A stretch of 64,000 nt of DNA from Epiperipatus broadwayi (Eukaryota > Animalia > Onychophora). The stretch lies in assembly GCA_028023455.1 (NCBI GenBank), contig JAQFVV010000001.1, forward strand, positions 34,286,001-34,350,000. The letters are read 5' to 3'. Below the pieces are notes generated by a model, which saw only the letters and a program-made list of their open reading frames with translations, was not told the DNA's origin and did no database searches. Shown here one piece after another: positions 1 through 64,000 of the stretch (position 1 is its first letter; every line of letters begins with the position of its first letter). Position numbers and translations under genes: made by a program.

Positions 1-3000
1 TCTGTAAATGGAAATGATTGTTTATTAATTATCTAAAAGCTGTTTAATTAAAAAGTCAGATGGAAAGTTAGATAAGAGAAGAAAGAGATTTTAGCTTGAC
101 CAATGGAATCCAAATAAAGGCCCGGACCATAACGAAAAAACAGAACAGTGACGTTTTTGTTCATGGAATCCATAGGAGGACTATAAAAAGAAAAAAATAT
201 TGAGTTCCAGTCAGTTTTTTTCCAACTTGATTTTGGTGAGTCTGGCGACAAGACGCACTTGTCGTCCTCACTCACTTATTTTAAAAATGCAAAGACTGTG
301 GTACCAGAACAGAACCAGCAACTGCTACCTCCAAAATATCAGACCGGTCTTCCAGGAAAGTCTGCGTGGGAATTGCCAACGGGACAGGGACTCCTCTACC
401 GTAAGCAATAGAACTGAACAATTGTTAAAATCATAACATTAATTAAGAACTTTAAAGATTGATAAGTAAATTTAAATTTTATAAAAAGGAACTTTTCTCT
501 GACTTATGTGTCAACTAAATTGATAATGTGAAATTTTATATATGTGTGCATTTGATAAAAAAAATCATTTCCATTTATTATTTATTGTATTGATATTTAT
601 TGTTAAATTTTAAATGAGGAAATTTCAGGTTGGGTATAGACGTTGCATAGATTGATAATGTTGTGGTTTTCACATTCGATTAGAATAGATGTCAACGATA
701 TCACTGCAAGCATCTTACGATGAATGCTAATGGGATTTGAATATTCCCTATGCAAGTGACGTTTATCGATGACTTTGTGTTTTGATCGTTTGTGTTTAAT
801 TTGGAATGTTTTTGACCGTGGGATCTGTGCAGCTGATCTGTACTCAACATTTTAAAACAAATTTTATAAAATTCATTTGTGTGAACGTATCTAAATGTTA
901 AACTTAAGTCGGGCGTGAATGGCTATATAGATTTGTAAAGTTATATTAGGGGAGGGAAATCTTAGGTTATTCGTGTCGTTGTTGAATTGGGTCAATGGAT
1001 TGGATATATTTGTGTAATTAGTAGATGTAGTATGAGTTTCGCTACGTGCAGAATCGCTGTATACACCGCACCAACCCTTTGCCTATGGATGGGATTGTAA
1101 GTCAGCAAAAAGGATCGCAGTCCCTTCCTATGGAGTTTTTATTTTATTGTTCTTCTTGCTATACAGACGTCATATTCCTGTATTAGACAAGAGTCAATGT
1201 TTTCTCAAACTATATTGTTCAGATGTCCATTCCTAACAGTATAGTATATTTGTGCTGTTGTATTTTCATGCTACATTGAATACATAAATGTATCAGATGG
1301 ATTGATGCCAGTTTGACTGCGAATTTTAGCCTAAGGTTAAATAGGGATAGAATGTTTTATTTTCAAATGCAGATCTATGTAGTCTATTCATACTTGACAA
1401 TCTAAATAAAAAAAATTTAAATCATTGAAATTTATGTAAATGTAAAAATAAAGAGTAATATAAAAATCTAAAAATGTTAAACCTATTCCTCGAATTTAGA
1501 ATGATTTTATATGTGCGTAAATAAATATTTTATGTGTAAATTTCTGGCAGTGGCTTTTAATCTTTTATATTTAAGATATAAAATTAAGATATTTTATTAT
1601 CTCTGCTACTCACTGAGCTAGTGACTTGGGCTAACGATCGGAATCAAAATAAAAAAAATTTTTTTTTTGACTTACGTATCTGCCTACTTTATAAATTTTT
1701 CTAGGTTCAAATGCCTAGATGGCGCCCTGTAGTGCAGTTTACATAAGTCTAGCATTCTCCGGATCGTTACAATTGATTGAGGCTATAGTCTTGGGTTTAT
1801 AACAACTGGAATACATTTATGATTTTCTGTTATTTTTTACATTACATATCCAACAGATTTTGTTGGGACTGGTATTGACGAGATGAGTCCGATCCCTGCA
1901 AATAAAACATTAGGGTTAAACCCCTCGATCAGATACAAAGATAGGACACCTCTTCTAACACGGAAGGAATATCCAGAGGAGAAATGCCTGAGTTTAGTAT
2001 TAATGAAAAGGCTGTACTGTTAGACATTAACTCATTGCCTGCTCGTTTTTCCGATAGTATCTGAATTGCATTATTGTGTCACACTTGACCAGGAGTCTGT
2101 AAGTCCATTTGGGAAAAGTTAACGTAGCAGTTATGAGCAAGACCATATGCCATTTTGAATCTGTTCATATCTATTTTAATTAAATATCTGCTTTAAAAAC
2201 AGTTGAGTTCTCTTGAAGAGTTCCTTCTGCATTAGATTTTTAAATTCTATGATGAAGTATCTCCTGTTTGGGTGGTGGTAGATTTGGCATCTTCAAGTTG
2301 CTGATCCTTGATGAGTGTGAAGAAATCATCTGTTGGGAATGCAAAGAGGTTACAGTTGTTATTAGTGGTATTCAAGATTAACATATTGTCATTGTGGTAG
2401 TTTAGAGATGAGTTTTACAGAATTGGTGGTATCCTAGAGTTAAACTCCTGGCTGATGGACTGATAGTCATTCAGGTTTGAGCTTATGTTATCTTGATTTG
2501 GGAGCAGTTTATTTATTTTATTAATGTCATAGTTGTCGTCATCCTCAAAGTCAAGAATAGTGTATTGAGGAGATTGCTCATCTACTCTGCTTCTGAATGT
2601 TAGTATTGCATTTCCCATCTGCTGAGGCATAGCTCGGTAGATTTGGTTGATTAGAAGGGCTTATCTTGGATTTTATTTGTATAGTGGGAAAGGGGCCTTG
2701 AGCAGCTAAAGAATAATTCATTTGTTTATTTTCGGCATCCGAGTTACAGATTAAACTTGGAAAATCAGAATCTAGTTGACTTCCTTCAAACCGCAACATG
2801 TGCAGTATAATTGGTATTTTATCACTCACAAGTATTTCTGAACTTCTCCGAGTCTGGATTCTTGTCAGAAGTCACTTGTAAATGTAGAGAAGGATTCCAT
2901 CTATTTTTTTATAATTTAGTGTTGAAGTGAGTTTATTGTACAGTTCTGCTCAAATAACACTTCGTTGCAGTGCTGGGTGTCGAGTTGCTGTTGAGTACCA

Positions 3001-4450
3001 TCTGTGTTTTTTGAGATTTGTGGGTTTTTTTTAATTTTATTCACTTGCGAACAGGCTAATTTTAAAATTGTTTTGTTTATTTTGAAAGATAGCAACTGTA
3101 TTTTCCTCTCTTAAAGTTATATTAGACTTATTTTGCAATATTTGAGAATTTTCCTTTACATTTTTAAGTATTATGGTCGATACGGCTGTATCATGTTTTT
3201 GCAAGACAGTTTTAATTTTGGAATCCGATAATTTTTTTCCCTGACTTTGAATGCTTTTTGGGAATTTTTTAGCACTGTCTACATTGTTCTGAAGTAATAT
3301 TCATTGATTTTGAATCGCCAATTTTAGATTTGTTGTCTTTTTGCCGAACATTTAAAGTAGGCCTACTAGGGCCTTGCTTGGCATAGCCACTGCTACAGGA
3401 ATCCATATTTGATTCTAGTTTCTGATTTTCCTGCCTTAGGAAGTCAAAACCAAAGCTCATTTCTATTGTCTAATCCAGTATAAACAATCAAAGTAGCTTA
3501 TCTCAACCTGGCTTATATGCACTTGAGAAACCGCTAAAATAACAAAAAATTTACAATTTAAATCGAACACGATGTGTAGATGGTGTAACAAGTGTACCTT
3601 ATGAAAACATTCTTAAATTTAAAAAATTCAGTGTTTTCTTGATTTACTAGTAGGGGAACAGGATCTTAGTTTCATACAATGAATTTGACGCAGCAAATAA
3701 TTTTCTTGAAGTAGTTATATCTGTGTAATGAATTACCCAATTTTTCATTCTATATATAATATAAAATATAATTCATACTACTGAACAGCAATGTGTTGGT
3801 TTATTACACATTATTGATAATATTTGTTCATTGTTGTTTTTAAAGATTGTGATGTATGAAGCCTTCTCTTTTATTTTTTTGTTTGCTTCTGTTAATATTT
3901 TATCAATGCCAGTTTTTAATTGTCTTTTGAAAAGATGGATTAGTTTTTGAGCCCATTTTTCAGCAGAATATAATTTACTTATATACTTGGCTCCTCATAT
4001 AAGGACTTTTGACTTAGCACTCAACACTTTGCAACATAAAATTCAGCAGCAGTTTTTTTGCAACAACAGTCTCCCTTGCTTTATAATCTATGCAATTCAA
4101 ATTTTTTTTCTTGATTCTGGTGTCATATTTTTCTGATAATTAACTTCTTCATAAGAATAGCACTTATATTAGGAGACTTGGCAAAAAATTCTTCAAATAA
4201 TTATTGAAATTGTATAATTATCCATTTGTTTTTGATTAACACATTAGCAAAATTTGTTCTTGTTACATGAATACTACTCAATTTAGAAATCCAGTAAATA
4301 ATTTTAAGTTCTTTAATTGGAGAGAGTGCTGATGGATCTTCAACTTTCCTTCAATCTCTACTTTTTTTCTAGGCCTGTTTGTCAATCTTGTATTCATTTT
4401 TATGGCAGAAACTGTATTGAATTATTAGTGCTAAAAAAGTCTGAAGAGTG
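1..4450 (-). pseudogene. Decayed multi-ORF coding relic of transposon or viral origin (family unresolved; runs off the window edge)
   Basis: GC-richer than the flanks. Minus-strand reading frames broken by stops and frameshifts: ORF-track pieces 3269-3460, 2578-2829, 2415-2630 and 48-275, plus manual translations such as MNTRLTNRPRKK (ATG 4397), AKYISKLYSAEKWAQKLIHLFKRQLKTGIDKILTEANKKIKEK (~3850-3975) and TVEESLSRWQFPRRLSW (~350-400). No YADD or other diagnostic catalytic motif found. Confidence 0.45.
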
Positions 4451-5884
4451 CAGAAATCTATGGCCAAAATAAATTTTAAAGTATGTAAACTATGCCTACA
4501 AGGTAGCTGATTGGTACGGAGCAATTGCTAGGATAGTTTATATTGAATGCTTTTGTTGTTAATGAGCAGCAAAAAAAAATGTTTAATTTTTGTTGTTTAT
4601 TTAAAGAGAGAAGTATAGGTCATTACAATTTGGTTTTATTTAAATATGTTTTATATTTAAAAAATATAAGTTAAATTCAATTGTAACATTATAAAATTGT
4701 AATTTTAATCAATCAAAGCCATGAGAGCAAATGCAAATAGTACTATCAAGTATAAGCATACCTCTTTAATAATTAACGAAAAATGCAATTTCACAGTTAT
4801 AAAGAAACAAAAAATTGTATTTCTATGTTAGCAGATATTCTATTGAAGCAGCTACATAATGGATTAGATATAATTTAGTATTGTGATAATTAATCTAATT
4901 AAATTGTTTAATAAAGAATTTAGACTAGAAAAATTCTGAGGTGGTGACAGTAATGATGATGATTAAATGGAAGGAAAAATTCATTATTGTTTTGTTAAGC
5001 AAATTGTTGAATAATTTTAATCCAAGGATAAAATAGGTATATAAACATTAAGAATTTTTTTATCTAATTTAAAAAAAAATTACAGTAAAAAATGTTTGCA
5101 AAAATAATAAACATTCTTAATAACGAAATGTAAGCCATAAATTTATTTCAAAATTAATCATATTTTTTTTAAAAATATTCATTAGTGCAAATTACTATTT
5201 AATATTATTTAATTAATGTTGTACAGTTCTTTTTAAAATCATTTTTAATTAATACAGATTACAACCATGTCCCTAATCAGAAAAACATAGAACTAACAAT
5301 CACAAGATAGCAGTTCCCCCCCCCCCCAAAAAAAAAAAAAAACAGACCTAAATAGAGAATTAATCATATTAGATTTTTGGGGTAATATGTTTTCCAAAAC
5401 AGAAATATTTAAATTACCATGGTTTTAGAAATTGCCCATTAAATTCAATCATTTTATAGGTGAACAAATAGTGTGTTTTGGTATATCAGTCAGACTTGTT
5501 CAAAATATAGATGTACTCTTTTTTCTTTCAAGAGAATTGGACACCCTATCAACACTATAAGTTTTATTTAAAGATGCTACGTAAAATTTTAAAATACAAT
5601 AACAGGATCATAAAACTAGTCAATATGTTCTAAAGTTAAGTTTCATTCCCTTTTTCCTAGTTTAGGGAATTAAATTTTTTTAAAACTATCCCTATTAAAA
5701 AGGGGAGTTTCTTAGCTCTCTTTTCATATACAAGCTATATCAACAAAGTAATCACAAGTAAGAATAATTTCAACTTTTATAAAAATGCTATGTAAATATA
5801 TGGCAGCCATTGAAATGACAAAAGATTTCTACAGAGATTTTACATTTTAATGGAAATTTTCATTTCACTTAATTTTGTTGAATG

Positions 5885-6820
5885 AATGAGAGTCCGGTTA
5901 TTGGGAGGGCCCCCAGGGGCCTAAATCCTAGTTCTTTTGAGGAAGGGGGCTGGGATGAGGGCGCTGTGGTGATCGTTACCTATGTTGGTTTTTCTCATTC
6001 ACAAGATAGGAAAAATAATGTTATTTATGATTCTAATTGCAAGTGATTCACCTTATTTAATTTTATTACTTCCAATGTTGTTATTGATAGGGCTGGCCTT
6101 TTGCTGTTCATGTGATTTTCATGATGGATTAGAATGGTTTTTCAGCAGAGACATTTTGAAGCTTGGATTTTTTTTCCTTGTTTTCCATAATTTTTCCAAA
6201 GTGTTCGGGATTGCTCTCTGTTGAAGATATCCGAAACCATTTGGAAGAACTGAATAGAAGATTGATTTAGTCCATATTTTATGTTATCTCCAAGTATTCT
6301 ATTTCTCAACTTATCTACCGTAAATTTGGATTTCTCAATATTGTACTCCTTAAACATTATTCATATTTGAATTCTAGACTTTACAAATAATTCCTAATTG
6401 TACCTTTTAATTAAATTTTTCATTACACTCAACTTTTCTGATTGAATGAGAGAGTTTGGCTGTTGGGAGGGGTCCCAGAGTCCTAAATCCTGGTTCTTCT
6501 GGGTGGGGAGGGCTTGGATGAGGGTGCTGCGGGGATCATTGCCAGCGTTGATTTTCTCATTCACAAGAATAAAATGCTATTCACAATGGTTTTAGTGTTA
6601 TTGTTATAAATGATTTTATCTAACTATTATTGCAAAGTAAGCTGCAGTTTGGCCTAATGATTTTAATTGCAAGTGATTCATCCTATTTAAATTTATTATT
6701 TCCAATGTTGTTATCTCCGAGTGTTTTCTTATTCTCAACTTATCCATCGCAAATTGAATTTCGCAATATTGTACTCCTAAAATGCTACTCATATTTAAAC
6801 TCTAGACTTTACAAATAATT
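5885..6820 (-). repeat. Two head-to-tail diverged copies of a decayed ORF-like TE fragment
   Basis: 5885-6410 and 6443-6820 align (GAATGAGAG..TTGGGAGGG..CCTAAATCCT..TTTTCTCATTCACAAG; GCAAGTGATTC; ATATTGTACTCCT; TCTAGACTTTACAAATAATTCCTAATTGTA). The second copy lacks ~230 bp present in the first. The minus frame reads FVKSRIQI..FKEYNIEKSKF. Confidence 0.75.
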
Positions 6821-9800
6821 CCTAATTGTAATATTCATTTGTCTTTAATGGTTATTTTTCTCGTATATTAATGCTTTGAGTTTCCATGGGTTGATCAATT
6901 TCTGGAAATGCTATGGACAAAAAAATTCAATGTGCCATTTCAAATCTCCATATTACACTATGTAAATCAATATTTACCTTGTAAAACATTTTATACTCAA
7001 TAAAGTCTCTTTTATAATAAATAAATAAAAAAAAAGAATTAATAACTGCAATTTTAATGAATTATGGATCAATTGTATTATAAATCTATGTTTGTTCTCT
7101 TTTATAAACATGTTGAACTATGAACTCAGAATTGTTATTCCCATTTGAGATGTCACTATTTTCGTCAAAATTTAAATTTCAACCTTCAAGAACTCATTAT
7201 AATTTTGATTATTGCTAATTTGCCATATCAGTGTCATCAGTAATGTAACTTTTTTTAATTAAATGCGCTTTTCTCAAATACTAATTAATAACTTATTTGA
7301 TAAATAATAACTTCTAAGAAATTGGAATTTGGGAATATGCGTCTTAAGTAAAATCAACTTGTGTATAAGGAAGATGTTAACATTGTTTTTGTATATGACA
7401 TGATTACAAGTCGAATGAGCAAGAGAATGACTAAATTTGAGATGTAATGCCTGTCAAAGTGAACAATATTAAGATATTGATAAAGAATAAGTCCTGTAGA
7501 CATTTAAGTGGATAGAACCAGCAAAAAAATTTATGATTACTGACTTAGTATATCTGTAATAGAAGCAAAAATTAATAATACCATGAAGATGTGGGAAATT
7601 GAGATGAGATTAACTGCCAATTCAATCACTTATTTTCAAATACATCTAATATTAAAAATCTTCATATGAAAATAGTGTTAAATAAAAAGTTAAGATCGAG
7701 TCTTATATGAGATCAGAGCTAATGAGATAGATAAGTTGTAATAATGAGAAAAGAAATGATTGTGTCAATAAATATTATAAAAAAGATTACTAGTTATTAA
7801 TAAATTTAAGAAAATCATTGACACAGTAGATGTGACAGTTATTAGCCAATTATACCTGATTTGTGTGTTATTGTTTTTTATATGTACACATTTTGACTGT
7901 TCAGATGCACTCATCAAAACTTGGTTTTCATTTTCTTTCAAACTTCTTAGTCATATTACTTCTAGATATATCTTGCACTTTAAATTTACTAGTTGATTGT
8001 GTAGTATATATTCTTCAATTCATATTTTGATTGTTTTATTTAATGAAATAATTTTTCTGAAGGTGTTCCTGCTATTTATTTTTTATTGATCCATATGGAG
8101 TTGTTCATTCCTAGCTTAATCATAACCTTTTTATATGTATGTATTAATATTATCCTTCATTATAAACCATCTAGAAAATTGGATATCACTGAAAAGTCCT
8201 AATTATCACCAGATGTTTCATTAGAACATATAGCTAAATCACTCAAAGTAAGATAGTTAATATTATGCAAAGTTCACATATTTCTCACCAAATATGATTA
8301 GTATTAGAACTGTTTTTATTTAATACATATAGTCAGCATATCACATTCTCCCTAATTACTGTATGTGATATATATAGCTTGCAAATGTCGACTGATATTA
8401 TGTCAATTTAAGTGTATAAATTTTGTAAGTAGATTTGAAATGTGCATAATTTTTTTAGTTGGTTTTATTTCTGTTTTAATGAACCAGTAAATTACATTAC
8501 ATAAACAGAACAAAAACAAATGGTGTATTTAAATAGGCTTTAAATAGTAAGCTAAAATTCTCTTTTATTTTATGAATTTAATCTTCTGTAGCCCCTCTAA
8601 TTTAATTGAACTTTCAATAAAATTTTTATTTTAATGCCATATTTGTTTAATATGGTTTTATAAATAATGCTATTCAATAATATTTAATATTTTAAAAAGA
8701 AAAAAAATATAGTTGTTTGAAAAGAAACAATTCTAAACTAAGTATATCATTTACATACAATAGTTATACTTCATTCTATGATTATTTTAGAGGAAAATAT
8801 TTTAGCAATTTTATTGCATGCATTTGTTGAATTCTTAATTTTTTATGTTCATGTTTTTAGTTAACATAATTTATTCAGTCTCTGTTCTTATATGTATTTG
8901 AAAAATAATTGCTTTTTGTAAATCATATAGTGGTAATATTTTTTAAAAATTTAAAAAATTATATTAAATAAATAATATTATTTAAAATAGATTTTAGTAA
9001 GAATATTGATTTATATTTGTTATACATGCATATGGATATACAGAAATGCACATATAATTGTGGCCATTTAATAGGTATATGCGTACCCATGCAATGGTTT
9101 GGCACCACTCAAGTTCACTGCTTTGCTATCACTTCTTATGTTAAAACTTTGTATGAATTCCTAAACAATACCACCATTTATTTTTTTTTTAATTGTTTTT
9201 GTAGTATTTTCTTTTAACATGAAAACACTCATGATAGAACTACATTAATTCCATTACATCTACAGTTCAAAAAATCTTTTTAATTTTGTATATTTTTTAG
9301 ATTTTAAAATTTATATTGTACAAAATACTGATTTTTTTAAAGACATTTCAAATTATTTTTAATATTTTATTGAACAAATACCATCATTAAATTGGGGCTA
9401 ACTTTGTCAAAATAAAATTATTTTTTGTAAAAATTTAATATTAGAATTAAATTTAAATATAAATAAAAAAATTGTAGATATACATTTATTTTAAAAAATA
9501 AATAAAATCATATTTTTTTCTCTCTTCTTTTCCATTGATATATATATGTAATCCTTCTAAAAAGCATTTTATAGTTTTAAAAATTTATATTTTATATTTA
9601 TTAAATGAAAACAGTTTTTAAATTATTGAAAACAACCTGAAAATAATAAAATTAACTTTGTAATCTTTTTTTTTTTTTTTTTTTGGCATAAAGTGTACTA
9701 TTCAACCTTTAAATTGTATTGCTTTATTTTCCTGATAGCTACTGCTATCTATTTATAAAAATGAAGACTAAAATGTATAATCTTTGCTAATTATTTAGAA

Positions 9801-11105
9801 GTTCTAGCATATAGTTCATTCAAATGACATCATGGCTGCAAAATTTAACAAGAAATACCAATCCAAAATAAAACAGAATTTGCCATGAAAATGTTAAATA
9901 AAAGTTTACAATTTATTTTAAATCTATATTTGATAGAAATAAAAAGAAAATGATAAATTAGAACTATATTTTCAACTAAATCTTAAGTTACTCATCAAGT
10001 ATTGTATTAAGTTGAAAGTTTAAAGTTATCTTTTTTATTCAGAGAATAATTTGATATTATAAGCAATCGTTTGCTGGAGATGTCTTATGGCATGTTGTAT
10101 TGGTAGAAATTATTTATGATTTAAAATTTTGTCATAAAAGATTAAAAGTAAATACCTTTGTATTATTTAGATTGGGCTCATTTGTATTTATTTCTTACTT
10201 ATGTTATTAAAAAATAGAAATCAATATATGAATTTATATTTTTTATATCACAAATAATGATGAAAATAATTTATATCAGTTTATTAAGAATTTTTAAGAC
10301 TATCTTTGAAGTTGAGTTTGTTGAATATATATATATGATATAGATATACAATACTATTATTTTGAAACTTGATTTCTAGTTTTTCATGCAGTGTTCTGTT
10401 AATAATGTATACTGAACTCTTACTTGTTATCAATCTTATTATCAAATAAATATTTGAAAACAAATCATTATATAATCTTGTATTTTATTAGGAAAGAAAG
10501 ACTCTTCCCTAAATGGTTTTTTTTTATTTAGGACTTAGATTTGAATGGAGCTATGAAATATTGTGATTAGTTTTAAATATATATATAATAAATGATTAGA
10601 AGATGTTTTTATATGTGATTATAATCAAAATTTTGCTGAAAAAATTATAGTTTAATATTTTCATATTAAAATTTAAGAAGCATATATATAATATTTCATA
10701 TAATTTGATGTTAAATTGCATCTACAACCAAATGTATAAAAAAAAGTCAGTAAAATACATAGTAATGAACAAATTAAAATAAAATATTATATATTGGTGA
10801 AATCTTAAGTAAATAAATAATAATTTTAATATTTGTAATATTGGATATATATTTACAAATACATTTTGCACGGTAATAGCAATATAAAATCTTTCAAAAT
10901 ATATGTTTAATTTTATATCTATCTCTTGGGCATCTTTTATACAACAGTAATTAAAAAAATAAAAAATTACTTTTTTTTTTTTTTTTTTCATTTTATTTAA
11001 ATGCATTTTGATTATTTTGTGGCTTAAATAAATTAAAAAATAATAAACAAACACAATCTTCTATTTTATAATTAGCCCATTAATTTTAATATATATCCAA
11101 CACTT

Positions 11106-11193
11106 ACAAACTTCTTTATAAATCTTGTTTTTTTTATAATAATAAGTATAATAGTTCACATTGTAATAGATCAAGATTTATAAAGAAGTTTGT
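11106..11193. repeat. Perfect 22-bp inverted repeat with 44-nt spacer
   Basis: ACAAACTTCTTTATAAATCTTG (11106-11127) is the exact reverse complement of CAAGATTTATAAAGAAGTTTGT (11172-11193). Confidence 0.85.
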
Positions 11194-13315
11194 GTGTGGT
11201 TTGTTATGCCCCCCCCCATTTCATTTACTTGTATAATGTTGTATAAGAGGAAGCAATAGATATGACTACACATTCAACTAATATAAAATATGTTTGAAAA
11301 AGCAAATATCATCTTATTCAAAGACTTTGCTTTGTAAAATGACAGAGTTGATTACTAAACATGTCTGGATCAATAATCAGTTCAGTTTTTTTATTTAAAT
11401 ATGAGGTGTACTAACTTAACAATTTCATTATTTTTTATATATTAACAGTTCATTATGATTTACAGATATTTAAAAAAATCACATCATCCATTGTGTCAAA
11501 GTCCAGTTATTTACTTAACTCTATTTCAAAAAATATATGAAATAAAAATAATTCCATGTTATTTATTTTAGGACATGCAGTTCTCTCAGAGATCGAGCTT
11601 ATTTTTTATGATTGTTTAAAAAATTACCTCAAAAAACAATTGCATTTATTTTTTTTGCATATTTTTATTTTAAATATTTTTTAGAAATAAAAAAGAACCA
11701 GCTAAAATACCAATGTAAATTATTTCTAAGCTCATATTTTGCAACACTTATAATAAGCTATTTATAAATAACATATACTTACAAAGAATAATTATTGAAC
11801 AATTTAAAGTAAAAAAAAAAAGATAAAATATGTTCTTTCTAACATACATGCATCAAAAAACTTTTTTTTTATTATAAATATAAACAATATCATTAAAATA
11901 TAAAATGTCATATATTAGATTACAATCATTCAGCAGATAAAAGTTGGGATTTATACAAAACAAATAAAACTAATTGCTTCATGTAAAATGTATTCAAGTA
12001 TAATCTTGTGATCCCTAATAATCCCTGTGAAAGAATTGCACTTAATTTTTTTTTTGCATTATAAAATGAAAAATTCATTTAGAATACTTTCAAAATCAGA
12101 AATTATTGATGGTTGCAATTCTTCCAAACCTTAAAAAAATCTGCAAAATACTTTTTTTTTTATGTAATAAATTAAATTATCAATTTATTTATTTTTTTAA
12201 AAAAAAATGTATCCAAAATAAGAACAAATCATTTATTCATGAAATTTTCAGGAAATAAAAATAAATTTGTTATTGCTTATGTTTCTGAGATTACTATAGT
12301 TTCAACAATAGTTTATGATAATGTGTTAGGAAAACTGAAAAGTTATTGTCTTTGTTGATGAAGGATTTAAACCAACAGAATATTCAATAGATAATCAAAC
12401 AGCTTTGAGTCTATATAATTAAATTAATCAAAAATTTAATTAAAAAACATGTTGGAGATGGTTATGTAGATTTAGAAATTAATAGACAAAAAAACTGAAG
12501 GAAGAGCTACATCTACCATCACATTTCTATCAGAAATTTAAAAACTAATGGGAGTCGGGGTGTCTTCTGAATCAAGTGTTTAATTATTCACAAAATGATT
12601 AAGCAGTCAAATCTTTAAAGACATGGACATAATAAAAAATGTTTAAATTCATTACTTGATGATTACAAAATGTATTAATCCCACACACACAATTTGTCTT
12701 TTAGCATACATATTAGCATTAAACATATAAATTTTAGATTATTCACCAATATTGTTTTCATGATTTTTTTTAAAGAGTAAATATTTAATATATAGTTATC
12801 TTTTTTACTTTTATATTTTGTACACAATTGAGAATCAATAATAATTAACTGTAACTGTTTTTAAACAATTTTAATTTTTTGTAAATGAGTTTCTTTATGT
12901 AAATTGTAGTTTATGATGTGATTCAAAAAAGTGATTAGAAATTAGAAGCTTCACTACCATGGTTTTTATATTGGCATTTCTTTTGAAATTAGACATTTAG
13001 CATAGAATTCCAAATTTTTATATTTTGTATACAGTTGATAATATGGACAAATCTTTTTTTAATAATTCAGTTTGTTTAGAAATGCTTTTTTGTATGTTAA
13101 TTATACTCTGTGAGATGTAAAAGTAACTCGATATTAGATTACCATTTTTGTTTTTCTATTATCATTTGTTTTGAAAATAACTGTTTAGCATATGATTGCA
13201 AACTTTTTACTTTTATGTATTATATTCATGTTTGGGAATTAGTATTTATTGCTGATCATAGCATGCAGGTAAATATACTTTGATATGGTTTTTTTTATTA
13301 ATTCGGCCTTTTTTC

Positions 13316-14033
13316 ATAAATAAATGCGATAGCAAGGACCTCTACAGGTGTTTTAACCACAAGCTTACGCTATGGAAGAAAAGAGGGGAACCCTTCTTTA
13401 CTTCAACCTACTTTCTATTTAAATAGGTGAAGCTGAAGCGGTTAGATCTGCGAGCGTGAAGCTATTCAATACTTCACTGATTAAGTCCACATTTCTTATT
13501 ACACATTAATACTCGCGAAATCTTTCGATTTACAACGAGTCAATGGAAAGATTTTATAGTTAGAAATCTATTACAGTAATTTAAAGTTGTAATTATCGCA
13601 TTTATACGCATATTGTCGAGGTTATAGCCTCAGTAAATATTACTTACGTAATCAATGTGCGTTTAATAAATTTATAATTACAACTTTAAATTACTGTAAT
13701 AGATTTCTAACTATAAAATCTTTCCATTGACTCGTAAATCGAAAGATTTCGCGAGTATTAATGTGTAATAAGAAATGTGGACTTAATCAGTGAAGTATTG
13801 AATAGCTTCACGCTCACAGATCTAACCGCTTCAGCTTCACCTATTTAAATAGAAAGTAGGTTGAAGTAAAGAAGGGTTCCCCTCTTTTCTTCCATAGCAT
13901 AAGCTTGTGATTAAAACACCTGTAGAGGTCCTTGCTATCGCATTTATACGCATATTGTCGAGGTTATAGCCTCAGTAAATATTACTTACGTAATCAATGT
14001 GAGTTTAATAAATTTATAATTATAAATAAATGC
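13316..14033. mobile_element. Young non-coding insertion: 12-bp TSD, ~275-bp inverted arms, spacer repeated directly (342-bp period)
   Basis: TSD ATAAATAAATGC at 13316-13327 and 14022-14033. Arms 13320-13596 and 13674-13947 are reverse complements with 3 substitutions and one 3-nt indel. 13594-13680 is repeated at 13936-14022 with 1 substitution. Confidence 0.9.
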
Positions 14034-16059
14034 ATAACAAAAATTATAGTTATTTGCTATGTTATATTGATGGACCTAAACATGATAAAATACTACAAGT
14101 TTTCAAATTTCTAAGATTTGAAATAATGGCATTCAACCTTCATTAGCCAATCTATGCAAAATTCTACAAAAAAAAAAAAAAAGAGTACCACAATTGAATT
14201 ATGTAATTAGAGAGAAATTCAGCAGAAATTGGTACATTTCAACCAAAAAAAAAAAAAACCTGAAATAAAATATTAAATATTTACAAATAAAAATTAAGAA
14301 GGGAGTGCAACCATACTAATAAAAAAAATATATAGCTAAATTAGAAATAAATAAAGCAGCAGAATCATAAATAAATTAAAGGGAAAATTTTATAAATAAT
14401 TTTTTGAAATAAAATAAAATTGGTCTATACAAAATGTATAATTTTGATATTAATGGCCCTGGTCAAAAGCACATTAGTCATATTGAGAATGGAAGATGAA
14501 TAATATAGAATGGAAGGTGAATAATATAAAATCTGAAGAGGAAAAAATCCATAAGTTTTTTTTTATTTTTCAGGTAGGGAACTTTTTGCAATATGCAAAA
14601 ATTATAGTTTATCAAAACAATTATAAAAGAAGAAATATAGTAAAATATTTTTTTTTTATTTTTCACTATTTAACTCTGTTACATTTATATATTTTTTCTT
14701 TAAGCTGTAGAATGCTGTCATTTCAATTAATTTAGAAAACCATTGCAGATAACTGCTTTATATCAATCTTTATATGGAATTATAAGTACCCAAATTTGTT
14801 ATCCTAAAAGTTTATGAAGGTGAATTAACTTCAAATTACAATATAAGCCAGTGACTAGTTTTCCATATTAACAAGCGAATTTTGATCTATATTTTTATTG
14901 ATTTTATTCTTTGTTTATATTAAAACTTTTCCATTGGTTTTATTTTACCAAAGATCTTGAAGTTAATCTGATCTCATCTTCCATTATTAAAGAGTTATTA
15001 ATGTAGTGTTTAATCATCTAAAATGGTTTGGTTAAAATTAATTTAGATATACCTGTGTATCATTTTTATTACTGTTTGTATCAGGTGAATGTTATTAGAA
15101 AACAGCTACATATCAGTCATGCTAGTTTTAACTTATTTTATGATAACTAATAATTCAGAAATAAACACAGATATTTAATAAATAAATAGAATCATAGCTG
15201 ATGGTAATTTCTGTTCAGCTTTTATTGTTTAACTTTATAGATATGGTTAACTTATATATCGTTTTGATATTTATATAAAAAATATTTGTGTATTTGTATA
15301 ACCAAAACTAAATCTATTGGGCTACAGCCAAGCTCTAGGAAGAAATTAAAAAAAGAATAAAGAGAGAAAGACCAGTATTATAAAATTAAAAAAAAAAAAC
15401 AGAATGAAAATATTTAAGCCAGTGTTTGGCAGTAATTAATGAAAGAAAATATGATTGATAATAATTACATACTCGTGATGATTGGACCTTGTAGTAATTC
15501 AAGTGAGACTATAAATTATAAAAAGAAAAATAGGGATTCGGAATGAGAAAATAATTGTGATTTAGTTTTAGAAATTAGTAATAATGATTATATTAATTAT
15601 GTCAGGAAATTGATATTTCAGTTATCTTCCATTTAACTATATATACAGATTATATACTGTACATTTAGCATACATCTTAATTTGTAATGTGAACTGCTCT
15701 TAAATCATTTTTTGCTAAATGCCGATAAAAATCTTAAAAAAATAAATTTGACTGAATAAAGCTAATAAAAATTGTCAAATTTTATTAGCTTTAAAGTAAC
15801 TTGCAATAAAAATAGTTTAATGATATAAGCAAAATATTAATAATGATGAAATATTTAAAATAAACAGATTTAATTTTTTTCATTAATATCTAATATTAAT
15901 AATCAGCCCTAAAGCTAATGCACATGCGCTTTGTGGATTATAAATGAATATATAAAAAACCAGTTATCAAAAATTAAGTTGAATAAAAATATTGAAAATC
16001 TTTTTCTAAATACTCATCTGCATTTTGAATTATTTGAGACTGTAACATATGCAGAATCA

Positions 16060-16340
16060 AAATGGCCATAAAGAATTTTAATTTTTTCAAAAGTTTGTCT
16101 TGAGATTAGAAAAACTGATTTGACCACCTGAAAGTAATCTTCCCAAATGTACATTAATTTTGGTTTTACTTGGAAATAATCAAGTATAAAGCCTTTGTCT
16201 TATACAAAAAAGCATCATTGGATATGTCTTTTATTAACCAAGTCATTGTTAAAAATCTTAATACATTATTTTTAGTCATATGGACCTATACCTCACATAG
16301 CACTTGTTTTTTAATGTGAGGATTCGCAGTAACAATCATC
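16060..16340 (-). mobile_element. Possible highly decayed mariner-type transposase fragment
   Basis: Minus-strand translations MIVTANPH and CFFV*DKGFILDYF loosely resemble mariner IVTGDETW and VFWDxKGVILIDY; many stops. Confidence 0.3.
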
Positions 16341-17710
16341 ATCAATTTGTAACCACTATTTTAATTTATTATTGAGTATTTATTATAATGATTGTATAAA
16401 AAAATTGTAAAAAAACATTTTTGGCAACCATTTTGTAAAACTAATAACATCATAGGATAGTTATTAAGCTTTGTTATCCAAAAGCAAAATAGTGACTTTC
16501 ATGCTGAAATTATTTATACACTACACAATATTAGAGCTGTATATAATAATTTGATTAAAAATTTAAAGTATGATTAATGAATGTATAATACAGTATTTTA
16601 TTGAATTTTCACACAGCTTTTTTGCAAGATAATCAGTTCTTAATTCATGATATGTCCAAAGTAAAGATTTTCATAGTAATAATTACAAAAAGTGTTTCCT
16701 TTGGTATAATAAATAATCAAAATTATATTTTAATGACATATAACAAACAAATACATTAATGCAATATTAAATGTTAATATGTGTATATTAGTTTAAAAAC
16801 TACACTGCATTTCCTCACTTATGGATTAAAATTTTTGCTAACAATACTTTGCTTGCAGCAAAAATAATGATCATGGTATTATAATTTAGTTATTGTAATT
16901 GTTATTTGAGGAGGGGGTGATTTCATAATAATGAACTTTGTATAATCAAAAATTACTAAATCTAGATTAAAAATAACATCTCACAACATTATTGTACATG
17001 TATAAAGATGTAAAACTGGAAGAAGAAAAAATGTATTCAACATAAAACTGTTCATGTAAATGTATTTTCAGTTTTAAAAATGTATGCAAAATTCCATGTA
17101 AACAAACTGAAAAAGATTCATATCTTTAATATTTATTTAAATAGTTTAACTGCACTAGTCGAAAATTTTTAGTCATTTCAAAGAACATATCTATTGCACT
17201 TAATAAATGCAACATCTCATGGCAAAAAAAATGCCACAGCTAGCACATTTGTATATAAAGTGATATTTATTTATATCTACATAGTACATAGTGTAAAAAA
17301 AAAAAAGTCTTAAATATTCATTACAATTTGCAAACACAGATTGCATTAGAGAGATTTTTTTTAATACATCAGATGGTTTTGACAATGTATAATATGCTAA
17401 TTTTACTATTCTTACACTAATAATAAATAACAAGTCATTATGATCAATTAAATAAATTATTATTATTTTTAAATTGTAAATAATTTTATGTAAGTAATAG
17501 TACAAATTTGAAAAAATAAAATAAAACTTCAGTATAGATTTTTTTTTTCAATGCAATGATAAACAATTGTGCAGAAAAACAAAAAATTGTTAACTGCTAG
17601 TTTATTTTCACTTCCTTGTCCATTTTGCTGTCCTTCTGGATTGCATATATATATATATTATAGCGATTTTGTTTAAAAGTTTATTGCTACATAGATTTTC
17701 GATTACAATC

Positions 17711-18050
17711 ATGGCTGCAAATAATATGCCCATGAAAAAAATCAAGGAAATTTCTGAGCTTTGAAACAGAAATTGATATCTTAAGTCAATTGGGAAGGGA
17801 AGAGAAGGAAATCATAATATTTGATCTTCTATGGATTTATCCACATTTACCATTGCCACTATTTTAAAAAACAAAGATGAAATAGAACAAAGTGCTCAAA
17901 TCATTGTAGATATATCCAAACTTTCCAAAATCCAAGAAGCACATCAACTGTCCATTCTGAAGGATTTAGAAGACAACAATGCATCTTAGAATAAGCAATT
18001 CATGATTCAGAAAATTAGATAATTATAATTGAATGGATCACTACAAAGAA
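17711..18050 (+). mobile_element. pogo/Tigger transposase N-terminal (HTH) relic
   Basis: Frameshifted translation MAANNMPMKKIKEISEL..ETEIDILSQLG..STFTIATILKNKDEIEQSA..IIEWI matches the Tigger/CENP-B-type ISLETKL..STIxTILKNKxKI..LLxWI pattern. Confidence 0.6.
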
Positions 18051-19347
18051 TAACTTTAGGATATAATGTTTTTTACATAGATTTAAGTTACATTATCATA
18101 CGTACATATTTTAAATGCATACTTGCATAATATTACACATAACACAATTTACACAAGCATATAATGTACATTAAAATAATTTTTTAATTACTATATATAT
18201 ATTAGGTTAAGTTGTTCACAGTTTATAAGATAATTTTTATCTAGAATAGCTAGCCAAATTTTTCTCCATAGGAAATCATTATAATTATTTATTCTTCATG
18301 CAATATTCTTGCTTAATGATACATTTTGGAAGACCAATTGCCCTTACTAAGTGGGGTAATGGTATAATTTCAATTAATGCATATATTATAAATTTGAGAA
18401 ATATTTAAAAAAATTAGCAAATTTTTGTGATTGAAATTATGAAATGAAATATTATACTGTCTTGAAGATTTATTTATTATTTAATATATAATTAATATTG
18501 ATTTATGTGGTGTTATATGTTGGAGTAATAGTGAAAATTTAAAATCAATGTTCTCATTGCTTTAACATATTCTATTTTATTTATTTAATTTGTAGGATGT
18601 ATATATTTTTAATATGCATTTATATTATGTCCTGAAAATGACACATAACTATAAAGAAATAGAAACCATGGCAATTTGATAAATAAAAACTAAAACATAA
18701 AAAATGATTCAATAGTTTTAATAACAGAAAAGGGTTCACACAAAAATAATACTGTCTTATATTTATACCATTGAAATAGAAAAAATTATTGATAAAAAAT
18801 AATATATGTAAATTATTAAGAATAGTAAGGAATAAGCTTTTGAATAAATCATGTATAAGAATAATATTTACAATATCAATAATATGATCATATCTTATTG
18901 CCTTTCAGTGCCTATGATCTAATGAGACATTAAATACTGGAAATTATAACTGGTAAAAATGTTTTCAAATAACTCGATCCCAGTGTATCCTTTTTCAATA
19001 AGCAAGTTTATACTACATACCATTATTTCTTCTTCTTCTTTTTTTTTTTTTTTTTGATGGTGTACCCCCAATTCACAATTCATCAAAAATTGCTAGTCTG
19101 TATTGATCACACAGAATATATATATATATGATAGGTAAAACAGCATTTAAATAGTTCATTTCTCAACAAACAATTCTCCATCTTCAGAGAAACTGAAGAA
19201 GAAAATAACAGGGTAGTCAAATATTCAATGGTAAGAATTGCTTTATAACCCAATCAACAATAGCTGGGTACCAATAGATCATAAAAATAGCCAAATGTAT
19301 TGTTTTTCAATAAAAATCAAAAAGAAATACTTTTCAGGTTTTTTCAG

Positions 19348-19542
19348 TTGGTATTAACTATGCTATGACGTATTACACCGAAGTCGTCATATTCTAATCT
19401 TATGATCTTTAAGATAATGTCTCCAAGTGATTTGCGAACAAACTTAATCGATAAGATTTGCCTGCAGATCACGTGGAGAAGTCACCTTGAAGATCGCAAG
19501 ATTAGAATAGTATGCAGTACGTCATAGCATAGTTAATACCAA
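19348..19542. mobile_element. Palindromic (fold-back) MITE, 195 bp
   Basis: Ends TTGGTATTAACTATGCTATGACGTA / TACGTCATAGCATAGTTAATACCAA form a perfect 25-bp inverted repeat. Imperfect complementarity continues to the centre (~19450). Confidence 0.8.
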
Positions 19543-19757
19543 AGAAGGAGGTGTCGATGTTGCCATGTTGGCCATTCCGTGCCCTGAACCAAATAAATGG
19601 AATAATAACCAATAATTTACTACGGAAAAAAAAAAGTTATGAAAAATGTAAATATAAATAATCAAAACAATATTTAAATAATCATTTGGCCCTGAAACCA
19701 AGAAAATGCAATACTACGTAATAATTTAGCAAGAGAAAAAAATATTTAAAATGAAAA

Positions 19758-20235
19758 ATTATTAACAATATTTAAGTAATCAACAAACGAAATAATACCT
19801 AATAATTTACTCCACTAAAATATTATCATAAATTAGAATTTTTGAAGAGTATTTAACAAATTTATTACATTCAATAAAAAAAATTATCTCAAATATTTAC
19901 TACAAATAACTGCCTTTCTGAAATGCTGCGATACTGAAAAAGGAAAAATGGCTGATTTTACAACCAATTTTTTCTGTACTGTTCCAGAATATAATTATTA
20001 ACCATATTTAAGTAATCAACAAATGAGAGGAATAATAACTGATAATTTACTCGACTGAAATATTATCGAAAATTAGAATTTGTATTTAATTAAATATTTA
20101 CATTTTTTAAAAAAAAAGCAAAAAAATTTTTCTCAAAATTTTTAACTACAAATAACTGCCTTTCTGAGCTACTGCGATACTGACAAAGGAAAAATGGCGG
20201 CCTTACGACCCATTTTTCCCATATCGTTTTCGTAA
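19758..20235. repeat. Tandem duplication, ~236-bp period, downstream of the Merlin ORF (likely subterminal repeats)
   Basis: ATTATTAACxATATTTAAGTAATCAACAAA at 19758 and 19994; shared TACAAATAACTGCCTTTCTG..CTGCGATACTGA..AAGGAAAAATGGC blocks. Confidence 0.75.
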
Positions 20236-20306
20236 TAAAATTACAAAACTGTATTTTATATAAAAAAAAAAAAGTATACCAAATAAATTCTACTTACAAA
20301 TAGAAG

Positions 20307-21204
20307 TCACTGCGGTGGATTGAATTCGCAGATATGTTGCAAAATAGAAGTCAAAGGCTCATCTTTGAAGCATCGCCTCCACATAAATTCAGTTAAATAG
20401 GAATCCAGATGTCTAGCTGTCCCTCTGTGCTTTTTGTTCCGCCATTTTACTAAACCCCACAACCTTTCTATATTTTGAGTGTGGACTCTGGTTGATGGGT
20501 CCACAAAATTGTACATGTGGTGGTTGACTTGAAGGTGATCGTATCTGGCCTTCTTTAATTCTTTATTTTTATAACCTTTCCAGCAATCGCTGTAAATCGT
20601 AGATCCTTCCTCTACATTTTCTCTGATGGTTCGCATCAGAGTGGACGCGGTTCTGTCTGAATGGTTATCACAAAACATTGATCCGTCTCTCTGCAAACAC
20701 CACCAAATATCCACTGCTGGGGGAGTACTCTGCCGGTGTTATTTTTACATTTTGAAAAAAGACTTTTGTCTATTTTGACGACCCTGTTAGGGCCTCCAAT
20801 TTTCTTTTTTCCTTATGTAACAGTCTCCAGGTGCACATTTCGCGGAGATAATTATTCCAATCAACCGCTGTTTTACTGGCGATTTTTAATTGCTCTTCAC
20901 AAAATTGTACCGATGTCAATTCTCTAGACCAACTATATGAATCTAACCGCAGTAGCAAAACTGATTCTGGATCCTTCACACCAAGTCACTTTTCTGATTG
21001 CAATTCTTTTCAAACAATCTTTAAAATTACATTGCCATTGCTTCTCATACTTATTAATATGTATATAGTCATTTCATGGCCTTTATCACAACATTTTCCA
21101 CTCGGGATGATTCCATAAGTCTAGAAGAATGCAATTGCTTTCTCTTCGGAAAATGGTAAGTTCCATAATTTAATATCTTTCTTTGGTTTTTCCTTTTCTG
21201 ACAT
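20307..21204 (-). pseudogene. Merlin (ISXO2/IS1595-like) DDE transposase pseudogene
   Basis: From ATG 21204 (MSEKEKPKK..EEKAIAFF*) through TAVDWNNYLREMC, KIGGPNRVVKIDKSLF, QWIFGGVCRET, STIYSDCWKGY, HLQVNH, FVDPSTRVHTQNIERLWG, HLDSYLTEFMWRR to stop 20307. Several stops and frameshifts. These motifs are characteristic of the DDE_Tnp_IS1595 domain. Confidence 0.9.
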
Positions 21205-24200
21205 TTTTGTTGATTAGTAATGAAATTTGAAAAATTAGTAATAAAAAATTAGTAATAAATTCAACAATAAATGGTAATTAGATAGTAATAATAGCAATAA
21301 TCAGTAATAATTCTGCAATCAAAATGTAAAAGTAGCAATAAAAAGATTAAAATTTCACAAAAAAAAATAAAAATGGTGGATAACACACAATAAAAAACAT
21401 CTCGCTTGAAAGACGACAGCAGGTAAAAGACAGATATTTACCACAATTCACCAAAATATTCAAAATCTCAAAGGTGACCACAAACCCACCTTTATTTTAT
21501 TATTAGAATCTGAGAATAAAGTGATTGAACAAATTTCCTTGCTTCATTTAACTTGTAAGATTCTCAGCTGTTTGCCGTTTTTTTTTTTGTTTCAAATTAA
21601 TTACTATTCTCTCCTTTTTTGTTTAAGTAACCTAATGGAAAAACATTTTAACATGTCAACAAAATATTTCAGCAAGAATTAAAACAGTGCTTTAAAAAGT
21701 ATTATGATTTTAATCAGTTAAACATTTGAAATATCTCATTTTTCATTTGCGTTTGAATTGTCATACAAAAGTATTTCTGAAGAAATAACAAACCATATAG
21801 AATTTTTATAGCTTTTTTTTTGTAATGTTTTGCTTCTTTCAATGATAGTTTCTCCAACATAATCTGAAAAACTGAAATTGCATTCTTATCTCAAATAAGG
21901 AGTCAGTTTTTAAATTGTAATCCATCACTATTATTAAAAGATATCTTTTTATTATGTTTGGAGTTTATAGTTGAGGTTGTAGTTTTAGATATAAAAATAA
22001 ATTGCTAAAAAAAAATTTTTTTAAATTTATTCTTTATCCTTTCTCTCACATTACAAATATTTTTGTTTATTACTGCTGAACAATGCCATTTGTCCAAAAC
22101 ATCTACATAACATATTATTATGTCAACTATTTCCTTTATATGCTTGTTGTTGGGTTTTTTTCAGTGTTTAAATTTTATTAAATGATATAATATTACCATT
22201 TTAATTCTTTAACCGTCTTTTTCAAAAAAAACTTTTCTATGCTGTTAAATGGCAAGAAAAAGATATTTGAAGAAAATTGAATAATCAAAATGTTGACATT
22301 ATTTTAAAAATTAAAATATTGCAAAAGCCAAGTATATAAAATAAATAGTTTACTTACTCTGTAAAGAGACTAATATTTATGTAACTTATTAGAAATTTAT
22401 TTGGATTATATTTAATTATTAAATAAGAATTATAAATGTTCTTGTTCCAATTTAAGAACACGAAGATGAACTTTTGAAGAGATGTGAAGTTATATGATAC
22501 CTGAAAATTACACTTTTTTAATAAAGTTTATTTGCTTAGGTTTTAAATATACTAGTAGGGGAAAAAAAAGTATTAACTGTTTTTGGTCATTCTCTATAAC
22601 TGTAGAATCAATGGTATGAACAATTTAGAGGCTAGTTTTGTATCTCTAAAATTCTAAAAGAACTGGAATACCAAAATTGAAAAAGTAAAAATGTAATCCT
22701 GGGTTTGCTGTTGTAATCTCATTTTTGAAAAAGAAAGATTCTTTTGGAAATAAAAGTGTTCTGTGTGATTGAATTCAATTATGTTTTAATGTGACATGAC
22801 CTTCAGAACAGCTAAACATTCAGTTATTTATTTATCTAATAACAAATATCATCTATGTTTTATATATTTGTGCACCTATTGTTATAATATATATAAATTA
22901 TTATGATGAAATAGATCTTACAGTTTTTGATTTTAATATTAAACACCTGTCTTCCTTTTTTTTTTTTTTGTTTTATTTTTAACTTTGAAATATAAATTTA
23001 TGTTTTTAATTGATCACATTCAAATGCAAAAAAATTTTTTACACATTACTTAAACAATTACAACAGGAAATTAAAGCATTATTAACTGAATAATTGGTAA
23101 TTTGAGAAATTAGTATTTTAAAACAATGTTCTTAAAAATGAGATAGGTATGATGTTAAATTTTGAACTTTTAATTAAATTCTAAAAATTGTTACAATTAT
23201 TTATATGCAGAGTAATTATAATTATCCTGTTAATGTCAGAAATCTAGGAGTGTTTTATTTCAAGTTTAAATGTCTAATGAGGTTTTAATGATCAAAATAC
23301 CTATACACAGATAGTCTTTAAAGAACAATAGATTTTATGTTATTACTACACATGCCACTGTTAAAATTTGAAACATTAATTTATTCAGAAATCATAAAAT
23401 GTCTAAAAAAAAAATTGTTCTTTTATCTATCCAAATACATTTTAAGATAATGATAGGTTATAGTAACTGATAAATCGTTTAAGGATACTGTATTTAGTTA
23501 AAATGTAAGTAGTTAAAAATTATATTAATTAAATATATGATTGATGTAATGCATATTTTAAAATATATTAATCTAAAACTAGAAATTTCTCTTGTAACCT
23601 TTTTTCCTACCTGCCAAATTCATCACCAAGAGAGGGGGGGCTGATTACTGAATAAATCTGTTAATAAAAACAATTGAGCATATATATTTAGATATTATCT
23701 TCAGATTAATATTGTAACTGAACAGATGGAAGAATGTTTGTTTTTTTTATTCCTAATACATGTATCATATGTTGGATGTACCAATAAAAATTGTATAAGA
23801 TCAATATGAACAATAAATTATATTTTTGAAAATCTTGTATATATAATGATAAATTTAGTTGAAATTATAATCCACCAATTTTTATTACTATGCAAAAATC
23901 ATTACCTTTAAATTATGTACAAAAAGAATAAAGTTATTAGTTGCAGAGGATATGATATCTAAATCAGATGATATCAGTGTTGCAAATTTTCAGATTTTTT
24001 TTTTTTATTTTGTTGTTGATTAAAAAAAAATAATATGTAGGATCTATATGTATCCAATCATTGTTGTGCAGTGAGATTAGAGAGGAACACAATTAATTTA
24101 TATATATATATAATTATTTATTTATTCATAAAATATTACTTTATTTAAAAATTGTCAGTTCTTGTTTACAAATTGATTAATAAATTCTTCTTTATTTGAT

Positions 24201-24819
24201 ATTAAAGCTAATTTTGATAGATGTTCTTATCCAATAACATTTTAACATTATTTTTAATTTCATACTGAAATAATTTTTTTACAAATATTTCTGGTAGAAA
24301 ATTTAATGTGAAATAATAATATTTGTGGAAAGATAAAATTTAAATCTGAAGAATTTATTTAAAGTTTATTAATATCTTTATTTTTAAAATCATCGTAAAT
24401 GCCTACTGTTTCCTTTCATAACCTTAAAAAGTTTAATATCCATCATAAAGATGCTTTAAATTTTTATGTTATCTTGCAGGAATTTTATAACATTTTTGGA
24501 TTAATCGGTTTGAGAAAAAGTAACCACTCATTTAATTGTATGAAAATTGCTAAGATTTCAAAGAAAATATCTTTTGCAGTTGCTTTTTGGATAACATTTT
24601 TTTCTTTAAGCTACTGTCAATGTGTATGTATAGACTTATTTGACTTTCCCAATAATTTTTAAGCTGATCACATTTTCACGATTTGTTTTAAACATCTATT
24701 TTTAATGAACAATATTTGTAGTCATTGGTTTGCTTTATAAAATATACTATAGATCATCTATTAAATAAAAAATAATCAAAGAAATATTAAAAAAAAAAAA
24801 AAAAAAACAATTTTGTCAA

Positions 24820-24891
24820 GCGTTGGTGACCGAGTGGTCAGCACAGCCGCTTTATAAAGCAGATGTCCCAGGTTTGCTTCCCGACCGATGC
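24820..24891 (+). ncRNA. Degenerate tRNA-like sequence (tRNA pseudogene or tRNA-derived SINE head)
   Basis: 72 nt. Acceptor stem GCGTTGG/CCGATGC (two G-U pairs), A-box-like TGACCGAGTGG, B-box-like GGTTTGCTTCCC. Anticodon and T stems are imperfect, so it is not called a functional tRNA. Confidence 0.6.
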
Positions 24892-25949
24892 TTTGACACA
24901 TGAAATAGAAAGCAATTGAAATTATTTTTGTCTGAGGAAATGCATGATGTGCTAAATGCCTCTGTCCCATTTCCGTGAATTTTTTAAAATCATGTATTAC
25001 TATTAAATCCATCAAGCATTTCAATAATTCTTTCATTAAATACTCATTTCATCAGATCTGCAGATGGAATCTTCATCTGCTTTATTTAGTTCATTGGTTG
25101 GTTTTGGAAAAATTACTGGAAAGAAATACTAAATCATTAATTGTTTTAAAGATTTTACATTTTTCTATTTATGGTTTTTGCAAAACCTTTAGACAAACAA
25201 GATTTAATCTACTAGTGGAGCAGTGAACAACAAAAAAAAAAAGATTCTGAAAATTGTTGCTTTACCATCATGAATTTGGCCATCTAACTTTTTCTTATTC
25301 TTTTTTTTTTTTTAAGTTGAAATATATATTCAGCCTTGTATCATGGTTAATATTTAAATATTCTATAAATTGTTCATGAACTTTTTGCATTTAATTAAAT
25401 AATACCTGGCCATGGTTAATGTTTTTTTTTTAATGAGGGAAAAAGTCATGATCAACAAAGTATTTTTTTTCATTATATTATTATTCTTTTAGTTACCTTT
25501 TTTTTTTATTTTGCAATGGGCCATTCTTTTTTATATATATTTTAGTTTTTAATGAATAAAAAATATATTTTTTTCATCATATATGTATGTTTTTGGAAAT
25601 TTTTTTATTAAAAACATGATTTGAAAAAATGGAAGAAATCTGGAAAATAAAATTTTAACTTTGCAAATAAAATAAGAGTTACAAACAGAAATATATAAGC
25701 AAAAAAAAACCATTTTGCTTTCACCTAAAAAGAAAAGAGATTTTGATGATTGGGGGGTGGGGGTGTAATTTTTCTTAATTGCATATGAATGGTTAAGGCA
25801 GTTTAAAATAAAGAACATGTTCAAATAATGAAAATATGCTTATGAGTTTGAAAAGGAAGTTTTTTAACAGCTGTATTTTACTAGTTCTTATTTATGAAAC
25901 TGAAACTTTGATACTTAACAGTAGAACAATTCAGAGATTTCAGACCAAG

Positions 25950-26150
25950 CAGTAAAATCTGAAGAGCTGTATGTTGAGAATAACAAGAATGGGTCAAAAG
26001 TGAAATACTTGAGTGTATTGTAAGAATAAATAGGCATCATAATTACCAAAAGAATTGAGTCTGAAATAGAGCTGGGTGGAATATATTGCTAGAAGAGATG
26101 GTAACACAATCAATGCAGCAAATAGAAAAGTTATCCTAGGTTTTGTGTTG
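25950..26150 (+). mobile_element. RTE-clade LINE 3' fragment, decayed
   Basis: Translations SCMLRITR and LK*SWVEYIARRDGN resemble RTE RxMLGITR and LKWxWAGHIARR. Confidence 0.5.
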
Positions 26151-26442
26151 GCATTGCTAGCTAATATTGGACTGCTGAATACAAAGTTTTAATTTTCATT
26201 TTTAAATTTATTTCTGATTTTGGTCTTTTTTTATTATTATTCTTTATGACTAAAACTCAGAAATCCCTTCAAAATAAATAATCAGTTTTGCAACATTTAC
26301 TGATAGAGAGCAGATTAAAATATTAATCTTATTGATGCATGGTATATTTATTTAAAATATTTTATTAATACTTGAATGACATTAGCACATTTATTTTACT
26401 ATATTGAGTGCATGTGAAAAAATGTAATATAAGATGTTAAAT

Positions 26443-26750
26443 TAACTTTGAACTATTGTCATGGTGGTACATGTATTATTTAATGCTATTTTTAATTATT
26501 AAGTTAAATCCTCAGATTGCTTCCTTAAGAGTGAAAATACTGTTCAAACTATATTAGTATCTTTGAACCACCTTTATGACATAGTCATAAACATGTCAAA
26601 ATAACTTTGAACTATTATTATGCTGCTGCATGTATAATTTAATGCTGTTTTTAATTACTAAATTAAATCTACTGATTGCTTCCATAAAAATAAAAATACT
26701 GTTTAAACTATATCAATATCTTTGAATTACCATCATAGCACAGTCACAAT
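26443..26750. repeat. Tandem duplication, 159-bp period, diverged
   Basis: TAACTTTGAACTATT at 26443 and 26602; shared TTTAATGCT, GATTGCTTCC, AAAATACTGTT, ATCTTTGAA blocks. Confidence 0.8.
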
Positions 26751-27315
26751 TGCTTAACAAAATATGAATTTGATTTAAAGTTGCTTCCACAAGAAAAAAC
26801 ATGAGGGTGGGAGAAAATGTTAAGAGAGCAAAGTATTCTGGATGCAGCAATTACAAAACATATCAGTGATCTATCTGCTCCAATAAATAAATAGATGATT
26901 TTGTTATATGTGTCATTTTGTAATTGTTTGATTAAAAAAAGTTCAGAAAGTGTATAAAATATTATAAAAATGGAAATGTTAAATAAAAGTTGTAATTATT
27001 AAATAGAAGCATATTTGTTTAAGTTTCCAGCAATATGTTTTGCTTTAAAGATTGGGGGAAGGGGTGATATAAGAAATATGTTCCTCACTTGATTCTTAAT
27101 TTGGAAAATTGTTAATATAAGATGGTCTGATAATATAAATGTTATGTTAACACTATTATATCTATGCCTATATCACTACCTTTTACATATGTTGCATAGT
27201 TTACAGTCAAATATTTTTTGACTTCAGTGAATCATGATATTTGGGATTGTAATTAATCAATTAGATATTTATTCATTATTTTTGGTAGCTCCACAAAAAT
27301 CATCATAGTCTATAC

Positions 27316-27842
27316 CAATGATCTTAAACCTTTGGTCCACGGACCGGTGTTGGCCGCAGAAGTTTTTTACCGGTTCTCCAGTAGACTGGCAGGAAAGTTT
27401 GTAATAACAAAATAATAACAGTTTAAACTTTTAATTAATATAAACAATTTTTATTTATTTTTTTCATCTCATTTTTATCCAATTGAAAAAAAATAAACAC
27501 AACGAAAACAAAATCTAATCAATCATAAATAAATAAATTTGTTTTTCTACTTATCACAGATGTTTATGGGTTGTGGGTGGGGGGGTTAAATTTTTTATTA
27601 TTTTTCTAAAAAAAATATCAAAATTTAAAAAAAAAAAGTTTTTTATTATACAAACTCCATTTATATATAACTTCATCTTGTATATTTAACATTGTTGTTT
27701 TGATCAGTTATAACAATTATGCTCATCTAAGGCTAAGTAGTTTACATCTTTTAAGAAAATTTATCTATAGACTTCTGCCGATCCGCAAAACCTTATCCTT
27801 ATTTTTACCAATCCGCAGGTGTGAAAAGGTTGAAAACCACTG
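27316..27842 (+). mobile_element. Non-autonomous hAT (Charlie-type) element, 527 bp, with 8-bp TSD
   Basis: Exact TSD GTCTATAC at 27308-27315 and 27843-27850. Termini CAATGATCTTAAACCTTT and (reverse complement) CAGTGGTTTTCAACCTTT match at 14/18. Subterminal CCACGGACCGG. Confidence 0.85.
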
Positions 27843-28056
27843 GTCTATACTATTCAATTTTAATATTAAATTTCCTTATATTTTTGGTTTTACTTTTAAT
27901 TAGTAAAATTATTTTATTTCAATTAATGTAGATCCTGATAGTTTGTGTTGATTATTTTGGGGAGAGTGATGGATGAAATTAATCAAATTTTTGTAAGATT
28001 AAATAGAACTGTAAAACCAACTTTTATATTGACACACATACATATATATTGAACCG

Positions 28057-28182
28057 AGTGGATGGTAGATCGAATAGGAAACAAAAATCTATAGCATGAA
28101 ATTTTCTCTATAATGGAAATAGAAATTTGTGAAAAGCAAACTTATGATACAATTATTTATTATAAATTCGATCTACTCCACT
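28057..28182. repeat. Short MITE-like hairpin
   Basis: AGTGGATGGTAGATCGAAT versus the reverse complement AGTGGAGTAGATCGAAT; no TSD resolved. Confidence 0.5.
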
Positions 28183-28949
28183 GCAATTTAAGTATTGCTC
28201 CACACGGTCCCTTCGGCAAAGAAGCATAATACCCAGGGCTATCTGTGATCAAGCCGGAGCTATATATGATACATAACTACAATTACGTTTCAAGGCCACA
28301 GATCTTTTCGGCTGCAAAATTCAACACCTATCATTCAAAGCACTTTTTTTTGAAACTCCAGGTACCCTGAATAGTAGCGCCTAAGAAATCTCAACTAGCT
28401 CAGTCAAAAGGATAATATAATAAATTGCTGCTCTAATTAATGCTATTAGTAAAGAACTGAGACTGACAAAATATTAATTTTCAAAGATAATTTATTTTAA
28501 TTAAAATGCTTACTATAATTTGTAAAATAATTATAAATTTTCTCAATTAAATAAACAATAATTTTACGTATAATACCCACACACACATTCTTAATAACAT
28601 ACAATAAAATATAATATAACCTAAAGCATTAAATAAGTACAAATCATTTAAAATGTGCATCAGTAGTTCATTTTATGCGGTTATAGAGTTCATTTATTAA
28701 CTGACTCTGGGAGGCTTCAAGATTGCAATGGCTACATTAATTAATATCAAAAATTGGAATAAGAGAATGTTATTACCACGTGGTGGCTGTTTACTACTTC
28801 ATGTGTGTGTTTTACCAACCATTTGGATTTTAGGCTTCTGATGCGGATTCAAGCTATTTCTTACTCAAGGCAGTTAGACACTTTTAGGCAGTTTTAAATT
28901 ATTAAACGGACATTGTTTCTATCGGGCAGACTGCTGATGATCTGTCGGA

Positions 28950-28991
28950 CTGAGGCTGGAGCTCATTGCATGCTCCGAAAATTGCTCAACA
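28950..28991 (+). ncRNA. Degenerate hammerhead-ribozyme-like motif (Penelope pLTR type)
   Basis: CTGAGGC-T-GGAGC-tcattgcat-GCTCC-GAAA: core one base from CUGANGA and a perfect 5-bp stem II abutting GAAA. Stems I and III not convincingly formed. Confidence 0.3.
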
Positions 28992-31900
28992 CTGCATTGT
29001 CTTTATTAACAAATATGTATAACAAGTGATTGACTTTAGATACGTGAATGACTGACTGACAAAATTTTCAGCCCTATTTATATGATGACCTTATTGTCAT
29101 TTCTTTAATTAGTTTTGAAATTCGTCCATTGCTTTGATTAAGTTCTTAAGATGCCTTTTAATTAATCCTGCTGTTTATGGATTTTAATTAGTACCCATTG
29201 CTAATCCCTGTTGTTTATGTATTTTAAAAAAAAACTTTTATAAAAATATCTAATAACAATAATTAGAAAACATTTAATAGTTAATATGAGTCAATTTAAG
29301 AAATATTTGGTGGATATTGATTGATGATAGTATAATCAAATTTTTAAGTTGATCATCTATCAAGCTGTTTTTCATCAAAGAATAGAATTGCTCATATTTA
29401 TATGTACTCACCGACAATATTAATATTCAGTGTATATATTGCAGTAATATGCAGGTACTTAGCTTGGTAAAAATGTATTTTTTTTTTAATTCTAAAATTG
29501 TATTGTCTTTGAATGAATCTTTAAGTTCTAAATTTGACTGTAGATGTGTCATTTCCATATATAATTGTTCCAGTGGCGTTTTTGTTTGATTTGCAAATGG
29601 AACTGTGAATATTCTAATTTGATTGTCTGTCTCTTCTTCTTTTTTACAACAAAATAAAAAAAAATCTTTGTTTGAATTTTGAATACAATTTTTTTATTAA
29701 GTCTGCATATATTTTATGACACATATCTAACTAGTAAATAAAAAAAAATTTATTAAACTATTGTTTTGTAGCTGCTTTCTCCATAATGATAGTTTTATTA
29801 TGAATATATTAATATGCATCTAAAATTCAAATTTTTATATTAAGGTCTGATAAATGGAAAGTAATATCTATCAGAAACCCAAGATCGTATGTCCAGCAAT
29901 TGGCATCAAATTGTGGGATGGGTTTGCCCCTTTTTATACCTATTTTTAAAAAAACTTACGGCTAGCAAGAAATTTTTTTTTTTTTTTTAGTATTTTGACT
30001 TTATACTCAATCATCTTATTTCAGAAAAGAAAATTACACAATGATACACTGTATCCATGTCTGTTAAGATATTCTTAAATTGCTGGTGATTAAGAACTTT
30101 TAATCTAACAAAATTAACAATCAAAATTACTATCTGCATGACATACTGAAATTGAATATTTTTCATGCATAAATTTTCAATATGAATAACTCACTTACAT
30201 AAAAATAATTCCCTGAAAATTTCTTAGTCAAAATCTCGGTTAATCTAGAGCAATTTCCTTTCATAGAAGGAGTTTCATCTCTTGTGGTGCCACAAAACTT
30301 CCTAAATTTGAATGTTTTGTTTTTTTTCTAAAACAGTTTCTAATGCAAGTTATATTTGTTTACCATGTTTTAACATGTAATGATGCTTAATGTTATATTC
30401 TTTAAGAACAGCAATGCTTTCCAAACAAATCATACATTATATACTTGCTTCCATACAAAAAAAAAAAGGATAATTATTGTCTACAAATCATTGAATTCCC
30501 TATTAAAATTTTATTTTAAATAATAAATCATTTAATACTTAAAAATTGAAATAAATTTTCATTTAATAAAGCTGATTTGAAAGTTCTAATGTACAAATGT
30601 TGTATGCATATTGTCTATTTCCACTATAATTATTGCATATATAAATATCTTCCCAAATAAGTTGCATGGGCATACAACATTGCACAACAAGGAAAGCATT
30701 CAGTGTAAAAGAAGATTAATGATAGTTATAAACCCATGTCTGTTTATGTATATTCTGCTAATAAATTTTGTATTTTATGTATAGCTTGTTGAGTAGGACA
30801 TTATTTTAATAGGAGTAAATTTGAGATAAGCATTATATATCTAACTAAATAATGTCAATTATTTTGCGTTTATTATTTTTAAATATTCAATCTTGTCCAG
30901 TAATTCACATAAATGGCACCAGACTGCTTTGGAATGACAAATAGTTTTAAATGATTGATGGGGAAAGATAAGCAAAGTATCCCAATCCTGTACAGCTAAT
31001 TGAAAGTCACAATGATAACGCTATAAATAAATAAAACATTTAAATAAGACTATCAACATCAATTAATTTTTTTATCTCTATCCTTTTTTTTTTGCATTCA
31101 GAAATTTTATTTTATTTATCGAGTGGTCAGTCATATGGAAATGAAATAATTTTTGAATTACAAATAGTAATTGGAGGTGATGCATTGCATCATTGAACAG
31201 ACATTTTTAAAAAAAAACTTTTTCTTTCGTTTGTTAATCAAATATTCATTAAGAAATAAATATATATGTTTTCTGCATTTAAAATATTACTTTATATGTA
31301 ATTATTAGTTTTTCAAAATTAAAATTTGCATCAACTGCCCAAATTTTTCTGTGAATAGATTTTTTTGGGAAATTGATGAGCCTTTTGTGAAATCTAATTC
31401 TTCGATTATTTAGAATGAAATTACATATTTATAATGAATTTGCTAACAACAGAAACTTTTTCTTTATTTTTTATATCAATCTATGTATTATACATTCTAT
31501 AGTTTTCCAATAAATTTTAAGTTCCCATGCAAAAATGTCAAATTTACTCAGCATATCAGGAATGTGAATTCTCACTTTTTTTTTAATGTATTATATTTAT
31601 ATAAAAAGATAAGTTATTTGATAATTGAAATTAGAAAAAAAATTGTATAATATAAATTTTAATCAACAGAAACAGTAAAAGTTGGAAATCATAAAAGTAG
31701 ATGGTTATCAAAGAAAAAGTAAAGTACTCCAGAAGAAAAGATAATTTTGAAATGCTAAAGTCCTGTTCATTAATTAAAGAAATAATAATGGTAAGAAAAA
31801 ATGTAAATTAAAACATGAAAAGATTTCGTTTGCGATTAAATTAAAATATTAATTAAATCTGTAAATCAAGATTTAATTAGTGTGATGATAAGAAAATATG

Positions 31901-34878
31901 CAGTGATATATAAATAGGAAAAAATTATTGCTACAAGTATTTTGCATCTTTGTTCCTTTTAGTGGATGTTCTTTGTCATCGAGCATTTAGTAGAACAAGA
32001 TCACCATTTGTGTTAGCCACAATTATTGAAGAGTTTCTTAACCCAGGCACCAGTTACCTGAAGGTTAATGAGCTTGTTGTGAATCCATATAAATCACCCT
32101 GATACTATTTTTTAGATGCCTGAGAAGGCTCATAGAGGAATTACTTTCAGAGGGAAATAGAACTTTATTTTGTCAGACTTTTAATTAATATTGTTGACTG
32201 AGAAATTAGAACTATCTATAGTAAAATACATCTATATGTATAGTTGTGCAGAACATTGAGATTGAATTTCATCTCAGTTAACGTGGACTGCATAGTGGTG
32301 TTATATATTTTGTCTGTTTATTCAATAATTAAGTAAATTTTCATTATATTGGAATTTATTTAATTCCTAGTTATTGTATTTTGCTACGATCTGTTACATT
32401 TTCTTGTTAGCAGATACATAGCATTAAATATGCTTTTATTTTATCACTTTTGGTCTAGATCAAATCTTGTAACTCAATTATGTATTTCTTGGACATTCCA
32501 CTTTTAGAGTTTGCAAACAATTTTAATGAAAAATTTAAATTTTTAATTTTATATATAAACATTTCATGCAAGTTGTGTTTAACATTATTTTTTGTAATTT
32601 AAACCTGAACGATTCATTGAAAATTGATTTTGATAATTCAGTGTTACATATATAAAAATAAAAAATAAAATAAAGTTTTCTTCAGCTTTCATAAATAAAA
32701 ACATGAGGTGGAATAGCTAGTTCACATGTCAGTTTTCCAAGGAATTATGTAAATAAGTTTTCAAGCAATGCCTACTTTCTTGTATCATGCCAAAATCTTA
32801 CTTTACCCGCATACTTTTGCATGCACTATGACTATGCCAAATGGTACTGCTGAAGAGCATTTCGTAAACTAGAATCGTGATATTTTAGTGGTTAGGAAAT
32901 GTGACTGAGTATTCATCAGAGTTTTAAAAAAGGTCATTTTTTATCTTATGAATAGATTGGCATTTATGCAAGAAAGTGGGCATTATTTGCAAATTTATTT
33001 AAATGTTTATTTGGGAATATACTTCAGAATTATCACAATAACATTTTTGTTCTGCTCTATGCTTTTCTTTTGAAAGCTGAAGAAAATTTTATTGCATTCA
33101 TTGATTATTATTAGTGGTCGTAATTCATTTTCTCTAAAATCAAGCTACATACATTGTAATATCTATACAACTAATGTATGTAATATAGACTAAGTAAGCT
33201 AGGGAACTACAGAGATGATTGATTTTATTGCAGAAATTTACAAACTTTTTTTAATTTAAGAATTGTTTTTCTTTTAGATTTTTAATATTTGAGAGCCATT
33301 TTGACTATTTTCATATTATTTTCAAAACAAATATGGTAAATGTGATTAAAATAAAAAAAAAAATTATAGTTATTCTAATTAAACTCCAGATGAATTGGCC
33401 AAAAAAAAAAGAGAAATGAACTGTTGTGGAATATCTTATAGATGTGGATTCAAGAATCAACAAGAATATAGCTCACATGACCTAAATTTATTTAAGCTTA
33501 ATTATATGGTTAATAATCTGCCAAAATTGCATTATATGTATACTTTTTTTCATTTGATGCATCAATTCTCTGAGCTTAATTATTATATTACTTGTGTGCG
33601 AAAATATATGTAATTATGCTGATATGGTGATAATTCAATTAGAAAGTTTTTCTAGTGATAAAAGTGATAGAAATTAATCAAGACAAATTTAAGTTGGCAA
33701 AAATAGAATGATTCTGCTAAATATAATAAAAAAAATTTTATAATAAATTATATATTTCTTTTTTTCTTTTTTTTTTTGACAAATTATATATTTTAAGCCT
33801 GTCAAATGATATTTCTTCAGCAGCTTTTTTAGTTTTGTGACTTTACTTCTTTTATTATAGTAAAGAAAAGAAAATCTGTTTAAAACTAATTTATATATAT
33901 TTGATTCTGCATTCATAGGCCACAAATATTTAAAAAAATTGAAGCGGCAAATTCAACAAATATTAAATGCTATTAAGAATAACTTATCCAATTTATTTTC
34001 TGCTTTGAAAAGTGAAATAAAAAGAGAGGGGAGGGGATTAAATAAATAATCTTTTAGAATTTCGTTACCACAAATCTCCAGCAACTGAAAATAATTTTCT
34101 GTAAAGGCATACTAGTTTTATTGATTATTATTGTTAAATATTTTATCAGCGTCATCGTTTTGACTTAAAAATGTACATTTCCATATGCACTGTTTAACAG
34201 AGGGTAAAACAGAAATATGTGCTACAGCAGTGTTTAAAATGGTTATTGATTTTTACAAACATGCAAGAATCTTTATATTTTCCGATATAAACAATAATAA
34301 AAAAAAATCTCTAAGCATACTATTTTTTTTTTACATTTTCACTAATAAACTATTGTAATATTTAAATATATATATATATATTGTAGTTTATGAAATGACC
34401 GGTAGTACATGACACTTTCCACGTGACGCTTCGGGACTAGTACCTTACAACCTGATGTAACCTAAATATATATTACACTCATGGTTATTTACGTATTATA
34501 TCTATACATACAATATAATGAAATCTTCCTGGGAAATGTTCTAGTCCATCACTATGATTATACTTTTTTTTAATCTAAGTTAGGTCAGGAAGAAACGTGA
34601 CACTTCCTTTATATCTTGACGACCAAAATCATATCTCCTCAAATTCTCCAATATAATATAGGAACAACTTCAAATTCTAATATCACGAAAGTGTAGCATG
34701 TTATTCACACATAATAAAGGACATATGCTTCAATAATCACAAAGTTTAAGAGGCAGTTTAATTATGTCACGCACAAAATAAACCAATATATGAAAAGTAT
34801 TTACTACCAAGTCCCATCTCTAAACTTCATATTGTAGTATTAAATAATCTCATATTGAGCTAAATTAGTCATAATCTA

Positions 34879-36453
34879 CTATATTATAATTTTGTATTTA
34901 ACATGTGACTCTTTTGATAGTTTAATACAGCTCTTATGAAATTTTGAAAATAAGATTATGTTAATATGATATACTGTGCTTTGAATATGATACTCTCTTT
35001 TCCATATTTTGGATCTGTGAAAGAGGGGTGCATCTTAAATTCGAACCTAATATTTTAACATCTTATTTCTGGAGATGTTTGCTTTATGCTAAACATACAC
35101 ATAATACTATGATCATGATTGTTGATATGCCTGGATAGAAGAGCATGTTAAACCTTTTATAATCAAAAGAAAAAAGGTTTAACAATGAATGTCAGTATTT
35201 TTTTAATTAATTTTGTAAATGGCTTTAACACCCTCTCAAACTAATCACTACTTTTAACATTATTTTGCAGATTTTACTGTTATTTTATCGAGAAAACCCA
35301 ACTGAATAACCTTTTTTTTTTTTACAACTAATAAATCAATATGAGATAAGAATCTGGCTTTGCTCTATTTGGTTGTTTTTTGATCTCTTCACAAGACAGT
35401 GCCTCTCAATGATTTTGATAGTTCTGATATCTTTGTTTTTATGTTCAAACTGAAAATGTATGTTTTAGAAACTTAATGTTATTTTGTCCATTTTACTATT
35501 ACTTTATTGAGAAAACTGTACTCATTAACTTTTAGAATTTTTTTAATAACTAATAAATCAGTGTAACAATGACATAACCTGTCATCACTCTGATTGATTG
35601 TTTCTTGTTCTCTACACAAGAGAGTGCCTGCAAACTATTTCGACAGTTCTGATATCATTTTGATTTTCAAAGTGAAAACACTTTAACATTTTTTTTACAC
35701 ATTTATAATTTTTTTAGAAAATATTTATGAAAAGATTATTTTAGAAGATTTAGATTTTATTAGAAAAATGTACTTTTATATGAAAACAAATTGAGCAAGA
35801 AATCAATGATATGTGGTTGTAATTTGGAATTGGATGACAAAAGTACATTTTATGTTGATTGCTATAGATTATTTTTAGCATTTATAAAGAAAAATTTATT
35901 TTTAAAAAATTTTAATTTACTTTAATAATCTGATAAATTATTAATTTGCATTTTAGAAATGGTTTTTAATCAAAAGGAAAAAGATTTAACAATAACATTA
36001 AATGTCAATATCATATTTTAAAACCTTTTTTTTTTGTCTGTGAAAAAAAAAATCTTACAGTATTTGCACTTAAAAAAAAAAACTTTGTAATGCAAACAGT
36101 GTATGTATAATTTTGAATAAGTTTTGCAGTCTTGGAAAAATATACCTGAAGAAATTATCAAAAAATATTTATTAAAATGTATTGCTCATGATTTAAATGG
36201 CCTGAAGATCATGTATCCTGGTGGAATAGTGAAGATGAAAATACAAGTTCTGAAAGTTAAGATGTAGAAAATGTAAGTACGTCTGAAGATTTGCAATAAA
36301 TTAGGTGAACTTACTGTATTTATATTAGTTCCTATTTAAGTAAATAAAATTGTTTTTGATTTTTCAATAAAATCATTTTAAAATTTATCTCCAAATTTTA
36401 TGAGCTTTAAATCCTACTGCGTCTTAAATTCGGGATCGTCTTTTATAATACAG
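34879..36453 (+). mobile_element. Non-autonomous pogo/Tigger-like element with transposase C-terminal relic
   Basis: TA flanks and short termini CTATATTATAA / (reverse complement) CTGTATTATAA. Subterminal GCATCTTAAATTCG and GCGTCTTAAATTCG. 36130-36290 reads SWKNIPEEIIKKYLLKCIAHDLNG..ED, like the pogo AWxxIxxxxIxKSFKKCGIxxxLDGxED tail. Confidence 0.55.
35261..35690. repeat. Tandem duplication, ~220-bp period, inside the pogo-like element
   Basis: TATTTTG..ATTTTACT..GAGAAAAC at 35261 and 35480; shared CACAAGAxAGTGCCT and AGTTCTGATATC. Confidence 0.65.
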
Positions 36454-37184
36454 TATTTATTTTTATTTTAAAACTATATATTTGTTTATTTTTTAGTTGT
36501 TGCAATTTTGAATTTTTACATTATCAACTTTTATCTTTTATTGTTTTCTGGAAATAGAACACATTGTTCAAACTTTTTCGGTTTAATTTTGTTTGAATTT
36601 CATCCAATAAGTGTGTTCTTCTACTTTGACTTTCAAAATCAACTTTTTTCATTAATTTATTTGAGCAGTACAAATAATTCTTTTGAATTTATATTCAGAG
36701 AAATAAAGAATTATTACCATAAGTATTTTCATTTAAAAGAAACTGTTTGTAAACTAATATCATTTTTTGGAACAATGTATTCCTGTGAATCAATTATATT
36801 GATACATTGTCTGTGTTGTTGGTATAAGTATCTAATGAATACCAGTTTATAATGTTAAACAGATCCGTAGATTAGTTTTTGATTATTATTAGCCTTCAAT
36901 AATGAGATGCATTAAATTACATATTCATCCAACAACATATATATATAATGAATGATATTAATAATAAGGAAAAACAAAGTTGTAGGATAAACCTAATGTG
37001 ATGAAATATTGCATGCTATGATGCATGCTATGACCAGGTATGAGTTTGGCATAATTTAAATCCTGGCAGGTGGTCACAAGTTGGACAAGTAACAAAATAA
37101 ATGTGAGATATTTACATATTAAATGTGTTTTAATAGAACATAAATAGAATACAATAACTGAGAAATATAATTTAATACAACTAA

Positions 37185-37330
37185 GTGGAATTTTAAATTG
37201 GATCCCAAAAGAATAAAAGAACTATAAAGAGACAACATGTGAGGAGGAGGATGAAATAAGGAAGTTAACTGGAATAATGTGGATGTTATCATTAATAGTT
37301 GAAAACGGTGATGATGCCTATTTCCATGAT
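37185..37330 (+). mobile_element. RTE-clade LINE 3' end relic
   Basis: Translation NWIPKE*K..EDEIRKLTGIMW resembles RTE WxPxxxKRxxGRPxxRWxDEIRKxxGxxW. Confidence 0.45.
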
Positions 37331-38347
37331 CTGATAATCAACTATTTATATACTTAAAAACATTTTTTTAGTACTTCCTGCTAATATGACTTAATTTTTT
37401 GTAACCATTGTTTAAGATTTGTATGTGTTTAATTTATTATTTTAAACATTTTACAGATTTCAGTTATATTACTTAATGTTTGTATCATCATTTGCAAAAT
37501 ATTGCCAAAGTATCTAATAAAGTTATATATCAATATAAAATTTTAAAAAAATAAAAAATTCTATAATTAAAATATATGTACCATTATTATTATATTCAAT
37601 TTTTAACAAATTCATTTTTGATTAAGTACAGGTGACAAAGAAGCATAGAAAAATATTAATTTTCATAGTTTTATCGTTTGCAGCTTTTATAACCCATTGC
37701 TTTTCAAATAGTAAACAAACATACAAAAGTATATGTTAATTTTCTGATTTTTATATTTAACTTTAAGATGAAGTTATTCTATTTTTTAGATATCTGATAG
37801 TTCTTAACTGAGAGAATAATAATTCCATTTTCTTGAGAACAGAGTAAATTAGTGTAGTGTCCTTCAGTATTAAGAATTTATTTCTCTTTTAAACTTCTGT
37901 TTGTAACATAGAAAAATTAATTCTGGCATTCATAATTTGAAAACTGTAAGGTAATCATCCAAGGCAATAATTGATAACCAAAGCTGTTTAACATTAAGAG
38001 TCTCTATATTAATGATTTACATTACCATTCAATTGTCCTATTAAAACGGTAGATCACTCTCTCAAGTAAAATACTAATCATCATTTATTAATAAATGGGA
38101 CTTTGTGAAAAGAAAAGGTGAAGATAAGAAAACTTTTTTTTTAGAAAAACAGATTTGTATTTTATTATAAACAGTATATATTAAAAACAGAATTGAATGG
38201 GGGTATACTTTATAAAAATAAACAATGGAAAGAACAATTGAATACTAGAAATCTTTTATTCAGATATATCCAGGAATATTTTTGAAAGGTTTAAACATTT
38301 GACAATACAGCATCCAAATGTAGACATACAACAGTTGAACTATATTC

Positions 38348-40111
38348 TGTTAATTATATATATATAATGAAGCAATGGATCTGAAGTCCGATCCATGCTT
38401 CACGGCCTTCTATAAACTTAGTATTATAGACCTGAATTAAGTTTATAGTCCAATATCAGCAGGGTTTTGCATTAAAGCTAAAATTAATTATGTTTATATA
38501 ATTTGTATTTGCATTTAACTATTTCATTTTAAATAAATTCCATTCCAAGATTAAATTTCTGTTAATAAAAATTACTTGTAAAACCTATTAGACAAACATA
38601 TATATACGTCAAGCGTATATATATATATATATATGAGTTAATGCAAAATTCTGCTGAAATAAAATGCTTATATTATTAAAAGAAATAAGAATGTATTTTT
38701 CTTTTTAAATCTTGTTAAAATATTTAGTATAATTTGATTTTGAGATAAGTCCGCCAACATTTTCTAAAAGAATGTATATTTTTAATTAATTAGCCCATTC
38801 AAGGCAAATTAAAGATGGTCTTCTCTTTCTTTTTTTAATTAATAAAAAAGCAAACTTTAAAGAAGGAAATTTAGAATAAAAAAGTAAAAGTTATTTTTTA
38901 GAAAGTGTTACCTTGAAACAAAGGAACGTGGGAGGGCTTATCAAGATCTAAGATCACACATAAAACAATAGAGGGTAGCTTACAAAAAAATGTTTAAATA
39001 GGAGAGTGAACAAAAGACTAGATTATTCAGAGTTTTCTTGCTGGCATTCAGATTTCCCTTTGGAGATTGCATTCAGATTTCTCTTTGGAGAACTCTTTCA
39101 GATTTTGCTTTTGCTTGTTGAGATTTTATTCCAAAAAGTTATATAACTGTCTTCGAAATCACGGAGAAGTTTGAACATGCTACAAGCTAAAAATCATGAA
39201 TTTGATGGATTCTACTATGCTTGGCTAGGCAAAAAACTTTGCCTATCGCTGAGGTTCCTAAATACCATCAAAATGCCATAGTATCCACCCAATATAATCT
39301 GAACTCTGTGTCGTGTCTGTAGGACTTTTCGTAAAAGCATGCTACTTAATTCCACTTTCCTTGTCTGGGCAAATACCTATCAATGGATGGATCAAGCTAC
39401 GCTCGTCGATGGAACATGACCAAGGAATCAGGACGGTAATAGTATCTCTCCTCATGAATTATTTATTATGCTACCCTTTTTGTTCATATCTTTCTTAATT
39501 GCTTAATTGTATTACATTTCTGAATTGTGTTATTTATTTAATTATATTGTTATATAGCCATTTTTATTAGACTAGTCTTAGATATATATATTGCGTGATC
39601 ATCTATCTATATATATTTAACCCTTTTTCCTTCGCTATTCTTCATTACTAACATATATAAATATTTTGTATTCGATTGCGGTTAAGTTTAAAAGTTAATT
39701 TTACATTTAAAATCTCTTTCCAATTTTATTTGTTTCTAAATTCCAGACGAGTAAGTTTCCTTTGTTTGCCAACTTGATCTCCTCGATAACGCCTCTTTTG
39801 TCCGCCATTAGCTTATTACGTATATCGGATTTAGCTATATACGTCTTAAATAATTTTTAAACTCTGTTTTTAGTGCAAAGCAATTAGAAAATGCTTTGCG
39901 AAAGATTTTTAGTATTATACTTTATCGAGGAGATTCGAGTTGACAATTTTATTAAAATTGTGAAGAAAAGACCTAGACCGCAAAAATATTATATCGTTTA
40001 ATCTGTTTTTATTGTCTAATTAGTTAGTTTCATTAATTTAGGGAATAGCGGCGGCCATTAATCATTATTAATATTTTAAACTCATTAATTAAATATCTTA
40101 TTTAACTAACA
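38348..40111 (+). repeat. Left long direct repeat (LTR-like), ~1.76 kb
   Basis: Aligns end to end with 41114-42823 at roughly 90-95% identity by eye. Begins TGTTAAT and ends ACTAACA. Confidence 0.85.
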
Positions 40112-40133
40112 AGATGATACGCAACTTAAATCA

Positions 40134-40908
40134 TTGATGGATAATGAATTAGGAAAGGATATGCATACCTTGGATGTGTCAGTCAAGTATCAAATACAGG
40201 ATGGAGAAGAAAATGGACAAATGAATGAGGATAGAAAGGAAATGAACATTCGTCAACTGCTGAAATCAACCCAGGCACAACAAGGCCACCAAATCCTTAC
40301 ACCAATAATAATTAATCCGGTGACATCTCCTGTGGCAAAGTTTGTCCATATCCAATGTTTTAGAGGGGAACCCAGTGGAAACCCCAGACACTACCTAGAC
40401 AGTCTCAAAATGTTTTTTCAATTCCAGAATATGACGGAACAAGAAAAAGTGGCGTTCTCCCATCATTTAAAAGAATCTGCCAGAGACTGGTGGAACACCG
40501 TCTATACAACCACAAACATTTATGGAATATGAGAATGCAATGATGTCGATGTATTGGAATGCAGAGCGGCAGGAAGGTTTGATGTATTCCATAATGCATG
40601 AAAGATACCCGGCTAACCATCAAGAGACTTATGCTCAGTTTTTTGTTAGGCAGGTAAATTGAATAAAAGCCCTAAGTGCATTTAATTATCCAGAAATGCA
40701 GATAGTAAGGATGATTAGGCACAACATGGCACCCTGGATAAGGAAAATATTAATAAGCACTCAAATGCAAGATATTCAAGGCACGATTCGGATACTAACT
40801 GACATTGACTATGAAAACTTAGAAGAAAACCAAAATGATAGGGTCATGAACCAGTCCAAAAGTACAAGGCAGTACATACCACCGGATCCCGGAAAATACA
40901 GACATTAA
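40134..40908 (+). pseudogene. Ty3/gypsy-type gag fragment between the direct repeats
   Basis: ORF 40134-40532 contains FRGEPSGNPRHYL..EQEKVAFSHHLKESARDWW, typical of retrotransposon capsid domains. It continues after stops in ORF 40696-40908. No PR/RT/IN sequence follows. Confidence 0.7.
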
Positions 40909-41113
40909 AATAGATACATACCTTGTTAGATTAGAACCAACACTAACCCGACCCTAGTTATATGATTAAGAAAAGAAAACACCGTAGTTAGTAACAAATT
41001 AAGTATTACAGCAAATAAAGAGTAGGCTTGAACTCACCTGGCACAAAATTTTTATCTCTGACCAGAAGCAACAGCATTTTTTTTTAACATTTTTTTTTTT
41101 ACTCACTAACTAG

Positions 41114-42823
41114 TGTTAATTGAAGCAATGGATCTGAAGTCTGATCCATGCTTCACAGCCTTTTATAAACTTAGTATTATAGACCTGAATTAAGTTTATA
41201 GTCCAATATCAGCAGTGTTTTGCATTAATTAAAGCTAAAATTAATTATGTTTATATAATTTGTATTTGCATTTAACTATTTCATTTTAAATAAATTCCAT
41301 TCCAAGATTAAATTTCTGTTAATAAAAATTACTTGTAAAACCTATTAGTCAAACATTTATATACGTCAAGTGTATATATATATGAGTTAATGCAAAATTC
41401 TGCTGAAATAAAATGCTTATATTATTAAAAGAAATAGGAATGTATTTTTCTTTGTAAATCTTGTTAAAATATTTAGTATGATTTGATTTTGAGATAAGCC
41501 CACCAACATTTTCTAAAAGAATGTATATTTTTAATTAATTAGCCCATTCAAGGCAAATTAAAGATGGCCTTCTCTTTCTTTTTTTAATTAATAAAAATTC
41601 AAACTTTAAAGAAAGAAAATTAGAATAAAAAAGTAAAAGTTATTTTTTTAGAAAGTGTTACCTTGAAACAAAGGAATGTGGAGGGCTTATCAAGATCTAA
41701 GATCATACATAAAACAATAGAAGGTAGCTTACAAAAAAATGTATAAATAGGAGAGTGAACAAAAGACTAGATTATTCAGAGTTTTTTTGCTGGCATTCAG
41801 ATTTTGCTTTTTCTTGTTGAGATTTTATTCCAAAAAGTTATACAACTGTCGTCTTCGAAATCACGGAGAAGTTTGAACATGCTACAAGCTAAAAATCATA
41901 TGAATTTGATGGATTCTACTATGCTTGGCTAGGCAAATAGCTTTGCCTATCGCTGGGGTTCATAAATACCATCAAAATGCCATAGTGTCCACCCAATAGT
42001 AATCAGAACTCTGTGCCGTGTCTAGGACTTTTCGTGAAAGCATGCTACTTATTTCCACTTTCCTTGTCCGGGCAAATACCTATCGATGGACGGATCAAGC
42101 TACGCTCATCGAGGGAACATGACCAAGAAAAAAGAACGGTAATCGTTTCTCTCCTCCATTGAACTATTTCCTTTCTACCCTTTTTTTTGTTCATACCTTT
42201 CTTAATTGCGTCACTGAATTAAATTTTTGAAATGTTGTATTTAATTATATTTGTTATGTAACCATTTTTTTATTAGACTAGTCTTATATATATTGTGTGA
42301 TCATCTATCTATATAAATATATATATTTAACCCTTTTTCCTTCGCTATTCTTCAATACTAACATGTATAAATATTTTGTATTCCATTGCGGTTAAGTTTA
42401 AAAGTTAATTTGTCATTTAAAATCTCTTTCCAATTTTATTTATGTTTCTAAATTCCATACGAGTAAGTTTCTTTTGTTTGCCAACTTGATCTCCTCGATA
42501 ACGCCTCTTTTGTCCGCCAGTAGCTTATTACGTATATCTGATTTAGCTATATATGTTTTAAATAATTTTAAACTGTCTGTTGTTCGCGCAAAGCAATAGA
42601 AAATGCTTTGCGATTTTTTTTTTTTTTTGTACTTTATCGAGGAGGTTCAAGTTGACAATTTTATTAGAATTGGGAAGAAAAGATTTAGACCGCAAAAATA
42701 TTATATCGTTTAATCTGTTTTGATTGTCTAATTAGTTTTCCATGAATTTAGGGGAATAGCGGAGGCCACTAAATCATTATTCGTATATTAAAGTCATTAA
42801 TTAAATATTATTATTTAACTAAA
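41114..42823 (+). repeat. Right long direct repeat (LTR-like); may extend to TGTCACA at 43169
   Basis: Second copy of 38348-40111. Followed by a GC-richer ~350-bp stretch ending TGTCACA next to a (TA)n run. Confidence 0.85.
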
Positions 42824-43259
42824 TAGCTTCAGTTTTCTAATTTTATTTTAATGCTTTATTGTTACTTTTCCAATGATCCAGGTACGCAAAACACATATTT
42901 TCATAGTACTTTTATACACATTTAACTATTTAGCTCCGTAGGTGTTCCCGTCCATGTCTCCCTCTGATGCTAAGCTTTTTGGCTGGATGAGAAAATAATT
43001 TATGTGTGTCTCAGATAGTGCGGTTGGTTCATAGTTAGCCTCGAGAATAGGTGAATAGCGCAGAGGTCATAGTATTCTTGATTTAATATCTCGCATATGG
43101 GTGGCCTCGAGGTACTTTCGCCTAGTATTCGAACTGGGTTAAACCAACATACATCATCTGACTGTCACAATATATATATATCAAGATTATAATATGCTTA
43201 ATAGTTTGAACACAGAAAGTAATATTTAGGTGAGGTGTAAAATATTTGTTACTGCAAGC

Positions 43260-43380
43260 CTATAAACAAAGACTATTAATTAAGACCAATAGTATTAGCA
43301 GTGATATTCATAATCTTCAGCTATGGAATTATGCTAGATCAGACTTTAAAAAGATCAGTGAGAAGTTAGTAGATATTCTA
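43260..43380 (+). mobile_element. CR1/Jockey-type LINE relic (post-endonuclease region)
   Basis: ORF 43246-43491 contains SDIH..LWNYARSDFKKI, resembling SDH...WNYxxADFxxL. Confidence 0.35.
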
Positions 43381-44676
43381 TTAAAAAAGCAGTATAGAAA
43401 GCAAAAGCCAAATAACATCAATTTACCATTAACTTGTATCCAAGATATGAATGAACATGGGAGAGGAGATATGAAAATATTTAAAAATTAATGATGGCAT
43501 ATATAGAAGTAAATACAATTTTCAAAGGTTTGCAATATATTGACATTGAAAAAGTTATTTTAGTAATGAGAAGGGGGGAAAGATGGCATTGTTACAAAAA
43601 GAAAACAGTATTATAAAGCACATAAATGAATTTACAAAGTACAACAAATAAATTAATCCATACAATTGTGGCAATATCTTTTAAAAATCCATATTATAAT
43701 TAAATAAAGAATTGAAATAAAGAAAAAACAAGCAAAATAGAGAGCTGTATACTGCATTATTTATTATCTGATTGGAAAAAATATTTAAGAAGGGTGTAAA
43801 TTATTTGTTTGTTTGTTTGTTTTAATTTTTTTGAATTATTAGTAATTACAGACCTATTACTTCCAAATAATTTTTTTACTAATATTATTTCAAATCATCC
43901 AAAGGGTAATTCTGAACTCAAGCCAATCAAAAGAACAATCTGAATTTAAAAAATGGCTATCTTCATAACAAATTACATCTAATAATGAATAGATAAAAAG
44001 ATATCTAACTTATAATTTCTGCTATATTTGTAGCTTTAAAACATATCATAGAACAAGGATACTGGCAAATTCTGATAAATATTTTTTCAAAGTATAACAA
44101 TAATGATTGTACTATATTATTATTATTGATAAAAATATAGGATTGAATGATTATATCTCACCAAAACTTTTTTATGGCAGTTTTAATGAAAACAAAAAGA
44201 ATGAAAATAAAGGATATTACTTAACTCTATTAATAATTACTTCCTTTGGAAGTCTTCACAGAGAGCGCTGATAGACTTTCAACTTTTTTTTACTGTCCTA
44301 CAGCTAGAGTTACCTGTAAGTCTCTTGCCAGTTTTGCATTCATTTTGATAGCAGAAACTATTGATTTATTAGTTTTAAAAAAAAATAATCTGAAGAGAAC
44401 AGAAGTCTACAATCAGAATAAAGTTCAAAAAATCCAAATTATATCTACTAGGGTGCTGAATGGTAGAGTAGCAGTTGTGATAATAATCTTGTGCCGTTAA
44501 AAATTTCTTTTGTTTATGGTGATCTGAAAAAAAAAACTTTGTTTTTATAGTTAATTTAAATATTTGTGATTAATTTTACATAAAATTTATATAATAATTA
44601 TTTAAAAAATAATAGATATAAAAATATATTTTATAAATGCTTTTATTTTCTTGCACTAAAAAAAAATATTGTTTCT

Positions 44677-44990
44677 TCAATCATAATTGGTGGTTTTATA
44701 TTTAATTTGAAATAAAAATGTGGCAAGTTGAGAGGTTAATTAAGTTTATCCCTATTTTTTATAAAAAGGAATGACTTAATTAATTTCTGAACACCCCTCC
44801 TTCATGCTTTTATTTCAAGTTAAATATAAAAACACCAATTGTGATTAAAATAAAAGTAGGAGAGATCCAGAAATTAATTAAGTTAATTCTATTTTCTATA
44901 ACAAGAGATTGTATTGATTAATTTCTAGTATGGTCACAATTTTATTTCAAGTTAAATGTAAAAACCGTAACTGTGATTGAAATAAAAATG
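44677..44990. repeat. Palindromic tandem repeat, ~132-bp period
   Basis: TTTTATTTCAAGTTAAATxTAAAAAC at 44808 and 44940, with its reverse complement at 44677-44720. The spacers share TTAATTAAGTT..CTATTTT..TTAATTT. Confidence 0.7.
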
Positions 44991-47900
44991 TTGATTAGAC
45001 ATATTTTTTTACATCTATTAATGGTTAGTTTTTACCATTAAGATTACAATCAAAGATTTATTTTTATTTTTATTTTAAATTATACTAAAATACTTGAAGA
45101 ATTGAAAATAAAATCAAGTATTAAATCAAGTTGTTTACAATATAGTTTCATTTATTTGCCCATTGATCTTTATTTAAGAAACTAGGTAGCATGCATAAAA
45201 TATTTTAATATGATATTGCCTTGCAAGCGATTTATAAAAAATGTACAAAATTGAAACAAATTATATTGAATATAAATAAATATATCAACTTTTACATTGT
45301 TCGGCAATCATTTTGGATTTTTGAAATTTTGGTTTAGTACATATTTTTTTATAGCCTCACTTTACATTATGCAGAAGTCAAGTGGCGTATGTTATCAAAA
45401 AAGTAATATACTAAGGAAAATTATTTTTATATTTCTTCATAAATACTAAATTTTAACATGTAAATTTTAAAGTTTTTTTTTGTTGTTGTTGTTGTTGTTA
45501 ACAGGCTCATTATATTCCTTACTAAATTTCCAATAAAATGGTATACAATAGGCTTACCTAAGACAATTCATCATTCCAGAATATCAAAAAAAATAAAGAC
45601 ATTAAAAATTGATATTTTTTATTTTCTCTAGAAATCTCTTAACTATCCTTTCTTGTAGCTGTCTATATAATGATTGAAGAGAAAGTGATAGAGAACAACA
45701 AGTCTAAAACTGTTTTTAGATTGTAAGTGGCTCAAATACATCACATGTGAAGCTAAGCAAAAAAAACAAAAGCTTAGATTTAGTGCAATATAGATTATTA
45801 ATAATAATAATGCTACTTTTATTGTCTATCTTTGTTTTCGCCTAATGAAAAAGATTTTACTTTTAGGTAGACTTCATCTAAAATATAAAATCAAATGATT
45901 ATTATAAAATGATGGTTTACAAGTAATTAAATGTTATTGTAACCACATATAAATAAAAATGTTAATATAACTTACCCATTAGAACTATTCATAACTCCTA
46001 ATCTGATCACAAAGTCAAAGTAGGAAGATATTGCAGGAATTGGCATATCAGTTAACCCTCCTGAATAAAACTAAGTGAGCTGAAGTTTGGCTTTCAATTG
46101 ATAAGCAATAAAACCGTCTATTTGTACATTTTTGTTGTGCCTAATCATCACTCTCTATAGTCAAAAAAAACTTTCATGCCTTCTTTTTAAGTCAGAGAAC
46201 ACAGTGCTTTCGTTTTTTAATATTATGAAACTACTCAGAGCACAGCTTGAATAACCAGATATTAGAAGTTGTATTTTTTACCTATGAAAACTATTTAACA
46301 CCCATGATCAATCTCATTCTACTAGTTTTGAGTGATCATATTATTTTGTGTTACTATGATTGGTAAATTTCTTAATAGTTTTATCAACAATCACTTCTAT
46401 GTATCTGATATACAGCTCTAAAGTTTATATCACAGTGGCCAATTGTGGTGGCACATATATATAAATAACCCCTGCATTTTATTGCAATTTTTACTTTTAA
46501 TATTTGGCATTTTTTATTATTGTTAAAATTTAGAAAATAAAATGTATGAAAATAATTGGGGAAAAAAAAAAAGATAATCAAATAAAAATGTATCCTAATT
46601 TACTGGGAAAAAAGACTGGTACAGTAAAGATATTCTTTACATTTATGAGGCGAAGATAGCTTTTGAATTATTTTTTTTAGACATTATAATTATTTCTAAG
46701 AAATCACTAGCAGAAAATTATGAGAAAAGCTTACTCTGTCAGTCCCACTAGTAGAAATTACAATCACTGCTTGAGTCAGTTAAATATTACATTATTCTCG
46801 ACAGTAAATTTCTAACTAACAATATATTGTAAGAAAAAAAGAATGGGAAAAGGTGTGTTATTTGGAAAATTCATAAAATCATTTTTTATTGTAGAGAAAT
46901 AAAAATTACATTTTCTGAAGGGAAAATGAACATTGAATTGGATGATGCAAGGTGTGTTTGTGTAGTGTGTATGGTTTTCGTGTTATCATAAGTTGAAGCT
47001 AATTATTGCTAATTTGAAGATACAAAATTGTTATATACAGGTGCAAGGAAATGGTTAACTCTTCAACCAATAAAAATATTTCCATTATTTTCTCTCATGG
47101 CAATTTTTGTAATCATAAAAAATTTGATTTTAGTATTAAAACTATTCTTGATAAATATGGCCTTGATTTGTTAGAAATATAAGATTACAAATGAAAAATA
47201 TTCTTTAAAAAAAAAAAAACATGTTTTAGCAATGAAAACATTGAATTTCTTTTTCTAATTGGTTTTATAAAGAAAAGTCAGCTCAGCCAGTAAAAAGATT
47301 AAAACAATCTAACATTTTTTTAAAAATATAAATGTGAAGCTATCATAAATCTATCAAATTTTGCACAAAAATTACATTAATAAATTTTAAAATATTATGA
47401 AGTAACATGTTAAAAAAGGCTTTAACAAATTTACTACATAGTTTCTTGTCTATTGTTATGATTGAATTTGTTATAAAATTAAATTGTAATAACTTTTGTT
47501 AAATACTTTTATTTAAGTTAGAATAAAATTTTAAAATGAAGGTTTAATATATTTATTTATATTCAATATAAATTGTTCAAATTTGCAACATTTGATATAA
47601 ATCTCTGGCGATGCAATATGAGACTAAAATATTTTAAGTAGGTTACTTAGTTTCTTAAATATTGAACAATGGGTAGATAAAACTTCAAATATTTTTAGAT
47701 CACAGATTTAAAATAAATTATTGCTTCAATAAGTTTTCAGTAATATATGCGAAAGGTCAGTGTGTATATTTTGTTTATCATTTGCTTCAATTAAATGCTT
47801 ATATTGAAGTTAGTCTAAAATTTTAATATCTATGTTTAATTTATCTAGATGTTATAAAAACTAACAGATTAAAGTAAAACTAAAGATAAGACTAAAATAA

Positions 47901-48099
47901 TGTTCAATGGCTTATCTAAAAAGAAAACATAAGATAGATAGTGTTGAATTGTTAATGCAAAGAATAAGGAATGAATGAAATTAATCATGAAATAAAATTT
48001 AGATATAGTGCTTTTAGAAGAAATAGTTATTTTTTTTTAAGAAAAAAAAGTACTTCAAGAGAAAGGTAAAGAGAATGAAAACAAAATATATAGTGAAAG

Positions 48100-48220
48100 A
48101 ACAACTGATATGGAGAATATATGCTAACAAATCAAGAACTAAAATTTTAAGCTGGATCCCTGAAGTGTACAAGATATCTCAAAATAGACCAAAATATTAG
48201 AGATGAATGAGGCAAGGTAG
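48100..48220 (+). mobile_element. RTE-clade LINE 3' relic
   Basis: Translation LSWIPEVYKISQNRPKY resembles RTE LxWxPxxxKRxxGRPxxRW. Confidence 0.35.
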
Positions 48221-49729
48221 TTTGCTGTAGTGAAGTCAAAGTGCCTTTTTAATGTGAAGTGATAATGATTTATGAAATATGACTACTTAATTAAAAATAT
48301 GTATATAAAGCTGAATTTTTAGAATTTATGTGGTCAATTTCATATTGAAATGATCATTTCATGAGTGTCAGAAGAAAAGAGAGGTTTATTACAGGGTAAA
48401 ATAGGCAATATATTATGGCTCATATGTGTTTGTGTACAAAGAGCATTCACCGTGCACTTAAATATATATTAAATAAGATTATAAAGTTTCTAAAATAAAT
48501 TTTTAAAAAAATAAAATTTAGTTTACAGAAATATTTTTTAAGAATAAAAATTACAAACAATATAACCGTCATACAAATTAATTGGATAGATTTGAAATAA
48601 TAATTCCTAGAAACTTTATATTCAAGTTAAATTAATTTCTTAATTAGATAGCTGAGCAAAATCTTACCAAAAATATTACTTACATTGGAAAATTATCATA
48701 TTCGATTTATGTATGTGTGTGTTACAGTTTAATTCATTTTAAAATAATATGTAGTTAACTTATCAGAAAAAAGGTGTAAAAACAGATTACAAAGAGTAAT
48801 TGAACTCTGGAACATATATGGCTAATATATGTATTAATTAACATTCCTTTCAAAAACACTATAGTAGAAATAGAATTCCTAACAATTTTTAAGTTAATGA
48901 TATATGTTTTTCAATTGCAGTAACCAGGAGGCTACTTCTTAGCAAATAATAAAAAATCTTATTGGAAGTTTGATGTGTAATGAATGACAAGCTAATCAGC
49001 CCAAGAATTTTTTTCTTCGTAGGCAAAGATCAAGTTTCGTTTAGAATATCTAATTCTTGATAGAAATTTAATACTATTTTAATTACATGAAAATTTGTCA
49101 ACCTTATAAATTTCACAATACTTTGGTATTATGTCTGGTAATAATTATTACAAGTGTTCATTTATGATATCATGTCATTCAAGAATCCTGGCATGACTAA
49201 TCCATGTCAAATATACTGACCTTTTACATTTTGAAAGATATTAAATGGTTTGGTCAACCACTGTGACATCCCCTCCCCCCACAATATAATACATTTCTTG
49301 CATCATTTGTAAATAATGCAGTTTTATATTGAAAAATACATTTACTGCTAAAACTTTATATGTATATTTTTTTAAAATTTAAAATACAAGGTTTTTATGG
49401 TTCATCATTTAAAAACATTTCAGAGTTGTTGTTTTTTTAGATTTGGTGTTAGACATGATGGGTGTTTATGATAACACAAAGTGCTGTATAATGTGGGGAG
49501 AGGGAAGGATATTTTTGATGACTTGAAGTGCCTGAATAAAAGCTCACAAATGACAGCACTAAGTTCCGTTTTATGGGAGGGGGGGTGAAGGCACAAAGTG
49601 TTGCATTAAAAACTCACAACTACCTGTTTTTGTTTAGTATTTCAATGGGTTTTTTTTTCGTTTTTCATAAAGAATATATCTCCATTATTTTTTTTTTTAG
49701 ATTTGAGGTTTGGTATTACACGTGGTGTC

Positions 49730-51050
49730 TTCACAGGATTTGTGGATAAATTTTATCTTTTAAATTTGTCTGCACATCTTTCGGAGACATAATTTTAAAT
49801 ATATTGCAAACTTACAACAATAGTCAAATATGTTTAAAAATACATATATACAAGCAACAAAGATTACAAATTATAAAATTATTATATAAAAGCCTTTTTC
49901 GGCAAATTATGTTTTTTTGCCCTTTTCAATATGTCTCCACGATTTAAAGCACATACAACGACATCTATATAAACACATGAGAGAAGATAAATAAACAAAT
50001 GGATATCTGACATGATCTATTATGTGATTTTCCCCCCCCCTCAATTCTACTACAAAATTACTCTGTTATATATATTGAATGGATATATATTCACATATAT
50101 TAATTAATTAACTATCCATTCTTTATCCATTAACCACTTATTATTTAACTTAATGGATGTTTTGTATATATTCATACAGTTGTTTTTATTATACATGATG
50201 TAGTTTGTTTCATATATTTTACGTCTATTAACATTTTTAATGTAATCAAGAACACTTATATTATCAATACAATTTATTTTATGTCCATACTGCAAATAAT
50301 GAACATATAATGCAGATCTATCATCTTTCCTAGCAATAGCATCATTGTGTTCTTTAGCTCTTTCTCCCAATTGCTTTGACGTCTGGCCATAGTAAATCAT
50401 ATTACAAAAATTACATCTAATTTTATAAACCATTCCTCTCTTATATTTTATATCATCTTTCATTCTACAATTAGTTATATTTATCCAAATTTTTGCTATT
50501 AGCCCATCCCACGTTAATGTTTTTATCTATATAATTTTTACTTTTTTTATTTAATATATTATATACACTAGGCAAATATGAAATTTTTATCCACTTCTTT
50601 TGTTTATTAGTCCTACATCTATTATTATTTGTGCTATTTACTCCATGTTGTGAAAATATATTGTCAATACTATGCGCTGTATATCCATATCCCATATATG
50701 TTTGTTTAAATTTATCCTTCTGTAACATAGCAATATTTCTATCTGTATTAAATCTATCGTTCTTATATTTAAAATTCTTAATTACACTCATCTTTTGTAT
50801 CCATGGTTGTTTTGAATCAATTGATATAATTTTCTTTAATTTATAATCTTTAATAAAATGCTTAATTATAATCATTATTTTGATTTAAAATAATTTCAAT
50901 ATCTAAATACCTTATTTCATTATCAATTTCTTTCATAGTAAACCTAATATTATCAACATTATTATTAAATTGTTTGTATAATTTATATATTGCCCTCTTA
51001 TTACCAATTATCAAACTATCATCTACGTATCTAAAATATATGAAGGTCAA
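49730..51050 (-). mobile_element. 5'-truncated Penelope-like element (RT C-terminus + GIY-YIG endonuclease + 3' pseudo-LTR region)
   Basis: Three consecutive minus ORFs (50862-51062, 50471-50875, 50104-50463): YFRYVDD, IRFTMKEIDNEIRYLDI, QPWIQKMSVIKN, GMVYKIRCNFCNMIYYGQTSKQLGERAKEH, SALYVH, RRKIYETNYI. Confidence 0.92.
49884..49938 (-). ncRNA. Degenerate minimal hammerhead-like motif in the Penelope 3' region
   Basis: Minus strand reads ACATA-TTGAAAA-G-GGCAAA-aaaacataa-TTTGCC-GAAA-AAGGCTTTTA-TAT: 6-bp stem II abutting GAAA, core two substitutions from CUGANGA. Confidence 0.4.
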
Positions 51051-51052
51051 TT

Positions 51053-51165
51053 GAGTTGACAAAGATTATATTGTGGAAATGGGATGGAGCAGATTATGGG
51101 AAAACTTAGGGTGGACAATGGTAAAGGAAGGTAAAGTGGCTAGCAGGTTTCTCTGGGAATAGCTG
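51053..51165 (+). repeat. Copy 1 of an unassigned dispersed repeat (opposite-strand homolog at 53336-53448)
   Basis: Translation DKDYIVEMGWSRLWENLG..EGKVASRF aligns with copy 2. Confidence 0.6.
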
Positions 51166-51399
51166 CTGAGAGATTCCTGACTCCATTTAAGGAGAAGTCA
51201 CAACACATCACATCATAATGAGACAAATTTACATTGAAACATGCCTAAACATCACACCAGATTATAAACTCACTGTAACATATTTATATGTATGTGTTTG
51301 TTCAAAGTTTCATAGTTTTTCCAAAATAATTTATTAAAGATTACATTATTACATTAAAGGTTATTTGGTACATATTTTGTTCAAAGTGTTTTCTCATTC

Positions 51400-51732
51400 C
51401 TTCATTTGTTTTTCCCAAATTTGAGTCTGTTTTCTCTTTTTCGGAGCATCTTGCTATTGGTTGGACCATGGAGAGGATAAATCCAGCATGTCCCAAGTCA
51501 TGGTAAAAATAACCTCAGGGGTTATCAGGCTATCTCTTGTTCTTGTTTTCTTTATATTGTTCAGCATGAAGTTAATGGGATTAAAATTTTGATGATTAAA
51601 TACTAGCTCACATCTAGTAATCCACAATAGATGATCAAGAATTAATGAGAGTCTCATTTCTGGGTATGATCCTTTTCTGATACATTCTTTAAAATTAAAT
51701 AATTTAGATTGATTTGCCTTGATCCGACTCAT
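51400..51732 (-). mobile_element. Probable L1/Tx1-type LINE ORF2 C-terminal fragment
   Basis: ORF 51454-51732 contains ILDHLLWITRCELVFN, like the xxIWxxRNxxVF motif near L1/Tx1 ORF2 ends. Confidence 0.45.
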
Positions 51733-51850
51733 TATTTATCTACTATTTTGTCATATTTCGTTTACTAATAAATGGTTTTAATAAAAACAAATTATAAAAA
51801 ACCAATTAACACATTTTCTTATCATAATCAAATATTTTTATAAAATAAAT

Positions 51851-52663
51851 TTAATGAGATCTTTGTGCTTGTTTCGAACAACATAATTTTTTGAAATTTG
51901 GTTGAAAAAATGTGAGGTATACCCTTAAGTTTACAGCTGCGTTCAATCTGTTTCGATACTTATTTTTTAAAAAAATATATGAAGAAAAAGCTCTTCCTAT
52001 TAATTCGTACTAGTAAACGGTAATAATAATTTAAGAGCTTTCTCAGAAAGTTGTTCATATTCTTTAATGTGTAACCAAAAATTAATTAGATTGTGTCGTT
52101 TGAATTCTACTTGTAAAGTTCTGTCACATGATAATTCTATTAAATTTTCTTTATTCTTTATTGATAATGATGTAGCTTTTTCTAAATTTTCCGCATAGAA
52201 GGGGTTTGAAATCCAATTATCATTTGTGTTTTCGGGTTTTGGAAAATATTCCATGAAAGACAATTGTAATCCTGTTAAATGTGCTATTATATTTTCTTGT
52301 ATATCTTGAGACAGACTAACCTTATTTTCAAACAAAAAAATATGTAGAGTTTTGAATACTTCCAGTTGATTGTTTTCGATACTTATATATATATATATTA
52401 CTGTTTACAAAAATCTAATTTCTTAATCATACTTTCAATTTTATCATTAACATTAAAGATCGTTATTGACTGTACATATTAACAACTTTACTGTATAATA
52501 TTATTAATTAAAATAATTTTTATGAATTATAAGAAAAAACCTTTCTATGATATTTTTATGATTTAATTTTTTTTTTATGTCCACCATTATTGATTATTTT
52601 TCGTGTACCACCAACCAGCAACTCGTGTACCATGGTACACGTACCACAGGTTGGGAAACACTG
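51851..52663 (-). mobile_element. Internally deleted hAT Charlie/Buster element (5' TIR + transposase C-terminus)
   Basis: Minus strand starts CAGTGTTTCCCAACCTGTGGTAC at 52663. ORF 52000-52335 (WISNPF..LIELSCDRTL..FWLHIKEYEQLSEKALKLLLPFTST) plus a frameshifted tail KYRNRLNA..LRVYL..QPNFKKLC..KQAQRSH* (stop 51851) match the FAM200/ZBED5/Buster dimerisation domain. 3' TIR not found. Confidence 0.85.
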
Positions 52664-53335
52664 AATTAGACCATTCATAAACTTGTGTTTTTATGAGATC
52701 AGCTTACCTGTCTGCTTCAAACATTACAACTTTTTCTTGCTATTTTCTGTAGATGAAAACAATTTCACATTGTTCGAACTTTTCAATCATTATAAAAATC
52801 ACCAAATATGTGAAACATACTTTACAAAAAAATATCTACATGACACCACGATTTTACATGGTGGTATCATTTTCCAGATTGATACAGAAGGGTTCCTACA
52901 AGAATTATGTATTAGCAGAAACATATATTATAAAAGATGCGCAAACTGAATCCAGTTGTTTTTGGATATTCCATATTTTTAAAAAATCTGAATGGAAACA
53001 GAAATGTATTTTATTTTTTAATAATTATAATGAAAATATTCTATTAAAAATTATTAAATGCACTATGAAATTATGCAATTTTCCCTTCCTTAATCTTCAG
53101 AAGACTAGAATGAGGGTTCTTAATTTTGTATTAAAAAAATAATAATCAACCTCTAGTTTTTATCAAGATCTTTTCATCTTATACTTGGTAGACTATTCTT
53201 GTTGATTTATTATTTAAAAAATCTGAAGATGTCAGTTATCCACAAAGCAGCTAAATTTGAATTTTTAATGTGGAAGGTCATAAGTAATGGTATTTTTAAA
53301 AAGGTATGCGATGCTGTCGCTTTTCCTTTTTTAGA

Positions 53336-53448
53336 CAGCTATGTCTGGGGAAATTGGTTAGCCACCTTTCCATTCACCCTCCCTGTTTTTCCCATATTCT
53401 TCTCTATCCGGCTCCATTCTACTTCTGCAATATAATTTTTATCAACTC
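53336..53448 (-). repeat. Copy 2 of the unassigned dispersed repeat
   Basis: Minus translation DKNYIAEVEWSRIEKNMG..NGKVANQF; about two-thirds nucleotide identity to 51053-51165 by eye. Confidence 0.6.
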
Positions 53449-55593
53449 CATGGCCTTTATATCAAAGTTGCCCTTATCTTTTCCCAAATCCAGCATAAGA
53501 ACTAAATACAGCAGTGCCATCACAATACTTCACGAGAAACCATAGTATAAATGAAAATTGTTAAAATTGATTGACAGAAGAAATAACCTGAATTGATAAT
53601 TACTTAAGTTGATTTTTATTCATGTTAAAAAGATGAAATGCTTCACGATAACTTTATATAATTTTATTATTATAAAATAATAATAGGTAATTCATGAATT
53701 TATTTAGTTGGTGATTTATATAGATATTGAAGCTATGCGCACATCTATCTTCATTGGTAGTTAATATTAATAATTGGCTTGAATATATTAAGGTATTGAA
53801 GATTTAATATAAGGAATCAAATAATGATTATCATGCATATATATATATATACCTAATTCTCTTTTTATACTTTCCCGAAAATTATGTGTAAAAGAAATTT
53901 GTGTGTATATATGAAAAATAAGATTAGTTCTGAGCTTAAGAAATCAATGAAAATAACTAAATAAACCATATAAAAAATTCTGTTTGAATGTTATATTTTG
54001 TGTGTGCTATCAAATTTTGCTTCATACACATTGAACATAAATACATAAATTTCATTTGAAAAATAAAAAAACTTTAAAGTGATAACACTTACATGGTGAA
54101 ACATTCATTGATTTCTCTACACAAGGTATTGAAAACTTTAATGCTTAAAGCATATCGTCACTTCCATATTATAAGTAAAAAATTGAAATAAAAATTATTG
54201 ATGTAATTTATTGGAATTTATTGTTTTTGTTTTATTTATTTTTAACAACACATTCAAAAAAAGAAATTGTAGGCCTTCACGATCTGTACATTTATCAAAA
54301 ATACAGGCAACATCTTGCTTGTCCATAAACAGAAATGTACCCAAGATTTTATTTGCTATTACTGTCTGACAATAAACGCATGTTTGCTCATGATTGGAAT
54401 ACCATTGCTATCACTAAAATTTGCAATGTATAACTTAACCATCTACTGATTTTTGGCAAAATTAATAGATATAAATTTAAACAAAATTACATTTTTTTAA
54501 CATCAATATCAATAAGGAATTTTTTTTAAAAAAAACAAATGTCAAAATAACAATACCAAAAAGGTACTTCCCTTTCAAAACAAAATGTCAAAAGCATTAC
54601 AATGCAGGCAAACAAATGTCTCTGTTTGCAGGAATATTGCTGAAAATAAAGAGATTAATTTTTTTTAATTAGATGATAATAACTGACTTTTTTTTTTTTT
54701 ATTTTATAACATAATCGTGATGAACTCTATTTCAGAAACTAATTTGTAAATAAACACTGAATTAAAAACATTTTCAATCTTCTAAAAATGAAAATAAATT
54801 ATTTTATATTACTTGCATGAAATTATTTCTAATTTTTAAAAAATATTTAATAAATTAAGACAATCTAAGAATTATTTTGAGAATGTAAGTTGATTTTTTT
54901 TAAGCCTTCCAGACAATGTTCATTTCTTCATTCCAATTATGAATATGTCACAGCAGTCTAATCCCAAAGTACCATTTATTTATTTTGCTGGTTGTGTTAT
55001 TTTAAAACAACTCTTGTAGAAAGAGAAATATATCTTTTAAATTTGTGTTATTTCAAAATCATGTAAAAAGAGAATTATGTATATATGTATATGCAGAAGT
55101 CCTACTCCTGCTCATAAGTTGAAATTAATGCACACATGCTTATTTCTCCCCTTATTATTTTTCATATATTACAGCAAAAGCCTAGCATACAATGACTTAT
55201 TCTTTTTTTTTCATTGATGTAATTATTTTCTGGTTTTAATTATTTATGCATGCATATGGATAGTATATCAAGTTATTAATATCATGATAAGAGTCCATAT
55301 CATGTCCACCTGCTCATATTATTGTTGATGTATCTGTTTTTGAATATATCTTTATCTCCTTATGAAGAGTGTACTAAATTATTACTGAATAGTAAATTAT
55401 ATCATTATTGTTAATGGTAAAATGTAATATATTTCTATATAACATATATCGTATTTTATGATACTTAGATACACGATTCATAACTCTGCATGCTAGATCA
55501 TTGAGTTCAGAGCTAATTTTTGTTTATATTTATATAAACTGATGAATGAATTGTTTATATTCATGTAAAACATTCAGAAATGATATTATTATA

Positions 55594-55931
55594 GAGGATT
55601 AAAGAACTAATTAAAAATACCCTTACATATTTTATAAATAGGTTCATCCTTAATAATGAAATAATAAGAAACATCCTAATAAAGAAATGAAAAACTTCAT
55701 GTCTGCAAGAGCCGCATGTTAAAATTGTGATATATTCAAGAGCCACAATTAAATTTTTGAAGGAGGGTTAATGAATTAATTAAAAATACCCTTTCATATT
55801 TGATAAATAGGTTCATCCTTAATAATGAAATAATAAGAAATACCCTAATAAAGAAATGAAAAACTTCATGTCTGCAAGAGCCACATGTTAAAATTGTGAT
55901 ATATTCAAGAGCCATAATTAAATTTTTGAAG
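55594..55931. repeat. Recent tandem duplication, 169-bp x2
   Basis: 55594-55762 and 55763-55931 are nearly identical (ATAAATAGGTTCATCCTTAATAATGAAATAATAAGAAA..CTTCATGTCTGCAAGAGCC..GATATATTCAAGAGCCA). Confidence 0.92.
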
Positions 55932-57300
55932 TAATCAATAGAAGCAAATATTTCATTTTTCTTATTAATAAGATTTATTGTACTAAAAAATTCAAGAAAA
56001 TAAAATTAATAATTGAGAACAAAATCAATAAAAAAAATTATTTAGTATTCCCATGTGAATGTATCTGATTAGCAAATACGTTAAAATTTGGCTTATAATT
56101 TGTTAACAAAGCAAACAATAGTTCTATAGGGTTCATTCATAAGTTATGCTTAATGTTTTAATTTTACAAATTTCAGGTATTAAATGTGAATTAGGATTTA
56201 TGTAAAACTTTGTTTTGATGATGAACATATTGTCCAGAGAATCAAAAGTGATTTTATGTATCATTGTTTGAAATCATCAGTTATATGCTATTACTCTACT
56301 ATATATGATATATAATTTGGCAACTAGGTTAGCTTGGGTTTAAATCTTATATGATTCACTAGTCATTTACTTGACTAGTTTAATAGAAGATGGCTACTGG
56401 ATGAATTTAAAATTCAATGCCTCTCATTTTCAAATCATTTAATGTTTTAGGTAATGTGAGGGTATTTTAGCTGAAGGTTTGTTTGTTTTTTTTGCATAAT
56501 TGATCAGATTAATGATATATTATATATATAGTTTTATAGTTGGGTCCTCTGTTTATTACCGATAGACTTTTTAGAGCATAGATAATGGAATAAAAAGGTC
56601 ATTTGTGAATAACAAACAGTTCCTGACCATAAACTCCTAGTGCCTTGCAGGATAGAATGTTGGTTCATCAAAGGCTCTCTTTGCCTTCTTTGGGCACATT
56701 ATTGCAGAGTCCAATCATCACAAACCTCTCATGCCATCAGATATCTCTTTATACTAATTATGATAATGTATGTTTGGTTATGCAACAACATTTCCTTTTA
56801 ATTATATGCATAGCATTTTTTAACTCTTGAGAATTAAGTCAGTAACAGCCGTAACAGAATTAATAGCTTGGAGTCTATAGTTTTGATCTTTGTTTGAAAC
56901 AATGTAGTTATAATGAGTCAGTTTTGAACTGGATTTCAATGAGACAGGAGTTTGACTGCCAGAAATCATATTTGAAGGAGTCCTATTTAAATATTTCCCT
57001 GCTTACCAAGGAAGTGGAAATGCTAGAAAATTCAGTTCTAAAAATGACCGGCCTCATATAATCTATCCTAGGTTACTATGCCTGGTGGATTACTCCTTTC
57101 AGTGGTAAAAAAATAACAATAGTAATAATATCAGTAGTAGTGTTAAAGCATGATAAAGTGATTGTAATAATTTATTACTATATATGGAATGTGAATACTT
57201 GATACAAACTCCTCAAGGCCTAGAATGTCACTAATGGCTAAAGGGCTGTCAAGATTTAATATAGATATAGCTGCTTTTAGGGAAATTCATCTTCTAGAGT

Positions 57301-57350
57301 AAGAGTGGGGAACCTCAGGCCAGAAGGTCAAATCCAGCTCTCAAACTGGC
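57301..57350 (+). mobile_element. Decayed hAT/Charlie 5' end
   Basis: AAGAGTGGGGAACCTCAGGCCAGAAGGTCAAATCCAGC follows TCTAGAGT. It resembles Charlie-type CAGGGGTGGGGAACCTGCGGCCCG termini at an NTCTAGAN target; no partner end found. Confidence 0.35.
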
Positions 57351-58129
57351 TTTTGATTTATTTATTTTTAATGTACATAAAAAGTGATCTTGTATAAAAC
57401 TTTTATTTAAACATGTGTACAACAAATATTGAATTAAGAAGAGATAATATTTACTTTCTCTCTTTTCTACCTTAATAATAGTTCTAGTTCATTTTGTCAG
57501 AGCTGCAATGTTCCAAAAAAATTTATCCATATTGTATGGTATATGTGACTACAAATTTAATCTGAAAGCATCTGGATTACTTTTATAATCCTTTTCACAT
57601 TAATCTATAAAAATGAGGGCATTATGTTTTGGTTTTATAGTGATTTTCATAGATAAATATATACTAGCGAAAATAAAATTTATTATTTTTGCATTTTTTT
57701 TTTTTAATGACTACATCAATTAAGATAAGAAAAATTGGTATGAAAAGTCATTTCGAAAGAAGTATACCAATGCATTTTTTTTTGTATAGAAAGAAATAGT
57801 AATTCAATGAGTCTGATATGTCTGGAAAATATTATAGTTATTAAATAAAACACAACTATTTATCAAAACATTTAATTACAACAAACATGTTTGGGAAGAA
57901 AAAATATTAAATAGAAAATTTAAAGAACTTCAAATGACAATTCGATGAAAGTAAGTTATATTATTTAAAAAAAGAAAATTCTAAACCAATTTCTGAAGGA
58001 AAGTTTATGAAAGACTATCCTAGTTGCTGTAGAATTAATCTACCCACAAATAAAAAGTAAAAACTAAGAATATAAATGTTGAAAAACAGTTACATGGTGA
58101 ATTAAAAATTTTGTCACTAAATATAGAAA

Positions 58130-58336
58130 TTGGCCTTTCATTTGAAATGGTTGCCCAACCTTAATGATTAGGAGTATATAAATTAAATTTTTGATCAAAT
58201 TTAGCAAGATAGTTTTTAAATTGATAATTTTGTATGATCCATGGATAGTTTTTAAATTGATAATTTTGTATGATCCATGAATGATATTACAAATATCCCA
58301 ATGGCCCTTGGCAGAAAAAAAGATTTCCCATCCCTG
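58130..58336 (-). mobile_element. 5' end of a hAT/Charlie-group element resembling the Myotis hAT1 family, with an internal 36-bp tandem duplication
   Basis: Minus strand CAGGGATGGGAAATCTTTTTTTCTGCCAAGGGCCATTGGGATATTTGTAATATCATTCATGGATCATACAAAATTATCAATTTAAAAACTA. Flanked by TTCTAGAG (58337-58344), the Charlie target consensus. CATGGATCATACAAAATTATCAATTTAAAAACTATC occurs twice. Confidence 0.7.
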
Positions 58337-58726
58337 TTCTAGAGAAAGGAAGTTTAAAAAACAAATGAATGGATACAAGTTTTTTTTTTTTAAAAAAAAA
58401 AAAAAAAGGCAGATTGGTTTATTAAAGAAGAATGCATGGTATTGGATTTTCTGTAAAACCTAATTTAATATCTTCTGTATTGTTATGTCTTAATATCTTC
58501 TATTATTATGTCTGTGAAAGGCGAATGGTGTAAAATTCACCTTGCACAATGGAACTAATGCCTATGCTCCAAGCTTGGATTCAAACTTTTATTCCTTGTT
58601 GGATAATAGATTTTTTTATCTTTTTTTTTTGGAAACTTTATTGTGTATATTGATGTAAACAGTAGTCTCTTTAAATGCTATTAGAAATAATGATCTTTTT
58701 TTCTTAATGATGAAAGTGTTTATTCA

Positions 58727-59410
58727 TCAAAAAGACAAAATACAAAACAGTTTAAAAAGGTTTACAAAGAGATGATTACATTGCAAAATGAAATTCAAGT
58801 ACAAAATGGTGAAAGGGAAGGGAATACATATGAAATGAGAAGAGGATATCAAAAGGGTGTGTAGACCAGGCAAAGAGAAGTGTCTTTGATAAGGAGCAGT
58901 GTTGATAGGCTTGGTTGACCTGGTAGATTGATAGGAGGATTCCATTGTGACATTAACTTTGGAGGAATTGCTATATGTTAAGTGTTTAGAGGTTTCAGGG
59001 GTGGATGGGGAGATTTCTAAATAAGGCTTAGATGCAACAGGCTGAGTTTTGTCTTTCGTAGATGAGTAATTTTAGTTTTTCCCGTTGTACTACTTGGAGT
59101 GGCATTATGATTGGTTATGTTGTTCTTTTTGGTTTGCTTTTTACCTTTGATAGAGCAAACTACAGCCTGATAGGGAGGAAAATCCAGAGGGCAAGGAGAT
59201 GGAGTCTTTGAAATAAGTTCTTTGGTGATGATGCTTTTAGTTAAGTTTTGTTTGAAATTCGATTTGGGTAATTTTGGAGATTTTAGTTCATGTAGTTTAG
59301 GTCTCTGCACATTTTTTCCACTAGGGGCAGTGGCCATCTTTAAACCGTTTGAAAGAATGAAAAGTAATATGAAGAAAACAATTTTGAAATGGGAAAAATT
59401 AAATGTATCG
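58727..59410 (-). pseudogene. Unassigned P/S/T/K-rich ORF relic behind a strong minus-strand splice acceptor
   Basis: Acceptor T-run-GCTTTTACAG at 59411; ATG 59337 opens MATAPSGKNVQRPKLHELKSPKLPKS (106 aa, stop 59017). Downstream ORF 58727-58945. Confidence 0.35.
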
Positions 59411-59959
59411 CTGTAAAAGCAAAAAAAAAAAAAAATCACTGGAAAACTTTTTATTGATAATTTTAGTTGAGTAATGAGAAAATTGAATGGAATTTTAGGC
59501 GGTTAGTTACCCCAGAGGGGGGGGTGGTGGAAAAAAAGATTGTTAAAAATGGCCTAAATAACTGGAATAACACTCAAAAAAATTTTATAAACAAGTTCTA
59601 AGTGACAGGAAAATTGGAGGAGAAATATTTAGGAGTCTAAGAGGGAATAAACCTCTTTATGGTTCATGAAACAGTTGAACCATCCGCCAAACAGGGGGGA
59701 AATGAAGTAGTTAAATGCTGATAAGCACAAGGTAGACATAGGGAAATTATCTTTAAAATGCACTAAAATTGAGATTTAGTGAATGAAAGAGTACATTAGC
59801 AGCACAATAAGGCCTTTAAAGGGCCAAATAAATATAAAAGGTACCTTTTACTCCTGCAAAACCAACTTTTCAGAGCCATTCTGTGCGAGCTGTGAGAAGG
59901 ATGACTTTCCAGTAAGAGCTCCACCTATGGACTTTATGCTGCCAATTCCAATGATTTGT

Positions 59960-62420
59960 TATTATTGAATTTACACATAACTCATAGATTGATTATCACA
60001 AATACTTTATTTAAGCAAATAAACCATTATAAAAGATCATGGATTCATCCATATTTAAAACAATGACATTTAATAGGTTATCAGAGTATGAGAGGAATTC
60101 ACATTAAGTATTAATGTAAAATAAGAAAAATTTTATTAGGTTTTAATGAGTTCTTTAAAAAATTAGAGATTTAATCCTAAGTAATATTTTAACCTCTATT
60201 TTAGACAGTTGATTCTACAAAAGTCCACAATATTTAAACATATACATATTAAATGTGATTATCATATTTTGTCCCATTTAAGATTTTTTTTTTTTTTGTT
60301 TTGACACAGATTAGTATGCTTCAAAATTAAAATTATAGTGGCATTTAAAAATATATATTATTTCAGTTATATTCATAAGAAGATTTGTTTGTTTTTTTAG
60401 AAACATCAGCTATATATACACTAAAGATCAATGGCTATTAAACTCTTAAAATTACTCATTTCTATCTTCAAGTCTGTCATATTACTGAAGCATGGAATTC
60501 TCTTAAGGGAATGTGTTATGGATAGAAATGAATCTATTTTTATTTTATTTTTTGGATTCAATAAAAAGAATAATCGTGACTGGTTTTTTGATAATGATCT
60601 CATTATCTAGCGATTTGATTAAAAAGGAAATGTGACATTTTCTACTAGGCAGAATCATGCATTAAATGTGGAACTTCATAATAAATACAGAGATCTGAAG
60701 TTAGATGACTGACAAAAAAAATGATTGAAAGATTAAAACTGGAAAGAAAATACAGACATTCACTGATAGCGATCATTCTATATCTGTTTTTGATGCATTA
60801 CAAATTACTTATTGCCCTGTTTAATAAAATCATATTCCTATTAAATTCAGTAATGACACTTATATAATAACTATGGTATTTTGATCTTTTGTATAATGAC
60901 AGAAGCATTGAGATGGCAGCTTTTAATGATCTACTTACTTTATATACTCTTTTAGATTTAGGGAAAGATGTCCAATTTAATGAAATCAAACAGTTTTTGT
61001 AATCTTAAAATTGGAAAGACTGCCGATCCTGATGAACTACATGGAGAAATTTTAAAATTTGATATGTTAGCTTCAGAAACATTGAAAATTTTTAGGAATA
61101 CATAGACCATGAAGTTATTTCACCTAATTCTAAAAAACACAAGGAATAGATAAGATTGTAGTCATTATTATACAAGAAAAGTTTCAGAATCAAATTAATG
61201 ATTTATATATTGCTTTTATTGATGTGGTCAATGCATTTGATTTACTTAATAGGATAGATCTATGAGTTTGTTTGTTTTTTTATTTACTCACCAAAATTTA
61301 TTTGCATTATACAGCTTCTACATACAACTGAAAAATGTAAGGCATTTGAAATAATACCTGATGTTAAACAGGTAAGTGTACTTTTTTCATTGCTTTCAAC
61401 TTTTGTGATAGTGGTCTCTGGAATTGTTTGTAGGTGGTTTAATCAAACAGAAATCAGGATATGATACAGATTTAATCATAGAATATCTTAATTTGGATAC
61501 TGGATTTACAGTATGCTGATGATTGTGCTGTTTTTGCCCATTCAAATATATATATAGGATATTCTTGATGTTTGTAGTGCAACATATAAATAGTTTGCTA
61601 TATCAATTAAATTTCAAAAACTCAAAAGTTCTTTACTAAGCAATGATAGAAGAAAAATTCTAATCAACTTTTATCTTGGACAATTATTAATTTGAGAATG
61701 TAAACTCATTTAAATACCTTAGTAGTTTTATAAGCAGAAAAGTGGGCTTAAATGTTGGGGATTGAACACAGATTTAGATAATTTTATCTCTGTGAAATAA
61801 TTGTTACAAGTAAATTAGCTATATATAGAGAGAGAGTTGTTTTACCTCATTTATTGTATGGAAATGAAATTTAAACATCTTATAGGAGCAATATAAATGC
61901 ATAATAAAAATTTTCATTTAAAAATACTCAGGAAAATTTTTAAATGCAATGACAAAATCATAAAACCAATCAATTTGTTCTTCATCTTGTTTGTATATTA
62001 CTAAAGAATCTACTTTTGTAAAATTACATCTTCATTATATTGGATATGTAAAACAAAGAAACAGTGTAAGACTCCCTTAAAAAAGTGTTTTATGGTGAAT
62101 TTTGGGCATGGTTTTTATAGGAGGGATAACTCCCATCTGTGTTATAAGGATTATCTCCAATAAAAAATGTAATGACAAGTCTTTCTATTGGATTGACATG
62201 GCAAAGGGTAGAATATATTCAAGAGTTAAAATTAGACATAGTGTTGACATATTTCATAGAGAAAATTTTTTTGCTGAAGAATTTAAGACAACATAGTAAA
62301 ATATCAAATAAACAGAAAAATGGCTCAACATATTCTTTATATTGAGATATTTGTGGTTCACAGATCGGTTTGTATTGCAGGGATGAAGTGTCCATGTATT
62401 GAACGGAATGAGTGCTTTCA
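59960..62420 (+). mobile_element. Long decayed RTE-clade LINE (endonuclease C-terminus, RT, C-terminal tail)
   Basis: Colinear motifs: LIITNTLF..KRSWIHPYLKQ*HLI (~59990-60085), KNNRDWFFDND (~60565), GKTADPDELHGEILK (~61015), AFIDVVNAFD (~61215), DVKQ (~61360), QYADDC (61509-61526), FKYLSS (~61710), LLYG (~61850), RLP..FYGE (~62070), CGSQIGLY (~62355). Confidence 0.9.
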
Positions 62421-63197
62421 TAGAAAAATTCACTTTCAATTTTTTTACCAATAGTTGAATTGTTCTTATATACAGTAAAGAATGAATTTGACTAATGCAT
62501 TTTTGATTATAAGAAGTTCAAACAATGCTAAGATCTAATTTACAGATAATGCTTTTAAGAATGCTAAAAAGATTTGGAAGATAACAGTATATTGATAATG
62601 TATTCTCTGATTTATAAATAAGAGATTTTAGATTTTTTTAGATGTTTATATATATATTTTAGGCACTATTACATAACAATTGTTGTGGCAAGTGAAATAA
62701 AAACATTAAAAAAAAAGTGTGCTTCTGTTCCTAAAAAAAAGTCACACTTCGTCATTTCAAAACTCATTTTTAGAGTAATTCACACCCTTCCCTTTTGAAT
62801 GAAAATGTCATACTCATTTATGAGTGTTTAGTATTATAACTTTCTAAGTCATACATATATGCGTAATTCATAGAAATACATATTTTTAAAAAGCACATTT
62901 TTTGTTTTAGTTAATTATGTATATAAATTTTTGATATAATGATGTTAATCTATACGACATTAATGAATTATCCTACTGATACGTCTATTTTTGATTTCAC
63001 TTTTTTAAAAAAAAAAAAAAATGATATTGTACTTAATCCAGAATAGAAAAGATTATTAAAACAACTTATTGTATATATATATTAATTTTAAATAATTTGA
63101 TTGTTATTTGTTTGCTTATGTGCATTATAATCTCATTAATATTTTTTTACCTATTTATTTTGATTTATTGATCTGCATACTTATGTCTATATTTTAG

Positions 63198-63285
63198 AAC
63201 ATTTTCATATTTTCGTTGGAGATCTTAGTCCAGAAATTGAAACACAAACACTTCGGGAAGCCTTCGCACCATTTGGAGAGATTTC
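63198..63285 (+). CDS. TIA1: Internal coding exon of a TIA1/TIAL1 (TIAR, Rox8) family RNA-binding protein, start of RRM2
   Basis: TTTTAG acceptor and GTAAGT donor bound an 88-nt exon (phase 1 / phase 2) translating (E)[28 protein letters not shown](S). This is the RNP2-containing start of TIA1-family RRM2, in the arthropod-like version. Confidence 0.95.
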
Positions 63286-64000
63286 GTAAGTTTTCTAACC
63301 TTTTTTTCCATATTTTATCTTTTGCATTTATTTTGTTTAAAAAATGCTAGCTTTTTTTGTTGTTGTTATTGTTCATATAATTTATGCATGTATCAAACAT
63401 TTGTGTAGATGTTCTTTCATTTTTCTATTTAATATTTATTGTTTTATAATTATATATGTATAGAGTATTTGAACTGGTAAATAATTTGATAAAAAAAAAT
63501 TAATTTAAAACATTTCTGTTGTTGTGAATTTTTGTTTATTGTGTTACTTTTTTTAAAAAAAAAAGAGAGAATTTTTTAGTCAATAAGAGACAATTTATAA
63601 TTGCAGTAATATAGGGAAGGAAGAAAGCAAAACTATCTTATAGAAAATTGTGAAGGAGGAATAAATGAAAAAGGAGAATTTTATCACCATTAACAATGTT
63701 TCTAACTTATAAATATATAATGAAGTGGTTCTTAAAATAAATTTGCCATGGATTTTTTTTTTTAAGATTTCCCATCCTTCCTCATCAAGAAGTCTTATGA
63801 TGTAGAAGAGATTCACATACACAGTACTATTTTAAAAAAAAAAACTGTTTTATCTCTAGACCATAAACAGCTATTTTACTGATAAATCTTTGAATTTGAC
63901 ACTATTGCTTCAGTCACTATAATAACACATGAAAAGAAGAAATGAATAATTTATGAAGTTTGAAGAGAAAAGATGGGTTACATATCAAAGCTTATTGATT

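Follow-up and report, generated by a model that had tools for sequence, protein, structure and literature searches.

A 342-nt non-coding repeat family of the onychophoran Epiperipatus broadwayi with the insertion footprint of Penelope-like elements

Background

Within a 64,000-nt stretch of the Epiperipatus broadwayi genome (assembly GCA_028023455.1, contig JAQFVV010000001.1, positions 34,286,001 to 34,350,000 of the forward strand; hereafter the window, meaning the whole stretch analyzed) lies a 706-bp insert in which a short non-coding sequence occurs both in tandem and in inverted orientation between the two copies of a target-site duplication (TSD). Which enzymes could have generated such an arrangement, and from what kind of template? 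An earlier note, made from the letters alone, had interpreted it as the twin-primed retro-insertion of a dimeric or circular RNA, with Penelope-type or RTE enzymes as candidate partners. Here we address the question at the level of both the individual insert and the repeat family to which it belongs, and compare the two with the published insertion products of Penelope-like elements (PLEs) and other retroelements.

Architecture of the insert

We numbered the repeat unit q1-342, corresponding to window positions 13674-14015. The TSD, ATAAATAAATGC, is exact at 13316-13327 and at 14022-14033; between its two copies lie, in this order, the inverted arm, a unit that is only partial and one complete unit of 342 nt. 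The inverted arm (13320-13596, minus strand) is the reverse complement of q274 to q1, with 97.8% identity over 277 nt; it aligns in two blocks, 13320-13533 with 13734-13947 (214 nt, 99%) and 13535-13596 with 13674-13735 (62 nt, 100%), and three substitutions and a 3-nt indel separate the arms. At the inversion junction a 3-nt TAT microhomology (13594-13596) can be read in the sequence, and here begins a 5'-truncated partial unit (q263-342; 13594-13673, plus strand) that is joined head-to-tail to the next unit and was recognized as a direct repeat (13594-13683 with 13936-14025, spacing 342 nt, 98% identity). The full unit (13674-14015, plus strand) is non-coding, with 33% G+C, and departs from the majority sequence of the family at seven positions. 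It is followed by a terminal ATAATT (14016-14021, plus strand), which represents q1-6 of a further unit and places the 3' end of the insert at about q348-349, in the class of 'long' 3' ends whose mode across the family is q349 (see below). The layout given in the earlier note, a TSD around inverted(A)-B-A-B in which A plus B makes up the 342-nt unit, is reproduced coordinate by coordinate.

At the left boundary, the last 8 nt of the TSD copy, ATAAATGC, are the reverse complement of GCATTTAT at q267-274 and can be assigned to the inverted arm as well, from which it follows that the true TSD length of this insert is 4 to 12 nt. The outer end of the arm, q274, is among the less frequent end positions. 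The inner end of the arm and the 3' end of the insert, which the earlier note had regarded as precisely coincident, are indeed near each other, but they differ in position (q1-4 versus q6-7). Given that the arms are only 1.1% apart, as against a family median of 4.2% within insertions, and that merely 7 of 342 positions depart from the family majority, the sequence indicates a relatively young copy, younger than most others.

The insertion site is TTTTCATAAATAAATGCATAAC, and the right flank is unique in the genome. Searches with both flanks found neither a second allele nor an empty site in the assembly, and none of the low-coverage contigs built from public runs crosses the site. The 18,588 contigs of the assembly equal 3 x 6,196, with very large contigs beginning at C1, C6197 and C12393, a numbering which suggests three concatenated sets; no second copy of the locus was found in any of these three apparent sets. 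The left flank contains a 70-nt direct repeat (12962-13031 and 13150-13219, spacing 188 nt, 74% identical) and matches dispersed genomic repeats at 66-83%. Elsewhere in the window, an ORF fragment at 20307-20714 (minus strand) matches the IS1595/ISXO2-like DDE transposase domain (E = 2.7e-14) and is probably the relic of a eukaryotic Merlin-type DNA transposon.

A dispersed family with two preferred 3' end sites

A first look through the 5.6-Gb, very AT-rich assembly (the window itself has 26% G+C) returned 2,791 candidates for the 342-nt unit and 835 for its 72-nt 3' end alone, with scored copies being 93-97% identical to the unit of the window. The unit belongs to a dispersed family of hundreds to thousands of copies. 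For the statistics of ends and TSDs we used 40 independent insertions with flanks, 18 of which are direct and 22 palindromic, with head-to-tail multimers of 1 to more than 3 units per arm. The direct copies comprise one to three head-to-tail units, begin anywhere from q150 to q332, and end at q345-367 in 15 cases and at q315-321 in the remaining 3. In the palindromic copies both outer ends are of the 3' type and the inversion point is unique to each copy. Twenty of these 22 have one 'long' outer end (q345-362), and the partner end is a 'short' one (q305-321) in 16 and lies at q274-292 in 4, the window copy being among the latter. Overall, 57 of 62 3'-type ends lie inside just two intervals, q345-367 and q305-321 (binomial P about 2e-44), the short interval accounting for 20 of the 62; the two sites, centered around q349 and around q311-315, are about 35 nt apart. 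The other 5 of 62 ends, including q274 of the window copy, lie outside both sites. In a second sample of 40 copies, the sole criterion was that the long 3' end be matched completely, and only coordinates were used; at least 10 of these 40 have an inverted partner no more than 200 nt away. A short-ended arm is present in 7 of these 10 palindromes, while 3 of the 10 have a full long-end match on both arms, and hence the asymmetry of the ends is a strong tendency and not a rule.

The TSDs of the 40 insertions are 4 to 20 nt long (median 9), most of them between 8 and 16 nt. Duplications of at least 12 nt are present in 37.5% of the copies, as opposed to 0.19% of 1,560 controls in which flanks were paired between different loci and the shared boundary string was counted. 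The flanks are more AT-rich than the loci (21% versus 27.5% G+C), and microhomology of 1-5 nt with the target is usual at both ends, although such AT-rich sequence inflates apparent microhomology. In four small public runs from two organisms, contigs carry the family at high depth (library type unspecified), and their break points from the unit, at window positions 13646, 13984 and 13988 (q311-315) and at 13680-13691 and 14026 (q7-18), are the two end sites seen in the 40 insertions. None of the runs that hold the unit is recorded as RNA. Comparison of masked flanks recovered no conserved sequence adjoining the unit in other loci; a larger composite element was considered and rejected, as all that the masked flanks have in common is unrelated repeats, whose distances are not consistent.

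The earlier reading, in which a non-coding template of more than one unit, arranged head-to-tail, gave rise to the insert with a 5' inversion, is borne out by a family of high copy number that forms tandem multimers and shows variable truncation and variable TSDs. Its further inference of a circle or of defined processing from the coincident ends is not supported by the comparison, because the inner ends at the inversion points are scattered across the 22 palindromes and it is the outer ends that are regular instead. Sequence divergence has little to say on the form of the template: with medians of 4.2% between units within an insertion and 4.8% between insertions, the comparison cannot separate a circle from a tandem master copy. 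Among the 5' ends, q321-332 (window 13652-13663 and 13994-14005) is where 4 of about 17 direct copies (L002, L030, L052 and L051) start, in a sample that is small and biased; a TATA-like TATAG (q292-296) precedes these starts by about 25-30 nt, and a TCAATG motif lies at the starts themselves. This start class adjoins the short 3' end class at q305-321. We posit that q321-332 may be a transcription start, and the preferred 5' end in its TATAG/TCAATG context suggests that the RNA is linear, starts at a defined point and has about 27 nt of terminal redundancy with the long 3' end.

Motifs and coding content of the unit

Each of the two end sites is associated with a small hairpin. The short site coincides with ATTAC-TTAC-GTAAT (q308-321; 13981-13994, plus strand, with a second instance at 13639-13652), and the long site is spanned by ATTACA-12 nt-TGTAAT (q4-27; 13677-13700, plus strand), which is present in the minimum-energy fold. 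An AATAAA at 14007-14012 (plus strand; second instance 13665-13670) lies 10-25 nt upstream of the long end class. The RNA of the unit is more structured than shuffled sequence (z = -3.18). The commonest ends, q311, q315, q349 and q362 (for example window 13984, 13988 and 14022 minus 1), lie just before the C of TTAC; like the location of both sites within ATTAC/GTAAT hairpins, this is a lead only, since AT-rich flanks bias boundary calls toward G/C.

We found no meaningful ORF in the unit and no A-tail or microsatellite tail in the copies of the family. ARAGORN detected no tRNA-like head in it, so that the unit lacks the feature by which a tRNA-derived SINE is recognized, and a TTTT run inside the unit counts against multimers made by Pol III. 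A scan for bacterial-type promoters was set aside as irrelevant to an onychophoran genome.

Searches for ribozymes

Tandem non-coding repeats of this size are described in animals as hammerhead-bearing retrozymes (see below). Rfam models gave no ribozyme family in the insert region at E up to 10, no ribozyme in two further loci of the family and six PLE loci at E up to 1, and none across the whole window at the gathering threshold; miRNA-like Rfam hits were dismissed as hairpin or palindrome artefacts. A strict hand-built hammerhead scan returned nothing anywhere and was judged too strict, for which reason a relaxed scan for the core was used. With it, the hammerhead core CTGANGA (CUGANGA in RNA) was present in 0 of 98 unit segments on either strand. 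The same scan did detect a positive control, an unrelated repeat flanking L007 and L013 that carries CTGAYGA, a helix II of 6 bp and GAAA. This control repeat (L013:321-664 on the minus strand, L007:2467-2562, L024:2978-3331, L045:2730-3080 and L054:831-1024) is more G+C-rich, has a helix II of GTGCTG/AGCAC followed by GAAA and then by an AT palindrome, and shows no similarity to the 342-nt unit. The earlier description of the unit as retrozyme-like yet without a hammerhead is upheld by these searches. The relaxed scan likewise found no core in the sampled autonomous PLE loci, and a hammerhead-less dependant would therefore fit the PLEs of this genome.

Penelope-like elements and their insertion footprint

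PLE insertions are known for strong 5' truncation and partial tandems, often with an inverted 5'-truncated copy immediately upstream and a 'tail' of 30-40 bp at one end only; head-to-tail multimers and the one-sided extension of about 35 nt are considered hallmarks of PLEs that are absent from non-LTR elements (Craig et al. 2021, PMC8557442). Biochemical work with a purified PLE protein has shown that it cuts and extends both DNA strands and prefers AT-rich DNA, that reverse transcription starts internally on the RNA at two adjacent sites whose spacing equals the tail, and that insertion in vitro can proceed without the hammerhead (Frangieh et al. 2024, PMC11167929); the Anolis PLE initiates in vitro without homology, in contrast to the 1-5 nt of target microhomology usual at the ends of the 342-nt family. 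Every element of this footprint is reproduced by the 342-nt family, in which we observe 5' truncation, tandems, an inverted arm, a mostly one-sided tail, two discrete start sites whose spacing of about 35 nt matches the published extension, and variable TSDs in AT-rich DNA. The family departs from autonomous PLEs in having no ORF, in its length of only 342 nt, and in lacking similarity to the autonomous PLEs that we sampled.

The genome is rich in potential donors of the required enzymes. A search with a GIY-YIG model returned 10,241 candidates. In the sampled PLE loci, which show tandem and inverted arrangements, frames stay open for 800-901 aa and have GIY-YIG as their C-terminal domain; by the intactness of these frames the sampled autonomous PLEs are potentially active. 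The locus L057:2220-7087 is a complete autonomous insertion with an 875-aa frame and a 10-nt TSD (AATAAATCAA), and it has the same layout as the 342-nt family, with a 5'-truncated arm in inverted orientation, a partial copy in tandem (period 3,144) and a tail, here of 60 nt, at one end only; no hammerhead core was detected in it. As to a specific partner, BLAST of a dimer of the unit against 24 PLE loci (out of about 10,000 copies) and the window gave no significant similarity, the best matches having E of 0.002 or worse, being AT-rich and lying in the wrong orientation. A recurrent 63% match at q303-388 was rejected as compositional, being inside PLE ORFs and away from their termini. The window also has a Penelope-like relic of its own at 50104-52335 (minus strand), with neighboring short ORFs on the same strand; its ORF at 50104-50463 has a weak GIY-YIG match (E = 0.002, below the Pfam cut-off), and the relic shows no similarity to the 342-nt unit. 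Of the two candidate partners named in the earlier note, Penelope-type enzymes emerge as the best, based on the PLE footprint and the abundance of PLEs, while RTE is unsupported and the unit resembles nothing else in the window.

A proposed mechanism of mobilization

Based on this footprint, we propose as the likely explanation that the insert in the window is a copy of a non-autonomous, non-coding retroelement for whose mobilization PLEs supply the reverse transcriptase and the GIY-YIG endonuclease in trans. A PLE protein would bind a longer-than-unit transcript in trans, and its endonuclease would cut the two strands of an AT-rich target at points offset by roughly 8-16 nt. Reverse transcription would then begin inside the RNA at about q349 or about q311-315, each within an ATTAC/GTAAT hairpin. 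Where both DNA ends prime, two converging cDNAs would be joined at an arbitrary point (TAT in the window copy) to yield a palindrome; where one DNA end primes, the outcome would be a plain 5'-truncated tandem copy. The multimeric state might be regenerated by tandem master copies, by template switching through the redundancy or by rolling-circle copying. In the window copy the second priming would have taken place at q274 and not, as is usual, at the short site, probably through pairing of the top-strand end ...ATAAATGC with 8 nt of the RNA. As an individual event this copy resembles L1-type twin priming, and to that extent the earlier proposal of twin priming is plausible; it does not extend to the family, whose outer ends mark two sites about 35 nt apart, the signature of the PLE 'tail'.

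Alternative explanations

LINE machinery also gives rise to variable-length duplications, 5' truncation and, by L1 twin priming, 5' inversions. Hence we also considered a SINE-like family mobilized by a LINE (of the RTE or another clade) through target-primed reverse transcription, with L1-style twin priming and with multimers derived from tandem masters. The window copy, with 8 nt of microhomology at its second priming site, would sit well with such an origin, as would the 1-5 nt microhomologies common at the ends. Nevertheless, we regard it as improbable: the ends of the inverted arms cluster within q305-321, a discrete site, instead of following arbitrary microhomologies, the family has neither an A-tail nor a microsatellite tail, the unit is unlike anything else in the window, and its multimers and one-sided extension of about 35 nt are PLE hallmarks (PMC8557442). 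An origin at the DNA level, be it a fold-back element or MITE, a satellite-like array carried by a Helentron (such arrays are known in oysters, PMC7492417), reintegrated extrachromosomal circles or a local replication or assembly artefact, could account for a palindromic structure with tandem sub-repeats, but is very improbable in the face of TSDs of 4 to 20 nt, of arm lengths and inversion points that vary, of many copies with variably truncated 5' ends and no inverted arm, and of the lack of conserved sequence next to the unit in other loci. In particular, the fixed termini and fixed-length TSD of a fold-back or MITE transposon were not found in the 40 insertions, which also counts strongly against the DNA MITE alternative raised in the earlier note, and a local artefact is ruled out by more than 20 unrelated loci that share the architecture of the insert.

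Another explanation, for which a PLE could still be the mobilizer, is a circular RNA of unit length, processed in retrozyme-like fashion by a ribozyme or a host enzyme and copied by rolling-circle reverse transcription. The precise unit junctions in multimers and the high self-pairing of the RNA speak for it; its size, low G+C, tandem layout and TSDs of more than 4 bp match the animal non-LTR retrozymes (PMC7229834), and the 5' end class at q321-332, abutting the short 3' class at q305-321, could mark a cleavage site. Yet no CUGANGA core is present in 98 units although the control hammerhead was detected, there is no Rfam ribozyme match even at E up to 10, and the preferred 5' end points to a linear RNA. 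Furthermore, the scatter of the inversion points means that the near-coincident ends of the window copy are not general, and it is autonomous PLEs, not circles, that share the tandem layout. Taken together, nothing in the family requires a circular template, and we consider one rather unlikely. A related scenario, which we hold to be unlikely too, is a hammerhead-less analogue of retrozymes in which the RNA is cut, and perhaps circularized, near q321/322 by an undescribed ribozyme or protein, or in which the redundancy of about 27 nt (q323-349) allows retrovirus-like strand transfer leading to multimers.

Relationship to known systems and implications

The 342-nt family has close counterparts among several described elements. 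With the animal non-LTR retrozymes (Cervera and de la Pena 2020, PMC7229834; Li et al. 2026 preprint, 10.64898/2026.07.22.740005) it has in common tandem non-coding units (150-450 nt in the retrozymes) of low G+C, duplications of more than 4 bp, a self-paired RNA and co-occurrence with PLEs, together with a proposed dependence on them, but the type I hammerhead that defines retrozymes is absent from the 342-nt unit. Recent proposals derive the retrozymes of animals themselves from PLEs. Non-autonomous Chlamys elements such as MRC1 (Craig et al. 2021, PMC8557442) provide another parallel, being hammerhead-less PLE dependants with pLTRs and multicopy head-to-tail insertions; however, they reside in green algae and have 3' ends in common with known autonomous families, whereas the 342-nt unit has an animal host and no match among the sampled PLEs. 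Hammerhead-less, non-autonomous PLE dependants with head-to-tail multimers have, then, already been described in algae. Turning to LINEs, the family resembles L1 in combining a 5' inversion, within a single insertion bearing one duplication, with priming of the second strand on the RNA; it differs in having no poly(A), in the clustering of the second start at q305-321 and in its multimeric template. The twin priming of L1 itself was reportedly set out by Ostertag and Kazazian in 2001.

In light of these comparisons, we regard the 342-nt family as an ordinary, hammerhead-less PLE parasite and not as a new kind of RNA replicon or a new class of element. Its interest lies in being a compact natural record of how PLE machinery would integrate RNA, with two start sites, priming by both DNA ends and multimers all preserved in its copies. 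As the unit has neither an ORF nor a hammerhead, it would be a directly usable substrate for in vitro PLE assays on initiation sites. It also indicates that searches keyed to the hammerhead miss part of the load of PLE-dependent short repeats in genomes of this kind.
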